In this document: positions 1 to 61,224 of the stretch, in pieces
Layout: the number at the start of each line of letters is the position of its first letter
Numbering within the stretch: position 1 is the stretch's first letter
IMG/VR virus record: IMGVR_UViG_3300005253_000610
Coordinates: 1 to 61,224 of that record
Origin: a virus
Lineage: Duplodnaviria; Caudoviricetes
Length of the DNA stretch: 61,224 nt
Strand: one strand, 5' to 3'
Notes under the pieces: generated by a model
The model's input: the letters and a program-made list of their open reading frames with translations, nothing else
What the model was told of the DNA's origin: nothing
Databases searched by the model: none
Translations under genes and position numbers: made by a program

Positions 1-527
1 TCGTATATATCGGCGAGGATAAGACTCTCTGGACGCGAGTCATCGGCAACTTCGATGTGTCTAGCATCCCCGCCGGAGCCACTATCGACGCGGCCAAGCT
101 CGTACAGGAGGTGACGCTTTCTAATGGTAGCGCAGCGGGAAAGGTAAAGCGTTGTACGCGCCCCGCCGATTGGGTGGAGAATCAAGTCACCTGGGACGAC
201 TACAAGACGAGTACCGCCTGGACGACCGGCGGCGGGGACTTCGATAACACAACGCCGACTCCTGTAGCCTTCACCTTTCCAGCCTCGACGGGAACGTGGG
301 AGATCACCGGCATGGCGGGGTTCGTGGCTGACGCCCTCGCCCACCGGAGGGATATCGTCTCGGTCATTTTCTTCTTTGACGACGAAGACCCAGGCAGCAA
401 CGTGGGTGGCAACTGGGATTCGAGCGAACACACCACCGAAGCCAACCGCTGGAAGCTGGTGGTAGAGTGGGTAGCTTCATTGCCTCACATACGAGGCCGA
501 TCAATGGCCCATCTTATAGTTAGATAG
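1..527 (+). CDS. DNRLRE-like domain virion/tail protein, 5'-truncated (N-terminus probably at 61181..61224)
   Basis: Frame open from position 3 (VYIGEDKTLWTRVIGNFDVSSIPAGATIDAAKL...W.ENQVTW...W...GGD...DSSE...KLVVEW), matching the DNRLRE pattern. Confidence 0.7.
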   Translation, partial: VYIGEDKTLWTRVIGNFDVSSIPAGATIDAAKLVQEVTLSNGSAAGKVKRCTRPADWVENQVTWDDYKTSTAWTTGGGDFDNTTPTPVAFTFPASTGTWEITGMAGFVADALAHRRDIVSVIFFFDDEDPGSNVGGNWDSSEHTTEANRWKLVVEWVASLPHIRGRSMAHLIVR

Positions 528-545
528 AGAAAGGAAGGAAAGGAT

Positions 546-1028
546 ATGGGAAGGATTTATACTGCGAGGTTTGAGGCAGTGAATGTATCTGCTGCCCAGG
601 ATGTATTCTCTCTCGGTTCACCGACTTCAGGAGTAGGCTTGCTCCACGCAGTCTACCTCTCACAGACTTCAGACGTAGGTGACTCAGCAGAGATTATTGA
701 AGAAGTCAGGATCGTCACGGGAAACACTACAGTAGGATCGGGCGGGTCCGCTCCTACAGCAATTCCGTTTCAGTTAGGAGATACGCCGACTGTTACTGTG
801 AGAGCAAATGATACCACAGAGGTCAGCGCCGGGACACAGGTAATTAAGTTCAGCGATGCGTGGAATGTTCGTGTTGGTTGGCAGTATCTCCCAACTCCTG
901 AAACGCGCATCTACTGGAACGAGTTGATCGCTGGCACGAAAACGTTCTTAGCTATACAGCTTCCCGGCGCTCCTGCTTCGGCAATTACTATGACGGGGAC
1001 AATTATCTTCGAGGAAATCTTAGGCTAG
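546..1028 (+). CDS. Putative minor virion protein
   Basis: Strong SD (AAGGAAGG), beta-rich S/T/G composition, structural-module context. Confidence 0.6.
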   Translation: MGRIYTARFEAVNVSAAQDVFSLGSPTSGVGLLHAVYLSQTSDVGDSAEIIEEVRIVTGNTTVGSGGSAPTAIPFQLGDTPTVTVRANDTTEVSAGTQVIKFSDAWNVRVGWQYLPTPETRIYWNELIAGTKTFLAIQLPGAPASAITMTGTIIFEEILG

Positions 1029-1261
1029 TGTCCTACGGTGTCTATCGTCGGCGACCTTTTGTACAGCAGCGTAGTCGCACGATTGGTGTACTGACAAACG
1101 CAGGAGGTGCGCCTGCTACTACATCGTTGCCCCTGCCGCGTAGACTTTTACCGTGGGCTGTCTATTATCGACCTCCTACAGCGGTCTATAGGCAACACGG
1201 CTATGTGGCTGTATTATCAAAATCGGCCACCCTAGCCCGCTTTGCGGGGATCATTGGATAA
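1028..1261 (+). CDS. Small basic hypothetical protein
   Basis: GTG start coupled to upstream stop; internal repeat (VYRRRP/VYYRPP/VYRQ). Confidence 0.5.
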   Translation: MSYGVYRRRPFVQQRSRTIGVLTNAGGAPATTSLPLPRRLLPWAVYYRPPTAVYRQHGYVAVLSKSATLARFAGIIG

Positions 1262-1263
1262 TC

Positions 1264-1298
1264 CTAACCTTTACGTAAGGGTTAGATTGTGGTATAAT
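1264..1298 (+). promoter_or_regulatory. Sigma70/A-type promoter with palindromic operator over -35
   Basis: TTTACG(1270)-17 nt-TGnTATAAT(1293); IR CTAACC-T-TTACGTAA-G-GGTTAG. Confidence 0.8.
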
Positions 1299-1377
1299 TA
1301 AGTGTGGGACCATGATCCCATAAGTCCGTTAGTGTGAGATACTCTAACGAGTTTCTCCGAGAAGGAGTAAAGAATCT

Positions 1378-2226
1378 ATGGCTACCGTAGGGGGACAGAC
1401 CCCCAACTTCCAGACCAACTTTTCAGGACGAATCTTCCGTACAAGGATGTTGCGGGATAAGATTGGGCCAGATGACCCAACCTATCACCTACTCATGCTT
1501 CAGGCGAAGCGCGACGTTTTCTCAATCTTCGATGACTTCCTCACCACACTAGACAATACAGGCCAGACAGAGATTTTCTGGACGCCTAGTGCTGCCGGAT
1601 CAAACGGTACTGCGCCTACAGAACGTACTGGTGGTGGGAGCTTGCAGGGTGAGATTATCTTTGACAGCACAGCGAATAACGACGGTAGCTCAACGCTGTT
1701 TTCTGAGACCGTCTTTACGGCTGACCACCGGCCCGTATGCCTATGGCGTATGCAGATGCCGAGTTCCGTAGCCGCAGGTAAGTTTGAACTAGGCTTCGCT
1801 GCTGAGCTAGGGGCGGCATCAGATGAGAATGAAGGCGTTGTAGCGGTGAAGGCTACGCCCACATCCAGCGGGACCGACTATGCAGTCATAATCTATGACA
1901 CGGATGACTCAGCCGCAGGCTCGGACGTGGGCCTAGTATCTGATGGGACAGACGATGCCGTATCTTCCGTAGATGGGTCGCCGGGGATCACGTTTACTAC
2001 ACAGACGTACTACGACATGATGCTCGCTATTGATGAGCAGAAGCGGTGTTCCTTCTGGATCGACTCAACATTCCAGGGATTTACTACGACCGCTCCGGAT
2101 ACTGATAACACGACACTCCTTGGGCTTTACGCTTTTTGTCAGTCTAGGGATGGTACTGCGAACACAATGGTACTTGACTTTGTACTTGCCTGGCAAGAGC
2201 GGAATAGACTACCGTTGTCGCTGTAA
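1378..2226 (+). CDS. Virion protein (lectin/ConA-like beta-sandwich suspected), paralog of 2238..3077
   Basis: Shared motifs F.DDF, KFE.GFA, GVV.VKATPT, LD...AWQER. Confidence 0.65.
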   Translation: MATVGGQTPNFQTNFSGRIFRTRMLRDKIGPDDPTYHLLMLQAKRDVFSIFDDFLTTLDNTGQTEIFWTPSAAGSNGTAPTERTGGGSLQGEIIFDSTANNDGSSTLFSETVFTADHRPVCLWRMQMPSSVAAGKFELGFAAELGAASDENEGVVAVKATPTSSGTDYAVIIYDTDDSAAGSDVGLVSDGTDDAVSSVDGSPGITFTTQTYYDMMLAIDEQKRCSFWIDSTFQGFTTTAPDTDNTTLLGLYAFCQSRDGTANTMVLDFVLAWQERNRLPLSL

Positions 2227-2237
2227 GGGAGGGATTG

Positions 2238-3077
2238 ATGCCAACAGCATTTAGACTTCCTAATGACCACCTAACAAGGATACTTCTCCAGTCCGATGTG
2301 GGGCGGGACTCTTTGCTGGAGTTTCTCTGCACGGACAGCATTTACAGCTTCAAGGATGACTTTGACAAGGATGACCTATCCGACTACTGGGGGGTCGCTC
2401 ATGGTGAAATCGGCTCCCCAACAGATGGTGTCACAGATTTCCACTTTGTAGATGATGCCATTAACGGATTCATTGAAGGCGATCCTGGCGAAGTGGATGA
2501 TGCAGATATTCGCCTCTTCAGTAAGCACGCACTGTGGTCCCCCGCCCGACGCTGCGTAGTGCAGACATCCTTTGACATATCTAGTCTAACGAGCGCGAAG
2601 TTTGAGTTCGGATTCGCTCACCCCTCCGTTGAACTGGATTCGCCTACCCTATCTGGTGTAGTGCTCGTAAAGGCGACACCGACCGCTAATGAACTTACAG
2701 GCACGTTCGCTGTAGCAGTGTTCGATACGGATGACGACACGAACTGTGACCTTACGACACAGACAGCGGGTACCGTTGCCTCTGTTGCACAGACTGGGGC
2801 ACCTACGTTGAGCGTTCCGGGACCGATCTCGATTATGGTGGCTATGACTGAAGGCGGGGGCGTGCGCTACTGGATCAACGGCGTTCCTGCTGGGTTCGTG
2901 CAGACCGCTCCACGTACAGTAGACGAAACCTTTGGTGTACTTGGTGGAGAGGCTGCTGATCATGGAACGGGGGCGAACATGCACCTTTGGTTCATGGTAC
3001 AGAACCGTGCATCTGGCGTGGCGCATAGTACCCGTCTAGATTATATGCAGGCGTGGCAGGAGAGGGAGATAGTATAA
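2238..3077 (+). CDS. Virion protein, paralog of 1378..2226
   Basis: Same shared motifs; SD GGGAGG. Confidence 0.65.
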   Translation: MPTAFRLPNDHLTRILLQSDVGRDSLLEFLCTDSIYSFKDDFDKDDLSDYWGVAHGEIGSPTDGVTDFHFVDDAINGFIEGDPGEVDDADIRLFSKHALWSPARRCVVQTSFDISSLTSAKFEFGFAHPSVELDSPTLSGVVLVKATPTANELTGTFAVAVFDTDDDTNCDLTTQTAGTVASVAQTGAPTLSVPGPISIMVAMTEGGGVRYWINGVPAGFVQTAPRTVDETFGVLGGEAADHGTGANMHLWFMVQNRASGVAHSTRLDYMQAWQEREIV

Positions 3078-3745
3078 TGCCACAGTTCATGCGCCCGACA
3101 TCTGATCTCATCCGAAGCGTTCTGCCTATTGAACGCCAGCAAAAGAACTCAAGCGGAACCTTTGTACTCACTACGATGACCCCTGCTGGTCAGAAGCCAG
3201 CCCTCTCTACAGGTGCGTCAGCCTTTGGAGTTATTGATGAGGCGAATCGTGATACCTCAGACTACTTCGAGTCTGCACTAGATGCGATTGGCGGAGTTGT
3301 AGCAGTTGAGACAGGGAACCCCTCCTCAACACCTATAAGCAACCGTAACCACTTCCTCCGTGTGGCTGTTGGAAAGAACTCTTCTGGCGGTGAAGACTTA
3401 GCCTGTACAATAGAAATTCGACAGGGCTATTCGGATGAGACGGACGCAAACAGAGGAACACTTGTTGCTGCGATCCGCGTACTCGTGCCCGATAGCCTTA
3501 CTACATACACCCGCCGTCTTACCGAAGCAGAGGCGATTCTGATCACTGACTATACCGATGTCCAGTTCCGTTTCGTCATGCGTAAGGTAGGGGGAAGTGG
3601 TGGTGCTCGTCGCGTGCGCGTATACTGGGCAGAACTAGAAGTCCCCAGCTTAGGCGCGCCGCTGGACAAGGACATTAAACTGTCTCAGAATGAGCTTCGC
3701 CTACAACAAATGGGCGAGTCTATTGCTGGACGTGTCGAACCCTAA
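3077..3745 (+). CDS. Putative virion/tail protein
   Basis: TAATG coupling; C-terminal ITDYTDVQFRF...RVRVYWAELEVP motif; structural context. Confidence 0.55.
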   Translation: MPQFMRPTSDLIRSVLPIERQQKNSSGTFVLTTMTPAGQKPALSTGASAFGVIDEANRDTSDYFESALDAIGGVVAVETGNPSSTPISNRNHFLRVAVGKNSSGGEDLACTIEIRQGYSDETDANRGTLVAAIRVLVPDSLTTYTRRLTEAEAILITDYTDVQFRFVMRKVGGSGGARRVRVYWAELEVPSLGAPLDKDIKLSQNELRLQQMGESIAGRVEP

Positions 3746-3776
3746 CCTTGACGTAAGGGTGAGGGTGTGGTATACT
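3741..3776 (+). promoter_or_regulatory. Promoter with palindromic operator over -35
   Basis: TTGACG(3748)-17-TGnTATACT(3771); CCTAACCTTGACGTAAGGGTGAGG. Confidence 0.8.
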
Positions 3777-3861
3777 GATCATAGAGGCGGTAGCTGAGTC
3801 CCAGCTATGCGGCCCGCTCCTAGATATATAGGAATATAGGATTAGAAAGGAGTAAGTATAT

Positions 3862-4533
3862 ATGAGCGAATATGGCTTTCGCGGACTCGTAAGACAAGGA
3901 AGCGTAACTAGAGTAAACGACGGATCGTGGGTGGGCCTGAGAGCCCTCCGTGACGGTGCTGCCGTTCTCTGCCCCTGGTATCAGGCTCTCGTTCTTGAGG
4001 GGCGTTGTTTCTCTGCTGCTGCCCCTGGTACGTATGACCATGCTGGTCTTACGGTTATGGCCACGTATGCAGATACATCCAAGACAGTTGCGGTAGATAT
4101 TCCCGATGCCACTGCTGGTATCCCCTTGTATATGGAGGGGAGTTTCCTCGCTACTGGCGGTGCTGTTGTTCATGCTTCAGGTATGGTAAATACAGCACTG
4201 AACGGTACAGGCGGAACGGAGACTGAGATATCTGAATTGAATCTCCGACTAGATAATCCCGTTTCATCTGGTGCAACGGCTATGCATACCGTCTCAAGTG
4301 CAGTGGATAACGTAGATGGGACTGAGAGGGTACTGTTCCACTTCGCTACAAGCCAAGACCTCGACGCAGTTGCACTGGACCCCCGCAGCTCTCTGTGGTC
4401 TATTGGAGAAGTTGGTCTTGCGCCTGTTGTTCTAGACGCCTCATCGATCAACCTCGTAATGTTTACAACCACTTCCGGCACTGGCTTTGGATTGGTTGCT
4501 TGGGCCGAACTCCCTGAGTCGGCCATTACTTAA
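3862..4533 (+). CDS. Virion protein, tandem paralog 1 of 3
   Basis: LRALRDGA...PWYQALVLEGRCFSA...WAELPESA shared with the next two genes; SD AAAGGAG. Confidence 0.7.
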   Translation: MSEYGFRGLVRQGSVTRVNDGSWVGLRALRDGAAVLCPWYQALVLEGRCFSAAAPGTYDHAGLTVMATYADTSKTVAVDIPDATAGIPLYMEGSFLATGGAVVHASGMVNTALNGTGGTETEISELNLRLDNPVSSGATAMHTVSSAVDNVDGTERVLFHFATSQDLDAVALDPRSSLWSIGEVGLAPVVLDASSINLVMFTTTSGTGFGLVAWAELPESAIT

Positions 4534-4551
4534 AAAGAAAGGAGTAAAGAT

Positions 4552-5208
4552 ATGGATATTCGTGTACTTGCACAACAGGAAAGCCCGTCGCGTGGAAATG
4601 ACGGACAGCTTGTAGCACTAAGGGCGCTCCGTGATGGAGCAGTCATTACCTGTCCGTGGTATCAGGCCCTTGTCCTCGAAGGGCGGTGCTTTTCGGCGAC
4701 AGGCCCAGGAACGTATGATCATGCGGGCATGACACTAAGAATAACTGAGGCAACCGATGAGGCCGCAGTAACGGTGGATATTCCTGACGGTCTGGCAGCT
4801 ATTCCTCTCTATGCAGAGGCCAGCTTCCTCGCTACAGGTGCGATTATTGTTCACGCAGCCTTCTTTGTTGGACTTCTACCTTATGGGGTAGCCAGTGCAA
4901 CATTGGTAAGCGCACTTAATCTGAGGCTCGATAACCCAATCGCGTCCGGCGCAACGGCACAGCATACTAATAACTCTGGTATAACTGTCGTTGACGGTAC
5001 AGAGCGGATGATGTTCCACTTTGGTACAGCACAGGACCTTGACGCGACCGTTATCAATCCTCGTCGAACGTGGTCAGTTGCGGATGCAGGGTATGCCCCC
5101 GTCGCTATGGATGCGTCGTCCCTGGCCTTGAAGATGTCGGCTGCAACGTCGGGTACTGGCTTTGGGCTTGTTGCCTGGGCTGAGTTGCCCGAATCGGCTA
5201 TCAACTAA
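4552..5208 (+). CDS. Virion protein, tandem paralog 2 of 3
   Basis: Same conserved motifs and SD. Confidence 0.7.
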   Translation: MDIRVLAQQESPSRGNDGQLVALRALRDGAVITCPWYQALVLEGRCFSATGPGTYDHAGMTLRITEATDEAAVTVDIPDGLAAIPLYAEASFLATGAIIVHAAFFVGLLPYGVASATLVSALNLRLDNPIASGATAQHTNNSGITVVDGTERMMFHFGTAQDLDATVINPRRTWSVADAGYAPVAMDASSLALKMSAATSGTGFGLVAWAELPESAIN

Positions 5209-5226
5209 TTTGAAGAAAGGAGTAAT

Positions 5227-5886
5227 ATGTCTGACGCACGTGTAAAGATTCAACAGCAAAACGTTAGCCGTGAATCGGACGGAAACTGGACTAACCTCCG
5301 TGCCCTCCGTGACGGTGCTATGATTGCTGTGCCTTGGTATCAGGCATTGGTACTAGAAGGACGTTGTTTCTCAGCAGCCGCACCGGGAACGTATGATATT
5401 ACTGGTGTGACTACGATGGGAACGTATGCAGATACGTCCAAAACGCTTGCTGTGGATATTCCCGATGGCACAGCGGCTATTCCGCTGTATATTGAGACCA
5501 ACTTCAACCTGAACGCCGCTACCGTGAGCCACATGTCCGCTATGGTCACGGTGCTGCTTAACGGTACAGGCGGGTCGGAAACTGAAGTATCGGAATTGAA
5601 CCTTCGGGCCGACAACCCTGTGGCTTCCGGCGCAACTGCAATGCATACCGTAACGTCCGCAGTGGATAATGTGGACGCTACCGAACGTGTACTATTCCAC
5701 TGGGCCAGCGCACAGGACTTGGATACAGTTGACCTTGATCCGTATATCAGGTGGAGCGTAGGAAAGACCGGAATTGCCCCTGTCGTTATTGACGCAGGAT
5801 CAATTGCCACCGTCATGTTCAATGCGACGAGCACCGGCTTCTCCCTTATCCACTGGGCAGAGATTACCGAATCGGCATTTAACTAA
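5227..5886 (+). CDS. Virion protein, tandem paralog 3 of 3
   Basis: Same conserved motifs and SD. Confidence 0.7.
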   Translation: MSDARVKIQQQNVSRESDGNWTNLRALRDGAMIAVPWYQALVLEGRCFSAAAPGTYDITGVTTMGTYADTSKTLAVDIPDGTAAIPLYIETNFNLNAATVSHMSAMVTVLLNGTGGSETEVSELNLRADNPVASGATAMHTVTSAVDNVDATERVLFHWASAQDLDTVDLDPYIRWSVGKTGIAPVVIDAGSIATVMFNATSTGFSLIHWAEITESAFN

Positions 5887-5937
5887 GATACCTGGCAGTG
5901 CTGCCGCAGTGCTGCCTCGTTACAAGGAGGAATTGAC

Positions 5938-6294
5938 ATGGTAAGTGAACCTGAACAGGTTGCTGAGCATCCGAGTTTTAGATTCGTATGTTCAGGATGT
6001 AGGGCCTTTCGTGACCAACAGATACGAAACAAAGACGCTAGGTTTATCAAGTGTGTCTGTGGTGAGAAGGCAGAGAAGATAGATAATAGTCCTAAAGACA
6101 AGGATGAACGTATTAAGTGGTGGACATATCCCAACGGGGAGTATGCTCCTGGTAAGTTTTCAGATAACCCTGATGCGGGAGCCGCCATTGGTAGGATGAT
6201 GGGTATGGGTGGAACGTCCTCTAAGGAATCGAAGCCTACAGGGTTCTTGGGCCGTATCTTTCAGGCTGTTAAGTATATACTAGGGAGAGTGTAA
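5938..6294 (+). CDS. Zinc-ribbon protein (FmdB-like)
   Basis: FRFVCSGC...CVCG; SD AAGGAGG. Confidence 0.6.
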   Translation: MVSEPEQVAEHPSFRFVCSGCRAFRDQQIRNKDARFIKCVCGEKAEKIDNSPKDKDERIKWWTYPNGEYAPGKFSDNPDAGAAIGRMMGMGGTSSKESKPTGFLGRIFQAVKYILGRV

Positions 6295-6295
6295 G

Positions 6296-6637
6296 ATTCC
6301 TATCTACGATTTCACTTGCAAGAGCTGTGGTACGACGTATGAGCGGCGTGCTGGGTATAATGACTCTACTGTCCCCTGTGATAATTGTCAGGGGACTGCT
6401 ACACGTAAGCAGGTCTATCGGCAGAGTCTTGTCGTAGACCCTGCGATGCCGCCACAGGAAAACATGGTAGAGGTCCAAGGTGCGTTGGATCAGGAGATGA
6501 GGAAGATCGGTTGGGATGGCGACCGTGCTGTAGATGAATTGCGTCACGCCTTCCAGTACAACGAACAGGGGCAGGGCGAGCTGGACATGAGCAAGATGAG
6601 CAAGACTGCCAGCAAGCGTGGAACGGATGTAGACTAG
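6296..6637 (+). CDS. FmdB-family zinc-ribbon protein with probable ATT start
   Basis: ATT-CCT-ATC-TAC gives MPIYDFTCKSCG...PCDNCQG, in frame with the 6446 ORF; SD AGGGAG upstream. Confidence 0.7.
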   Translation: MPIYDFTCKSCGTTYERRAGYNDSTVPCDNCQGTATRKQVYRQSLVVDPAMPPQENMVEVQGALDQEMRKIGWDGDRAVDELRHAFQYNEQGQGELDMSKMSKTASKRGTDVD

Positions 6638-7947
6638 TGGCAACCGTAACAGGGACAAATATCCGACTGGAGTTGCAGAAGTGGGGGATCATTCTCCTGA
6701 CAGGTGCTCCCAGTGCCACAGGCGCAGTCGGATACCTGACTGACACGGAGATGTTGCAGGCAGACACTATAGCTCCTACCATCTTTGATGGGGCTTATGT
6801 TCGTATCAATACAGCAGGAGGCGTCGCTGCCGGGGAGATCGTTCGTGTAGATTATGTAGACGGTGTAAATGGGAGATTGAATGTTACACCTGATTGGTCC
6901 TCCGCGCCAACTACTAGCGCACGGTACGAAATCTTCCGTCCTGGTGTTGATCCTGATGACGCAGACAGGGCGAGGGATAACGCCCTAACGGACGTGTGCA
7001 GCCAGTGGTATCTCCATCCAGTGTCGGAGGTTACTAATGCTGCCTATGTGGAGGCGCTTAGCTCATCGAATTGGGAGGCGATTAACAACGCCGCTATCGC
7101 CAAGCAGGTTCTTGGCTTCCCAATGGAGTTCGCCAGGGATTCCATCCTTGTTACTAACTCAGGAGCAAACGGAGGCGCAGAATCCTTCTCCATCTACACA
7201 CAGCCGGGCAAGAGCTTTTACCTTTGGGTTCCAGTGAGTGGGCGGACAGGAACAGCAGAGGTTGTTGTACGCGATATAACAAACAGTGCAGACATAACCC
7301 TCAACGGTACGTCCACACTTACAGGGCGCGGGTGGTCTGCTATTGAAGTAACCGGACAGATACCAAGCGGATGCTATGAGATCACAATTCGCCTACAGGC
7401 ACAGGGGGCAAGTGATATAGCAGAGTATGGTCCCATTTGCTTCCACTGGCAGGAACAGCGGCGTATCAGCCTGCCTGCGCGTGTGGTTAGCCGTGAATGG
7501 GTGGGGCCAGTACAGAGGCTCACTAACCAGGCAATTGCTGACGACAACTGGGCGCAGGAGGATATAAATGAGGTACTAGGTGTCCGTGTCGAGCAGGTAT
7601 CAGATAATGTTCAGCTACGATTTAACGAACCGCTAAGTACACAACCCCACTTCTATCTGGAGCGGGCGTATTATAGTGCTCTGTCCGCAACGTATATTAC
7701 GGATGCAGCACGGGCTACGGGGGATGCAGCTACCACGCTCTGTCCTACGGACTATGTAGTCCCCGCAATGACGAAACTGCTTGCTGAACAGTATAGGATC
7801 AAACACTCATGGGATAGTGAGTTCTGGGACGGCGTGCTACAACAGGCTACACGGGAACTGGCTATTAAAGAGAAGCTGTATGGGCCGAAGACAAAGGCGC
7901 GTATCGAACGTGCGCGGGGGATAAGTATCCCTAACTTGAGAATATAG
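6637..7947 (+). CDS. Putative tail adaptor / tubular protein A-like, with inserted carbohydrate-binding-like domain
   Basis: Position before a nozzle-sized gene; helical ends around a central beta-rich domain. Confidence 0.5.
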   Translation: MATVTGTNIRLELQKWGIILLTGAPSATGAVGYLTDTEMLQADTIAPTIFDGAYVRINTAGGVAAGEIVRVDYVDGVNGRLNVTPDWSSAPTTSARYEIFRPGVDPDDADRARDNALTDVCSQWYLHPVSEVTNAAYVEALSSSNWEAINNAAIAKQVLGFPMEFARDSILVTNSGANGGAESFSIYTQPGKSFYLWVPVSGRTGTAEVVVRDITNSADITLNGTSTLTGRGWSAIEVTGQIPSGCYEITIRLQAQGASDIAEYGPICFHWQEQRRISLPARVVSREWVGPVQRLTNQAIADDNWAQEDINEVLGVRVEQVSDNVQLRFNEPLSTQPHFYLERAYYSALSATYITDAARATGDAATTLCPTDYVVPAMTKLLAEQYRIKHSWDSEFWDGVLQQATRELAIKEKLYGPKTKARIERARGISIPNLRI

Positions 7948-10122
7948 ATGGCCGTACAGGAGCCTGTTCCAGAAGAAGAACGGATTAAAACCGTCCGACT
8001 GTTTGCGTCGGCGCATAATGGGTTCGGTGATGAGAGGCAGGGGGCACAGGACTTCCGCTATAACCGGAACCATCGGGGGTTTGATCCTCGCTTCCCCGGT
8101 GAGTTGAGGTTCGGGGACAATGTTACCCGTATTACCTATACCTCCTCTCCTGATAGCCCACCAATGATCGTGATCCCCTGGCGTGAAGCTAACTCTAATG
8201 GCCAAGAGGGAATCATGTGCTTTACGGATAAGGGAAATGAATTCTTACGAAGAGGGGGGTTTGGGAACCTTGGGGGCAGTACGGGAAACACTGACGCAGC
8301 CCCACACGATGCAGGAGATGGTATTGAATTTCTCTACTATGTGCAGGGCACCTCTGACGGTCTTAACAAGATCGCAATTGGTGGAGGCGTTAGCGGCACA
8401 GCAGACTCAGCGCCGTGGAACATCGATAAGATTACATCTATCTCTGGGCAGCTATATGCGTCTGTGCAACAGTCAGGATCAGTCCGCTGGAATTCGATTC
8501 AGTTCGTCCCATTCGGCTCCGACCCCTTCACTTCAGGTAACTGGTCCTCTGTAACTCGCGTAGGTTGGCCCCATACGGACATTAACAACATCGTTGCCCT
8601 CCGTGGTATCCCTGTCGTTCTCAAGCCTGAAGGTATATATATGTATAATCGTGCCATCGATCAGTGGGAAAACATGACTCCAGCTTGGGAGTTGGAAACT
8701 CATCCAGACAACGGGCGGGCTGCTGTTGCACTTGGATCGAACCTTCTTGTTACAAAGGGTGAGGGGGGTGCAGTCGTCTTTAATGGAACCAATGAATTTG
8801 ACGTGAGTCCTTATAACAACAATGTACCTGGAGTAGATACGCCTTCTCAGTTGATCTCTTGTCTTGGCTTATGGGGAACGAAAGTGATCGCAGTAACATC
8901 TACGGCCCGCTCCCCTATTGGGGGATCAGGAGATAAGAGTACACACGAGACTGCTTGGGGGTGGGGAGTAAACTCGAAGCTCATCCAACTGGGGGGTGAG
9001 ACAAATACTGATCTCCGCTTTTGGAAGACTACGGATAATGAGAGCACCTTTACACTTTACACACAACCACGAGACGGAAGCATCACAACTGGTGCCACAC
9101 TCAACAGCCTCGACACGGCAGCGAATGGAGACTACTTCTATATCGGTGCTCCGTGGCCGTGGGGGGCGGCACACATTGAGTTCGATGAGGATAACACGCT
9201 GCAAAACGATAATGCGGCCACCCTCGCTGCTGAGTATTGGGACGGTTCAGCATGGCAGACGATGACGATTGTGGACTTTACCGACGTTGCTGGTGATACA
9301 CTCAAAAAGACGGGCATGGTCTTCCTCACTGCTAACCCCTCTGACTGGACAGCAAGGACAATAGATACCGACAGTGTTAATTACTACTATATACGCTTCA
9401 ACGTAAGTGCTGCTCTTGACTCCACAGTGTCCGTTGCTGAGGTCAGACTTCTTCCTTGGAGGCCAACGATTGATGCCACCCTCGCAAATCTGGGCGCAGA
9501 TGGGAGGGATCGCCAAGGTATGATCCCACATATCCTCCTGGGTGAATTGAATGACAAAGGAGACTTCATCTGGCAAGACATGGGAGCAGCGACAGTCAAC
9601 TCCGGGGGCACAGAGCCGGATGTAGACGAGATCGGTGTTGTAGCTGTCGGCTTGGTTGGTGGGGGTGATGGCCCAGCGTATAGGAAAGTTGTCTGCTTTG
9701 GTAGGAGAGCAGCATACATCCACCACATGAATAATAGTCAGGTCTGGGTCAGGCCACCGAGATCAGGGCTCTTTGAAGCTTCTGATTTTGAGGTTGCGGA
9801 TGGGAAAGCTGTTTCCCTGCGAGAGGTGCGTATCTTCGGACGTGACTTTGACGGCGTAGATAACTTTGCCTTCTACTATAGGTATGATCCCAATCAGCCT
9901 TGGGCGGTTGTACACATGGGCGCACGTCCGCCTTTTACTAAGAAGCTGACGGATCGTGGTGGAGGGACTACCTTCCAATGGGCCATTGCCTACACACGAA
10001 CAAGTCTTGTACCTCTGAAGAGACGGCCTGCGATTACGGGTATAGACGGTGTGTTTGAAATCCTCCCCGAACTTGCTGACCGGCACGTGCAACGGACCAT
10101 AGCAGACAGTCCTAGAGGTTAA
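7948..10122 (+). CDS. Putative tail nozzle / tubular protein B-like (beta-propeller)
   Basis: 724 aa, beta-rich, typical podovirus gene order. Confidence 0.5.
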   Translation: MAVQEPVPEEERIKTVRLFASAHNGFGDERQGAQDFRYNRNHRGFDPRFPGELRFGDNVTRITYTSSPDSPPMIVIPWREANSNGQEGIMCFTDKGNEFLRRGGFGNLGGSTGNTDAAPHDAGDGIEFLYYVQGTSDGLNKIAIGGGVSGTADSAPWNIDKITSISGQLYASVQQSGSVRWNSIQFVPFGSDPFTSGNWSSVTRVGWPHTDINNIVALRGIPVVLKPEGIYMYNRAIDQWENMTPAWELETHPDNGRAAVALGSNLLVTKGEGGAVVFNGTNEFDVSPYNNNVPGVDTPSQLISCLGLWGTKVIAVTSTARSPIGGSGDKSTHETAWGWGVNSKLIQLGGETNTDLRFWKTTDNESTFTLYTQPRDGSITTGATLNSLDTAANGDYFYIGAPWPWGAAHIEFDEDNTLQNDNAATLAAEYWDGSAWQTMTIVDFTDVAGDTLKKTGMVFLTANPSDWTARTIDTDSVNYYYIRFNVSAALDSTVSVAEVRLLPWRPTIDATLANLGADGRDRQGMIPHILLGELNDKGDFIWQDMGAATVNSGGTEPDVDEIGVVAVGLVGGGDGPAYRKVVCFGRRAAYIHHMNNSQVWVRPPRSGLFEASDFEVADGKAVSLREVRIFGRDFDGVDNFAFYYRYDPNQPWAVVHMGARPPFTKKLTDRGGGTTFQWAIAYTRTSLVPLKRRPAITGIDGVFEILPELADRHVQRTIADSPRG

Positions 10123-10124
10123 GA

Positions 10125-10946
10125 ATGGCCATCGGACTACCGACTATCGAAGAGGAACTCAACTCCCTTAAAGTGCGGCTAGATCAACTCCGTCCTACAG
10201 GATTGCAGGAGAACTTCTACATTGGTGGCGTCCATCGTGGGCGGATCAAATTATGGGATACGCTGACTGACGGATCAGCCTTCGCAAATGATGTACTTGC
10301 TATATCCCTAAAGTCTAGTGCAACTGCTAGCTTTAGTCATGTATTAGGGCTTAATGCAGCCGGACGGTTAGAACTTCCTACAGCGGGGTCCAGCGCAGGC
10401 ATTCTTGCAGGAGGTGATACACTGTGGTATCGCTCAGCAGCCGACACGTGGCGTACACCTGATAGTGTCATCATTGACGCTGCATTAACTGTTACAACAA
10501 CCTTCACACCACCAGATGAGAGTATTCTTTCCCGTTACCTAGCCCCTGTTATCATCCACGAAGCCTGTACAGGGGATGTAACCATCAACTCCACTACCGA
10601 TACTGATATTACAGGCTGTACAACAACCTTCACACCGGCCATCGCTTCGGTTGCTCTCGTTGTGGGTATGTATGACATTGATGGAACTCACGAGGGTGAG
10701 ATATTTGCGGGGGACTTAGACGTAGACGGGACAGACGAAAGCAGCTCAATGATTTACGAGGTAGCGACTGCTGGTAATGATCGGAAGACGATGCCGATGG
10801 TGTGGCTAGTCGCTTTGACAGCCGCCGAGCACACCTTGAAGCTCCAAGCCCGTCGCGTGGTAGGAGCAAATACCGCTACCGTACGTGCGACTCACACAAA
10901 ACTAGTAGTTCTGCTCTTAGGGGATGCGAACGCGACAATATCATAA
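10125..10946 (+). CDS. Putative tail fibre/receptor-binding protein
   Basis: N-terminal coiled coil, GDTLWYRSAADTWRT fibre-like motif, C-terminal jelly-roll-like segment (LTAAEHTLKLQAR). Confidence 0.6.
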   Translation: MAIGLPTIEEELNSLKVRLDQLRPTGLQENFYIGGVHRGRIKLWDTLTDGSAFANDVLAISLKSSATASFSHVLGLNAAGRLELPTAGSSAGILAGGDTLWYRSAADTWRTPDSVIIDAALTVTTTFTPPDESILSRYLAPVIIHEACTGDVTINSTTDTDITGCTTTFTPAIASVALVVGMYDIDGTHEGEIFAGDLDVDGTDESSSMIYEVATAGNDRKTMPMVWLVALTAAEHTLKLQARRVVGANTATVRATHTKLVVLLLGDANATIS

Positions 10947-11182
10947 TGGAACTTGATGACATCCAAAACGACATCCAAGAGCTAAAGGATTGGGCTGCAC
11001 GGCATGATGACAGCCACACGGCGGATACTAAGCTGCTAGCGTCCATACTAGACAGCCTAAGTACTCACGAACATAACCATCATGGATTGCGAACGACTCT
11101 AACCCGTGGCGGGGGGATCGCTGCCGGGGTCTCCGCTATCCTCATCGTCCTCGCTGAAGTCCTTACCCGCCTCATACTTTAG
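10946..11182 (+). CDS. Coiled-coil + C-terminal TM protein (holin/hemolysin-like)
   Basis: TAATG coupling at 10946; MELDDIQNDIQELK...GIAAGVSAILIVLAEVL. Confidence 0.55.
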   Translation: MELDDIQNDIQELKDWAARHDDSHTADTKLLASILDSLSTHEHNHHGLRTTLTRGGGIAAGVSAILIVLAEVLTRLIL

Positions 11183-11521
11183 CCTAGCCTTACGGTTCCG
11201 CCCATCTCTCGTGAGCCGCCTTGCTGCGCGATTAGGTCCAGCAATGGACTCTACATGAGCATCGTCCATGCCTGCTAGCCGTGCTTCAATATCTTCCATA
11301 CGCCAGTCAAGAGATTCAAGCTGTTGGTAGCCCTGCTCTACTTGGGCCTTCTCTACTTCCTGTGCATGGGGATCATTCTCAATATGTTGGACCACGATCA
11401 TTGTCCGTGATGCCCGTTCCTTGAGGGCTGTCAACTCCTGCATGAGATGATCACGGTGCTGCTTGGGATCAACCCGTGCAGCAAGGCTCTCTAGTAGGTT
11501 ACGTCGGTTCTTCTTGGACAT
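11099..11521 (-). CDS. Coiled-coil hypothetical protein
   Basis: ORF abutting the upstream gene; converges on and overlaps 10946..11182. Confidence 0.55.
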   Translation of the reverse strand: MSKKNRRNLLESLAARVDPKQHRDHLMQELTALKERASRTMIVVQHIENDPHAQEVEKAQVEQGYQQLESLDWRMEDIEARLAGMDDAHVESIAGPNRAARRLTRDGRNRKARLKYEAGKDFSEDDEDSGDPGSDPPATG

Positions 11522-11764
11522 TTAGTATACGTCTCCATTCTGGTCTATCTTTAGTTCTTCATATGCAGCAATTCGCCGTCTGTAAAGTTCCAGCTTCGCG
11601 CCTTCTAATGCGCCGAGGATGTCATTGTAGCTCTGGTAACTCTCACCATTGGATTCTAGGTACTCGACAGCCGTCATCGTTATCAGATAGTTTAGTTCCC
11701 CTGCGGTTTTAGGCGAGTGTCCACAGTCTAAGTGAAGCCGTCTGGATTTATCTATATACGGCAT
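11522..11764 (-). CDS. Conserved small phage protein (DUF6899-like)
   Basis: MPYI...GELNY.IT...YN..LGALE.AKLELYRR...YE..K..NGDVY. Confidence 0.7.
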   Translation of the reverse strand: MPYIDKSRRLHLDCGHSPKTAGELNYLITMTAVEYLESNGESYQSYNDILGALEGAKLELYRRRIAAYEELKIDQNGDVY

Positions 11765-11766
11765 GC

Positions 11767-12264
11767 CTATCCTCCCTGACCCCTCAACTTATGAGGTATA
11801 AATGACGGCACAAATGGCACGGCCTTCTCATCTGTAGGCAGAGGCGAGTCAATCCCCGCCGTCCGCTCGCTCTGCTTCCAGTCGATCACAAGCTTCTGAA
11901 ACATCACATGGCTGTAGACTGGAATTTCTATAGCATGCGCTCTGTCCCTCTCAGCCTTTGCACCTGACGAATCTCTCCAGCCTGGGATCAAGAGGAGGGC
12001 AGCAGCATGATCAAGAAGGCGGTTGTCGAGGTCATACCAATAGTCGGGTGATGCGTCTGGGGCTATCACCTCGAAGTGGGCGCTGTTCATGTGGGGACAG
12101 AAGAACGGAATCTGCTCTGTCGCTAATCTCCCTGCCCACAGACGCGCCTCGTTGATGTTCTGGTCAATCTCATAGAAGGACTGCCAAGTGCGGTCCCCCC
12201 CGTGAGCACGGTACGGGCCAGCTACGTACACGAAGCCCGTCTCTACTCCTGGTATTGCTACCAT
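11767..12264 (-). CDS. DUF4406/DUF1937-like protein (nucleoside deoxyribosyltransferase fold)
   Basis: VYVAGPY...PH.NS...LL.PGW.DS.GA.AE; SD GGAGGAGG before ATG 12264. Confidence 0.7.
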   Translation of the reverse strand: MVAIPGVETGFVYVAGPYRAHGGDRTWQSFYEIDQNINEARLWAGRLATEQIPFFCPHMNSAHFEVIAPDASPDYWYDLDNRLLDHAAALLLIPGWRDSSGAKAERDRAHAIEIPVYSHVMFQKLVIDWKQSERTAGIDSPLPTDEKAVPFVPSFIPHKLRGQGG

Positions 12265-12324
12265 ACTAATCCTCCTCCTGTGTAATCGCCTGCCAACGAT
12301 CATCTGTACCTATACACTGCTCCT

Positions 12325-12417
12325 CTAGCGCCCCTTTACTAGCTCGAACAGAGTGATCGCTATCGTTGCACCTACGGTACCCATAACAGCGTGGGCAAAG
12401 ATGGTTGTCCAGTCCAT
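12325..12417 (-). CDS. 30-aa TM micropeptide (lysis accessory?)
   Basis: MDWTTIFAHAVMGTVGATIAITLFELVKGR; TAATG-coupled to holin. Confidence 0.5.
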   Translation of the reverse strand: MDWTTIFAHAVMGTVGATIAITLFELVKGR

Positions 12418-12602
12418 TAGTCATTGCCCGCTTGCTTCATTATCTGGTAGCCACCTAGTAGTACGATAGCAGCGATTGCTTCCATAAGCACATCGGTAGT
12501 AACGATAGTAGGCACAGTTATAAACGCTCCTACTATCAGACCCACTATCGACAGCATCGCAGCCACCGCTCCAAATAGCTTTCTGCTAATTAGGTGCCCC
12601 AT
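12417..12602 (-). CDS. Putative holin
   Basis: SRKL motif followed by two TM helices, downstream of the amidase. Confidence 0.65.
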   Translation of the reverse strand: MGHLISRKLFGAVAAMLSIVGLIVGAFITVPTIVTTDVLMEAIAAIVLLGGYQIMKQAGND

Positions 12603-13032
12603 GTCTTACCTCCGTCAAATCAATGAACTCGTAACTACAGACGTTCCTAATGCTTTCCAATTCATCGGGCCGTGCGGGGAACCCAGCACAGAGATCAGGG
12701 CGCTCTGATGTTCCCATCAAATTACACTCCTTATCCGGCGTCAGTGCCTCGCACTCTATATACATAAACGCATCCAACCTCCCCTTCTCTGGATCATCAA
12801 TGATAATCAGCCCGTGTAGCTCGGCCCACTTTACCCAGTCATTGAACTTCTGCGGATGCGTCCGTAACCTGGGATCGAGCGGAATGATGATCTTTTCACA
12901 ACATGCGCCACAGCCCTCTGTACAGCCCCCCGTTCTCAAGGTGTCCTGAGCTGTGACGGTGGGCAATTCCGCCCGTAATCGGCCTGTGTGCTGTCTGGGG
13001 GCACTCTCAGGGGCAACACGGACTGTACTCAT
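12586..13032 (-). CDS. YkgJ-family Cys-cluster (Zn/Fe-S chelating) protein
   Basis: CxxxCGACC...C..L.....C......RP..C..FP. Confidence 0.75.
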   Translation of the reverse strand: MSTVRVAPESAPRQHTGRLRAELPTVTAQDTLRTGGCTEGCGACCEKIIIPLDPRLRTHPQKFNDWVKWAELHGLIIIDDPEKGRLDAFMYIECEALTPDKECNLMGTSERPDLCAGFPARPDELESIRNVCSYEFIDLTEVRHGAPN

Positions 13033-13033
13033 G

Positions 13034-13702
13034 CTACTTGATTCCCAAGTAGAGCATAACGTTCTTCAAATCAGTAGGTAGGCCAGCACCACGAAGGGCA
13101 CCGATAGCCACATGGACCGCTTGAATCTTACGGAACTTCTCCTGCGCCTTCAGCTCGTTTAGAACCTCACTCATATCTTCCTCCTCTGTTAGAATACGTT
13201 CTACTCGCGTACGGATCAGTCGACGGGGGATACGGTGAGAGGGGCAGGCCGTTGCAACGATCTCATGGTGCTCCCACAGCCCCTTGTTATCCCCTATTTG
13301 GCTTAGGTTAGCTATATGCCCTTGTTGGTATAGCCAAGCAGTTAGTTCTACTGTAGCAGTAAGCTGGGTAGAGGTAAGAGGCTCTGACTCGTTACCTATA
13401 GGTCCGCCCTCATGCTCAATACCGATCAGATCGCGGTTGTTACTGATCTCCCCAGCCGGATCATCCCTATCTCCACAGTGCCAAGCCCATGCTGTAACGG
13501 GATAGTGCTGCATCACAGCCCCGTTCTGTCTCACGCTAAAGTGCCACGAGCTTTCGGCTGGCCCCAACAGCTTACCATATGCAGATGCATAGGAGGACAC
13601 CATCGAGTGGTAGACTGCCCCCTTCTTAGCCTGTGGGGGACCGGATACCTTATAATCTGGACCGTAGGGACGACGCGCCTTTGGATACCAAAGTTCTGCC
13701 AT
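13034..13702 (-). CDS. N-acetylmuramoyl-L-alanine amidase (Amidase_2-type endolysin)
   Basis: V.HS, SWHF.V, AWHCG, N..LIGIEHEG, H.E..ATACP. Confidence 0.85.
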   Translation of the reverse strand: MAELWYPKARRPYGPDYKVSGPPQAKKGAVYHSMVSSYASAYGKLLGPAESSWHFSVRQNGAVMQHYPVTAWAWHCGDRDDPAGEISNNRDLIGIEHEGGPIGNESEPLTSTQLTATVELTAWLYQQGHIANLSQIGDNKGLWEHHEIVATACPSHRIPRRLIRTRVERILTEEEDMSEVLNELKAQEKFRKIQAVHVAIGALRGAGLPTDLKNVMLYLGIK

Positions 13703-13735
13703 TCGTACCTCCTAGTTGAAGTATAGCATGTTGGG

Positions 13736-13951
13736 CTAATCGTTGTCTAGGGCTTCCTTCTTCCATTTCTTGTTCAGCGCCTCCCATATCTCCGCCTCAC
13801 GTTCGATTTGTCTGATTGCAGCTCTTTGTATGCTCTTCATAAACTCATCCATACGCTTCTGTTCAGCTTCCGTTCGCTTCGGTTCTGGTAGAGGAACACC
13901 GTTCAGGTAATCATAGGCACGCTGTAAGTGTTCCTCAGTAAGACGCACCAT
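13736..13951 (-). CDS. Hypothetical protein
   Basis: ORF with SD GGAGG. Confidence 0.5.
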   Translation of the reverse strand: MVRLTEEHLQRAYDYLNGVPLPEPKRTEAEQKRMDEFMKSIQRAAIRQIEREAEIWEALNKKWKKEALDND

Positions 13952-14723
13952 AGCGCCTCCACCTGCTAGCCGACAGGTTAATAAACCCTTTCAACTTCTC
14001 AAACGCCTGTCCTAGTGTCTCCACATCAATCTGACAGTGGTCCACGATGTAGGCTACTGACTCCTGATCCCCCGCCAGCGCACGTACCCAGATAGGGCCA
14101 ACCACCCGCGTCTTCTCCGACTCACCAAAGAGCGTCTCAAGGAGGACAACTAGGCGGTTGCTGTGCATCTTCAACTTAAAGCGGGCAGTGTAGTAGAGGT
14201 CAATGTGGCGTATCTGATTGATAGGCCGTTCGCCATGGATGATGAGACGGGTGTTTACGAAGGGAATGTCAAACTTTGTACCATAATATGTGCATACATA
14301 ATCTAGGCTTTCGAGATAATCACGCATCGCCACAACTGCCTGGTGATCGTCAATGATCCCCTGCTCGTCTCTCCCTGCTACCCACGTATGCACCTCACCG
14401 TTGCGATCCTTCACACAGGCGCAGAGGATCAGGCCAATGTTAGCGTCCAGGTTCGAGGACTCGATATCAAAGAACCCGATCTTACTCTTATCCAATAGCC
14501 ATGCGTTCTTAGCCTGTGAATTATCTAGGTTGTGCAGCTTACGACGTTCCTGTAGCCCCCATAAGGTTTCAGGATCACTAGGGCCTGGCTCAGTCAGCCG
14601 CTTCGCAGAGTTCTCTGCCTTCCGCTTGCATTTATGATCGCTACAGTATTTAGCATTATGTGACCCTGGTGTAAACTGGCAACACCTGTCATACCAGCAC
14701 CAGATCATGGGGTTTGTAGACAT
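13935..14723 (-). CDS. RNase H-like 3'-5' exonuclease (YprB/RNase_H_2-like) with N-terminal Cys cluster
   Basis: FFDIES, YYGTKFDIPF, HIDLY, HCQIDV. Confidence 0.8.
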   Translation of the reverse strand: MSTNPMIWCWYDRCCQFTPGSHNAKYCSDHKCKRKAENSAKRLTEPGPSDPETLWGLQERRKLHNLDNSQAKNAWLLDKSKIGFFDIESSNLDANIGLILCACVKDRNGEVHTWVAGRDEQGIIDDHQAVVAMRDYLESLDYVCTYYGTKFDIPFVNTRLIIHGERPINQIRHIDLYYTARFKLKMHSNRLVVLLETLFGESEKTRVVGPIWVRALAGDQESVAYIVDHCQIDVETLGQAFEKLKGFINLSASRWRRYGASY

Positions 14724-15145
14724 TACTTCACCACCTCAATTGCGTTTCGTTTGGGATACTTCAGGCGTAAGAGACAGCGTGTTACAATATCGCATAGTTC
14801 TTCCATCTGATCTGTAAACCTCTCCGGAGTCTCATCATTCGTATGGTTTTTTAGAATAACCTCTAGGGGCATGACAAAGATATGTAGCAACTCATGTAAG
14901 AGCATGTATTCAACGTCATATTCTGTGCCCCCAAGATACGAGGTATCAATATACACTTCGACGCGGCGGTATGGGAATTGTACCTCAATCCGTGCTCCTT
15001 CTGCATGTCCCCCAGCGGTTGTGCCTTTTAACTTGTTAAGCCGAAATGATATCTCCCATGTTTGGGACAGTCCAAGAAACTCGGCCCACCATATTAGATA
15101 CTTACTAATCTGCTGCTCAAGTTTCTGTCTCTTCGTCTGCGCCAA
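14723..15145 (-). CDS. Zincin-like metalloprotease
   Basis: LLHELLH plus downstream E (MEELCD). Confidence 0.7.
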   Translation of the reverse strand: MAQTKRQKLEQQISKYLIWWAEFLGLSQTWEISFRLNKLKGTTAGGHAEGARIEVQFPYRRVEVYIDTSYLGGTEYDVEYMLLHELLHIFVMPLEVILKNHTNDETPERFTDQMEELCDIVTRCLLRLKYPKRNAIEVVK

Positions 15146-15509
15146 CCTTAGCCTCCTCTCCTACTCCTAAGTATACCATATTCGCCGCCACCATGCAGTC
15201 ATAGAGGAGCATTCTCTCAAGGAATGCCTGCTTTGTCGGCTCGCCGGGGACATGCTTTAGTATCTCTGCATGACGCTCTAGATCAGTTATAATTGGGGGA
15301 GATTGTGGTATCCCAGTTTTAATAGTCTGACGCGCAAGAATAACCCTATCAAACCCCATCTTCTGTAACTTAGATGCGAGATGGGCTACAGGATCGCCTG
15401 TCCGTACCTCCCACTCCCATCCTTTATCGTCAACTACTCGCATAAGGCCATCATCATATCCGCAAGACAGGGCATACAGAGGGTTGTGATGCCAAGGACA
15501 TGGGCGCAC
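15117..15509 (-). CDS. Hypothetical protein
   Basis: GTG start with SD GGAG. Confidence 0.5.
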   Translation of the reverse strand: MRPCPWHHNPLYALSCGYDDGLMRVVDDKGWEWEVRTGDPVAHLASKLQKMGFDRVILARQTIKTGIPQSPPIITDLERHAEILKHVPGEPTKQAFLERMLLYDCMVAANMVYLGVGEEAKVGADEETET

Positions 15510-15545
15510 TTACGCTCCTGCTTACAGCGATCACATACTGCGGAT

Positions 15546-15905
15546 TCAATCTGGATTGGCATTCTTCAGCTCCGGTATTTGAATTACATCCCCAATAGAG
15601 GGAAGGGCATTATCGCTTAACAGAGGTGCAAGGGTACTCACAAAATCAAGATGTTCGGCCATCTCCGGCCCCCAAACCTCCTCCATCCAATTGTTATCCC
15701 TCTTACGGGTGCGCCTCTGCCACCAGTAGGCTAACCTCCTCTTCCAACTAAGGAGATGGGGAACAGCCGGACCACAATTGGGACACTTCCCATTCCTATA
15801 TGGGAGAACGGGAAGCTCTGCCTCATCATATCCTTCATCATTTGTGAACCAGTCACATTGCGTGCAGCGAATTGTATATTCATAGGTTATCTCAGTCTTT
15901 AGCAT
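15546..15905 (-). CDS. Zinc-finger hypothetical protein
   Basis: CTQC...CPNCG. Confidence 0.5.
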   Translation of the reverse strand: MLKTEITYEYTIRCTQCDWFTNDEGYDEAELPVLPYRNGKCPNCGPAVPHLLSWKRRLAYWWQRRTRKRDNNWMEEVWGPEMAEHLDFVSTLAPLLSDNALPSIGDVIQIPELKNANPD

Positions 15906-16555
15906 TAGTCTCCCCACCTGTAACAGATGTAATAAGCATGTGCCCGTCGGAAGTGATACTGATTCTTCCAGCGGGGATCACGCATTCGCGCAGCCGGACT
16001 TACCTGTAGTAACACATCCTCAGGCCACAGCCCTAATAGCCGATCTCCGATGTTCATTACCTGATACGTCCACCAATTCGGGTGTTGGGAAGTGATCAGG
16101 TCTTGTCCTTTGAGAATCATTCCATGTCGTGCAATACGGCGCATCTCCTGCATAGCTACAACAGTCTGCTGATAAAGCTGTTTGCTATTACGTGGCGCGT
16201 TGATACGGGGATCATTACCTGTAGTTACTCCTAAAAAGAAGCGTTTTGCACCAATGATGCCCCGCAGTCCTGGCGAGAAGATAAAAGGCGGATCAAAGAT
16301 CGCAACCTCAACAGACTGATCTTTAAGGGGTACGTAACAATAGCTGGCCTGGACCTCTGCACCCCCTATTGGTTCAAGGTCTAACTTGACAACGTCTGGT
16401 AGTACCATGTCATCTGATGGCCACTTCCAAAACCGCCCCTTCCCATATGTAAGATCGGCAACCGTCTTAGCATTAGGATAGATGATCCGAAAGCAGTCTT
16501 CGATACATGCTCCTGATGTACCACGACGAATCGTCTCAAGCCCTAAGTATGGCAT
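15905..16555 (-). CDS. SAM-dependent amino-methyltransferase-like protein
   Basis: ADLTYGKGRFW (motif I-like), IFDPPF (motif IV). Confidence 0.75.
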   Translation of the reverse strand: MPYLGLETIRRGTSGACIEDCFRIIYPNAKTVADLTYGKGRFWKWPSDDMVLPDVVKLDLEPIGGAEVQASYCYVPLKDQSVEVAIFDPPFIFSPGLRGIIGAKRFFLGVTTGNDPRINAPRNSKQLYQQTVVAMQEMRRIARHGMILKGQDLITSQHPNWWTYQVMNIGDRLLGLWPEDVLLQVSPAARMRDPRWKNQYHFRRAHAYYICYRWGD

Positions 16556-16983
16556 ATATCACCACCCGCTAACATGTTAAGGAGATCGTCTTCATGGAAG
16601 AATACTCCATTAGCAAACCTGTACATAAGGTCAAACCTCTCAGGCTCTCGATCAAACACCACGTATCCCGGCTTCCCTTGTCCAATCATATATCCCAACT
16701 CTAAGTGGCTCGACTTCCCTGCGGGCAATAGGAGGACTGCTATTTCAGCAGCGTCCATATGTTCCCTGTCCCAATAAAAGATATTGTCTGCTGCTTCACC
16801 ATAGAGGGCTTCAACATATGACCTCCCACGTGTCACCTCGTATTGCTGCCAACAATCGTCGGCCCGCTCGCCCGCACCCCACCAGTCATCGAAGACATCA
16901 AACCCAGCAGCACGAAGGCGGTTACCAAGAAGGGGTACTTTCGGGTTTCGGAGTGATCCAATCAACTGTATCTTCATTGCCAT
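16543..16983 (-). CDS. Nucleoside 2-deoxyribosyltransferase/TIR-like protein
   Basis: LIGS.RN, D.EHMD.A...VLLLPAGKSSHLELGY..GQGK. Confidence 0.7.
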   Translation of the reverse strand: MAMKIQLIGSLRNPKVPLLGNRLRAAGFDVFDDWWGAGERADDCWQQYEVTRGRSYVEALYGEAADNIFYWDREHMDAAEIAVLLLPAGKSSHLELGYMIGQGKPGYVVFDREPERFDLMYRFANGVFFHEDDLLNMLAGGDICHT

Positions 16984-17726
16984 TTCTTTGTAATCTCCTC
17001 AACAAATGCCTTCACACGTTTGGGGCCAAGACCATCTACCGTCCTACAAAAGTCCTTAGCAGGTAGCGTTGTCGCAGCAATGTATATACCCAACACACTA
17101 CCATACTCTTCTAACATCGCTGTTGCAGTCTCAGGCCCAATACCATCAAACGCACACAGGCTCCATACTGCATTCTTATACTCCCCATCCAACGTCAGTA
17201 CCTCTGGCCTAGTCCGCTGCCTCAACCATTTATGCTCACTCTTTGACAAGTTCACAGCAAGCCGTGCAATCTCCCTAGCTGCATCACCAGCATTAGGACA
17301 GTCGATGAAGTCTATACCTAGAAGCATCACATCAGCCTTGATAGCCTGGAAGGAATCCCAGTTCCAGCCTGACCGTACCCACCCGTTACTGTCAGCTTGC
17401 GGGTGCTTAGGTGCCTGGTACGCTACCTGTCCTGCGTCCTCTGTGTACCTCCCACGTACCATGATAAAGGCGATGTCCCCTGTATTTGCCAGGCCGTGTG
17501 CCTGTGCTACTAGGCGTTTAGACGTGAGCTTACCAAGGAGATCGGATACCGTGCTGAGTTCAATGAGAACGGTTAGCCCATGTGCAAAGAAGGCATAGTC
17601 TCCATACTGTAACCTACTTACTACTGCTTGTAAGCCGTAGGATTGGAGGGAGACAGCCATGTGCTCTGGTTCACGGTCATCTACGATGATGAGGGGCGCG
17701 GTGGGAGTAGCCTTAGCTTTGGTCAT
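16974..17726 (-). CDS. ERCC4/XPF-family nuclease with HhH motifs
   Basis: VDDREP, L.YGDY, IELSTVSDL, DGIGP, DGLGPKR. Confidence 0.8.
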   Translation of the reverse strand: MTKAKATPTAPLIIVDDREPEHMAVSLQSYGLQAVVSRLQYGDYAFFAHGLTVLIELSTVSDLLGKLTSKRLVAQAHGLANTGDIAFIMVRGRYTEDAGQVAYQAPKHPQADSNGWVRSGWNWDSFQAIKADVMLLGIDFIDCPNAGDAAREIARLAVNLSKSEHKWLRQRTRPEVLTLDGEYKNAVWSLCAFDGIGPETATAMLEEYGSVLGIYIAATTLPAKDFCRTVDGLGPKRVKAFVEEITKKWQ

Positions 17727-18240
17727 CTGACACCTTTCTAAAAATACAGCAAGCCCGCAGCCGATGCCACACCCGCGTTGCAACAAGGATACGCATGAAG
17801 TATTCAGTTTGATCTGGGCGAGGTGTTACAGTTACATGATAAGACGCAATGAAACCACCAACCTGTGTTACACGAACGGCTTCCCGTATATAATCCTTGT
17901 AAACAATAGGGGGCGTCTTGTACATACGCGCCGACTCCTCTGCGCTATACGGAGGGTCAGCAATAGTAAGCATAAACACGTTGTCCTTAAAGGGCAATCT
18001 ATGGGCATCTCCTTGCACATCAGGTGGCGTCCAAGCCAAGTTCGGATGATTAGAGTAAGGATGTGTACGCCGCATATCTATACGAAGCCCATACTCAGCC
18101 ATACCCCCAAATTGATTAAGTATAGGGTGGGGGTTATCTAATACACGTACTAACTTTTTCTCGAAATGGAGCGGCCAGCTTCCGGGATAGGCGTCTTGTC
18201 GTGGCCGTGGTAGTACCCAAGCAAGTGTTGGAACAGCCAT
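17713..18240 (-). CDS. Small SAM-dependent methyltransferase-like protein
   Basis: GDAHRLPF, IADPPY, EAVRVTQVGG. Confidence 0.7.
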   Translation of the reverse strand: MAVPTLAWVLPRPRQDAYPGSWPLHFEKKLVRVLDNPHPILNQFGGMAEYGLRIDMRRTHPYSNHPNLAWTPPDVQGDAHRLPFKDNVFMLTIADPPYSAEESARMYKTPPIVYKDYIREAVRVTQVGGFIASYHVTVTPRPDQTEYFMRILVATRVWHRLRACCIFRKVSDDQS

Positions 18241-18930
18241 TTACTCAGTGTCTCCTGGTATAATCTGCACAGGTTCAGCAGTTCGCACTAGCTTATCCCC
18301 TACCTCATACACGTGCTCTCCTGTATGCCCAACACGGGGGCCAGTGTGGACGAAGATTCTCTCCTTACCTAATACTTCATATACTAAATCACAGAAGGCC
18401 CAGTCCCCACTAAGCCTATTGCCATGGAGAAAGAAGAACGGCCAATACAGGCCGTCCGTTTCAAGAAGGGTACGGCTCAATTCCTCAAGTATGGTACGGG
18501 GGATTGCAATCAGCCCTGTGGATACATAGTCACACTCAATCGTATCATCCTTACCAATTGTGATCATAACTTGTGTATCCATGTCGAGAGTTGGGCGGAA
18601 GGTAAGATCGAGGCCGAATGCCCGCTTAGAGTGTATTGCTGCTACGACTGCGCCCTTATCCCATGCTGACTCCGCAAGTTTTTGTAAACTCCCTTCATCC
18701 CATGAGATATCATGGTCACACATGAGAAGGATATCCCCATATCGTGGGTCTTCCAAGAACTGACTGGCTGCTATCGATCTACTGCGGATGATGAGGGGAT
18801 CATTCCCTGCCCACGCTAGGCCGAGCTGGGGCCATTGGCGGAGGTCACGGACTATAGACATATGAGTCTTGGGGAGGACCTCACGATAGGCCATCAGCAT
18901 TAAAGTAGACTTAGGTAGTACGTTCGACAT
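18241..18930 (-). CDS. GT-A (GT2-like) glycosyltransferase
   Basis: RSR...FL, LLMCDHD (DxD), TGLIAIPR, GDWAFC, VGHTG. Confidence 0.75.
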   Translation of the reverse strand: MSNVLPKSTLMLMAYREVLPKTHMSIVRDLRQWPQLGLAWAGNDPLIIRSRSIAASQFLEDPRYGDILLMCDHDISWDEGSLQKLAESAWDKGAVVAAIHSKRAFGLDLTFRPTLDMDTQVMITIGKDDTIECDYVSTGLIAIPRTILEELSRTLLETDGLYWPFFFLHGNRLSGDWAFCDLVYEVLGKERIFVHTGPRVGHTGEHVYEVGDKLVRTAEPVQIIPGDTE

Positions 18931-19138
18931 TGCATACCTCCCAATCTTTCAGTGTGGTTATACAAACAGTAGCAATATCTGCCAATGCATTCAGTAATTT
19001 GTCAACGTGTTCGTCTGTCTGGCGCACGGTGCCAACCCCACCACACCAATGACAGTCTATTGTAACCCACTCTCGTTCCCATGTCCTGGACATATAACCC
19101 TGCACTGTACGATCTCCGTTACACCGTGGACAGATCAT
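18911..19138 (-). CDS. DnaJ-type zinc-finger small protein
   Basis: CPRCNG...CHWCGGVG. Confidence 0.65.
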   Translation of the reverse strand: MICPRCNGDRTVQGYMSRTWEREWVTIDCHWCGGVGTVRQTDEHVDKLLNALADIATVCITTLKDWEVCNVERTT

Positions 19139-19977
19139 CGTAACGCCTCCTCATTAGGAAACTTCCCCCTCGCATAGAAACTGTACACCATCTCAAACGT
19201 AGGAGATTCCAACTTCATCCCCTCCAGTGCCGTATCCCGACCGAACTTCAGGAATTGTCCAAAGTGTTTCCGTCCTACGTGCGCTCTACAATCAGGAGCA
19301 CTACAGGTACTACACTCCTTCGTCAGGTCTAGGCGAACCTCTACAATATACGGCACCTTGTTATTCTGCTTCGCCCTATATTTCCCAGGTATCGGTCCCT
19401 GTGCGTCCCACTCCTGCGCCTTCGTATGCGTAATGATAAGAAACGCGCCCTGATTCTTGATCCAATTCAGGACACCAGATACGATGAGGTTAGCCTGCCC
19501 ATACTCCAGTCCGCCCCGCTTCTTCCCCCCTTCTCTCTCTCGCTTCTCCTGCTCAGGCGCTACATATACTTCCTGCACTACATCCCAAAATGTAGAGCCT
19601 GAGTCTATGATAAACGTTCCTCCAGCAAGTTTGCCATCCGATAGATGTTCTTGCGCCACTTCTGCTAACGCATGTAGTGCATCCTTACCTTCCGGGCGCG
19701 TCCATCCTCCGCTTCCTTTTGCGTGGAACGCATATAGGACGGTGCGTTCACGACGCTCTGCGCTCATATCATAAAGAAGCGGTGTAGCATCTCTGTCCCC
19801 AAAGTTCACATGCACGATAGGCGTGGGACAGGTAAGTAATCCGAAGTAGGTCTTCCCTGTCCCCTCTAAGCCCTCTACAGATGTAGCAAACGTAATCGGA
19901 TCACCATTCGCCACAATATCTACGGCTTTGATTGCCCCATACTTTTCCTGTACCTCTTCAACTGTTGGCATCTTCAC
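19135..19977 (-). CDS. AAA_24/Sak4-like ATPase (putative recombinase)
   Basis: GLEGTGKT Walker A, IIDS Walker B, IITH; next to exonuclease. Confidence 0.7.
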   Translation of the reverse strand: MKMPTVEEVQEKYGAIKAVDIVANGDPITFATSVEGLEGTGKTYFGLLTCPTPIVHVNFGDRDATPLLYDMSAERRERTVLYAFHAKGSGGWTRPEGKDALHALAEVAQEHLSDGKLAGGTFIIDSGSTFWDVVQEVYVAPEQEKREREGGKKRGGLEYGQANLIVSGVLNWIKNQGAFLIITHTKAQEWDAQGPIPGKYRAKQNNKVPYIVEVRLDLTKECSTCSAPDCRAHVGRKHFGQFLKFGRDTALEGMKLESPTFEMVYSFYARGKFPNEEALR

Positions 19978-19980
19978 CTC

Positions 19981-21033
19981 CTATGTAACATCATCCGGTC
20001 TGCTCTGCTTCCTTGCTTCTTCTGTTCCACTAGCACCGCCTTCCGCCTCCCAATTTGCTAGCTGATCTTCTGGCACGGTATCTAGTTTCCACGTAGTTTC
20101 ATCCTTAGCAATGTGTTCAGCCTGTGTAATATATTGCTTGTCCGCCTTACTTTTAACCTTAGCAACCTCTACCTCTGTATTCTTTTCCTTCCCGTCTGCG
20201 TCCCAAATATAATTCTCACAATCTATTAGCGCACCAACCTGACAACTGCTGCACTCCCACGTATATGCCGGGCTTCTAGCGCCCTCCTCCATTCCAGTAA
20301 GGGGGGGCATTTCCGACCCTTCGGTAATCATCTTCCGCCGATGCAACTCCTTAATCCAATCGGGTAGGCGATCAGGGTTGAACACTACACGATAGGCATC
20401 CAGTGCTGCTTGTGGGGGCTTCGGCTTCCAGCCCTTCTTACGTGAGCCATAATCCCCCATTAGCCATTTGGCTACGATCCGTGCATAGGGGGCAGTGGTC
20501 CAGTGCGCTAGCTTAGCAAAGGCGAAGTATGTCCTTAGCTGGTCAATCCACCACGGTGCAGACTCAGGGCCATTCTTCCTACTCTTACGGGTTTCCTTAG
20601 CCTCATGGATGATCCCATCTACTATGTAGTCGGGAGTAAATACAAGCCACCGTTCGTCACATACGGGACAGGTGGCTGCTTCCTTCTCTCCTCTGATACG
20701 TGCGGGCATACTCCCCACAGCCTGACACTTCCAGCAGTATGTCGAAGCGGCCTGCCTCTCACCCTCCGATACGAGGTCCTCGAACATCAACCCGCCTGTC
20801 CAGGTCAGGATTGTGTTGTCGTCTATATCATTAAGCAGGCCATCCGGCGCATCCATCTTCCCATTCTCGATCTGCAACCTAGTCCAAGATTTTCTCAGGC
20901 ACATGAAGAGATCGGATGCATGCGTAGCATTGCGGGGGCCGGACGAGCCATAGCGATCCCTTACGCGGTCGTTGAGGTATGCTGTGTACTCAGTATCTAA
21001 CTCAATGGTGTAGTCGTCATCTGTCCAAGCCAT
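19981..21033 (-). CDS. PD-(D/E)XK / Cas4-like exonuclease
   Basis: HASDL.CLRK, TPD...HEAKET, QL..Y, C..C C-terminal cluster; SD AAGGAG before ATG 21033. Confidence 0.7.
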   Translation of the reverse strand: MAWTDDDYTIELDTEYTAYLNDRVRDRYGSSGPRNATHASDLFMCLRKSWTRLQIENGKMDAPDGLLNDIDDNTILTWTGGLMFEDLVSEGERQAASTYCWKCQAVGSMPARIRGEKEAATCPVCDERWLVFTPDYIVDGIIHEAKETRKSRKNGPESAPWWIDQLRTYFAFAKLAHWTTAPYARIVAKWLMGDYGSRKKGWKPKPPQAALDAYRVVFNPDRLPDWIKELHRRKMITEGSEMPPLTGMEEGARSPAYTWECSSCQVGALIDCENYIWDADGKEKNTEVEVAKVKSKADKQYITQAEHIAKDETTWKLDTVPEDQLANWEAEGGASGTEEARKQSRPDDVT

Positions 21034-21189
21034 CGTACTCCTTTTGATGGGTCTTACAGAGCTTGCCAAATCCTAGTACAATATTATGGCAGCCATATAG
21101 CGCACAGTAATAATATGTCTTCATGCTTCCTCCCTAGAATCCTACGGTCGTAACAGAGGGGCCGTGATCACACCGACCCCCCATCCCCG

Positions 21190-21402
21190 TTAACCTACTT
21201 TCTGATAGGCTACAACCATAACTTTGTTAAGGCGGATCAAATATTGTTCCCTTACCTTAACTGTCGGATCATCCTTATACTTCTCTTGCATCTCTTCAAA
21301 AGTATCAGAATGTTCGTCCACGATATGCTCCTCAATGATGTTATGGCTATTCTTCCAGAAGTAGATTGAGAAAACGAATCTTCCGGGCAGTCTTACCAAC
21401 AT
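21190..21402 (-). CDS. Hypothetical protein
   Basis: ORF with SD AGGA. Confidence 0.4.
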   Translation of the reverse strand: MLVRLPGRFVFSIYFWKNSHNIIEEHIVDEHSDTFEEMQEKYKDDPTVKVREQYLIRLNKVMVVAYQKVG

Positions 21403-21406
21403 CCTA

Positions 21407-22249
21407 CTATGCTATTCCCATGACGCCGCTCTTGGCGTCAATTGTGATCGCCCCCTGTCCTTGAAGCTCCTTCAGCAACTCCTGTGTAGCAATACCATTC
21501 AGGACCACAGGAAGGCGGACGTTCTGTGGAAGAGCTGCGATAATCCCTGCTACGTCATCAACCTTCTGCCCAGCCAAGAGGTTAGGCAGTAGGTCAATAG
21601 CAGTCTGTTCGTCCAACAGCGTTACCGCTCCCTCACTTGAGGGAGGTACGCCCTCTGTACTACCGTCTGCGGGTACGTCCTCCTGCCTTGCCCGTGCCTG
21701 GAAGACTACCTTCTCCCCATCGAACGCGAACTCTGGTGGGAGTACACTTACGGGCTCAAGCACTCTACTTATAGTAATCGTACCAACTGCTAGTTTTTGG
21801 TAGTAGTCAAACATCGCCTTCTTGCCTACTAATACAGAAGTCGGTTGAACAGTACCAAACACGTTTTTGTACGCATTTGTTACACGCCATTCTTTCGGAT
21901 AACGACTAGATATAGGAACAAGCCCACCACGTCCATCATTGACGTGGACATTAAACTTCTTCATATCAATTGCGTCGAAAGGACCTGACCCATAGAGAAC
22001 ATCTGTTTGCGCTCCGTCCAACTCGTGGCGAATTGCATCTAACCGCTTAACTTGGACATTCCACTGCGGCAAATCTTCGGTAATCTCTGGGCGGTACAAA
22101 CTTTCCTTTCGATACCGCTCGTCTGCTAAACGAAATTCGCTTATGATAATTTCCCCTGGAAAAGTCTCTTTCGGGTCTTCCCAGGTTGCGGGGTCAATAC
22201 TGATCCCCGGAAACGACGTGTCCAATCCTACTGGGTCTTGTTCTGGCAA
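21407..22249 (-). CDS. Hypothetical protein, possibly ssDNA-binding
   Basis: TTG start with SD GGAGG; acidic; position in recombination module (inference). Confidence 0.45.
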   Translation of the reverse strand: MPEQDPVGLDTSFPGISIDPATWEDPKETFPGEIIISEFRLADERYRKESLYRPEITEDLPQWNVQVKRLDAIRHELDGAQTDVLYGSGPFDAIDMKKFNVHVNDGRGGLVPISSRYPKEWRVTNAYKNVFGTVQPTSVLVGKKAMFDYYQKLAVGTITISRVLEPVSVLPPEFAFDGEKVVFQARARQEDVPADGSTEGVPPSSEGAVTLLDEQTAIDLLPNLLAGQKVDDVAGIIAALPQNVRLPVVLNGIATQELLKELQGQGAITIDAKSGVMGIA

Positions 22250-22297
22250 TTTAGTTTACCTCCATTAAGATATCTGGTTGATGTATGCAATTGTAGT

Positions 22298-22642
22298 CTA
22301 TTGCTTAGAACCTCCTCCTTTCTTCTTGGTATTCTCCTCTGCTACTTGGTCTAATATCATTTTCGCAATCTCATGCAGCCAAAACTGTCGCTGCACATAG
22401 CTACTCTGTACTTCAATTGGGGGCAATGGCACCACAACACCCTTCGTGGGCGTCAAGGTAGACTTTCGCTCGTATGAAATACTGAGACCTAGTTGCGAAC
22501 CGGTCTTTACAGGTCGAACAGTAAGAACTGAAACAACGTTCGTCATGGCCAGTACATCAGCCAGATCAGACTTTAATAAGTCCGGCAAGAAGTCTAGAAA
22601 GGCAGACTCCTTCAACAGGGGCTTCTTATTAAATAGCCACAT
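22298..22642 (-). CDS. Hypothetical protein
   Basis: ATG 22642 with SD GAGG. Confidence 0.5.
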   Translation of the reverse strand: MWLFNKKPLLKESAFLDFLPDLLKSDLADVLAMTNVVSVLTVRPVKTGSQLGLSISYERKSTLTPTKGVVVPLPPIEVQSSYVQRQFWLHEIAKMILDQVAEENTKKKGGGSKQ

Positions 22643-22643
22643 T

Positions 22644-24308
22644 TTATCCTCTCTCCTTAAACCATTTGAACACTTCCCTGAAGTGCGTAGGTACATAGCC
22701 TCTCTGATACAAGGCATGAAAATTCCCATCTAGTATAAACGTCACCCCCTTATCATCCGGTGCCCTCACTGCCCGACCGCACGCTTGTATCACGGTGTTC
22801 AGCGCATCAGCATCATAGCTCTGCCGTCCGAACGGTACACCCGCTACGTGATAGTCCTTCCTTGCACGTACTACGGGATCGGACAGGTCTGCATAGGGAA
22901 CCTTGGCTATTACTTGGAAGCCTATCTCATAGGGGATGTCTACTCCTGTTGCGAGAGACGGGGAGAGAACGATCATGGGCCGTCGATCAGTCTGTAAGAT
23001 TTCGATCATGGTCTCCTTCCGTGCTGATCCCCCTTCTTGCGTCTGCATGATGTAGCGGATGAAAGGCTTATCGGCATTTATCTCTTTCTCAAGCAACCTT
23101 ACAAAGAGTTCTCTCGTTATACGGAACGATCCCGTATGTATGATCCCCTTCTTCCTCTGCAACCCGTCCTGCTCAGCAAGCCATGAGATGGCAGCCGCTA
23201 GGTGATCCCACCCCTCACTGTCCGTCTTCCTATTTACCTTCTCCACCGGCCAGTAAAAGACAGGACGGTTCTCTTTGGGAAAGTATGAGGGGACTTCTAT
23301 GTGTACCCACTCATCATCCGGTAGCGCAAGTTTCCTTGCAAGAATCTTCGGGTCCCCTAGCGTAGCCGACATGATGAGGGCCTGCTTGAAGGCGAAGAAC
23401 AGGGTCTTCTGTGCTACAGCCCAGCCCCATACAGGCCGGATACGTATGAAATATTTATCCTCTATCACTACCCAATCATCAGTGTCCGGCATATTGTTAA
23501 GCATGTTCACAGTATCCATGAAGGACTGGGCCGAACGGTAATCCTTCAGCACTGTACTAGAGGGAGAATGGTCACACTCCTTACAATGCACTGATGCGTG
23601 ATCACATAACGCCTTCCCGCTTCGGGTCTGTAACCACCCTACTACCCGCATCCGTACATCCTTAGCCCATGTAACAAAGTCCTGTACGCTAGCATTATAT
23701 CTGGGGGCATCGAACGTCTTCGCTGTCTGCCTATTCAGTGTCACAGTCACGGCGTCAATGATCGCCTGCTCAGCCAGGTCCCCCTCATCACATACGAGTA
23801 GGTCACGACGGAAGGGATTACGTGTCATCTTCCTAATCCCCTTCGCCCTTACTATCCTTGTAGCATACGCATAGTTTAGTACAGCTTGTGGACTATCCGC
23901 TGCTGCATACAAGGCACGATAGTAGGAGCAGCCATCCGGCGCGGGGGCTATGTACTCGCAGTCTGCGCCCTGAGCACACGGAGCGTTCTCTGCTGTGGCA
24001 TTGATAGCCTTTAGCTGGTCCAGCTCACACATATGGTTACTCCGCCCTGTAACTACCTTCGCCCAGTCCATAGTCTTAAGGCACTGCTCCTGAAGCTGCT
24101 TTGTGTGTACAGTGTATACGGATTCCACACCCAGTAACCTCTGTACTGCGGAGGCGACAAGGGTCTTACCCGATCCTGTAGGCGCAGTGAGGAGCACATA
24201 CTTGTACTCCTGAAAGGCAGTAAGGATCGCTTCTACTGTATCCCTCTGTCCTGGACGCCAGGCATCAAAAGGAAGACCGAGATCGCGTGGTGTTTCTGGT
24301 GTTTGCAT
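22644..24308 (-). CDS. DinG/Rad3-like SF2 helicase
   Basis: Q motif RPGQ, APTGSGKT, Cys cluster, DEGD, MSATL, TGVDIP, QACGRAVR...D.G. Confidence 0.85.
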   Translation of the reverse strand: MQTPETPRDLGLPFDAWRPGQRDTVEAILTAFQEYKYVLLTAPTGSGKTLVASAVQRLLGVESVYTVHTKQLQEQCLKTMDWAKVVTGRSNHMCELDQLKAINATAENAPCAQGADCEYIAPAPDGCSYYRALYAAADSPQAVLNYAYATRIVRAKGIRKMTRNPFRRDLLVCDEGDLAEQAIIDAVTVTLNRQTAKTFDAPRYNASVQDFVTWAKDVRMRVVGWLQTRSGKALCDHASVHCKECDHSPSSTVLKDYRSAQSFMDTVNMLNNMPDTDDWVVIEDKYFIRIRPVWGWAVAQKTLFFAFKQALIMSATLGDPKILARKLALPDDEWVHIEVPSYFPKENRPVFYWPVEKVNRKTDSEGWDHLAAAISWLAEQDGLQRKKGIIHTGSFRITRELFVRLLEKEINADKPFIRYIMQTQEGGSARKETMIEILQTDRRPMIVLSPSLATGVDIPYEIGFQVIAKVPYADLSDPVVRARKDYHVAGVPFGRQSYDADALNTVIQACGRAVRAPDDKGVTFILDGNFHALYQRGYVPTHFREVFKWFKERG

Positions 24309-24565
24309 TACTTCGTAGTCAACTGCTTACCAACAATAGCACTACCCGCTTCGAGAAGTCCTAAGGTCTGCACAATCCCCCCCTGCCCAGCCATCGCTAG
24401 AAGAATCTGCCCAGCATCGGTGATTGCGATAGCGATTACTGCCGTTGCCCGTGCTGTGGTTGCCTGTCCACTGAATTCTCGCAACGCTTTGGTAACAGGT
24501 GTATCAAGGGGGATCGCCTGCTTCTTCAACGTATCAAGATTGGGAACGTTCTCATCGTCAGTCAT
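24308..24565 (-). CDS. Hypothetical protein
   Basis: Coupled ORF. Confidence 0.5.
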   Translation of the reverse strand: MTDDENVPNLDTLKKQAIPLDTPVTKALREFSGQATTARATAVIAIAITDAGQILLAMAGQGGIVQTLGLLEAGSAIVGKQLTTK

Positions 24566-24782
24566 TTAACCAATCCTTTGCCACTTGTATGCGACGATAC
24601 TTTCGATCTAAAGTATTAATAAGGCGGTTATACCGTGACCACAGTTCTTGTACCTCCAACAGTGCTATCGAGTCCTTGTCCCTAACTGAAGCTAACAACG
24701 GTTTCCGAACATTACTATCGCGCTCAGCTCGCCAAGTGCGTAGTTCCTCAGGCGTCACGTCTACATCTAGACTAGTATCCAC
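24558..24782 (-). CDS. Coiled-coil hypothetical protein
   Basis: SD GGAGGT. Confidence 0.5.
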   Translation of the reverse strand: MDTSLDVDVTPEELRTWRAERDSNVRKPLLASVRDKDSIALLEVQELWSRYNRLINTLDRKYRRIQVAKDWLND

Positions 24783-24810
24783 ACTACCTACCTCCTACTC
24801 TAACCCTACC

Positions 24811-25122
24811 CTACTTCTCTTGGTCTGTCAAGTCTGTCAGCAACTCCTGGACAGCTAGCAGGACGACATCTACGTCTTTCAGGTGTACGCGCTGGGCCTG
24901 TGCGTAGAGTCGGTTGTTCTCAGGTGTTGCTAGGCCGTGCTTAATATAGTCAGCAGCGTGGTGGTGCATGTTCCTGAGAGCCACTAACTCCCGCAACACC
25001 TGGGGCCAAAGACTGCCTAACTTGTCGCCAAGAACGCTGCAACCCTCATATCGGAGGGGGCTCAGCACCCCGTCTAGTGTCGCCACCACTGCCAGAAGTG
25101 TCTTAGTGTCTAATTCTCTCAT
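24811..25122 (-). CDS. Hypothetical protein
   Basis: ATGA coupling at 25122. Confidence 0.5.
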   Translation of the reverse strand: MRELDTKTLLAVVATLDGVLSPLRYEGCSVLGDKLGSLWPQVLRELVALRNMHHHAADYIKHGLATPENNRLYAQAQRVHLKDVDVVLLAVQELLTDLTDQEK

Positions 25123-25769
25123 GTGCCTATATCCCTGCCTTTCCTCAATGACTCCCACGCATCCATCCACTTCTGCGCCATGATTGCATGTGGCGGATAG
25201 GGAGATGCGGGATCGTTATAGTTCGGGCTACCAGCTAACAGGCGTATCAGTGACCAGAAGGCAGACACATGCGCTGCCGATACCAGTACCCTCTTCTCCG
25301 CCTGAGTAGGCAGCTCATCAAGATACTCTGTAACACCTTTGAGGATATTAGATGCCGAATCAATATCCCCCACGTCCTCGATGTTATTGATCACATCCCC
25401 CCATGTGCGGAACATCGACTCATACTCTTCCCGCTTGAGGTTACGCCTGTGTATCGCATCCATCTGCGACTCCCGCTTGAACCGATCAAATGGCCTAGAG
25501 GGGTTCGCGCTTATATAAGATACGATCAGGTGCTCTATCGCAAACCGTATCGCCCACTCCTCATCACGGTAGAACTGTTCCCGTACCATGCGATTCCACC
25601 CGCTGAGCGCCTCGTCTGTAAGGTGTGGCATCTCGATCCGTGACCGCTTGTGGTCCCGACGCTGATACTCCGGCATCCCAGATAGGGGTGGGCAATCCCA
25701 CTGATTAGGATCACGGAACGGTATGAGGAATGCGGGGGGTACAGTGATGTCTTTGTCCTTCTCCTCCAC
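25119..25769 (-). CDS. Hypothetical protein (possible ribbon-helix-helix-like N-terminal half)
   Basis: 216-aa ORF in operon. Confidence 0.5.
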   Translation of the reverse strand: MEEKDKDITVPPAFLIPFRDPNQWDCPPLSGMPEYQRRDHKRSRIEMPHLTDEALSGWNRMVREQFYRDEEWAIRFAIEHLIVSYISANPSRPFDRFKRESQMDAIHRRNLKREEYESMFRTWGDVINNIEDVGDIDSASNILKGVTEYLDELPTQAEKRVLVSAAHVSAFWSLIRLLAGSPNYNDPASPYPPHAIMAQKWMDAWESLRKGRDIGT

Positions 25770-25961
25770 CTATCCCCCTAACAGCCTAACCATTAGCCAG
25801 AAACTTATCCCCGCAAACGTACCAGAGATACATCCTGCAATCACCCGCTCTGCTACGTCCTTCCAGTTTATGTGTCCCCGCCAGCGGAACGGCCCTACGT
25901 AGTGCGCCTTCATATGGTCAGCTAAGTAGTCCCAGTAATCCTCTATTGTTGGTTCAACCAC
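25770..25961 (-). CDS. Small membrane protein
   Basis: C-terminal hydrophobic helix. Confidence 0.5.
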   Translation of the reverse strand: MVEPTIEDYWDYLADHMKAHYVGPFRWRGHINWKDVAERVIAGCISGTFAGISFWLMVRLLGG

Positions 25962-26193
25962 CTACGCACCCTCCACATCCACAGTCCTTCCCATGCAGCG
26001 GCTTCAGTCCTGCCCAGAATGCTGCCAGCTCTACACACTTTATACACACACAATCTATGTCATGTGTTGGACCTACGGGCATTCTAACCTTTCTGTCGGG
26101 CAGCGCGTCGTCCTCTAGCGTTTCTGGTTTTCTTCTTCGTATCTTCGCTCGGCCTCTTACCTTTAGCCCTGTCTTCCGCCGCACGGTTGACAT
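25954..26193 (-). CDS. Basic, Cys/His-rich small protein
   Basis: Two H..DC.C..C repeats; SD GGAGG. Confidence 0.5.
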   Translation of the reverse strand: MSTVRRKTGLKVRGRAKIRRRKPETLEDDALPDRKVRMPVGPTHDIDCVCIKCVELAAFWAGLKPLHGKDCGCGGCVGG

Positions 26194-26578
26194 CTAGCCC
26201 GGCCTCCTTTACTTCCTTCCGCCCCTCTTCATAGAGGTAGGGGCGTGTGTTCTTGTTATACTCATGTGATTCCTTAGCAATGTCATCCCATACCTCAACT
26301 GCTTCATCGGTCTTCAGTCCTGCCGTGGACTTAGGATCGGGCGGGTTGGGGACATAGACCGTCTTCGTGAACCCATCACCCTTGAAGGATACATACTGGT
26401 CACGGTAGACAGGTACACGCTTAGCTGGAAGGCCACAACAATGTAAGGTTACAGGGTAGTCGTCTCCCTCAAAGTCTGGGATACCACATACCGCTTGACA
26501 GGGTATAGTATCATCTTCGTACGAACCGACTGCTTCAAACATGTGCTCCTCAGAGCACTTGTAGTCATATCGAGGCAA
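26084..26578 (-). CDS. FmdB-family zinc-ribbon protein (TTG start at 26578)
   Basis: MPRYDYKCSEEHMFEA...PC...CCG.PAKRVPVYR; similar to 6296..6637. Confidence 0.7.
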   Translation of the reverse strand: MPRYDYKCSEEHMFEAVGSYEDDTIPCQAVCGIPDFEGDDYPVTLHCCGLPAKRVPVYRDQYVSFKGDGFTKTVYVPNPPDPKSTAGLKTDEAVEVWDDIAKESHEYNKNTRPYLYEEGRKEVKEAGLDVNRAAEDRAKGKRPSEDTKKKTRNARGRRAARQKG

Positions 26579-27002
26579 GAGCTGCCCCCCTCCGCTCACG
26601 CTGACGAAGCGTTCTACATCGTTGGCAGTAGCGACGCCTACTAGTAAATCTGTCAAACGCGTGCCCACGCTGACACAGATCAGATGGGTACTTAATAAAC
26701 CAATTGGAGGTACGGCCCTTACGTGCTGCGTCTTGCATGTTATCTTGATTAGTCCCTAGAAAGAGATGGCCTGGATTTGCACAGGGCGGATTGTCGCAAT
26801 GGTGTAGCACAAAGAGCCCATCAGGGATCGATCCCACCAATAAACGATAGGCTAATCGGTGTGTATACTCAAGGTGCTTATTAACAGACATCTGCCCATA
26901 GCCCTTTCCACTACAGGCACGCACCCACGGCCAGCAATCGTTGGGATGGCCAATTTGGATACCATCAAAAAATCTATCCACTACTGAACTTGCCCTAGAC
27001 AT
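26565..27002 (-). mobile_element. Free-standing HNH homing endonuclease (HNH_3-like)
   Basis: CWPW...GYG...HRLAY...VLHHCDNPPCANPGHLFLGTNQDNMQD; C-terminal C.RGH...C..C. Confidence 0.85.
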
Positions 27003-27054
27003 ACTGTGCCTCGAAGGTGTGGCCTTCATCACATGTAAAATCATAACGGGGCAT
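26995..27054 (-). pseudogene. Orphaned 5' fragment of the FmdB-like gene, cut off by the HNH insertion
   Basis: MPRYDFTCDEGHTFEAQYV*, SD GAGGT; 11/16 aa identical to the start of 26084..26578. Confidence 0.7.
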
Positions 27055-27149
27055 CATGTACCTCTATATAAATAGCAGCCGAGCGTAAGCGTGTTGGACT
27101 ATCGCTTAGTAATCCAATACCACACAACAGCAGTCATATCTAGGGATAA

Positions 27150-27317
27150 CTAATCTCCGTCCCACCAGGAGGGATCACGTGTAACAGCTAGCCTACTAAG
27201 TGCCGTCTTAAGCCCAGATGAAGGTGTTGATACTTGGTCCAGCATGTGGACTACAACATCAATGCGTTTTTGCATCTCTAGTAATCTACTCAACCGTACT
27301 GTAACTAGTGTTTCCAT
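27150..27317 (-). CDS. Hypothetical protein
   Basis: SD GGAGG within junction repeat. Confidence 0.5.
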   Translation of the reverse strand: METLVTVRLSRLLEMQKRIDVVVHMLDQVSTPSSGLKTALSRLAVTRDPSWWDGD

Positions 27318-27481
27318 TATAACCCCCACCTCCAAAGTGTATACATAACTCGCTTCCACCACGAGCTACCTTCATAAAGCCTTACCTCCCCACAAATACA
27401 GGGCGTGTAGAGGTGTGGTATATGATATCGCGTCAACTCGACGGACCAACTATGTCTGCCCAGCCCCGTCTCACACTTCAT
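27317..27481 (-). CDS. Small Cys/His hypothetical protein
   Basis: SD GGAGG within junction repeat; C...H.W...C.CG. Confidence 0.5.
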   Translation of the reverse strand: MKCETGLGRHSWSVELTRYHIPHLYTPCICGEVRLYEGSSWWKRVMYTLWRWGL

Positions 27482-27498
27482 AATAGCCCCAACCTCCA
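27478..27498 (-). repeat. 21-bp direct repeat copy 1 (gene junction)
   Basis: TCATAATAGCCCCAACCTCCA, identical at 27945..27965. Confidence 0.9.
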
Positions 27499-27948
27499 AA
27501 CTAAAATCACGCTAGGGAATGGTGCTGGACCGTCTTGTCCGCCGAACTTCAACCTCCCCTTAATAAACCGTGGCGTCAGTACGCCTTCAACATACTCGTG
27601 CCACCATTTGACATCAGTTGTAGCCTTCAGCAGGCCCACAACCAGTGCAGCATTACCGGCCTCTACCTCATATGCAGCCTTAGCGATCCAGTCCCCTACC
27701 CCTTTACCGTAAGGCGGATTCATAAAGACTTTCCCATCCCATACACGAGCGAGGCCGTCCATCCCAACTGAACCATCGAAGAGTCTACCGCCCGCATCAA
27801 GGACTCGCTCAACTGTATACTGCCCTCGTGTTCCACACGGGTCTAGATCAAATCCATTGAACTCTGCCCATAGTTCATCAAATAAATCACGAGGCGTCTC
27901 CCAGTCAGCTCCTTGTGATGGGAGTATGTACCCCCTATCCCCACTCAT
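27478..27948 (-). CDS. Phage DNA N6-adenine methyltransferase (Dam-phage family)
   Basis: WETP..LFD.L..EF..FDLDPC, VFMNPPYG, T...WW, GRLKF...APF. Confidence 0.9.
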   Translation of the reverse strand: MSGDRGYILPSQGADWETPRDLFDELWAEFNGFDLDPCGTRGQYTVERVLDAGGRLFDGSVGMDGLARVWDGKVFMNPPYGKGVGDWIAKAAYEVEAGNAALVVGLLKATTDVKWWHEYVEGVLTPRFIKGRLKFGGQDGPAPFPSVILVWRLGLL

Positions 27949-27965
27949 AATAGCCCCAACCTCCA
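27945..27965 (-). repeat. 21-bp direct repeat copy 2 (gene junction)
   Basis: Identical to 27478..27498. Confidence 0.9.
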
Positions 27966-28634
27966 TAGTTTGATGTGGTCCGCCGTCAGGTACAGGTGCG
28001 CCTTGATCCCATACCCCGCTGCCTGCACCTTACGCCAGAACCAGATGTCTTCCGTTCCTCGTAAGTGTCCTTCTTGGTCATGTTCCATATGGAACCAGGG
28101 CCTAGATACCATACCAAAAATAGGAGCCTCATCGTCTAACTTGGTCCCTGCTAGTTCCATAATATGGGTCCGGTCCTTCTGCCTTACATCAAACAAGCTA
28201 CGAGGCAGCAAGGCACCTGACATCCCCGTCATATCTACATCAATGGTCCCCTGTCTCGCATACGTAACTGGAACAAACGGGTTCTCTGGTACTACAATTG
28301 TACTACCAGATTTTGTAGCATCATTATACGCCATCGGATGCGGCCTATTGCTCTCGTCCACTGCCATGCAGGGTGCAACATGGATGCTGTATGAGTCCTC
28401 CTCTGTCATGCCTAAGAGGGTTTCGATTGTCCCCGGTACAGGGATCACATCAAAGTCCACAATAAATAGATAGTCATGTGATGTAGCAAGGAACCGTTCT
28501 GCCTGTACATTCCTCTGATGCTCTATGGTATACGGTCCCTTCACAATATCAACAGGGTACGGCTGCTCACACATCCACTGTGCTGTCTCAGCATGGATGA
28601 CTTCGCGGGTGATGCAGCTAATCAATACACTCAT
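27945..28634 (-). CDS. GT-A (GT2-like) glycosyltransferase, related to 18241..18930
   Basis: QRN...FL...DYLFIVDFD, G.SGALL.R..F, PWF, TEDIWFW.K...GY, H.K. Confidence 0.8.
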   Translation of the reverse strand: MSVLISCITREVIHAETAQWMCEQPYPVDIVKGPYTIEHQRNVQAERFLATSHDYLFIVDFDVIPVPGTIETLLGMTEEDSYSIHVAPCMAVDESNRPHPMAYNDATKSGSTIVVPENPFVPVTYARQGTIDVDMTGMSGALLPRSLFDVRQKDRTHIMELAGTKLDDEAPIFGMVSRPWFHMEHDQEGHLRGTEDIWFWRKVQAAGYGIKAHLYLTADHIKLWRLGLL

Positions 28635-28703
28635 GCGAATAGCACCCAACCTACCCATACTCCTATACTAACACCGAAGGCATAGCTGCTCAATGCTATA
28701 ACC

Positions 28704-31136
28704 TCAATAGCAACCAAGTATTTCAAGTCCATGTCGCCCCCTCCTATTATGCGTGCCCTGCCAGTCCTGCCCTACCCCCACATCCACCATCAATGGCACC
28801 CCCTCAAGTGGTTGATCCAGACACATTAAGCTTACCATAGCCGTCTCGTACCTGTCAAATGGTAAATTTACTTCTGACAAAAGTTCGTCATGCACCTGAA
28901 GCAGCAGCCTCCCCCCTTCCAACTTACTCACGGCATTACAAGCCATCCTCGTTATGTCTGCCGCCGTACCCTGTAGAATGTGGTTAATTCCTGCCCGCTC
29001 CGCCGCCTCACGCATACTCTTATCCCCCGATACAAGGTCAGGCAGTATACGTGGCCGACCGAATGCAGTGTATGATGTATTCTTCTGCTCTCTCATTCGT
29101 TGTATGGCAAAAGGAACCCACTCACGGAAGTAGTGTACATAGGTGTAGGTAAGTTCCTGTATACTACGAGTTGTCTCGCGTAAGGTAGGCGGCTCGCCTA
29201 ATGATGGGTCTTGGAGGATCAGCTTCTCCAGTACCTCCTGCACCTGCTGTCCCTTACTCCCGTACAGTGCGCCGAACATAAAGTTCTTTGCCCTAGTACG
29301 CAGTACCTTATACTCCCCTTGATCCTCATATGGAACATGGAACAGCTTGTGTACATTCTGTGCATGTAAGTCGCCCTCGTATGTATCCGGGTCATTGTTG
29401 ACTATTTTCATCAACAATGGATCACGTGAGGAGAAGGCGGCACACCTTAGCTCTAGACCCTGGTAGTCTGCTGCGAGCAGTATCTTCCCATCTTCAGCAA
29501 CAAAATGGCCGCGCCATAAGAGGGAAACCTGCGTTAAGTTAGGGTCACGGGACGATATCCGCCCGCTTCTAACATAGGCGTTAGTAAACGTGGTATGTAT
29601 TCTACTGTCTGTTTGCGTGTCTTCTACCCATCCCTCAAGAAACTCCTTATACTTCTCCAGTCCTCTCCACCTAACGAGCAAGGAGATAGCGGGATGCTCA
29701 TGCTGCATACGTAAGAGCGCAAGAGCACTGACTGACGGTTGCCCTGTCTTCTGAGATACAGCCTGGATGGAGATACCTAAGTGTCGGTGTAGCCACTCGA
29801 CTAGCTGGGCAGAGGAGCCGGGCATTATAGGCTGGGGACTGTGGAATACTCCTACTCCCTTACATTCCTTACAGTCTCTCTTCTTGTTCTTTCCATTATG
29901 GCATCCCCTACACACATACCTCCTGTCGGGACGCATGAACCCAGAGTCCAGTGCAAGGATATTGATCGCCTTGTCTAGTGCATCTAGCTTCTCTGTAGTA
30001 TCCTTGAGTGCAACTTGTGCGCTCTCCCTGTCCAGCTTGATCCCTGCCAGCTCCATGTCAACAATTGTCTGCACCATGGGGAGATCAACGGAGTCATATA
30101 GCTGCTTAGCCTTGTCTGTCAACCCCTCTACTAGGTCCCGCTCCCCCTTCAGCGCCCAGTACGCATCACCACAGCAGTACCGTGCCACATCTTCAGGCGG
30201 TACATCAAGGATCGATCCCCCACCAGTCACATCGTCATACTGGATCATCCTTATACCATAGGTGCGGAGTATATAGTCCTTCAACCCTGCCCTCGGCTCC
30301 CCTGCTAGATAGGCAGCAAGCATCCCGTCTCCATGTAAGGGACCGGGGATTATACCATGACGGAGGAGGACAGCACAATCGTACTTCGCATTCCATCCAA
30401 CCCATGTCCTCTTCGGTAAACACTCCTTGAGCAACGCCATCCATCGAGGATCACTAGCCTCCCCGTAGAAACACTTATCTCCAAACGCAAGCCCAATACC
30501 TACAAGGATATCCTTCGTCTCATTTGGTGTACTGCCTGTAACAACTGTTTCAGTATCAATCCCAATTGGTATGGGCGTTAAAGGGGGACCGTCCCACCAG
30601 ATAGGGACAAGAGACGACGCCACATCCTCATAATCCTTGTCTTCCCTTACTAACTTCCATGTATACGGCAGTACATCTATCCTCTCTGTACTACCAATAG
30701 TTTCTAAGTCCTTGATACTATTCAAAGATATGTTCAACACAGGTGAGAGTTCAACCAATGCCTGCGCTGCATCCCACATCCGTTTATACTTATGTTTGTC
30801 TGTCTTCGGGGGGGTACGGACTAACACCTTTGCATCACTGCTTGACATACCTAGTTGGATCAAGTGCCACTCTAGCCATGTACTGACTCTATTCGCCGGG
30901 CCATCCTCTTGTGTAGTATCCGTAGCGTGTACGATGAGGACTTCTGGTGCTAACCTCCGCCAGTAGGGAAAGGCAGAAGGTTGGCAGATGATAGAGTCTC
31001 CTGACTTGAGAGAGCGCAGTGCTGTATCCCTCAAGCGTTGGGGTAGTAGGGTGCCAGACAGTCCTAATGCAACAGCACGGGTCCGAGCAAGGGCTTCGGT
31101 TGGGCCGAGGGAGTGGAGGTCAATGTATGCTGTCAT
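28704..31136 (-). CDS. polA: Family A DNA polymerase with 3'-5' exonuclease
   Basis: Exo IDTET / WNAKYD / YCCGD; motif A ADYQGLELR; motif B RAKNFMFGALYG; motif C QVHDEL. Confidence 0.95.
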   Translation of the reverse strand: MTAYIDLHSLGPTEALARTRAVALGLSGTLLPQRLRDTALRSLKSGDSIICQPSAFPYWRRLAPEVLIVHATDTTQEDGPANRVSTWLEWHLIQLGMSSSDAKVLVRTPPKTDKHKYKRMWDAAQALVELSPVLNISLNSIKDLETIGSTERIDVLPYTWKLVREDKDYEDVASSLVPIWWDGPPLTPIPIGIDTETVVTGSTPNETKDILVGIGLAFGDKCFYGEASDPRWMALLKECLPKRTWVGWNAKYDCAVLLRHGIIPGPLHGDGMLAAYLAGEPRAGLKDYILRTYGIRMIQYDDVTGGGSILDVPPEDVARYCCGDAYWALKGERDLVEGLTDKAKQLYDSVDLPMVQTIVDMELAGIKLDRESAQVALKDTTEKLDALDKAINILALDSGFMRPDRRYVCRGCHNGKNKKRDCKECKGVGVFHSPQPIMPGSSAQLVEWLHRHLGISIQAVSQKTGQPSVSALALLRMQHEHPAISLLVRWRGLEKYKEFLEGWVEDTQTDSRIHTTFTNAYVRSGRISSRDPNLTQVSLLWRGHFVAEDGKILLAADYQGLELRCAAFSSRDPLLMKIVNNDPDTYEGDLHAQNVHKLFHVPYEDQGEYKVLRTRAKNFMFGALYGSKGQQVQEVLEKLILQDPSLGEPPTLRETTRSIQELTYTYVHYFREWVPFAIQRMREQKNTSYTAFGRPRILPDLVSGDKSMREAAERAGINHILQGTAADITRMACNAVSKLEGGRLLLQVHDELLSEVNLPFDRYETAMVSLMCLDQPLEGVPLMVDVGVGQDWQGTHNRRGRHGLEILGCY

Positions 31137-31369
31137 GGTACAGGCGGATAATCCACTAGTTCATTAAGTTCTGTTACCCTGCCTTGCAAATGCCTAACGT
31201 CAGCTTGCGCGTTATCGCGCTCGTGTAGAGCAGCTTCAGCAAACACGACAGCCTGAACATAATTTTCTGCTCCTGTTGCCTTCACCAACCGATCTAACAG
31301 TTCTGAGTACGCCTGTATCTCTACGCGGTCTAGCTCCGTCTGCTCCTCCGCACTAGGTTCAGCAGCCAT
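31133..31369 (-). CDS. Hypothetical protein
   Basis: SD GGAGGAAGG. Confidence 0.55.
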   Translation of the reverse strand: MAAEPSAEEQTELDRVEIQAYSELLDRLVKATGAENYVQAVVFAEAALHERDNAQADVRHLQGRVTELNELVDYPPVP

Positions 31370-31384
31370 AGCGCCCTTCCTCCT

Positions 31385-31612
31385 CTATCGCTCCACAATC
31401 TCACACATCTGTTCAGGATCAAACAAGTCAGCCAACAGTAACACATCCCCCCGGTAGTATATCTGATCACTGAACGCTCCCGCCATCCGCTTCAGTGCAA
31501 CACGATAAGACTTCGTAGGCTTACCAATAAGCGTCCAAAGCCTATCCCCCCGTACACGCACGCGCGCTTGGTATCGTGTGTTAGTACCGGCACATATACT
31601 TCCACTAGCCAT
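31385..31612 (-). CDS. Hypothetical protein
   Basis: MASGSICAG start with SD GGGAG. Confidence 0.55.
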   Translation of the reverse strand: MASGSICAGTNTRYQARVRVRGDRLWTLIGKPTKSYRVALKRMAGAFSDQIYYRGDVLLLADLFDPEQMCEIVER

Positions 31613-31613
31613 C

Positions 31614-31757
31614 TTACTCTCCCTCCTCTGTGGGGCCAAAGTCCACTCGATCAACTCCCAAGCGGTGTTGCTTCGCCACGGTCAGGAAGGCGTTAAGCAA
31701 GTTCTGAAACGTCGTGTTAGGCCGTTTGACGTGAAGCGTCACCTTTAGCTCAGCCAT
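31614..31757 (-). CDS. 47-aa hypothetical protein
   Basis: [10 protein letters not shown]...; fills the gap between neighbours; SD AAGGGG. Confidence 0.45.
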
Positions 31758-32317
31758 GTTTGGCCCCCTTCACTAACTAACGTAACTGCCCTTCTTAGAG
31801 AATCTAGTATACTCTGGTCCTGCATGTTCCATGTACCCCCTGTTCTTAGTGCATGTGAGGGATGCACACTGCCAACCACAATACGTCCATCCGGTAGCAT
31901 CCTCTGTAATGTAGCCATGTCATATGCCCTCGATCCTGGGAAGGATAAGTTTCCTGCTATAGTACCGAAGGCCACAATTACTTTCGGGTTGACCTCTTGT
32001 ATCTCGGCATCAAGCCACAGTGGAGGACAGGTAACAAGAGCGTTCGGGTGCGCGCGGAGATCGTTCCGAGGGGGGCGGCACTTCACCACGTTGGTCAAGA
32101 AGATTTCCTCTCTATCTAGCGGCACCCTTTCGAGTATTACATCCAGCCTCTTCCCCGCAGGCCCCACTAAGGGAAGTCCCTGCTTATCCTCCTCTGCACC
32201 GGGGGCTTCGGCTATCCCCATGATATCAGCGTTGGGATTCCCATGTCCTGGTACTACTTGGGTGCGAGTGCGGTGTAGCTCACATGAAGTACAGGAGAGC
32301 ATATCTTCTAGTGTCAT
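31745..32317 (-). CDS. udg: Uracil-DNA glycosylase family 4 (Fe-S)
   Basis: [37 protein letters not shown]. Confidence 0.92.
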
Positions 32318-32610
32318 GGCATCCCCCAGCCTGTTGTCGGGGTGCCTGCTGGTAGGCGGCAGCGTTCCTGCGCTAACTGTTGCATTTGGCGGTATATCTT
32401 GACGCCTCGAACAAACAGCGGCAACGCGGGCCAACTGTAGCTGTGAGGGTTTTGCAGGCGACCTGCTGATGACCGCACTGCACGACCGGCTTGCCCGTGG
32501 TAGTAGCCTCCGAGACCTGTTACCTTGTAGCCGCCCGCGCTGTTACGGGATGGCGTCGGCCCAGGTAGGCACTTGTAATCCTTCCTCTTCTGTTTAAGGT
32601 GATTGCTCAT
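32314..32610 (-). CDS. Basic hypothetical protein
   Basis: SD GAGGT; ATGA-coupled to UDG. Confidence 0.4.
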
Positions 32611-32986
32611 ACTGCACCTCATCTAGCGTCCGATGCCTATCCCTCTTAGCATTCCAATAACTGCTGACCATCTCATAGTCCCCTTCCAGTACAGTAACAA
32701 AGTCGCTCATCTTCCCCGGCCAAGGGAAGCGGATGCATACACGGAAGACTGCGAAGGTGTCCCGTATCACAGTAACGTCTATGATCTCATACTCCTCCGG
32801 CATGTTGACTACGGAAGGCAATCCTCTCTCTGTCATGACGAAATCGTAGTGCCTGCTTCTACCTAGTCCTACCCCTGTATCGGGAAGGAATTCCAATGCT
32901 GCCTCGATGATATTCCTCGGTAGGTATACATCCTTATGATATCTCATATAGCGGGAGTCATTGAGGTGTTCTTGTTCACGCTCCAT
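32594..32986 (-). CDS. Hypothetical protein
   Basis: RYHKDVY.P...HY...W.N...D.H.TLD; SD GAGGAG. Confidence 0.55.
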   Translation of the reverse strand: MEREQEHLNDSRYMRYHKDVYLPRNIIEAALEFLPDTGVGLGRSRHYDFVMTERGLPSVVNMPEEYEIIDVTVIRDTFAVFRVCIRFPWPGKMSDFVTVLEGDYEMVSSYWNAKRDRHRTLDEVQYEQSP

Positions 32987-32989
32987 GCT

Positions 32990-33412
32990 CTACTCCTCAG
33001 CCGCTTCTAGTATCATCTCAAGCGTAACCGTGTAATCCATGAAAAGTGCCTTTGCCACGCTCGCTAACTTTTTTAACCCTAAGACTAAAGCGGCGTCTGC
33101 TATATGTAGAAGATAATGATCATACCGTGACATTGGAAAGGCTCGTGTAATAATCTCAGCATAGTGTAACTCAAACGTCTCCCTCTTAGGGTTGCGGACT
33201 ACGCCAAGTTTCTGTGCGTACTCTGCTACACCCACTGCAAAGCGAATCCTTGCCGTAAAGAGGTACTTCAGAGCGTCGTCTAAGGCCATAGGACTACCGG
33301 GCTCACAAATATCCGGTCCTCTTAATGCACAGGCCACGTCGTAAATAGCCCTCGTGTTCCATGCCACATCCCTTACCTGAGTAGCCTTCTTCTTCCAAAA
33401 TAGTAAATTCAT
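32990..33412 (-). CDS. Hypothetical 'RGPD' protein, paralog of 36910..37542
   Basis: YDV..A.RGPD...LK.LFT..IR...HYL.HI..AA.VL...TVT.E.IL. Confidence 0.65.
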   Translation of the reverse strand: MNLLFWKKKATQVRDVAWNTRAIYDVACALRGPDICEPGSPMALDDALKYLFTARIRFAVGVAEYAQKLGVVRNPKRETFELHYAEIITRAFPMSRYDHYLLHIADAALVLGLKKLASVAKALFMDYTVTLEMILEAAEE

Positions 33413-33762
33413 TTTCTCTCACCTCCAAAACAAGTACACTCATCAAGCCTATTAGCAAACTGCGTACATAACCTAGTCATCGTCTCATCACACACCTTCC
33501 CCTGTCGCCCCCCTGTCGTACACCTCCACACATGGACATATGGTTGTGCATCTGAATACCCACCGTACTCCCATGCACATGCCCCCCCATGTATCCGCTT
33601 CGGATTATTGGGCATGAAGGGCGGAAGAGCAGGGGTAATGGGCGGTAAATAATCCGTACCTGCCTGCTGCATTGCCTTCTCCAAATTCTTCTTATCCTCT
33701 TCGGCAGATGCCCACCAAGAGTCTGCTATTCCTGACATAGGTAGTGTACCTCCTGCTGTCAC
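33409..33762 (-). CDS. Cys-rich hypothetical protein
   Basis: ORF in operon. Confidence 0.45.
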   Translation of the reverse strand: MTAGGTLPMSGIADSWWASAEEDKKNLEKAMQQAGTDYLPPITPALPPFMPNNPKRIHGGACAWEYGGYSDAQPYVHVWRCTTGGRQGKVCDETMTRLCTQFANRLDECTCFGGERK

Positions 33763-33794
33763 CTTACCTTATGGGATATCTAGCTGTCAAGCTG

Positions 33795-34340
33795 CTAGTC
33801 TGTACACTCCACAACCATTTGTTTCTCCTGATGCTCTGGTACATAGTGTGACGCTACAGTAACTTCCCTCTCTACCAGCTTACAGTTCTCAGTGTTAGGG
33901 ATGCAATCAAAGTTACAGTGGAGAGATACCCCAGCTTTAGATGCGCTAACAGTGATAGACAGCCCGCCCTTTGGGTCAAAGCTTTCTCGCGCCTTACCTT
34001 TATTCCTTACCTCCCAACCCTGTCGCGTAAGCGCCTTGCCCATCTTAGTAATCGTGCCCAGCATTCGATCCACCATACCGGGCTGATCCACGTCACCAAC
34101 CGCCTCAAGAGACAAGTGTATGTCACCCAGTTTAGACGCGTCAGTATATGAAGGCGACGTACGAAGGCTGCTCACCTGATAGGTAGTACCTAATGTGCTG
34201 GGCATAAAAGGTAGCAGGTCTATGATAATCTGCTTGCCCAACCGTCGTTGTCTAGCTCTTTGGTTGCACTCCCTCCGCTCCTCTCCTGTAAGTATATCTA
34301 ACTGATCTAAGAATCCTGCATTCCTAAGTGTATTAGTCAT
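33795..34340 (-). CDS. Hypothetical protein downstream of Ubl
   Basis: ATG 34340 with SD AGGAGGT. Confidence 0.55.
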   Translation of the reverse strand: MTNTLRNAGFLDQLDILTGEERRECNQRARQRRLGKQIIIDLLPFMPSTLGTTYQVSSLRTSPSYTDASKLGDIHLSLEAVGDVDQPGMVDRMLGTITKMGKALTRQGWEVRNKGKARESFDPKGGLSITVSASKAGVSLHCNFDCIPNTENCKLVEREVTVASHYVPEHQEKQMVVECTD

Positions 34341-34439
34341 GTTACCTCCTATAATCCGTTCAAAGTGGAGGGAACAGAGGGAGTGATCAATCTCCCCCCA
34401 TCCCCCTTCATATACATGCTGCAAGAAGGGTTGATTCCC

Positions 34440-34697
34440 TTAGGCTCCCTTAACCCCACCCGACGCAAGCCGTGTCCCAATAGCAAGGATCACGTCGCCT
34501 GCGCGCAGTTGTGCATCCGTGGTGTCCTTGCTAATGATGTGCCCATCCAGGGATAGCTCATTGTTGGTGAAGGGATTCACGCTGCCAAAGAACTTCTTCA
34601 GTGCATCCTTCACCGTTACCATCGTACCATTGATAGCATATGTCTCATGCTTGCTGGTCGTGGCAACAACTACTATTCCATGTTCGTTACTTGCCAT
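34440..34697 (-). CDS. Ubiquitin-like (beta-grasp) protein
   Basis: 85 aa; TV.DAL...L.LDG...L..GD.I; tail LASGGVKGA; SD AGGAGGT; next to E1. Confidence 0.8.
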   Translation of the reverse strand: MASNEHGIVVVATTSKHETYAINGTMVTVKDALKKFFGSVNPFTNNELSLDGHIISKDTTDAQLRAGDVILAIGTRLASGGVKGA

Positions 34698-34768
34698 TCT
34701 TACCTCCTATATACGATGCTAGTAGATACTGGTCGTGATCACGACCCTTCGTTGCAGCCAGTAAAATG

Positions 34769-34858
34769 CTAAAGGGGTATGTGTGCGAATCCGATGCCTA
34801 TCCAACAGCCGATAGTTCCACACACAACGCCAAAGGTAAAACTACTTAGGTGAAGCAT
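34769..34858 (-). CDS. 29-aa TM micropeptide between E1 and Ubl
   Basis: MLHLSSFTFGVVCGTIGCWIGIGFAHIPL; AAGGAGGT SD within the E1 3' end. Confidence 0.55.
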   Translation of the reverse strand: MLHLSSFTFGVVCGTIGCWIGIGFAHIPL

Positions 34859-34860
34859 GA

Positions 34861-35547
34861 TTATTGTACCTCCTTACTCTCTACTTGTGGTAGTGCCTGT
34901 ACTGTAGGCACATGCCATACTCTCAACGCTGGGATCGGTATTCCCTTACACCACTGGTTGATCGTGCTTGCTATCTGCGATGCGAGGAACATTCCGACAT
35001 ATGCTGTGCCAGACTGCCCGCAGGGTACATCATCTACCTCATCGTCCGTTGGCAAGGCAGCAAGGTACTCCGCATATCCCTCCTTCGTCGTAACAGTAGC
35101 GAGGACCGCCAGCTCCCCCTGTATTCTCCCATCCAGGTAGAGAGGGACATTATGATCCCTCGCCCACTCTGCGTTGGCCTTCCTGCCTGACATAGAATCA
35201 ACAGCGGATACGAGTGCAGTGGTAGGATGGCTACCGGGATACGGAAAGGGCGTACTCTGCCCACTCAAACGTAGGTACGGATTGGGCAGGCTTTGGTAGA
35301 GCGCCTCGACCTTACTCCGCCCAACATCGCTAGTGGTATAGGGTTGACAGCCCACATTCACGTCTTCAACTTCGTCAGGATCGAAGAAGATTAACCCGTA
35401 TACTGCCCTACTCAATGCGTGTGCCGTCCACCCCCCTATCATCCCTACTCCTGCTATCGTCACCTCCATCTCTGCCATCTTCGGGTGTATGATCCCATGT
35501 TGTCGCTGGTGCATCACCTTTGTGTGTAGTATACGCTTACCGTCCAC
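34861..35547 (-). CDS. E1-like ThiF/MoeB adenylating enzyme
   Basis: IAGVGMIGG, DPDEVE..N...Q, K..AL, SAVDS..GR, YLDGR, candidate catalytic Cys in VPCG. Confidence 0.9.
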   Translation of the reverse strand: MDGKRILHTKVMHQRQHGIIHPKMAEMEVTIAGVGMIGGWTAHALSRAVYGLIFFDPDEVEDVNVGCQPYTTSDVGRSKVEALYQSLPNPYLRLSGQSTPFPYPGSHPTTALVSAVDSMSGRKANAEWARDHNVPLYLDGRIQGELAVLATVTTKEGYAEYLAALPTDDEVDDVPCGQSGTAYVGMFLASQIASTINQWCKGIPIPALRVWHVPTVQALPQVESKEVQ

Positions 35548-36172
35548 GTTCTTCCCCTTCCTCTGCTATCTTCCTAAACGATGCTAAGTCTTCCGCATTC
35601 CAAACGCCATACTCATATGGTAGAGCCTGACCACGTAACGAAGGATACGCCCCCTTAGGAGTCACAGGACTTTTATCTATCACCCTCTTCATCATCTGTT
35701 TTACCTGTGTAGCTACCCCGTGAGATGCAAATGTACCCTTAGCCTCTACATCCAGCTCAGCAAAGAGGCCCACGGGATGCTCGACATCGATCCATCCGTA
35801 ATACTCACCACGTAGGTTTGTAACTAGTCCGGCGAACCAGCCCAAGTCAGGGACGGACTCGGCTAGTAACTCCAGGGTGTCGTCATCCTGTCTGCTTGGG
35901 TGTGTAGTCATCCCGCAGTGTGAGTGCCACCATACGGGGTAGTCAGACAGGGTGTGTCCTTTTCTTGCTATCTCGATTAGTGTAGTACGCAGATTCCCTT
36001 TCTCTATGTCTGTATATGCTCCTCCACCTTCTTGTGGCGGGATGATGATATCAGTAACAGTGATCTTCCCATCCTCCAGATGCGCCTTACCAAAGCCGGA
36101 TACTTCCAGTGTCGGCTCCGCTTTCACGGCAAGCCGAATCATTTGTGCTGCCTTCTGACGAAGGACTATCAT
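35537..36172 (-). CDS. JAB/MPN+ metallo-isopeptidase (Prok-JAB)
   Basis: EVSGFG; WWHSHCGMTTHPSRQD = HxH-x7-S-x2-D JAMM motif. Confidence 0.9.
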   Translation of the reverse strand: MIVLRQKAAQMIRLAVKAEPTLEVSGFGKAHLEDGKITVTDIIIPPQEGGGAYTDIEKGNLRTTLIEIARKGHTLSDYPVWWHSHCGMTTHPSRQDDDTLELLAESVPDLGWFAGLVTNLRGEYYGWIDVEHPVGLFAELDVEAKGTFASHGVATQVKQMMKRVIDKSPVTPKGAYPSLRGQALPYEYGVWNAEDLASFRKIAEEGEERGR

Positions 36173-36176
36173 TCCT

Positions 36177-36917
36177 CTACCTCCTTAGTGCGCCGAACAT
36201 AGCAGTACGCAACGCTGCAATAGTTGTAACTTCTCCCGTATCACTGCGTTGAATCTTACTTGTAGGGGGGCAGACTTCTAACCAAGCTGCACCTTCCTCT
36301 GCCCAATCATCCACATACAGACTAGTAGGATCATAGCCTAGTCTCCAACGAGAAGCGATACGCAAGAGAGGTAGCGGGTAGGGCACGGTGCTAAGAGCGT
36401 ATATAACATCACCCACACTACCCCAACAAATACTCTCATTGTCTATATGCGGATGTGTCCCTTCTAACACTTCGCAGTCCATGTAGTCGTCCTCCCAAAT
36501 AAGATGAAGCGTTAGCTCTGTTGTCATGCCCATGCTACCTTCATCTATGATCGCAACAGGAACAAATATAACAATTAGGGCGTGAACCCCAACCTGGTTT
36601 GCTGCCACAACTTCAGGCCATCTACGTACTTCTGTAAGGGCATTCTCCCATACAAAGACTTCCTCACCCCTCTTAGGCATAAGATTCAGATGAGGAGAAG
36701 GACTATCACAGTATACGACTCGGCGTGTGTTTAGCCATGAATGGATGCGGCGGCTACGTAACGCAAACTCTTGCGGGTCCTCAATCCGACGCCCGTCAAG
36801 TACCCTCAGCCACCTTCCAGTGCCCACTAAGGATTGGACGGGGAGCACACCGTCATACTGTGAGACTGCGTACTCTAAGATGGCACTGTACGATATTAGT
36901 GCTCTCTCTTCAGGCAT
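36177..36917 (-). CDS. E2/UBC-like conjugating enzyme (C-terminal domain)
   Basis: HPHIDNESICWG resembles UBC HPNI...G.IC; followed by helical L...L..YDP.S.Y. Confidence 0.7.
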   Translation of the reverse strand: MPEERALISYSAILEYAVSQYDGVLPVQSLVGTGRWLRVLDGRRIEDPQEFALRSRRIHSWLNTRRVVYCDSPSPHLNLMPKRGEEVFVWENALTEVRRWPEVVAANQVGVHALIVIFVPVAIIDEGSMGMTTELTLHLIWEDDYMDCEVLEGTHPHIDNESICWGSVGDVIYALSTVPYPLPLLRIASRWRLGYDPTSLYVDDWAEEGAAWLEVCPPTSKIQRSDTGEVTTIAALRTAMFGALRR

Positions 36918-37542
36918 CGCTACACCACCCGCTCTCTGCTGCTACTCGTAAGATGGCCTCTTCAGTAACAGTACCAGCCCGGAAATCCCTTGCAAGGGTA
37001 CGAAACGTTTCCATTTCTAACACCGTTGCCGCAGCAACGATGTGATTTAGATAGTGTCTATACTCCAGACTAATACTCCTACGCTCCTTGTATAGACTCT
37101 TGGCTATACTAATAGTTACTCCACTGTACCAGGCTACGCCGCTCATCTTCGTACGTATGGGGTTAGTGAATAACTGTTTAAGATTAGTTGCGATCTCGGT
37201 CTGTTGATCCGGCCCCCGTATAGCAGCCAGCACGTCATACACCTGTATATCGCCCCAGTCTATCTTCGCCAGCTTCTCCGCAAGCGTTAGTGTAGCAGGC
37301 TCACGTACCTCATCGATTGCTTGGCTAACAGGATCACCACACGTATTGGGGGCTACGCCTTCTTGTACTAGTTCCATGTCTTCATACCAGAGCCATACTT
37401 CATGCAGCCTCTCCCCTATAAGCATCTTCAGGCTACCAGTATACTTTGCTAGCCCCCCTAACACCCCCTCTAGTCCCTTGAGTGCTCCCCTCTTCACCCT
37501 AAACGTCTTCCCTTGTAACTTCCTAGCTTCTTGTATGTCCAT
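36910..37542 (-). CDS. KOW/SH3-like N-terminus + 'RGPD' domain protein, paralog of 32990..33412
   Basis: GKTFRVKRGALKGLEGV (KOW-like); shared RGPD domain. Confidence 0.65.
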   Translation of the reverse strand: MDIQEARKLQGKTFRVKRGALKGLEGVLGGLAKYTGSLKMLIGERLHEVWLWYEDMELVQEGVAPNTCGDPVSQAIDEVREPATLTLAEKLAKIDWGDIQVYDVLAAIRGPDQQTEIATNLKQLFTNPIRTKMSGVAWYSGVTISIAKSLYKERRSISLEYRHYLNHIVAAATVLEMETFRTLARDFRAGTVTEEAILRVAAESGWCSDA

Positions 37543-37715
37543 TGTGCCTAATCTCCTTCCACCTCAGCTAATAGCCGCTCAAACATTGTATTCCCTTGCC
37601 CATTCTTTGCCTTGCTCCTCGGCTTCCCCCCCACACAGTATGCACACCCCGGTCCACGAGTAGTGCTAGTGTTTCGTGATTGTCTTCCCACTTACGTATG
37701 CGTTGTAACATTATG

Positions 37716-37934
37716 CTATGCCTCTTCCTGTACATAGTCCAACTTCGCCTGCTTCAGATCACCAAGCGTAACGTATGAGAACACTATCTCATCTCCTCTA
37801 AAGCGCCCACGCCGTTGAACCAGCTTCAACCCTTCACCACATTCACACTGGAAGATATGCCTATCTTCAAGGTAGAAGTAGTCATCAGGATTAGCCGACG
37901 CTTCACACTGGCACACTCCGCAGTACAGATACAT
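37716..37934 (-). CDS. Zinc-ribbon small protein
   Basis: CGVC...CECG; SD GGAGGT. Confidence 0.6.
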   Translation of the reverse strand: MYLYCGVCQCEASANPDDYFYLEDRHIFQCECGEGLKLVQRRGRFRGDEIVFSYVTLGDLKQAKLDYVQEEA

Positions 37935-38037
37935 GCTTTACCTCCTTCAGTAACGGGGGAAGCACGGCACTGTGCTGGTGGTATAGGATGGTCAGTCGTA
38001 CCGTGCTTCCCCACACGTGGAGAGTGTGAATGTCTAA

Positions 38038-38547
38038 CTACTTGTTCTTACTCCCCTTGGGCATTCCCCTACTCTTCGTAGTAGTGAGAGGCCCTTTGCC
38101 CTGTTCCGCCCGCTGTAGCAACGCAGAGGCGTACTGGTAGGACACAGACTTGGGCCTGCCATCGCTACCGTCGAGCATGGCGAACGCTTCCCGTTCCTTC
38201 GCCTCTGTCCTATCGCCCCGCATGAACATACGCGCCTGCTTCCCGCCCGCCAGCATGTAGGTCCTGATCGCAGCGACGCTGTGTGTGGCGCACCTGTTGA
38301 GCAGCTTGACCTTGCTTTGGCGCGCGATCTGGGAACTCAGGGCTACCAGTTCAGGATCGTCCGTCTTGATCTGCGTAACGGTTTCCTCTGGTTGCCCCTG
38401 TGGCTTCGCAGCCGAGTGCGCTGTAACAGTTTCCGGTGTCTCCAGCTTGTCCAGGCGTGCATCCATTTCATGCAGCGCGCCCATGATTGCCTGTAGAGCC
38501 TCAATTGTGGTAGGCTCCTCAGCCTGTGTTCTCTTTGTACGTGCCAT
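38038..38547 (-). CDS. Early hypothetical protein (MARTK start)
   Basis: SD GGAGGT; 169 aa. Confidence 0.6.
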   Translation of the reverse strand: MARTKRTQAEEPTTIEALQAIMGALHEMDARLDKLETPETVTAHSAAKPQGQPEETVTQIKTDDPELVALSSQIARQSKVKLLNRCATHSVAAIRTYMLAGGKQARMFMRGDRTEAKEREAFAMLDGSDGRPKSVSYQYASALLQRAEQGKGPLTTTKSRGMPKGSKNK

Positions 38548-38552
38548 GTTAC

Positions 38553-38714
38553 TTACCTCCCCTGACAGGGCTTTGGCCCTTCAACTAACATAACTGAAAG
38601 ATAGAGCACGGTACACATGTTGGCGGCGTAGGCTTCGCGCTCCTCTGCACGGGCATCACTAGGCAGCGTCAACGTACTGCCGCAGTTTGTACATGTTTTC
38701 TTTGTACGTACCAT
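38553..38714 (-). CDS. 53-aa early protein (MVRTK start, CxxC)
   Basis: SD AGGAGG; not in ORF track. Confidence 0.55.
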   Translation of the reverse strand: MVRTKKTCTNCGSTLTLPSDARAEEREAYAANMCTVLYLSVMLVEGPKPCQGR

Positions 38715-38722
38715 GATTCCTC

Positions 38723-38896
38723 CTACGTCTGCAATTCCTCATACTCAACAGATGCCTTAAATGCTGCTGCATCCGGCGTCCCACCAACACGATTACGGAA
38801 CCGGCGGTACGCCCCAATTTCAAGATATAGACTGCCCATCTCTTCTAGCATATCAATATCGAGTGGAGAGTACAGTCGTTTCTTAGTACGTGCCAT
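38723..38896 (-). CDS. 57-aa early protein (MARTK start)
   Basis: SD AGGGGG; not in ORF track. Confidence 0.55.
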   Translation of the reverse strand: MARTKKRLYSPLDIDMLEEMGSLYLEIGAYRRFRNRVGGTPDAAAFKASVEYEELQT

Positions 38897-38975
38897 TGTT
38901 TCCCCCTACTAGGCACAGTAGCCTAGCTATAGCTTCTCTTGGTTTCCTACTACCGGCCTTGCAGCATTCCCTACA

Positions 38976-39128
38976 TCACCTAGCCTTTCTGACTACCGCC
39001 ACCCACTGGTGATACTCGTATCCCATGCACGAGCTGTTAGCCCCATATGTAGATGCCCGAACACGGATACTACACCGCGAACATTCTACCATCGTATACT
39101 GAGGGACCACCTGTTGTTTGGCATCCAC
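38976..39128 (-). CDS. 50-aa Cys/His protein, first gene of the leftward arm
   Basis: GTG start with SD AAGGGAG; CSRC...C....H. Confidence 0.4.
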   Translation of the reverse strand: MDAKQQVVPQYTMVECSRCSIRVRASTYGANSSCMGYEYHQWVAVVRKAR

Positions 39129-39164
39129 GGAATACTCCCTTCTATTCCTCGTTCTATTGCTTCT

Positions 39165-39193
39165 ACTCTACTCCTTCCTCCGCCTCTTGTCAA
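39165..39193 (-). promoter_or_regulatory. Leftward early promoter
   Basis: TTGACA-17-TAGAGT on the minus strand. Confidence 0.6.
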
Positions 39194-39278
39194 TCCCCCA
39201 AATGTTTGCATATCTCTCTGACTCTAACCTTTACGTCAACGTGAGGGTTCCTCTAACCCTATTCTAATCGCGCGTACG

Positions 39279-39307
39279 CGTATACCATATAGATAACTGT
39301 CTGTCAA
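39279..39307 (-). promoter_or_regulatory. Leftward early promoter 2
   Basis: TTGACA-17-TGnTATACG on the minus strand. Confidence 0.55.
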
Positions 39308-39804
39308 GGTTAGACGGGTGTACCCTAGTAAGTAGATAGAGATCATATACAATAGATCACTTGAATACTTGAATAGATAGAGGGATGCTAGATACATAGG
39401 ATGCTAGTATGCTAGTATACTAGTACTCATACACCATCCCTCCCCTCTAGTCTATATAGTATGTAAGGAGATACTGTACTACTATTAGTATACTACTAAC
39501 AGTCTACCTATATACTATATACATAGGGATACTATACATACTATAGTATACACTCTTGTACTAGCCTTGACAGTGTACGCGCGCGATTATAATAGAGATA
39601 CATGGTCCCTCCCCTTATGTATACATATATACTCCGGGATACTTTCTTATACCCCCAGTACCCCCCTATATATATATAATTGTAGGGGTGGGGGGATACT
39701 TCCATTCTTGTATACTGAAGGGGGGCGCACCTGGGTACCACGTATATGTAGCTGTATGCATAGCAAGCCAAGCATTTTTGACCATCTACTAGGAAGGTAT
39801 AGTG

Positions 39805-39835
39805 GAACATACGTTCTACTCGAATATGGTATACT
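39805..39835 (+). promoter_or_regulatory. LexA-type box over the -35 position of an extended -10 promoter
   Basis: GAAC-ATAC-GTTC (39805..39816); TGGTATACT (39827..39835). Confidence 0.6.
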
Positions 39836-39852
39836 GTATATAGGAGGTATGT

Positions 39853-40299
39853 ATGGCAGATTTTGATAAGAATAGATTCAAAAGTACGAACCAATCGTGG
39901 GAGACACCTGATAGTCTATTTGATCAAATAGATGCAGTGTTCCACTTCACACGTGATGTTTGTGCCTCACTCGAAAATACTAAGTGTAAAGAGTTTTGGA
40001 CAGAGGAAGATTCCTGCTTAACTAAGTCTTGGGATGGGGTGAATTGGATGAATCCACCTTATGCGGACATGAAGAAGTTCGTCCAAAAGGCGTATGAAGA
40101 AAGAGTTAATGGCGTTACAGTTTGTTTGATCCCGGCACGAACCAATACAAAATGGTGGCATGACTGGTGTATGCAAGGGGAGATATACTTCATCTGTGGA
40201 AGGCCTAAATTTAAGGGATGTGTCTATGGTTTGCCACAACCACTAGCCTTTGTAGTATTCGGTAGAGGGAAAGGGGTTATGAAGTCATTTTACCTATAA
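39853..40299 (+). CDS. Second phage DNA N6-adenine methyltransferase (Dam-phage family)
   Basis: WETP..LFD, DVCAS..N.KC, WMNPPY, LIPARTNTKWW, GRPKF. Confidence 0.9.
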   Translation: MADFDKNRFKSTNQSWETPDSLFDQIDAVFHFTRDVCASLENTKCKEFWTEEDSCLTKSWDGVNWMNPPYADMKKFVQKAYEERVNGVTVCLIPARTNTKWWHDWCMQGEIYFICGRPKFKGCVYGLPQPLAFVVFGRGKGVMKSFYL

Positions 40300-40317
40300 C
40301 ATGTGCTCTATCAAGAC

Positions 40318-40347
40318 GAACGTATGTTCTAGTAAGAATGGTATAAG
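40318..40347 (+). promoter_or_regulatory. LexA-type box upstream of an extended -10
   Basis: GAAC-GTAT-GTTC (40318..40329); TGGTATAAG. Confidence 0.55.
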
Positions 40348-40446
40348 TGCTGCTATCATCGGGGCGCTCTGGAATATTACTATATATAGGGGGTTGTGTT
40401 CTGCTAGAAGGGGTGGTATACTGTAAGTAGAAAGGAGGGCAGTATC

Positions 40447-40839
40447 ATGTCTGCTCTAACTACGTACCCTGACACTTCAGCTCAGGACCAATTGAGGGAA
40501 TGGTTCACTAATAGGGGGTTTAGGCCAAAGCACTTGCGGTGGGAATGGAACAGTGAGGACGGGAGGGTCGTTTTCTCTACAACGAAGAATAACTATTTCG
40601 TAGTGTTTAAGGCCGCCTATCTCGGTATGGGGGCATCTTCTCGACTTGCACGTCCGGGTGAAACCTGGCTACGAGGGAATGATCTTCCTGATGGGAAATT
40701 CTCCAAAGAAACCTTTGATAAGATGATGGACGCTGTGCTGATGTATGAACTGCGTGCGGTATCAGAGGAACAAGCACTCCCACCGTGGGAGCTAGAAAAG
40801 CCTTTAAATATCCCTGACCCGGCGTATTTGACTTCCTAG
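40447..40839 (+). CDS. Hypothetical protein
   Basis: SD AAGGAGG, upstream TGGTATACT; YLG.GAS.R..RPGETW.RGNDLPDG. Confidence 0.65.
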   Translation: MSALTTYPDTSAQDQLREWFTNRGFRPKHLRWEWNSEDGRVVFSTTKNNYFVVFKAAYLGMGASSRLARPGETWLRGNDLPDGKFSKETFDKMMDAVLMYELRAVSEEQALPPWELEKPLNIPDPAYLTS

Positions 40840-40863
40840 ATGAGAGGTAGTATACTGAAGGTA

Positions 40864-41026
40864 GACGGTTCTAGCACTAGCCTAAGTGTCTGCGGCGTAC
40901 TACGTATGCGATATGCGGATTACCATGATGGCTGTGATGTTGGAACTGGGGGTCGGACCCGGGCACCCTTTAGATGGCTCGTGTAGGGCCAGCGTGAGAA
41001 GCCCTCAGAAATGGGGGCTTTCTCAT
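40864..41026 (+). ncRNA. Candidate structured ncRNA 1
   Basis: TTGACT-17-TATACT promoter; long hairpin plus two small hairpins plus terminal GAAA hairpin; no ORF with SD. Confidence 0.55.
40994..41026 (+). terminator. Terminator-like hairpin
   Basis: AGCCCTCA-GAAA-TGGGGGCT followed by TTCTC. Confidence 0.6.
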
Positions 41027-41066
41027 ACCCTTGCTAAGTAGTGGGAAATGTGGTATACTTAGAGTA

Positions 41067-41240
41067 GACCCCTGTACTGTTGCATGGGCAGCGATGCAGC
41101 GTTCTGAGATATGACGCTCGTCGTGGGGGTGAAGGGGCGCAAGTTCACGTCAGTCGGTTCGGCCATTGGCATGTGAGGCTGGCACTAGTGGATAGGGAGT
41201 ATACATTGTGCAAGGGGCGTAAGGGGGATTCGCCCTAATC
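41067..41240 (+). ncRNA. Candidate structured ncRNA 2 / long leader
   Basis: TTGCTA-17-TGnTATACT promoter; multiple GU-containing hairpins. Confidence 0.5.
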
Positions 41241-41270
41241 TAGAAGGACTAAAATAGGAGGTATAGGATC

Positions 41271-41429
41271 ATGTTCACAAAGAAACAGGAATGCTACGGA
41301 TGTCCGACAGCTATCCACTGCATATGTAAGATACAGAGGTACTGTCCGGTCCACACCCCCTCTAGATGGGGCCAGATGCGTTTCACATGCTATGTGGGGA
41401 TGCTTGCAGCGGTAGCGGGAATAACGTAA
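41271..41429 (+). CDS. 52-aa Cys-rich protein
   Basis: SD AGGAGGT; CYGC...C.C....CPVH. Confidence 0.5.
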   Translation: MFTKKQECYGCPTAIHCICKIQRYCPVHTPSRWGQMRFTCYVGMLAAVAGIT

Positions 41430-41465
41430 TATCCCGTTATACTATTATATATATAGGAGGACTAG

Positions 41466-41675
41466 ATGGGAAAATATCCGCAGGGTGACGAACTGTGCTA
41501 TCATGGGCGAGACTGTGAATGCATTGTAAAGAAAACGTTAAAAGCAGAATGGCTGGAGGGGGAAATTGATCGCCTCTTGTATGAGATAGGGCCTAGAGGG
41601 GAGCGGGAGCGGGATAGGACTGAGAGGCTGCTTACACTGTTTACTCTTGCGATGAGGCTCCAGGATGGCGCATGA
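41466..41675 (+). CDS. Hypothetical protein
   Basis: SD AGGAGG. Confidence 0.55.
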   Translation: MGKYPQGDELCYHGRDCECIVKKTLKAEWLEGEIDRLLYEIGPRGERERDRTERLLTLFTLAMRLQDGA

Positions 41676-41712
41676 GGGGATACTATTACATATATAGGAA
41701 GGAGGATTAGGC

Positions 41713-41880
41713 ATGGTTGAGAAGAAGATGATCGTAAGACAGTCCCTCCGCACTGACGGTCCCTTTATAGTGGTACGGACCATAAATACGGTAGAAATTC
41801 GAGTAGGAGAGATGGTGGAGTGGAGGCTGTTACAGGACTTAATCTACCTCAGAGGGATTACTGTCGAGGTAGTTTCTTAG
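41713..41880 (+). CDS. 55-aa protein, paralog of 43230..43400
   Basis: SD AAGGAGG; SL..DG..IV..T.N..E...LLQ..I..GI.VEVV. Confidence 0.6.
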   Translation: MVEKKMIVRQSLRTDGPFIVVRTINTVEIRVGEMVEWRLLQDLIYLRGITVEVVS

Positions 41881-41892
41881 GGCTTATTTCAT

Positions 41893-42402
41893 ATGTGGAA
41901 TGAAGAAGTCCTCTGTGCTTGTGGCTGCGCTACTACCTTCACTGAAGACCTCCGTGTAGGCCGTCCGAGGGAGTACCTGAACTTCACCCACGCTAAGAAG
42001 GTAGCAATGAAGAACTACCGGAGGCGGGTGAAGGAGGGGGTACAGATAGTAGGGGACCAATGTAGGCGATACCAGCCTAAGTCTCTCAAGATCGCTGAGA
42101 AGGTATTCGAGGATCATTGTAAGTACAACAAGATCGGGCACCGCTACTGTCCCAAGTCCCTCCCTCGTACACAGAACCGTTGTCCTGCGGCCTTCCACAA
42201 AGACTGGACGTGTGATCAGAAGCTCTGCATTGCCTACGGGACGCTCCTAGACGATTTCCTCGAATGGAAGATTCCTAACTATCGCCGTAGGTATACTACC
42301 TACCTGGGGTTCTGGATGAATGATTTTGACAAGGCTGATGCGGTTAATCCCTTACCTACTAGCGATCTCCAACCTTGGGAGGAAGAGGGGGTATACGTAT
42401 GA
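41893..42402 (+). CDS. CACGC zinc-binding protein, paralog 1
   Basis: CACGC...RVGRPREYLN...HC...C...RCPA...C..Y.TL.DD. Confidence 0.65.
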   Translation: MWNEEVLCACGCATTFTEDLRVGRPREYLNFTHAKKVAMKNYRRRVKEGVQIVGDQCRRYQPKSLKIAEKVFEDHCKYNKIGHRYCPKSLPRTQNRCPAAFHKDWTCDQKLCIAYGTLLDDFLEWKIPNYRRRYTTYLGFWMNDFDKADAVNPLPTSDLQPWEEEGVYV

Positions 42403-42821
42403 GCCGTCTAGTTGTGTGTGCTTGTGGCTGTGGTGCAAACTTTATAGAGGAGCCGAGAGTAGGGCGTCCACGGGAGTACCTGAATGAAAGGCACTCACAA
42501 CGGGATAAGCAACGGCGGTATCGTCTAAACAAGCGTGAGGGCGTACTTGCTGGCCTCTCCAAGACGGGCCGATGTACTCGTCGGTATCCTAGATCACGTG
42601 AAGCCGCGCTTAAGGCGTTTAACAGACATTGTGATCATGGAACAAAGGCGGCGCTTAACTGTGTACAGGCTGATCCTGTTCAGTATCGTTGTCCGGCAGT
42701 TGTACAGAAGGACCCACAATTCTGCTTGGTTTATGCAACACTCTATGATGACTACATGGAGCTAGCATTGCCGGGCCGTTACACGCGGGAACGTACAACA
42801 GATGACGGGCTTTGGCTATAA
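42399..42821 (+). CDS. CACGC zinc-binding protein, paralog 2
   Basis: Same motifs; ATGA coupling. Confidence 0.65.
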   Translation: MSRLVVCACGCGANFIEEPRVGRPREYLNERHSQRDKQRRYRLNKREGVLAGLSKTGRCTRRYPRSREAALKAFNRHCDHGTKAALNCVQADPVQYRCPAVVQKDPQFCLVYATLYDDYMELALPGRYTRERTTDDGLWL

Positions 42822-42822
42822 C

Positions 42823-42983
42823 ATATACTATACGGTAGTGTCTACTGAAACTAAATTACGGTTATTCGATTAAGAGCTAATCTATGTAGGTAAGTTAGCA
42901 GTTAATGAGAGCAATTGTTCTGGCAATTGTTATTGTAGGGAATAACCGTAATTAACTTTAAGTAGACATGTGCTATAGTATAT
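42823..42983. repeat. Long AT-rich inverted repeat enclosing two inner hairpins
   Basis: Arms 42840..42867 and 42940..42967 match at 25/28; outer ATATACTATA/TATAGTATAT. Confidence 0.8.
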
Positions 42984-43000
42984 TACTAATGGGCTGCTGC

Positions 43001-43030
43001 TTGACATTCCCCCGTTCCCTGTGATACAAT
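43001..43030 (+). promoter_or_regulatory. Sigma70/A promoter
   Basis: TTGACA-18-TGnTACAAT. Confidence 0.65.
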
Positions 43031-43054
43031 TATAGTGAGAGGAGTATAAGAACA

Positions 43055-43204
43055 ATGCCTACCGAAGCGCCAGTCAAGACCCCTACCAAGACTCCTACAG
43101 AAGCACCGGAGAAGACTCCTGATCCTGAGAAGTATTACAGTCCAAAACGCCTTTGCGATGACCAAAAGCGTGACGGAGGATTTCGTACGGCTCCCCAGAA
43201 GTAG
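43055..43204 (+). CDS. 49-aa Pro/Thr-repeat peptide
   Basis: SD GAGGAG; MPTEAPVKTPTKTPTEAPEKTPDP. Confidence 0.55.
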   Translation: MPTEAPVKTPTKTPTEAPEKTPDPEKYYSPKRLCDDQKRDGGFRTAPQK

Positions 43205-43229
43205 TCAACTAATACTATAGGAGGCAGAC

Positions 43230-43400
43230 ATGAACAAGCAGATCACTGTTAAGGTTCGTACATCCCTTGATGGGAGTGTAACGTATATAGTAATTGCGAC
43301 GGTTAACGTGTTGGAGACTTCTATACACAGTGAAATCTCTGAGAAGCTATTACAAACCTTTATATCTCAAGGAATTGATGTTGAGGTTGTAGAAGGCTAG
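43230..43400 (+). CDS. 56-aa protein, paralog of 41713..41880
   Basis: SD AGGAGG; shared motifs. Confidence 0.6.
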   Translation: MNKQITVKVRTSLDGSVTYIVIATVNVLETSIHSEISEKLLQTFISQGIDVEVVEG

Positions 43401-43401
43401 T

Positions 43402-44214
43402 ATGCGTGTCCCATCCTGTACTCTCTGTAATATCGTAACAACTGCGGAAGCTGAACGGGATACTCCGATACCCCCCTATATCCCCCTATACTGTCCTTCT
43501 CACTACACCTATATGTTCGTAGCTACGGGCCATGATGTGGATGATGTGGAATTTGATGCAGAGGATGAGGGGGATCGGCAGGGCATCGAAGAAGCTATCC
43601 GATTCTTCTATGATAATGGGCGTCTGGATAGCGGTAAGACGATCAGCGTTCTCCTCCGTCTGGGAACGTTCCACGCAACAGGATCAGGAGCAGGGCATGT
43701 GCGCCTCCACGTATCTTCAATATCCCCCTATAAGGAAATGCCACAAGAGCTAGCGAATGAAATCGCAGAGGAAGCAGAGGAAGTAGTCCACTATTACCAC
43801 CCTGACATCTACCCTGACTTCCAGTATGATGCTCTTTGGACTATGAGGGAGATTAGTGATGAGGAAGTCGAGGAACGTGTCCAGGGGTTCCAGTATGCGA
43901 TGGATAGGGAGATAGCCCGTCTTCTGGCCTTTAAGTATGATGGCTGGTCCTGGAGGTTCGATCCTGATTGGAGAGAGAGGCATCACAAGTGGGTGGAGGC
44001 ATACTATGATGAGGAGATAGATAATGGTGATCTTGTATATGTATCGGAACAAAAGCACATACTCCGGTATGATCTCGAAGACCTCCCCTTCCACCTGCAA
44101 CGAGCACTAGTTACACATTGGGAACACATCTGGGAGAACTGGGCAGATCGCTATCTCCCCACACCACTACCACGTCCTGGGGATAGTATTGTAATACGAT
44201 GGGAGAAGAATTAG
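43402..44214 (+). CDS. Acidic hypothetical protein with N-terminal CxxC...CxxH
   Basis: 270-aa ORF. Confidence 0.55.
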   Translation: MRVPSCTLCNIVTTAEAERDTPIPPYIPLYCPSHYTYMFVATGHDVDDVEFDAEDEGDRQGIEEAIRFFYDNGRLDSGKTISVLLRLGTFHATGSGAGHVRLHVSSISPYKEMPQELANEIAEEAEEVVHYYHPDIYPDFQYDALWTMREISDEEVEERVQGFQYAMDREIARLLAFKYDGWSWRFDPDWRERHHKWVEAYYDEEIDNGDLVYVSEQKHILRYDLEDLPFHLQRALVTHWEHIWENWADRYLPTPLPRPGDSIVIRWEKN

Positions 44215-44215
44215 G

Positions 44216-44719
44216 ATGGCTATATCTGACCTGATACCTGAGGATAATCCCACCTTCCGTATGATGCTTCCAATGGAAGGGGCGTGGATGATACGGAACA
44301 TCATTCGGCCTGGGATTGATATTGCTTATCGTGATCCTGCGGTCAACGAGATTGACCGTATTACCCGCGCCCTTCGTATACGGGTAAACAATCTGATCCT
44401 TCGTATGATGGATGAGGAAGAAGATGCGCTAGAGATTGAGTTAGACAGTCAAGAAGCGTGGGCACTCGATTCCATTATTCCATTCGACGGTCCTGGTGGT
44501 GTGGGAACGGGAATGATCGTCAGCATCCTCCGTGGGCTATGGTATCTGGATATAGGACGGCATATTGCTGGTACGTCTGATCTCGTTGCTGATCCCCGTG
44601 CAGACTGGTCTAATACTAAACTGAAGGGCTTAGCAAAAGGCTCAGAGGGAGTGCCCGCAACACCACAGATGCACGGCTTTCCAGACGACTTTGCACCCTC
44701 TACAGAAGATATGGTATAA
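44216..44719 (+). CDS. Hypothetical protein
   Basis: 167-aa ORF with SD. Confidence 0.55.
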   Translation: MAISDLIPEDNPTFRMMLPMEGAWMIRNIIRPGIDIAYRDPAVNEIDRITRALRIRVNNLILRMMDEEEDALEIELDSQEAWALDSIIPFDGPGGVGTGMIVSILRGLWYLDIGRHIAGTSDLVADPRADWSNTKLKGLAKGSEGVPATPQMHGFPDDFAPSTEDMV

Positions 44720-44758
44720 TTAGATTACCAGTCCTGGGTGTAAAGTCCGGCACTGTTA

Positions 44759-44796
44759 ACCGTCACCTCTACAAGCGGGGTGGCGGCTTTCTTTTG
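44759..44796 (+). terminator. Rho-independent terminator
   Basis: CCGTCACCT...GGGTGGCGG followed by CTTTCTTTT. Confidence 0.75.
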
Positions 44797-44802
44797 CCCC
44801 AT

Positions 44803-44834
44803 CCTTGACGTTAACGTAAGGGTCATGGTATACT
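44803..44834 (+). promoter_or_regulatory. Late promoter with palindromic operator
   Basis: CCTTGACGTTAACGTAAGG; TTGACG-18-TGnTATACT. Confidence 0.75.
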
Positions 44835-44943
44835 TAGTATAGTGCAGTATGAGTATGGGTGCGATGCCTGTACTTTGGGGGGCCGATGACTGCCTCCTTC
44901 AAAGGTCCCCCAGCACTATTCTTATGAGATGTGAGGACAGCAG

Positions 44944-45090
44944 ATGAACAGCGATGAACAGTTTCAGAAGCTCTATGATGTCTTCGTTCGGATGTATGAT
45001 ATTCATGTCATAAATACTGTAGCAACTCTTCTGGCGGCGTGTGTGAGCGTGGTTGCACTTACTATTGCTATTATTGCGGTGACAAACTAG
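44944..45090 (+). CDS. 48-aa TM protein
   Basis: SD GAGG; C-terminal hydrophobic helix; abuts terS. Confidence 0.55.
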   Translation: MNSDEQFQKLYDVFVRMYDIHVINTVATLLAACVSVVALTIAIIAVTN

Positions 45091-45483
45091 ATGCCAGATA
45101 AGGGAGGCGCTAGGATAAGTGATAACCGTCGTCGGCGTATACTGGATCGGACTGACGGTTATATTATCAAACATCTGCCAGAGTATATTGGAATCCTTGA
45201 AGAACTGGCTAAAGGTGTATGGTTTGAGAAAGTAGATGGACGGTCTGATACCTCAAAGATATATAGGCAGATACCTGATCGTCAGGCACTTGAGTTCCTG
45301 ATTGAGCATGGGATTGGTAAGGTCCCCCAGAGGCATGAGCTATCAGGAGAAGAAGGTGAAGTTACGTTCATCCCATGGGTGCCCACGCTGACACCTAAAC
45401 CGAAGGAGATCGAAGGAGAAGTAGTAGATGCCGAGACATACGAAAAAGAGGAAACCGAAGGGGTAGCTAGTGGCACGTCCTAA
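45091..45483 (+). CDS. terS: Putative terminase small subunit
   Basis: Directly upstream of terL; PDRQALEFLIEHGIGKVPQRHELSG motif. Confidence 0.65.
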   Translation: MPDKGGARISDNRRRRILDRTDGYIIKHLPEYIGILEELAKGVWFEKVDGRSDTSKIYRQIPDRQALEFLIEHGIGKVPQRHELSGEEGEVTFIPWVPTLTPKPKEIEGEVVDAETYEKEETEGVASGTS

Positions 45484-46915
45484 GGCTCGTTTAAGCGCAC
45501 AACAGCAGGCGATCCGTAAGGGCGCTGGCCCGTCTGCCAATCGTAAGGTCTTATATAAGACCCATGTCGGCGCACAGTCAGACTTTCTCATGAGTGAGGC
45601 AGAGGAGGTACTGTATGGTGGGGCGAAGGGCGGGGGGAAGTCCTATGCGCTGAGGGCCTATGCTGTAAATTACTGTATGAGCTTTCCTGGGGCGCGTGTA
45701 GTCCTATTCCGCCAGTCCTACCGCCAGTTGGAAGAGACACATATTATCTCCATCCAACAGGAAGTGCCCCAGAGCGTGGCCCACTATTCCTCAGGCTCAC
45801 ACGATCTGATCTTTACAAATGGCTCCATCCTCCACTTGCGTTACTGTGAGAAAGATGAGGATGCCAGGGGCTACGACACGGCTGAGTTCGACGCCATGCT
45901 CTTTGACGAGCTGACTCACTTTACGGAATTCACCTACACTTACCTGACCACCCGCTGCCGCTCTACGAAACCTTGGTGGACTGGACCCAGGATACGTGCT
46001 GGTGCTACCCCTCTAGGGCGGGGGCACGGTTGGGTAAAGGCGCGCTGGCTTGACAACTCGAACGTTAAGCCGAATGAGGTTTGGAAAGGCCCTGCTGACG
46101 AAGGGGGCATGACGCGCCAATTCATTCCCGCTATTGTTACCGATAATCCTACACTGATGAAGGCTGATCCTAAGTATGTAGAACGTCTCCGCGCGCTGAC
46201 TCGTGAAGAGTATAAAGCTGCGATGGGGAACTGGGACGTGTTCATGGGACAGTTCTTTCAGCGGTGGGAGCCTACAATCCATGTAGTCCAGCCCTTCGAC
46301 ATTCCGGCTGACTGGGACCGCTTCATGTGTGTAGACTATGGGTTCGCTGCGCCCTACTGTGTGCTGTGGTTTGCCCGTCCGCCTGGGACGAAATCTGCAT
46401 ACTTCTATCGTGAACAGTATGGTGTGGGGGTAAAACTCCCTGAACAAGTCTATAGGGCACACCAGTCTGTGGTTGATTCCTCAGAGAAGATTCGAGCCAT
46501 TATTCTCGACCCCTCAATGTTTGGCAAGATCAATGTTAAGGGGGATCGTGTGGAGTCCCTATCTGCTGAATGGGAGAAACAGTTCGGCGGCACAACTAGG
46601 ATTATCAAAGGAAACAATGAACGGGTTGCGGGATGGCGGAAGTTACGTGAGATGATCGACTGGACAGAGGCCCCACAAGGGGGGATTTTGGCACACCCTC
46701 ACTTGTATGCCTTTAATACCTGTGTTAATCTAGTCCGAACACTGCCCCTGTTGATCTCAGACGAGCACAACATTGAAGATGTAGATTCTGATGGGGAAGA
46801 CCACGCCGGGGATGCTGCTAGGTATGGTATACAGCACGCCTTTGCTGGGGGTGGCAGGCACGGCGTACAGCGCAGTTACAGTCTTGGCCCTAACGGTATT
46901 GTGGTGAGGAGGTAA
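45470..46915 (+). CDS. terL: Terminase large subunit
   Basis: YGGAKGGGKS Walker A, LFDELTHF Walker B, VDYGF and EDHAGDAARY nuclease motifs. Confidence 0.95.
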   Translation: MARPKARLSAQQQAIRKGAGPSANRKVLYKTHVGAQSDFLMSEAEEVLYGGAKGGGKSYALRAYAVNYCMSFPGARVVLFRQSYRQLEETHIISIQQEVPQSVAHYSSGSHDLIFTNGSILHLRYCEKDEDARGYDTAEFDAMLFDELTHFTEFTYTYLTTRCRSTKPWWTGPRIRAGATPLGRGHGWVKARWLDNSNVKPNEVWKGPADEGGMTRQFIPAIVTDNPTLMKADPKYVERLRALTREEYKAAMGNWDVFMGQFFQRWEPTIHVVQPFDIPADWDRFMCVDYGFAAPYCVLWFARPPGTKSAYFYREQYGVGVKLPEQVYRAHQSVVDSSEKIRAIILDPSMFGKINVKGDRVESLSAEWEKQFGGTTRIIKGNNERVAGWRKLREMIDWTEAPQGGILAHPHLYAFNTCVNLVRTLPLLISDEHNIEDVDSDGEDHAGDAARYGIQHAFAGGGRHGVQRSYSLGPNGIVVRR

Positions 46916-46917
46916 AA

Positions 46918-48987
46918 ATGCTTGAAGACGCAGAAGAATCTGAAATCTGGAAACTAAGAGGCGAAGTAATGAAAGCCTATCGTACACGGGATAGGCTCTG
47001 GGCGGATCGTCGTAAAATACGCTATCGTCAGATGGATAACGCATTGAAGGCCCTGCCCCTAAACCCTCGCATTAGCGATACGGCCCTCATGGTGTACCAG
47101 ACTGAACTCCCTAACCAGGAAGCGCATAAGCGTACAAAGCGGCTGATTGCTAACCATCCCCGTTTTGAGGTTATCCTTCTCCGCTCTGGTCCTGAATTCC
47201 AAGCTCAGGCACAGGAACTTGAGAACGGTCTGAAGGCCCTCTATAACTGGATGAATCGCGGGAAGCCCACATTTGACTGGAAGCTCGTTGAGCATCAGCA
47301 AGGGGATGGGCTGGGCATCGCTAAGGTGGAGTTCCTTCCCACGCATGGTATCTCCCTCAAGGATTTTGATCTAGATGATATTACGAGTGATGATGAAGAG
47401 GCGGATATTGAAGGGGCTGAAGATCGTAATAAGGCCCGTGCTAGCTTCCGTACTGAGCGGGCAAAGCGGACAGATGGGAGTGAGGAGGCAGCGTTTAAGA
47501 CGGTTACGGAAGACGCATTGAAGGCAGAACTTCCGCCTATGCGCCTGATTGCCGTAGACCCCCTTAACTGTTACTGGTGGGAGGATGATGACGGCGTAGC
47601 CCTTATGGTAGAGACAGGAGAGAAGGCGCTGAATCCACTTCTAGAAGCCTTTAGGGGTTACGGACTGAAGTTTGACTCCAGCTCCGGGAAAGTATTTATT
47701 GAGAAGGAAACGACAGAGGCAGTTGGTGCTCGGACGTATCCTCCTCCTGATTCAGATGCGGGGCCTCATGTAGGCGATGCTCTTAGTACACGGGTGTCTT
47801 ATACGGAAATACGGACACGTGAGCATATTGTGATCATGATTGAGCACCCGAAGCTGAAGAGGGGCGCTCGTGGGAGGAAGGGAGATAAGGGTGTTATCTT
47901 TCATTTCGATAATCCCTTTGGCCCCTATACTACGGGATATGCTCTTGTTCCTGGTGATGTGACTACGGAGGATAGCCCAGAGAACAAGTACCAGCCGGTT
48001 ATTGAAGGTATCCTTTCTACAGCGCAGGCGTTGAACGTGCTGATGACTGCACGGCTTTCTGCTTCTCTGGAAGAGGCCCTTGCACCCCCCTATATCAAAG
48101 TATCTCCCGATCAGCCAATGCTCCCCTCAGATGAAGAGAAGACCCCTGAGGTAGGACAAGAGAACCGTGCCATTCCCACCATCCCTGGTGAGATTAAGCG
48201 GGTAGAGACTCCCAACGCTGATCTGGATAAGGCTGAGGGCAGGCTGCTTGCGGAGACGGCTGAGTATCAGATGCAGGAAGCGCAGGAGGGCGGTGCGCCT
48301 TCTGAAGCCTCTGGGCACAGGTTAGCAATCCAGGTTGCTCAGGCAGACATTCAAATGGTCCCCTACCAGAATGTGCGGAAGGAGGCCCTGGCAGAGCTGA
48401 TGAAGGGGATCGTCTATGCCGTTCGTAAGCATGGCCTACCGATTTTCATTCCCGCAATGCCTGATGGCGCGCGGCGTGGTAGTGAGAAGATTCGTGTTGT
48501 AGAGCCTGCGGCTATCCGGCCTGAGATGGCTGACCTTCCCTTTGACCTTATCATAACCCTTGGTGCTGAGACGCCAGTAACGAAGTATGCGAAATGGCAG
48601 GCGCTCGCACAGCGGATGGAGCAGGGGACAGCGAGTTATCAGACTGTAGTAGAACAATCGGATACGGAAGACCCTGATGAGGAGATTGCACGGGTATTTG
48701 AGGGTAAGTTGCTGATTGCCACAATGGAACAGCTCATACCAGCCCTGGCGGAATTGGCTCAGGCTTACGGGAAACAACAGATTCAGGTCGCACTGGGGGC
48801 TAATGAAGCGGTAGAGCAGGCACCCCCTCAACAGTTGCCTCTTGGTATTGATCCCAGTACGGGGCTGGCGCAGGGCGGGGGCGGCGGTGCTGATCTAGCA
48901 CAGAGGGTTCCTGGTGTCGGGATGCCTGTAGTCCAGACAACTAATGAGGATGGTCCCCGTGTTCCAGAAGGGATAGAGGTAAGTTAG
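46918..48987 (+). CDS. Portal protein
   Basis: 689 aa right after terL; DG.G..KV, VDP.N motifs; Q/P-rich tail. Confidence 0.75.
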   Translation: MLEDAEESEIWKLRGEVMKAYRTRDRLWADRRKIRYRQMDNALKALPLNPRISDTALMVYQTELPNQEAHKRTKRLIANHPRFEVILLRSGPEFQAQAQELENGLKALYNWMNRGKPTFDWKLVEHQQGDGLGIAKVEFLPTHGISLKDFDLDDITSDDEEADIEGAEDRNKARASFRTERAKRTDGSEEAAFKTVTEDALKAELPPMRLIAVDPLNCYWWEDDDGVALMVETGEKALNPLLEAFRGYGLKFDSSSGKVFIEKETTEAVGARTYPPPDSDAGPHVGDALSTRVSYTEIRTREHIVIMIEHPKLKRGARGRKGDKGVIFHFDNPFGPYTTGYALVPGDVTTEDSPENKYQPVIEGILSTAQALNVLMTARLSASLEEALAPPYIKVSPDQPMLPSDEEKTPEVGQENRAIPTIPGEIKRVETPNADLDKAEGRLLAETAEYQMQEAQEGGAPSEASGHRLAIQVAQADIQMVPYQNVRKEALAELMKGIVYAVRKHGLPIFIPAMPDGARRGSEKIRVVEPAAIRPEMADLPFDLIITLGAETPVTKYAKWQALAQRMEQGTASYQTVVEQSDTEDPDEEIARVFEGKLLIATMEQLIPALAELAQAYGKQQIQVALGANEAVEQAPPQQLPLGIDPSTGLAQGGGGGADLAQRVPGVGMPVVQTTNEDGPRVPEGIEVS

Positions 48988-48992
48988 TTCTA

Positions 48993-49283
48993 ATGGCACG
49001 CCCAGATCATACACAGCTATTGAGTGCAGAATGGACAAATGAAAGATTTAATAACGTCCTTGATGGTGTACAGCAGATTATAGATCGCCTACTGACTTCT
49101 GTATACATTGATGGATATGGCCCACTTGAGGTGCCGGTAACGCGGGCAGATATTACCAAGCTCAGCCTAGAAGCCTTCCAAAATCTCGTAGACCAACAGC
49201 CCACAATTGGGGCTAAGGCAGAGCTGCTCAATGAGGCTGAACGATTAGACATCCCTCGTCAGGTCTTGCAAGGTAGAACATAA
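48993..49283 (+). CDS. Hypothetical protein after portal
   Basis: SD GAGGT. Confidence 0.55.
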   Translation: MARPDHTQLLSAEWTNERFNNVLDGVQQIIDRLLTSVYIDGYGPLEVPVTRADITKLSLEAFQNLVDQQPTIGAKAELLNEAERLDIPRQVLQGRT

Positions 49284-49294
49284 TGTGGTACAAT
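49266..49294 (+). promoter_or_regulatory. Promoter for putative ejection-protein genes
   Basis: TTGCAA-17-TGnTACAAT. Confidence 0.6.
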
Positions 49295-49329
49295 GTAGTT
49301 GAATACATAGGGGGCTATGGTGGAGTATA

Positions 49330-49989
49330 ATGCCCTTTCATCCTGATGTTGGTCAAAGTCAATTAGAAGCATTTCGCCTGGGTGCAGCCCCGCTAGGCGG
49401 TGATGGGGGCGATGGTGGGGGTAGGGACTTCGGCACAAAAGATAATCCCATCTCACCGAATTATGATCTCCCAGGCTTTGTGCGCCTTCCCTTATATAAT
49501 GAGCACTCTGGAGAGTTTGTAGGCTGGGAGACGTTACGTGATCCTACCTTTGGCACCGGAACAGGTAGCGGTGCTGCATCTCCTCAGTTCCGTCCAGGTG
49601 AACTTGCCCTTCTCCAAGCCGAGCTAGCAGAACGAGAGCGCTCCAGTCGTGTGCAGGAAGCGCAGGGAGCACGCCGTATCACACTAGACCGTGCGCTTGG
49701 CGGGCTGAATGCTTTTAACCAATCACGTACATTGGCTGATAATCGTCGGCTGTCTGCGTTCCAGGAAGCACGGCAACTTATGGGGCTTCTTGTCCCAAAG
49801 GGGACTACAGAATTCCCTGGCCTTGGTGCAGGAGGGGCACTTGCACAGGTGTCACAGAACTTCAACCTTCCCTTTACGCCTTCTCCTGTAGTGGAGCGTG
49901 AATTCAATCCCCAGGCACTTGCAACCCCTGCTGAGGGCAACCTTCCTTTCCAGATTGGGGCGATGCTTAGGGGGGTAGGACAGATTTAA
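49330..49989 (+). CDS. Putative internal virion/ejection protein
   Basis: G/Q/A-rich; MPF start; precedes the giant internal protein. Confidence 0.55.
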   Translation: MPFHPDVGQSQLEAFRLGAAPLGGDGGDGGGRDFGTKDNPISPNYDLPGFVRLPLYNEHSGEFVGWETLRDPTFGTGTGSGAASPQFRPGELALLQAELAERERSSRVQEAQGARRITLDRALGGLNAFNQSRTLADNRRLSAFQEARQLMGLLVPKGTTEFPGLGAGGALAQVSQNFNLPFTPSPVVEREFNPQALATPAEGNLPFQIGAMLRGVGQI

Positions 49990-49991
49990 TC

Positions 49992-50510
49992 ATGCCGTTT
50001 TCTAATCCAACACCGTCACAGAGGAGACAAATTGAGGAGCGCCTACAGGCCAATAACCTATTTGGTCAGGACCCCTTTAACATAGCAGGCGGGTTCGATA
50101 TTGCAGGGTTGAACCTTGAGGCACAGCGACTTGCGCTGGAATCTGAACTGGCACGGCAGGAATTTGGCCGCAGTCTTCTACAACAGGTAATGGATGTTCA
50201 ACGTGATCCGTTTAGTATTGTTCCTGCATTGCAGGGGTTCAGTGCTGCTGGTGGTGGGACGTTGGCTCCTGCACAGGACTTTGCTCAGACAGGGGGGCGG
50301 CCTGCTGATCCGATATTTGGTCAACTAGTCCAGCAGCTTCTGCAAGGTGCGGGGCAGTTTGCGCCAGGAGGACAGGGGGCTCCTACTGCTCCATCGGAAC
50401 TTCAGAAGTTGATTAGTGGGTTTGGTAAGCAACCGTCTGCAATTAACACAGGTAAGACAGTAAGCACCCAGGATATCTTCAAGAAAATTCAAGCAGGGGG
50501 AACACTGTAA
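49992..50510 (+). CDS. Putative internal virion/ejection protein
   Basis: G/Q-rich; MPF start. Confidence 0.55.
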   Translation: MPFSNPTPSQRRQIEERLQANNLFGQDPFNIAGGFDIAGLNLEAQRLALESELARQEFGRSLLQQVMDVQRDPFSIVPALQGFSAAGGGTLAPAQDFAQTGGRPADPIFGQLVQQLLQGAGQFAPGGQGAPTAPSELQKLISGFGKQPSAINTGKTVSTQDIFKKIQAGGTL

Positions 50511-51019
50511 TGCCTCATACATCCTTTGCAGCACGTAAGAGAAGTAAGAATCCGTCTGTGAGAACTTCGTTGTTTGATCAGTCTCCGGTACAGAAAGCTG
50601 TTAGTCAGTTTGGTCAGGGGACGAATATCCAAGATATTTTCCGTGCTATCCAAACGCAGGGGGTACAACCTCAGTTACCTCCTGAGCCCTTTCCTGGTGG
50701 ATTGGGAGGGCAGCCTGTAAGTATTTCCCCCAGTCCTGTTACACTAACGCCTCCTGTAATTGATGATAGCCCTACAGCACAGGCAGCGAGACTTCTTAGC
50801 GGTGCTGTTGCTGGGAACCCGTTTATTAGTCAGGAAGGACAGGGAAGACTTCAGGGTGGACAGGCCCCGCTTCTAAACCAGATCACTCCATCATTCTTTC
50901 GGCAGACGAGTCCTGTGATTCAACAGTCCCTCCTTGGGCTGTTTCAGTCGCTTGGATTACGCCCAGAGGATGTGTCATTTATTATGCAACAGTTTACGCC
51001 GAGAGGCTTTTCTAGATAA
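50510..51019 (+). CDS. Putative internal virion/ejection protein
   Basis: Q/P/G-rich; TAATG coupling. Confidence 0.55.
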   Translation: MPHTSFAARKRSKNPSVRTSLFDQSPVQKAVSQFGQGTNIQDIFRAIQTQGVQPQLPPEPFPGGLGGQPVSISPSPVTLTPPVIDDSPTAQAARLLSGAVAGNPFISQEGQGRLQGGQAPLLNQITPSFFRQTSPVIQQSLLGLFQSLGLRPEDVSFIMQQFTPRGFSR

Positions 51020-51024
51020 GGGGT

Positions 51025-51306
51025 ATGAGCATGGCGTTTCATTTTGATGTTCGGCAAGTCGGCGTCCGTTGGGGCGTGTTCGATGTCCGTGATAATTCCC
51101 CCGTAGGTAAGACATTTACTACACGTGTTGATGCACGAGCGTGGATGGACGAACTATACGCAGATGAGGGTCTTCTACAGGATATAGGCTATAGCTTGAA
51201 CTCCCTGGAAAAGTGGCTAGAGGAGCATAAGAAGTCTCGCTTTAAGTTCTCCGAACAAGGTGAGAACGTTGGTGCAGGGGACTTGAATACGCCCAAGGTT
51301 AGCTAG
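51025..51306 (+). CDS. Hypothetical protein
   Basis: 93-aa ORF. Confidence 0.5.
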   Translation: MSMAFHFDVRQVGVRWGVFDVRDNSPVGKTFTTRVDARAWMDELYADEGLLQDIGYSLNSLEKWLEEHKKSRFKFSEQGENVGAGDLNTPKVS

Positions 51307-51318
51307 GAGGCTACCAAG

Positions 51319-54300
51319 ATTCCCTTTAGATTTGGTGATACTATCTTTCGCATGGCGCGTCGGAGGCGTCCGACACAGTCCATTATACATGGGCCGGAAC
51401 CACTCCCCCTGTCGCCTGTCCCTGAACCCAGGCCGATCTCTACACCTGTACGGAGCCAGCTAATACGGGCTCTAGAAGCACAGGCTCAAGCGACGCCTAT
51501 GATTGAGGCTGAGAGTCAGCTAGGACAGCGATCACAGCGTCTTCAAGATGACTATCGCCTACAACTTCAGAGGGATGCTGCATTCGCTCAAGAGGCAGAA
51601 CAGGCTAGAGATGAGCAAGACCGTAACCAACTAGAGCTTCTGCGTGAGGGGTTTGCTCCAGATGAAGACGATCTGGGCGCAGATGTACGTCAGGCTGCTG
51701 CGTTCCGTGCGGGTACGCAGGACCGTCCCTATTATGAGGTATTAGAAGAAGAACGGTTAAACGAAGGCACACGGCGTCTGAAGGCATTTGGTGATATGAT
51801 GGAGAACCTATCACCTGAGCTACGTGTGGCATTAGCTCCCATGGCAGCAGCAGTGCAGAAGGAGGGACTATCTGCGAAGGCATTTAAGGATATTGCTATT
51901 GCTGCCCGTGCGGAAGATAATAGCATTTGGCGCTTCTCAGCAGAAGATCGCGCACGGGCTAATCGCGTGATAGCTACGCTTGGTCCGCCTATTGATCCCA
52001 TTCCTGTGATTCCTGAAGGGGAACGTCCGTCTATACGTGAGCAGTTAGGACGCGAACCACGGGAGGAGCCGGAAACGGTACTAGGGGGACTTAAGGAATC
52101 TGTTAAGGCTATTCCGGGAGCAGTAAAGGATATAACTGCTATTGAACCGACAGTTAGCTTGGTTACCAATCTGGGGCAGGCCGTAGACGCCTTAGTTACT
52201 GGCGATTTTAAGGGAGCAGGAGCGGAGCTGCGTGAAGCAGGTGATGATATTGTTACCACAGGTGTTATACCAGGACTACAGCAGGAGCGTATCCTAACTG
52301 CCCTGGAAGCTGAACAGGATGTTATTACACCTATCACACGTCCTTTCCTCCGTACCACATTGACAAGTGCAGGCGTGCCCGATAATTGGGCAGAACCAAT
52401 ATCTAAGTATGGGGCCGAGTTCCTTGTTCCTAGCTCACTGCTTCCTGTATCTCGAATTAAGGCTGGAGTGCCGATCCTAAAACAACTGCCTGCTTTAATA
52501 AATGTCATGGCTCAGGAAGGGGCCATCAACGTTGGACAGGATATCGCGGGAAGGCGCTCACGTGGGGAAGATGATCCCACGCTAGCAGAGAGCCTGCTTA
52601 TCTTTGCCGCTGGTGGCCTCGCTCGTGGTGGACTAGAGACAATTGTGGGTCCGTTTGTTAAAAAGACAATTACTCCGTTCATTGATAAGTTGCGAGGGAG
52701 GGGCGTGCCTGTAGATGTTCCGATCTCACAGGTGGATGATCCTCGGTTCTTTGCCGATGTAGCGGAGGAGGCTGTACCTTCTCCCGCTGTGCGTGCCGTG
52801 GAGCCTGGGGCTGCTCAAGTGGAAGGTGCAGGACTTACATTTACCCCTCGTACTCAAAGTCCAACAGACATTACAAAGGGACAGATTATTGAGGATGCCA
52901 CTGATGCTGGGGGACGACGTATAGGGGAGATTGAATATAGAATTGATCCTCGCCAACTAGAGCGTGTAGAGGTTGTCAATGTCTTTGTGGAAGAGGAGTT
53001 CCGTGGACAGGGCTTTGGTAGTGCCCTACGTAACCGTGCAATAGAAGCCGGGCAGGAGCGGGGGGCCGCACGGGTTACAGGAGAAGCTATTAGTACTGAG
53101 GGTGGAAGGCTTGGCGGTGGAGTTAAGGGTGAAGAGTTTGATGTTGATATTCCACCAAAGGCTGTGACAGAGGCCCCCACAAAACCTGGCGACGTGGTGG
53201 ATGAAGCTATCGCGCGCGGCGAAGACTCCCCGCTTACAACCTTTCAGCCTAAGCCAGAAGGCGACCTTCCTGAACGGATAGCCGCGCTTGAGGCGGGTGT
53301 AAAGCAGGCTGATGATGCGGTGGACGGTGCAGTACGAGGAACAAAGGGGGCCTTACGTAAGACAGCACAAGAACTACGTGCCAAGCTCAGAGGTGCGAAT
53401 AAAGAACTGAAGGACATACAGGACTATAACCAGTTTGAGCTTCCCAAGCTGCGGGACAGGATGGCGGTCCGTCTCGACCGTGCTCAGAAAACTGCTGACA
53501 TTCAGCGTGGTAAGGCAGAACGCGCAACTCCGGCCCGCCGTGATCAGGCTAGGATAGATGCACAAGCGGCAGAAGGACGGGCAAATGTTCTAGCTGATAA
53601 CCCTGGGGCTGTAGATAAATTGACCGATGCGGTGCAGTCAGCACGACGTAGTGTGACGTTGGCGGAGGTGGAAGTTAGCGCAGGACGGCGTACCCAAGCT
53701 GCTGCCGCTGGACGCGCTCTTGAAAGTGCGACAGGACTACCAATTGGCGAGCAGATTGCCCGTACACGTGGGGCACTAAAGGGAAAGATACGTCCTGAAG
53801 GGCTGGAAGGCGCAGCGGTACGGCTTGATCCCGAAACGGAACAGGTATTGACTGATGCAATTAATCAGTATTTCCGTGTTACGAAGAAACAACCGCTGAA
53901 GGCGGGGAACGCACTTGAGGCGTTGGAATCGGTGCTGACAGGTGATTACAACAAGCTCACACGGTCGAAGCTGGACCTTTTAGAAGATGCGTTAGGCTTT
54001 GACTTCCACGTTGCGCTGACAAAGGCAATGGCCGAGGCCCCGCTGAAGGTGTCGGATGAGATTCTTTGGGGCGCATTGACTGTCTGGAATCTCCCGCGTC
54101 GGTTCTTGGCAGGACTGGGCGACTGGTCCTATATGTTACGTCAGGACCTTTTCTCCGCCATCACTGAACCCGGACTATGGCTTCGGCGTGCCAGAACGTA
54201 TCCTGAGGCTTTCCTTAGCGCGACGGATGCAGCGAAGACGACTGAGAGGCTGATAGATGATCCGGTCTACCGCCTAGCACGTGAGCAAAATGTAACCATG

Positions 54301-56196
54301 CCCGTTCTCAGCGAGCAAATCGCGGGTGAAGAATTAGCGTTGATGGGGACAGAGAAGGGCTGGTTTGCGCGGCAGCTACGGGATATTCCTCTACTTGGAA
54401 GAATGTTTGATGCTACCGATAGAAGTGCGTCTATTTACATTTCTACAAGTAGGGCAGAGAACTGGGAGAATTGGCTTGTAAGAGACATCATTTCCCCAGA
54501 AACACGGATACGTTATCTAGATGCGCCAACCCGTGGTGGAAAGGCGGATGTCCTCCGTGATTTCATGGCGGAGAACGCGCAAAACGATAAGGCTGCACAG
54601 GTTCTTGGTAGTTTTGTTAATGAAACCTCTGGCCGTGGGGCGCTAGGAAAACTGGAGAAGTACCTTGGCCCCCTTAACGTGATATTCTTTGCCCCCCGCT
54701 TTGTGGCTGGACAAGTAACTCGTCTGCGGTTTGCGGCTCAGTCAGGGATACCTATGCCAGTACGTATGTTGGCTGTGAGAAAGCTGACACAGTTCTATGG
54801 CACACTAGCAGGTATTCTGGGGGTTATTAAGGCAAGCGGTATTGCAGAGGTTGAAATGGACCCGCGCTCAGTTGACTTTGCAAAGGTGAGGGTTGGTAAT
54901 CAGCGGATTGATATTACGAGTGGACTCCAGCCGCTTATGCGGTATATAGCACAGATTAGTCGTGGGCAGCGAAAGCCGGAAGTGGGCGACTTGCAAGATG
55001 TAGATATTAAAGCCGCGCTTCTTAATTTTACTCGATCAAAGATGGCTCCAGGATCAGGTGTGATTTGGTCACTTCTTGAAGGGGAGACGTTCATTGGTGA
55101 AGATATCGGTCTGGTTCAGTTGGCTACTGACCTTTTTGTTCCGATTTTTGGGCAGGACGTACAGGAGGCATTCGCATCCGGTACGCCGATTAACCGTATG
55201 ACATCATTACTAGCCTTTGTAGGTGTAGGCATTCAGACCTATGAAACACGATCTGCGGCTACCGAGCAGGTTATTGCTGACATGTTTGAGGCGGGAATGA
55301 TTGACCCCTATCAGTATGACGATCTGCCACAAACGTTTGGTGAACTTCTGCCGGAAGATAGGGTAGAGTTCCAGAAGGTTGCGCCTAAGCTGTGGTCAGA
55401 GATCGAGGAGAGCGGTGCTGAACGTGCGGGTGATGTGAGTGAGGGCGGTCAGCGTGCCCTACTCGGTGATGTTGCTGATAGAGGGAGAGAAGAGCTTGAC
55501 CGCACACTCCAAGGCGCAGCAGAGCGGTATCGCAGTAGCGGACAGAGTTCGGGGGAAGGTAAGCAGTTTCGGGATACAGTAGGTGATGCGATTATTGCTC
55601 GCCGTGGCTTGCAAACAGCAATTCAGGCAGAGTTTGAAACTTTAGATATTGAACAGAAGGAACGCTCTGGTCCAGTATTTGATGACTTGGATAACTACTT
55701 TGGCATCTTCGATAAGTACCCTGATGTAGCATTTGATCCTGCCCAACGTGAGGAGATGTTTGATGAGCTAGAGCGGTTCTTTGATGGTATTGGCACAGCG
55801 CGGGCAGATGCAGTGGACGCACAGCTTGGGCTGGATTCACGCACGGTGCCTGAGTATGCCCAACTACGTAATGACAAGACTATAATCCGTGAGTCGGGCT
55901 GGTTTGATATCGGACAGGGCGTGTGGGATGAGATGCGGAGGCAGCGTCCTGATATGCGACTACCGAAGACAAGGAGAGAATATGAGGCACAAGTAAGTGA
56001 TCGTGCAAACCTAAAATTCCCCAATAACCCACGAGCACGAGACGCCTTTAGAGATGGAGATCGTACCTTAAAGGTCTACAGTCGGCGTAAGGATGATGCG
56101 AATCAGCGATGGTATGCTGAACATCCCAACCTTCTAGTCATTCTTGATCGTTGGGGATATAGAGAATTCGCTGTATCGAAACCAGTACAACGATAA
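51319..56196 (+). CDS. Giant internal virion / large polyvalent protein with GNAT domain; probable ATT start
   Basis: GNAT motif A VFVEEEFRGQGFGSAL; DPRS.DF.K.RVGN.RID segment; SD AGGAGG 8 nt before in-frame ATT 51319. Confidence 0.7.
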   Translation: MPFRFGDTIFRMARRRRPTQSIIHGPEPLPLSPVPEPRPISTPVRSQLIRALEAQAQATPMIEAESQLGQRSQRLQDDYRLQLQRDAAFAQEAEQARDEQDRNQLELLREGFAPDEDDLGADVRQAAAFRAGTQDRPYYEVLEEERLNEGTRRLKAFGDMMENLSPELRVALAPMAAAVQKEGLSAKAFKDIAIAARAEDNSIWRFSAEDRARANRVIATLGPPIDPIPVIPEGERPSIREQLGREPREEPETVLGGLKESVKAIPGAVKDITAIEPTVSLVTNLGQAVDALVTGDFKGAGAELREAGDDIVTTGVIPGLQQERILTALEAEQDVITPITRPFLRTTLTSAGVPDNWAEPISKYGAEFLVPSSLLPVSRIKAGVPILKQLPALINVMAQEGAINVGQDIAGRRSRGEDDPTLAESLLIFAAGGLARGGLETIVGPFVKKTITPFIDKLRGRGVPVDVPISQVDDPRFFADVAEEAVPSPAVRAVEPGAAQVEGAGLTFTPRTQSPTDITKGQIIEDATDAGGRRIGEIEYRIDPRQLERVEVVNVFVEEEFRGQGFGSALRNRAIEAGQERGAARVTGEAISTEGGRLGGGVKGEEFDVDIPPKAVTEAPTKPGDVVDEAIARGEDSPLTTFQPKPEGDLPERIAALEAGVKQADDAVDGAVRGTKGALRKTAQELRAKLRGANKELKDIQDYNQFELPKLRDRMAVRLDRAQKTADIQRGKAERATPARRDQARIDAQAAEGRANVLADNPGAVDKLTDAVQSARRSVTLAEVEVSAGRRTQAAAAGRALESATGLPIGEQIARTRGALKGKIRPEGLEGAAVRLDPETEQVLTDAINQYFRVTKKQPLKAGNALEALESVLTGDYNKLTRSKLDLLEDALGFDFHVALTKAMAEAPLKVSDEILWGALTVWNLPRRFLAGLGDWSYMLRQDLFSAITEPGLWLRRARTYPEAFLSATDAAKTTERLIDDPVYRLAREQNVTMPVLSEQIAGEELALMGTEKGWFARQLRDIPLLGRMFDATDRSASIYISTSRAENWENWLVRDIISPETRIRYLDAPTRGGKADVLRDFMAENAQNDKAAQVLGSFVNETSGRGALGKLEKYLGPLNVIFFAPRFVAGQVTRLRFAAQSGIPMPVRMLAVRKLTQFYGTLAGILGVIKASGIAEVEMDPRSVDFAKVRVGNQRIDITSGLQPLMRYIAQISRGQRKPEVGDLQDVDIKAALLNFTRSKMAPGSGVIWSLLEGETFIGEDIGLVQLATDLFVPIFGQDVQEAFASGTPINRMTSLLAFVGVGIQTYETRSAATEQVIADMFEAGMIDPYQYDDLPQTFGELLPEDRVEFQKVAPKLWSEIEESGAERAGDVSEGGQRALLGDVADRGREELDRTLQGAAERYRSSGQSSGEGKQFRDTVGDAIIARRGLQTAIQAEFETLDIEQKERSGPVFDDLDNYFGIFDKYPDVAFDPAQREEMFDELERFFDGIGTARADAVDAQLGLDSRTVPEYAQLRNDKTIIRESGWFDIGQGVWDEMRRQRPDMRLPKTRREYEAQVSDRANLKFPNNPRARDAFRDGDRTLKVYSRRKDDANQRWYAEHPNLLVILDRWGYREFAVSKPVQR

Positions 56197-56199
56197 ACC

Positions 56200-56234
56200 T
56201 TCACCTTGACGTTAGGGTTAGGGTATGATATACT
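56200..56234 (+). promoter_or_regulatory. Capsid-operon promoter with palindromic operator
   Basis: TCACCTTGACGTTAGGGTTAGG; TTGACG(56206)-17-TGnTATACT(56229). Confidence 0.8.
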
Positions 56235-56253
56235 TATGATAGGAGACTAACTA

Positions 56254-57318
56254 ATGGCTACACAGATACAAGTAGTAGAGGAAGACACAACAGTCGTGGA
56301 AGATACCGATAACCCTCCCGTGACGGACGCTCCTCAGGAACCCGTAGATCAGGCTCCAGCCGATCCTGTTGAAGCAAAGGACTCAACGGCAGACCCCGTT
56401 GCTCCTGAGCCGACAGTTGTTGACGCTGCACCGGATGCGGATACTGAGAAAACGGCGGACACCAAGGAGGAAGAGCCTAAGGAAGCCGATGAACCGTGGG
56501 AACTAGACGATGATACTATTGAAGCGATTGCTGACTCCTATGGAGATAAACTTGCAAGCACAAAGGGTATTAAGGATATCGTCTCCAAGTCTGTCAAGGA
56601 CGAAGTCGCACGGCAGGTACGGGAGTATCAGTCTGCAACAGATGGGCAGGGACAGGCAGATCAGCTTGTCAATCAGGGACGTGTAGCGGCGGAGAAGATG
56701 CAACAGTTTGCAACGAAAGCCGCAGGCGAACTTGCTAAGGCCGCAAATGGTGAAGAAGGAATTGATGCCAACGTCTTTGATAAAACAGAGTTCATCGGAT
56801 CACTTGAGCAGTATGGCTCGGCAACTGCGCTCTATGAGCGGCACATATTTGAATCCGCCACACAGGACGGGTTCGATCATGTCTTTGCTGACGTGCTGCC
56901 AGAACTCTCGGACGAACACCGCGAGGAGCTACAGGGGATCGTTAATACCGCGAATCGGATGCGAGGCGATCCACGACAGTCACAGCGGGCAGATGCCTAC
57001 TGGATGAGAGAGCTTCTTGGGTTCGTAGCAAACCGAGCAACTGAGAACGGACGGACGCTTGAACACCAACAGCTTACGAATCGCAGGGCAGTGAAGGGGA
57101 AGATTGCAGACTCCAATGCTGTCACCGCTGCGAAGGCGAAGATAGAGGCGAGTAAGCAGCCTCCCCGTGTGCCGAAGTCTGATCCGAAGGCAGGACCAGT
57201 TGAATTCTCCGAAGAGGGCTACCAGAGGATTAAGCAGAGCGGTGTGCCGAGTTCGGAGATTCAAGAGTATGTGAATAACTGGTCTGCTGCTCGGAGACGT
57301 TCGGCTAGTATTAAATAA
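56254..57318 (+). CDS. Capsid scaffolding protein
   Basis: Acidic disordered N-terminus, helical core, basic C-terminus, directly before MCP. Confidence 0.7.
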   Translation: MATQIQVVEEDTTVVEDTDNPPVTDAPQEPVDQAPADPVEAKDSTADPVAPEPTVVDAAPDADTEKTADTKEEEPKEADEPWELDDDTIEAIADSYGDKLASTKGIKDIVSKSVKDEVARQVREYQSATDGQGQADQLVNQGRVAAEKMQQFATKAAGELAKAANGEEGIDANVFDKTEFIGSLEQYGSATALYERHIFESATQDGFDHVFADVLPELSDEHREELQGIVNTANRMRGDPRQSQRADAYWMRELLGFVANRATENGRTLEHQQLTNRRAVKGKIADSNAVTAAKAKIEASKQPPRVPKSDPKAGPVEFSEEGYQRIKQSGVPSSEIQEYVNNWSAARRRSASIK

Positions 57319-57343
57319 TATAACTAGGAAGGAGAACAACTAA

Positions 57344-58249
57344 TTGGCTATTACAGACCGTGAGATGACCAGCACCACGCACGATGACTTTCTTCCGATT
57401 GTGTGGGCTGATGACACGCGCGATGCGATCCAGTTTAATGAAGTGCTACCAAAGCTTGTAAATACGTCTTATGAAGATGAGCTTCGTGTAGGTCGCGTGC
57501 TTCGTATTCCGTTGCGGGCGAACTATGACACGCAGACTAAGAGCGAGGGTGTTGGAAACACCATTAGCTTTCAGTCTGTACCCGGAACTGGAGCGTTTGG
57601 AAACGTACAGGATGTGACGGTGAATACGTTTGAGTATGCAGCCGCACTTCTGAACGCCGTCGTTGCTGCTCAGTCTAAGTATGATGAGCGCCAGCGAATC
57701 GCACAGGGTATTGGATATGCACTCATGCGTGGTATGGAGGTTAGCATTTCTGCCCTCTTCCAAAGCTTTACTCAGATCGTTGGTACGCTTGGTGCCGACC
57801 CTGACGATGCTGTGCTACGGCGTGCGTGGCAGTACCTAGCGGATTCTGGTGTGTATGACAACGCTTCGTGGGTCTTTGGCCCTGCTGCTGTTTCTGCACT
57901 CTTTGGTAACAACAAGTTTACCAGCAAGGACTTTGTAGATGCGAAGTCGGTTATTGAAACTGCTACGCTTCCTCCGCTCTACAACTATCCAGCATATAGT
58001 TCTAACCTGCTTAGGGCACCGTCTACTGGACAGACTGACTGTACGCTAATGCACAAGGAAGCTATTATCCTAATCCGTCAGATCAAGCCCACGTTCCGTG
58101 AGCAGTTCCTTATTAGGAATCTTGCAGACGGAATCGTTGCCTACAACCTCTACGTGGCTGCTGAAGCTAACTGGGTGGTTGAGACACCGGCTACAAATGC
58201 TGACCCCACTACGACGGATGCGGGCGGCGTTTTGATCCGAACCGGATAG
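57344..58249 (+). CDS. Major capsid protein (HK97 fold, P22-coat/N4-like)
   Basis: FLPIVWA...YE.EL..G..LRIP N-terminus; TTG start with SD AAGGAG. Confidence 0.85.
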   Translation: MAITDREMTSTTHDDFLPIVWADDTRDAIQFNEVLPKLVNTSYEDELRVGRVLRIPLRANYDTQTKSEGVGNTISFQSVPGTGAFGNVQDVTVNTFEYAAALLNAVVAAQSKYDERQRIAQGIGYALMRGMEVSISALFQSFTQIVGTLGADPDDAVLRRAWQYLADSGVYDNASWVFGPAAVSALFGNNKFTSKDFVDAKSVIETATLPPLYNYPAYSSNLLRAPSTGQTDCTLMHKEAIILIRQIKPTFREQFLIRNLADGIVAYNLYVAAEANWVVETPATNADPTTTDAGGVLIRTG

Positions 58250-58277
58250 ACAAGTAGACAAAAGAAGGAGTAAGTAT

Positions 58278-58376
58278 ATGGGACAGAAAGGTACCGAAGG
58301 TTCGACACAGAAGGCGGTTAGCCCCAATCCTTCTAAGCCGAACTCGAACAAGACCGTAGGTAAGAAAAACGCCTAG
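58278..58376 (+). CDS. 32-aa basic peptide after MCP
   Basis: SD AAGGAG; MGQKGTEGSTQK...; followed by hairpin TGGGGAAC/GTTCCCCA. Confidence 0.5.
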   Translation: MGQKGTEGSTQKAVSPNPSKPNSNKTVGKKNA

Positions 58377-58410
58377 TTGATGGGGAACGGGCGGGTTCCC
58401 CAAAGACGAT

Positions 58411-59031
58411 ATGAAGATTGAAATCAAAGCTGAACCAGAATATGGCTTGGTGAGCAAGGTAGGCTCCATTGACCTTGAATATGGGGTTAAGGGGAGCGAG
58501 TTGGAGAGGGAGCTGAGGGCTGCACAAGAAGCATTTCTCCGTTCGATGGACCTGCGTGGGTTGGTATTGGATAAAAGAGTGCCTCAGAACCCACGGTGGA
58601 CTACAGATGGTGAAGGAAAGCTAAGTGCCACGTATGCAATAGATTGGGAGGGCGTGCGAAGGCCGAAGACGACTACTTCTGATGGCAAAGAAGTCGAACT
58701 GCCGAATAAGAAGGAAACGAGCCTAGAAGATACACAGGGCATGGTAGAGTACCGTATCGTGGGCGTCTTCTGGGCACCGAAGCAGGCAGTAGAGATACTT
58801 AAACACCGTGAGCAGATTAAAGACGAAGAACGGGCAAAGCGGAATGGGAAGTCCTTTGGATACGGTGGGGGAGAGCTTCCGACGATCCCGAATTATCCCG
58901 GCGATGATGCTTTTGATGGACAAGAGTATTCGAGCCGAAGTATACAGAAGGGACCAATAGAAAATGGCAACAAAGCAGACAGAGCCGACAGACGAATCGT
59001 TGATGACGACACAAGAAGGCTCTCCGGTTGA
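58411..59031 (+). CDS. Hypothetical virion-module protein
   Basis: 206-aa ORF. Confidence 0.5.
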   Translation: MKIEIKAEPEYGLVSKVGSIDLEYGVKGSELERELRAAQEAFLRSMDLRGLVLDKRVPQNPRWTTDGEGKLSATYAIDWEGVRRPKTTTSDGKEVELPNKKETSLEDTQGMVEYRIVGVFWAPKQAVEILKHREQIKDEERAKRNGKSFGYGGGELPTIPNYPGDDAFDGQEYSSRSIQKGPIENGNKADRADRRIVDDDTRRLSG

Positions 59032-59938
59032 GAGAACAACAGAATGGCGGGCAATTAAACAGCGTGAGGAGATCACTGCCGCTGTTCCTACAGAGGAACC
59101 GCCTACCACAGATAAAGCAGTAGAGGAAGCAATGGAGGCGGTCAAGGCACAGATGGATAAGCCTCCGAAGACAAAGACTCCTGTTGCCAATGCTTCAAGC
59201 GCAGAGGCTATTGGGAAATTACAGGAGGAGCTATCCACCCTACGTGATGAGGTAACGAATCTTCGCTCTGCTAGTACAAAGACAGAAGGCGTAGTAGATT
59301 CAGGGCCGTCCGGCTACCCCTGGCAGTATTACAAGAGAAGTGATCGTAATACACCAGGCTACAACTACGGTCTTCAGGCAAATTGGATCACTACTGGACC
59401 GGGGGGCGCAACGCCTGGCGGTCAGCGTGATACTGGAGCATTTACCAAGTATATGATAAAGGGCATGAAGCCCATTATGGGATATGGGGTGTGTGATGCT
59501 CCATCTGCTTACAAGACCCCAGGCGGACAGTTTATTCCGATGCTGGAGAAGGGCGGAGCGAGGGAGTTCCCCGCTACACAGGTAATTGCCTATAAATGGC
59601 ATGTGAAGCCTCCGTTGGAAGGTCTGGTGTTCCCGCAATACGAAGCCGTAAAAGGTACAGTGCGGCATTTCATGTGTGAGGACTGTATCTTTGATATTTG
59701 GATGCTAGAAGATGACAAAGACACGGGGATGGCCTGTTTCAGGCATCTAAGGAGCGATACAGGAGATGGTAAGCATAACTATAGCCGTAGGGAAGGTACT
59801 GCGATCCTTATGGAACAGAAAGTGCCCTTCTCTGCTGGACGGTTTGCCGCTCTTGCTGAAGAGCTAAGAAGGCAGGAGATTGCAGGCGATTCGAGCGCGT
59901 TGAGAGATGCTGCGAAGAACCTTTCCGCCCTTAAATAG
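58964..59938 (+). CDS. Hypothetical protein with C2H2-like finger
   Basis: CEDC...HL......H near the C-terminus; coiled coil. Confidence 0.55.
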   Translation: MATKQTEPTDESLMTTQEGSPVERTTEWRAIKQREEITAAVPTEEPPTTDKAVEEAMEAVKAQMDKPPKTKTPVANASSAEAIGKLQEELSTLRDEVTNLRSASTKTEGVVDSGPSGYPWQYYKRSDRNTPGYNYGLQANWITTGPGGATPGGQRDTGAFTKYMIKGMKPIMGYGVCDAPSAYKTPGGQFIPMLEKGGAREFPATQVIAYKWHVKPPLEGLVFPQYEAVKGTVRHFMCEDCIFDIWMLEDDKDTGMACFRHLRSDTGDGKHNYSRREGTAILMEQKVPFSAGRFAALAEELRRQEIAGDSSALRDAAKNLSALK

Positions 59939-59945
59939 ATAGCTA

Positions 59946-60362
59946 ATGCCTGACCTAGAGCCTTATCTTCAGAACGAAGAACTGGACGCCTTCAGCGCAT
60001 CCGGCTCGGCTAACACTGCTATATCTCTACGGAGCGCCCCTGTTGGTAGAGCGGGGCAGTTGATGCTTGTGCTAGTTAGCTACTCCTCAGCGGTAAGTGT
60101 AAACGTGGACGTAACCCTGGATTCCCATCTGGGGGCAAACTTTGACGCACGTATACGGCGGATTACCCTTAGTAATCAGTCTGACGCCTTCTGGCTCCCA
60201 GATAAGGATATTCGTTTGGCACGGAAAGATCAAATCCTGATAGAAGCACCCGCTGGTGGGGCTAGTATTACTGCTCATATCGCAGTCTACATAGACCCAG
60301 GACGTTCACGGTTTGCTGGGTTGGAGGCACTGATTGAGCCGATCCTGCGAAGGGCACGTTAA
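59946..60362 (+). CDS. Putative minor virion protein
   Basis: Beta-rich 138 aa. Confidence 0.5.
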   Translation: MPDLEPYLQNEELDAFSASGSANTAISLRSAPVGRAGQLMLVLVSYSSAVSVNVDVTLDSHLGANFDARIRRITLSNQSDAFWLPDKDIRLARKDQILIEAPAGGASITAHIAVYIDPGRSRFAGLEALIEPILRRAR

Positions 60363-60755
60363 GTGCCTGCATATAAGGATGGGATACGTGATGATGGTAC
60401 AATTGCTATCGTCTTAGTCATCGACGGGGGCGGCTCCGTGATCAGCACGGGTATTGCAGGATGGCTCCACATTCCTTTTGCTTGCGTTATTGAAGAGGTG
60501 ACGATGTTAGCTGACCAGTCTGGGAGCATCGTTGTTGATATCTGGAAGGACGCCTACTCAGACTATCCGCCAACTAATGCCGACAGTATCACGGCCAGTG
60601 CCCCGCCGACGATCAGCACCGCGACGAAGAGTCAGGACAGTACGCTCACGGGCTGGACGACCTCGATTGCAGCAGGTGACACCCTCCACTTTAATGTGGA
60701 CTCCGTAACGACGATTACCGAGCTTACGATCTCACTGAAAGCGCAGAAGACCTAA
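60363..60755 (+). CDS. Tail-associated beta-sandwich protein
   Basis: IDGGGS.I.TG...LADQSGSIVVDIWK..Y..YPPT.ADSITASAPP...IAAGD.L.FNVDS. Confidence 0.65.
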   Translation: MPAYKDGIRDDGTIAIVLVIDGGGSVISTGIAGWLHIPFACVIEEVTMLADQSGSIVVDIWKDAYSDYPPTNADSITASAPPTISTATKSQDSTLTGWTTSIAAGDTLHFNVDSVTTITELTISLKAQKT

Positions 60756-61180
60756 TGGCTATCCGTTTTATTCAGCCCGCAGATCACGTCAAGGCCCAGG
60801 GCCTCCTGGGAGGACCGCGCACGCTCGATGCCCCGGGCAATCGCGTCCACGTAGCGGAGGAGAACGGGAAGATCGTAGGAGCTACGGTATGGGCGCAGCC
60901 GGACGATGGCGAGGCCATCCTGGGCGATGTAGTGGCTCCTATGGGACGGCGCGACCTCTACTACGGGCTGATTAAGGCGGCGGTCACAGACGCCCTTGCT
61001 CGTGGCTTCACAAAAGGCGTTAGCACCGTGCATCGTAAGGCGCTGCTGAATCAGTTAGAGCGCGATTTCACCCTCACAGCCAACCCGTCGGGCTGGAATC
61101 CCCTGACGCAAGCGCCTGTCGAGTGGACGATCCACGTTGACCTGGAAGACCTGCTCCTCCAGCTAGAGGCGGTGGTGTAG
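60755..61180 (+). CDS. GNAT-fold protein
   Basis: IR..QPAD, VAEENGKIVG, RR.LY..LI......A..RG. Confidence 0.55.
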   Translation: MAIRFIQPADHVKAQGLLGGPRTLDAPGNRVHVAEENGKIVGATVWAQPDDGEAILGDVVAPMGRRDLYYGLIKAAVTDALARGFTKGVSTVHRKALLNQLERDFTLTANPSGWNPLTQAPVEWTIHVDLEDLLLQLEAVV

Positions 61181-61224
61181 ATGGGCCAGCTTAGCGCCGT
61201 TGCGACGATTGACTCCTACATAAA
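61181..61224 (+). CDS. 5' start of the DNRLRE-like gene that continues at window start
   Basis: MGQLSAVATIDSYI matches the DNRLRE N-terminal A..D.YI motif; SD-like GAGGCGGTGG. Confidence 0.6.
   Translation, partial: MGQLSAVATIDSYI

What the first reader, a model, noticed from the sequence alone, without database searches (positions are those of the whole stretch)
34440..36917. Complete phage-encoded ubiquitin-like conjugation operon (E2 - JAB - E1 - Ubl) in the early arm
Seen: four co-oriented genes, each with intact-looking catalytic motifs. They are an E2-like protein (HPHIDNESICWG), a JAMM protease (E...HSH-x7-S-x2-D), a ThiF/E1 (GxGxxG, DxD, AVDS, DGR, PCG Cys) and an 85-aa beta-grasp protein ending ...SGGVKGA. 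Known: E1+E2+JAB+Ubl sets form bacterial conjugation systems (Bil/Bub defence, PRTRC cassettes, CBASS Cap2/Cap3). Here the set is on the phage, among early genes, with no thiamine/Moco genes and no link to tail assembly. Inference: the phage 'ubiquitinates' host or its own proteins early in infection, or its JAB removes host Ubl tags as anti-Bil/CBASS counter-defence. JAB would first trim the Ubl to a terminal Gly (after GG or KG).
Basis: partly seen in the sequence, partly recalled or inferred. Interest (0 to 1): 0.92.

Follow-up and report, generated by a model that had tools for sequence, protein, structure and literature searches.

The report
Phage-encoded ubiquitin-like conjugation gene cassette
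A phage from a sediment metagenome carries, among its DNA-replication genes, a conserved four-gene set that looks like a miniature ubiquitin system (tag protein, activating enzyme, probable conjugating enzyme, trimming protease), a kind of machinery studied so far mainly as bacterial defence against phages.

Summary
The window is a 97%-complete virus record.

Three of the four assignments hold:
- E1: Pfam ThiF, E 4e-9, above the cut-off.
- JAB: a complete JAMM motif, but only a sub-threshold Prok-JAB hit.
- Ubl: the 85-aa protein folds as a beta-grasp with a floppy C-terminal tail (pLDDT 71; best PDB matches are MoaD/ThiS-like proteins and SUMO).

A predicted E1 dimer plus Ubl complex threads that tail into the adenylation site (ipSAE 0.67 against 0.02 for the best control).

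The E2 assignment is not confirmed. It rests on an invariant HPH...C-x-G motif, a low-confidence model (pLDDT 41), gene order and a language-model lead to Prok-E2_D. No profile or fold search supports it.

The same cassette lies next to a uracil-DNA glycosylase gene in two other phage contigs. Looser E1/JAB sets occur in Flavobacterium and crAss-like phages.

It fails the membership tests for PRTRC, Bil and CBASS. Verdict: a real, probably new phage-borne variant of Ubl conjugation systems. Its targets and role are unknown.

The parts
36177..36917 (-). 246-aa E2-like candidate with invariant H155-P-H157...C164-x-G166. It lacks the Cys-rich C-terminal module of its longer relatives.
   Evidence: ORF. 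Five relatives were found. Invariant residues W100 P101 P120 H155 P156 H157 C164 G166 W191 Y201 W205 G228 in 6 of 6 sequences. No hit in Pfam, PHROGs, NCBIfam, PADLOC or PDB sequences. AF2 pLDDT 41.4; the secondary-structure order fits a UBC fold but at low confidence. Atlas lead to Prok-E2_D.
35537..36172 (-). 211-aa JAB/JAMM metalloprotease (E23, H83, H85, S93, D96)
   Evidence: Pfam Prok-JAB E 8.9e-5, 22.8 bits, below the 25-bit cut-off. PADLOC JAB models E 1.1e-4 and weaker. The motif is invariant in 3 of 3 sequences.
34861..35547 (-). 228-aa minimal ThiF/MoeB-type E1 with a single adenylation domain and conserved Cys176
   Evidence: Pfam ThiF E 4e-9, 36.4 bits, above the 28.1-bit cut-off. 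phrog_15670 E 1.5e-14. Best PDB sequence matches are TcdA (2.6e-5) and UBA5. Best plasmid match is a PRTRC ThiF protein, 35% identity over about 120 residues. R15 G33 G35 D56 N64 Q68 K79 D117 R122 D139 G140 C176 are invariant in an alignment of the three cassette E1s with the FpV4, cr106_1 and PRTRC E1s.
34440..34697 (-). 85-aa beta-grasp ubiquitin-like protein with the tail R-L-A-S-G-G-V-K-G-A
   Evidence: AF2 pLDDT 71.4, strand-strand-helix-strand-strand-strand order with a disordered tail at 76-85. Foldseek against PDB: best matches MTH1743, MoaD (6jbz_B) and SUMO, E from 7.5e-4, probability 1.0. Predicted complex with the E1 dimer: ipSAE 0.67 against 0.02 for the best control. No sequence-family hit.
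34731..34746 (.). 16-bp perfect palindrome 34 nt upstream of the Ubl start codon; a possible operator or RNA hairpin that regulates the Ubl gene separately
   Evidence: Single occurrence in the window (0.01 expected by chance). The identical palindrome lies 38 nt upstream of the Ubl gene in L006. L002 has a different palindrome at the same place. The function is inferred.

Best explanation
This is a phage-encoded, four-component ubiquitin-like protein conjugation module.

Proposed mechanism:
1. The 228-aa E1, a homodimeric minimal ThiF/MoeB-type adenylating enzyme, binds the flexible C-terminal tail of the 85-aa beta-grasp protein and adenylates its C-terminus. This step is supported by a model.
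2. The activated Ubl passes as a thioester to E1 Cys176 and then to Cys164 of the 246-aa protein, which acts as the E2 through its HPH...C active-site loop. This step is inferred.
3. The Ubl is then attached to lysines of unknown phage or host proteins. This step is inferred.
4. The JAMM protease matures the Ubl by cutting after Gly81, and/or removes it from targets. This step is inferred.

The module is a fixed part of the replication-gene arm, next to a uracil-DNA glycosylase gene, in at least three related phages. It therefore most likely serves the phage's own infection programme and is not a mobile defence island.
For: - Gene structure and motifs.
- E1: Pfam ThiF above its cut-off, with the catalytic set R15, G-x-G-x-x-G, D56, K79, D117, R122 and C176 conserved out to PRTRC ThiF.
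- JAB: the full JAMM motif is invariant.
- Ubl: beta-grasp model at pLDDT 71.4, with Foldseek probability 1.0 to MoaD/ThiS-like proteins, SUMO and ubiquitin-like domains.
- E1x2 + Ubl complex: score 0.67, best of 3 controls 0.02. That mark was reached by 58 of 80 solved complexes and 2 of 110 mismatched pairs. The runs agree in at least 90% of contacts, and the partner's pLDDT is at least 80. Ubl residues 76-85 contact the E1 P-loop (33, 35-38), A115-M119 and 140-148.
- E2-like protein: the HPH...C-x-G motif is invariant in 6 of 6 sequences. The predicted order is a short helix, five strands, the HPH loop and Cys, then four helices (low confidence). In the Atlas feature search, 26 of 30 nearest clusters share the Prok-E2_D set, with the family on 14-39% of members of the top three clusters, at score 0.96. 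hhalign pairs its Cys motif with the Prok-E2_D Cys motif.
- Synteny: the order E2-like, JAB, E1, Ubl, then UDG is the same in three phage contigs.
- No rhodanese, cysteine desulfurase, CD-NTase or integrase in the record.
Against: - The UBC fold of the 246-aa protein is unverified. The AF2 model has pLDDT 41.4, with 179 of 246 residues below 50. Foldseek's best E-value is 0.57; Rad6, Ubc13 and UbcH5b appear only at E 0.9-2.2. Pfam gave no hit even at E<=10. hhalign against 43 Prok-E2_D sequences covers 10 columns at probability 3%.
- The window's copy is much more diverged than the other three genes (26-29% against 49-59% identity). It also lacks the Cys-rich C-terminal module present in 5 of 5 relatives. 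It could be losing function.
- The Arg of the E1 N-x-x-R-Q motif is Cys67 here. It is Cys, Asn, Gly and Gly in the other phage E1s, but Arg in PRTRC ThiF.
- The best structural matches of the Ubl include sulfur carriers (MoaD, ThiS, TtuB).
- The complex may pass by likeness to solved MoeB-MoaD and ThiF-ThiS complexes, and it would pass equally for a sulfur carrier. It used my own 3-row alignments and a 2+1 chain set-up unlike the calibration.
- No target, no expression data and no biochemistry.
Confidence: 0.55

Rival explanations
1. The E1 activates the Ubl, and conjugation (or another fate) proceeds without an E2, as in archaeal SAMP or Urm1-type systems. The 246-aa protein is not a thioester carrier. 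It would be a substrate, an adaptor or an unrelated Cys/His enzyme that happens to share the operon.
For: E1, JAB and Ubl are each supported, and E1:Ubl passes. In contrast, no profile or fold search supports an E2 fold. The 246-aa protein evolves much faster than its neighbours and has lost a domain.
Against: The His-Pro-His...Cys-x-Gly motif is invariant in 6 of 6 relatives despite 23-27% overall identity to the window's protein. The spacing and predicted secondary-structure order resemble a UBC active site. The Atlas feature search points to Prok-E2_D. The gene keeps its place directly upstream of JAB and E1 in three phages.
Confidence: 0.17
2. This is a sulfur-carrier pathway. The E1 adenylates the Ubl so that it becomes a C-terminal thiocarboxylate, which donates sulfur to a small molecule or nucleic-acid modification. 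The JAB exposes the Gly-Gly end or releases an adduct, as in CysO/Mec+-type systems.
For: The best structural matches include MoaD, ThiS and TtuB. The best NCBIfam hits of the E1 are ThiF models (E 3e-12, far below their cut-offs). Gene sets of JAB, E1 and a ThiS/MoaD-like protein for sulfur assimilation are described in Iyer et al. 2006 (PMC1779556; passages and section 14 read).
Against: Six-frame searches of the 97%-complete record found no rhodanese or cysteine desulfurase. None of the 20 window proteins scanned against Pfam hit a thiamine, molybdopterin or sulfurtransferase family. An extra conserved Cys/His protein sits in the operon. The four residues after Gly-Gly are conserved.
Confidence: 0.12
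3. The main role is counter-defence. The phage JAB strips host Ubl or CD-NTase conjugates (Bil or type II CBASS), or the phage E1 and E2 compete with the host's; the phage's own Ubl is secondary.
For: Weak PADLOC hits to CBASS-type JAB models (E 1.1e-4) and E1-E2 models (E 3.1e-10), and an NCBIfam hit to 6A-MBL cap2_3 (E 8e-4). Host Ubl systems are known to target phage proteins (Chambers et al. preprint, PMC10557695, passages read).
Against: All of those hits are far below family level. The phage keeps a complete set with its own Ubl, and the predicted E1 site fits that Ubl. The host and its defences are unknown.
Confidence: 0.08
4. The cassette is a defence system carried by the phage against competing phages (superinfection exclusion), like Bil systems on mobile elements.
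For: Known bacterial E1/E2/JAB/Ubl operons act in anti-phage immunity or lie on mobile elements (PMC10557695 passages; PMC1779556 Table 1). The best plasmid match of the E1 is a PRTRC ThiF protein.
Against: No integrase in the record. The cassette holds a fixed, syntenic place between replication genes in three phages, not a variable island. None of the four proteins reaches a PADLOC family-level match.
Confidence: 0.08

Closest known systems
PRTRC cassette of plasmids and ICEs (operon type 6d of Iyer, Burroughs & Aravind 2006; Pfam Prok_Ub, Prok-E2_D, ThiF, JAB)
   Same: Both have a separate small Ubl, a separate E2-like protein with an I-C-x-G Cys motif, a stand-alone short ThiF-type E1 and a JAB, and both sit on a mobile replicon. 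The best plasmid match of the window's E1 is a PRTRC ThiF protein. The Atlas lead for the E2-like protein is Prok-E2_D, which is PRTRC protein B.
   Different: The window's proteins give no hit to the PRTRC_B, PRTRC_C or Prok_Ub models, and the E1 scores 24.7 bits against the 144.75-bit PRTRC_ThiF cut-off. No PRTRC model (ParB, protein E, the alpha-helical protein) hit the seven cassette and flanking proteins scanned. The E2-like protein has His-Pro-His upstream of the Cys, whereas type 6d E2s lack that His and have one downstream (PMC1779556). The JAB has no N-terminal extra domain. The E1 lacks the Arg of N-x-x-R-Q that PRTRC ThiF keeps.
BilABCD bacterial ubiquitination-like defence
   Same: Four parts: Ubl, E1, E2 and a JAB deubiquitinase that pre-processes the Ubl to expose a C-terminal Gly (PMC10557695 passages).
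   Different: The Bil E1 has inactive and active adenylation domains plus a CYS domain and zinc sites, while this E1 is a single 228-aa domain. The Bil E2 has its conserved His after the Cys. Bil is a bacterial defence system, whereas this cassette sits in a phage replication arm.
Type II CBASS Cap2 (E1-E2 fusion) and Cap3 (JAB)
   Same: A minimal bacterial-type E1 chemistry paired with a JAB. The E1 and JAB give weak PADLOC hits to these models.
   Different: Here E1 and E2-like are separate genes, a dedicated Ubl is present, and the record has no SMODS CD-NTase.
ThiF-ThiS, MoeB-MoaD and CysO-Mec+ sulfur-carrier pairs
   Same: The E1 size and fold class, a beta-grasp partner with a Gly-Gly tail, and a predicted tail-in-active-site complex.
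   Different: There is an extra E2-like Cys protein, no sulfur-transfer genes, and the setting is phage replication genes.
Lambdoid and T1-like phage tail-assembly Ubl (TAPI) with the JAB of TAPK
   Same: A Ubl and a JAB encoded by a phage (PMC1779556). The BFVD fold search puts tip-attachment-protein J fusions first.
   Different: Those have no E1 or E2 and sit in the tail module. This cassette is in the replication arm, on the opposite strand to the block that holds the terminase gene.
Unannotated E1/JAB gene sets of Flavobacterium phages (FpV4 group) and crAss-like phages (e.g. cr106_1)
   Same: A ThiF-type E1 (27-31% identity, also lacking the motif Arg) lies directly after a Prok-JAB protein. 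That follows a roughly 420-aa protein with an H-x-H...C-x-G motif, within a few genes of a UDG gene. FpV4 also has an upstream Ubl-like N-terminus ending SGG.
   Different: Homology of the E2-like and Ubl-like parts to the window's proteins is not statistically supported (hhalign E 0.25-0.69). Those proteins are much larger. I saw no separate small Ubl in the stretches of FpV4 or cr106_1 that I read.

Membership tests
E1-like adenylating enzymes (ThiF/MoeB, Pfam PF00899) | Profile match above the curated cut-off | tested here: met
   36.4 bits against a 28.1-bit cut-off, E 4e-9.
E1-like adenylating enzymes (ThiF/MoeB, Pfam PF00899) | Nucleotide-binding G-x-G-x-x-G loop, N-terminal Arg, Lys and Mg-binding Asp | tested here: met
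   R15, G33, G35, K79, D117 and R122 are invariant across 6 E1s, including PRTRC ThiF. Their roles are assigned from recalled MoeB/ThiF literature.
E1-like adenylating enzymes (ThiF/MoeB, Pfam PF00899) | Arg of the N-x-x-R-Q motif | tested here: not met
   It is Cys67 here, aligned to the Arg of TcdA and of PRTRC ThiF. The position is Cys, Asn, Gly and Gly in the other phage E1s.
E1-like adenylating enzymes (ThiF/MoeB, Pfam PF00899) | Conserved Cys in the loop after the adenylation core (thioester or acyl-persulfide site) | tested here: inconclusive
   C176 is invariant in 6 of 6 aligned E1s. Its equivalence to the catalytic Cys of ThiF/MoeB rests on recall and a MAFFT alignment only.
JAB/JAMM metalloproteases (Pfam Prok-JAB PF14464) | E...H-x-H-x7-S-x2-D metal and catalytic motif | tested here: met
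   E23, H83, H85, S93 and D96 are invariant in 3 of 3 sequences.
JAB/JAMM metalloproteases (Pfam Prok-JAB PF14464) | Profile match above the curated cut-off | tested here: not met
   22.8 bits against a 25-bit cut-off, E 8.9e-5. No PDB sequence match at E<=1.
Ubiquitin-like beta-grasp modifiers | Beta-grasp fold | tested here: met
   AF2 pLDDT 71.4 from a 2-row alignment. Only the best of the five models is good; the five score 71, 58, 46, 40 and 38. Foldseek against PDB gave 3 matches at E<=0.001, and the listed matches are mostly Ubl, MoaD or ThiS folds. BFVD gave 6 matches at E<=0.001.
Ubiquitin-like beta-grasp modifiers | Flexible C-terminal tail with Gly-Gly that enters the E1 active site | tested here: met
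   S79-G80-G81 is invariant. In the model, tail residues 76-85 contact the E1 P-loop and D117 region; ipSAE 0.67 against 0.02. This is a model, not a measurement.
Ubiquitin-like beta-grasp modifiers | Sequence-family membership (Prok_Ub, ThiS, MoaD, ubiquitin) | tested here: not met
   No Pfam or NCBIfam hit. hhalign against PRTRC protein C gave E 0.56.
E2/UBC superfamily (including Pfam Prok-E2_A to E) | Active-site loop: His-Pro-Asn-like triad about 7-10 residues before the catalytic Cys | tested here: met
   H155-P156-H157...C164 is invariant in 6 of 6 sequences. The comparison with the classical HPN...C motif is recalled.
E2/UBC superfamily (including Pfam Prok-E2_A to E) | UBC fold (helix, four-strand meander, Cys loop, C-terminal helices) | tested here: inconclusive
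   The secondary-structure order fits, but model pLDDT is 41.4. Foldseek's best E-value is 0.57. The Atlas's own model has pLDDT 0.39.
E2/UBC superfamily (including Pfam Prok-E2_A to E) | Profile similarity to a known E2 family | tested here: not met
   No Pfam family for the window's protein, and no E2 family for any of the 5 members scanned, at E<=10. PF14460 was not found in the window or in three related phage records. hhalign against 43 Prok-E2_D sequences gave probability 3% over 10 columns. The PDB profile search found no E2.
PRTRC system | NCBIfam PRTRC models for ThiF, B (E2) and C (Ubl), plus ParB, E and F partners | tested here: not met
   PRTRC_ThiF scored 24.7 bits against a 144.75-bit cut-off. 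No other PRTRC model hit the 7 proteins scanned.
BilABCD | Large E1 with inactive and active adenylation domains and a CYS domain | tested here: not met
   The E1 is 228 aa with one ThiF domain. The Bil architecture is taken from PMC10557695 passages.
Type II CBASS (Cap2/Cap3) | E1-E2 fusion next to a CD-NTase | tested here: not met
   The genes are separate, and there is no SMODS match in the record.

The most novel reading that the evidence does not exclude
Tailed phages of several unrelated lineages carry their own ubiquitin-like conjugation machinery inside the replication module. The lineages are these sediment phages, the Flavobacterium FpV4 group and crAss-like gut phages. The machinery would be an ancient phage-side system with a near-classical HPN-type E2 loop. 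It would tag host or phage proteins (for instance replication or repair factors) during takeover. On this reading Ubl tagging is a weapon of the virus as well as of the cell.
Probability: 0.3. Interest if true: 0.9.

Novelty: new variant of a known kind. Interest (0 to 1): 0.7.

Why it matters
Bacterial E1/E2/JAB/Ubl systems (Bil, CBASS Cap2/3, Bub) are currently read as host immunity. A complete set fixed in the replication arm of phages would show the same chemistry used by the virus.

It would also give a very small, separable E1/E2/Ubl/protease set for biochemistry. Its E2-like protein has an active-site loop closer to the eukaryotic type than that of the plasmid PRTRC E2s, which bears on the origin of ubiquitin signalling.

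If the looser sets in crAss-like and Flavobacterium phages are the same system, cultured phage-host pairs are already available to test it.

I found no paper describing such a phage cassette in the searches. The library lacks most subscription papers. For example, I could not see the 2009 survey of the E1-like superfamily, and supplements were closed.

Tried and rejected
- DNA search of the region against GenBank phages: no match.
- tblastn against GenBank phages. The E2-like protein gave one spurious hit at E 0.2. The Ubl and the JAB gave no match.
- IMG/VR scan with the E2-like protein alone: none.
- Two metagenome-contig scans and one genome-contig scan: nothing.
- Word-based protein searches. 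The Ubl found only itself, 1 of 3 candidates. The E2 alignment recovered only 2 of its own members.
- Exhaustive HMMER search of 1.84 billion representatives with the E2-like protein: 5 proteins at E<=0.001. These are the query itself, three true long relatives, and one Kelch-repeat protein (P0005) that I dropped as spurious.
- PDB profile search with A1: 12 matches at E<=10, best 0.34, none an E2.
- Foldseek on the low-confidence E2 model: not meaningful.
- hhalign of the E2 family against Prok-E2_D, PRTRC_B, and the FpV4 and cr106_1 neighbours: not significant.
- hhalign of the Ubl against PRTRC_C and against the FpV4 289-aa protein: not significant.
- Atlas search with P0003: uninformative, score 0.86, no family.
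- The Cys-rich module of the long E2 forms has no remnant elsewhere in the window.
- The promoter and terminator scan gave no more sites than shuffled sequence.
- A paper with 30 'JAB' word hits turned out to be a species epithet.
- Sequencing runs: no RNA holder listed. The DNA holders may be the source sample itself, so they add no independent support.

Full report
**What is there**

The window is a whole IMG/VR virus record of 61,224 bp, estimated 97% complete.
- A minus-strand block from about 11.8 to 39.4 kb holds a family-A DNA polymerase and a helicase and a uracil-DNA glycosylase.
- The same block holds an ERCC4/HhH nuclease, an RNase-H-fold protein and an Amidase_2 lysin.
- A plus-strand block from 39.85 kb holds the terminase.
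- GC skew flips at the two block boundaries.

The four ORFs of the finding lie on the minus strand at exactly the stated coordinates, 2.3-4.8 kb from the divergent switch region. So "replication arm" is shown; "early" is inferred. The polymerase is at most 29% identical to that of any GenBank phage. The record has no tyrosine integrase.

**The genes are real and conserved**

Two other IMG/VR contigs carry the same set in the same order, followed within 1-3 kb by the same UDG gene (L002/L007, and L006).

| Protein | Identity to the window's copy |
|---|---|
| E1 | 59% and 55% |
| JAB | 49% and 49% |
| Ubl | 59% and 55% |
| E2-like | 26% and 29% |
| UDG | 58% |

The flanking 210-aa, 209-aa and 140-aa ORFs of the window have no counterpart in those loci, so the conserved unit is the four genes.

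**E1**

- Pfam ThiF is above its cut-off (E 4e-9), and phrog_15670 matches at E 1.5e-14.
- The best solved relatives by sequence are TcdA and UBA5.
- The best plasmid match is a PRTRC-system ThiF protein (35% over about 120 residues, E 9e-8).
- I aligned the three cassette E1s with the FpV4 and cr106_1 E1s and PRTRC ThiF. R15, the Gly-rich loop, D56, N64, Q68, K79, D117, R122, D139-G140 and C176 are invariant.
- One canonical residue is missing. The Arg of N-x-x-R-Q is Cys67 here, and Cys, Asn, Gly and Gly in the other phage E1s, while PRTRC ThiF keeps it.
- At 228 aa the protein is a bare adenylation domain, with no second domain, no rhodanese domain and no zinc motifs.

**JAB**

The complete JAMM motif (E23, H83-x-H85, S93, D96) is invariant in the three phages. 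The Pfam Prok-JAB hit is just under the cut-off (22.8 against 25 bits). PADLOC JAB models hit weakly.

**Ubl**

- No sequence family matches it, and a word-based search of 5.8 billion proteins found only the protein itself.
- The best AlphaFold model, made from a 2-row alignment, has pLDDT 71.4. It shows the strand-strand-helix-strand-strand-strand order of a beta-grasp and a disordered tail at 76-85. The other four models were poor (58 to 38).
- Foldseek against the PDB returns MTH1743, mycobacterial MoaD, SUMO, ThiS, NEDD8 and ubiquitin-like domains at probability about 1.0 and E from 7.5e-4.
- Against viral models it returns tail tip-attachment fusions, giant-virus ubiquitin-like domains and small phage proteins.
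- The tail R-L-A-S-G-G-[V/I]-K-G-A is identical in the three phages apart from the Val/Ile.

**E1 with Ubl**

A predicted complex of two E1 copies and one Ubl scored 0.67; the best of 3 controls scored 0.02.
- That mark was reached by 58 of 80 solved complexes and by 2 of 110 mismatched pairs.
- The runs agree in at least 90% of contacts, and the partner's pLDDT is at least 80.
- The Ubl tail (76-85) lies against the P-loop (33, 35-38), A115-M119 and 140-148 of one E1 copy.
- The terminal Ala85 touches residues 36-37, 115 and 117.

Caveats stated by the tool apply. I used my own 3-row alignments and a chain set-up unlike the calibration. Solved MoeB-MoaD and ThiF-ThiS type complexes exist, so the pass shows likeness and does not prove binding. 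It would pass equally for a sulfur carrier.

**The E2-like protein is the weak link**

Evidence for:
- H155-P-H157...C164-x-G166, W191, Y201 and W205 are invariant in 6 of 6 relatives that share only 23-27% identity with the window's protein.
- The His-to-Cys spacing resembles the classical HPN...C loop. That comparison is recalled, not tested.
- The low-confidence model has a short helix, five strands, the HPH/Cys loop and four helices, in that order.
- In the Atlas feature search, 26 of 30 nearest clusters share a set that carries Pfam Prok-E2_D on 14-39% of members of the top three clusters. The score is 0.96, a level that shuffled proteins reach about once in 100.
- I confirmed that Prok-E2_D is PRTRC protein B (E 6.5e-60). 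hhalign pairs the window's N-E-S-I-C-W-G-S-V-G stretch with the Cys motif of 43 PRTRC-B proteins.

Evidence against:
- That hhalign match is 10 columns at probability 3%.
- Pfam, PHROGs, NCBIfam, PADLOC and PDB sequence searches give nothing.
- The model's pLDDT is 41.4.
- Foldseek finds nothing below E 0.57; true E2s (Rad6, Ubc13, UbcH5b) appear only at E 0.9-2.2.

All five relatives are longer (346-473 aa). They end in a module with 12 conserved Cys and one His, whose spacing could form zinc sites. The window's protein stops before that module, JAB starts 5 nt later, and no remnant exists elsewhere in the window.

I put the chance that this protein is a true thioester-carrying E2 at about 0.6.

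**Wider distribution**

tblastn of the E1 against 50,697 GenBank phage records hit 73 records, all below 60% identity. By first word of the organism name, 29 are Flavobacterium, 29 Bacteroides and 10 uncultured, and several of the records are crAss-like phages. I read two contexts.
- In FpV4 the order is UDG, a 289-aa protein, a 420-aa protein, a 423-aa protein with a weak Prok-JAB hit (E 0.0076), then the ThiF gene.
- In crAss-like phage cr106_1 the order is a 434-aa protein, a 405-aa Prok-JAB protein (E 1.1e-6, above the cut-off), a 403-aa protein with a C-terminal ThiF domain, one more gene, then UDG.
- The 420-aa and 434-aa proteins are homologous to each other (E 1.8e-8). Both carry G-Y-M-H-S-H followed by C-x-G. 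Their similarity to the window's E2-like family is not significant.
- The FpV4 289-aa protein starts with about 84 residues that end in K-S-G-G, followed by a long acidic tail. The near-identical Fpv3 protein appears in the BFVD fold search with the window's Ubl model (E 0.013, TM 0.55). hhalign aligns SGG to SGG but at E 0.53.

These are leads that the same kind of system is widespread in phage replication modules. They are not proof.

**Known systems**

Iyer et al. 2006 describe five bacterial operon types with E1, JAB, E2-like and Ubl parts, mostly on ICEs and plasmids. For phages they describe only a tail-assembly Ubl plus JAB (PMC1779556; passages and section 14 read). The nearest type is 6d, which is PRTRC, but the window fails its models. 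It also differs in the E2 His position, in the JAB architecture and in lacking the PRTRC partner proteins among those scanned.

Bil has a much larger multi-domain E1, and its JAB pre-processes the Ubl (PMC10557695, passages). Bub works through oxyesters (PMC11601596, abstract and outline). CBASS needs a CD-NTase, which is absent here. So the cassette works like these systems but is a member of none that I could test.

**Mechanism and rivals**

The best reading is Ubl conjugation by an E1-to-E2 relay, with JAB for maturation or reversal (0.55). The rivals are:
- E2-independent activation or conjugation, with the 246-aa protein doing something else (0.17).
- A sulfur carrier (0.12). This is weakened by the absence of rhodanese and cysteine desulfurase.
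- Counter-defence as the main role (0.08).
- A phage-borne exclusion system (0.08).

Whether JAB trims after Gly81 is open. The FpV4 precursor-like protein argues for trimming. The conserved K-G-A end and the model's placement of Ala85 argue that the full tail may be used.

**Not in print, as far as I could search**

No paper in the library links crAssphage or Flavobacterium psychrophilum phages with ThiF. None describes a phage-encoded E1/E2/JAB/Ubl set. PRTRC appears only in annotation lists (listing seen). Subscription papers and supplements were not visible.

Noticed in passing
window 34731-34746; L006 9468-9483; L002 about 7055-7075: A 16-bp perfect palindrome lies 34-38 nt upstream of the Ubl start codon. 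It is identical in the window and L006, and L002 has a different palindrome at the same spot. It sits after a conserved CACCC...GGGTG element and before a strong AGGAGG ribosome-binding site. This suggests the Ubl gene is regulated separately from the enzymes.
   Followed up: partly
window 34769-34858 (-); L002 6701-7021: A 29-aa hydrophobic mini-ORF with its own Shine-Dalgarno-like site fills the E1-Ubl spacer. L002 has a 106-aa membrane-like ORF there, and L006 has none. It is probably not a core part.
   Followed up: partly
L003 (Flavobacterium phage FpV4) 625-4636: The gene order is a 289-aa protein with a Ubl-like N-terminus ending SGG plus about 205 aa of acidic tail, a 420-aa H-x-H...C-x-G protein, a JAB-containing protein, then ThiF, just downstream of UDG. 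In GenBank these are annotated only as hypothetical or 'thiamine biosynthesis protein'.
   Followed up: partly
L004 (crAss-like phage cr106_1) 1039-4717: A 434-aa H-x-H...C-x-G protein, a Prok-JAB protein and a 403-aa protein whose C-terminal half is ThiF lie two genes from UDG. The N-terminal 170 residues of the ThiF protein have no family hit. I saw no small Ubl in the stretch read.
   Followed up: partly
L002 3598-5019; L006 7040-8080; P0003, P0004, P0006: The long E2-like relatives end in a module with 12 conserved Cys and 1 His (C-x2-C...C-x-C-H...C-x2-C...C-x-C, then two more C-x2-C pairs). This may be a zinc or RING-like E3 part fused to the E2. It is absent from the window's protein.
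   Followed up: partly
window 34861-35547, residue 67: All five phage E1s examined lack the Arg of the N-x-x-R-Q motif that PRTRC ThiF and TcdA keep. This is a shared trait of the phage E1s with unknown consequence.
   Followed up: partly
window 16974-17786 (-): An ERCC4 nuclease domain with a helix-hairpin-helix domain (XPF/Mus81-like), an unusual nuclease type for a phage replication arm.
   Followed up: no
window 33409-33762 (-); L006 9820-10224: A Cys-rich 117-aa protein is conserved (40% identity) in L006 directly downstream of the Ubl. In the window, a unique 209-aa ORF (33795-34424) separates it from the Ubl. No match to it was found in the L002/L007 stretches searched.
   Followed up: no
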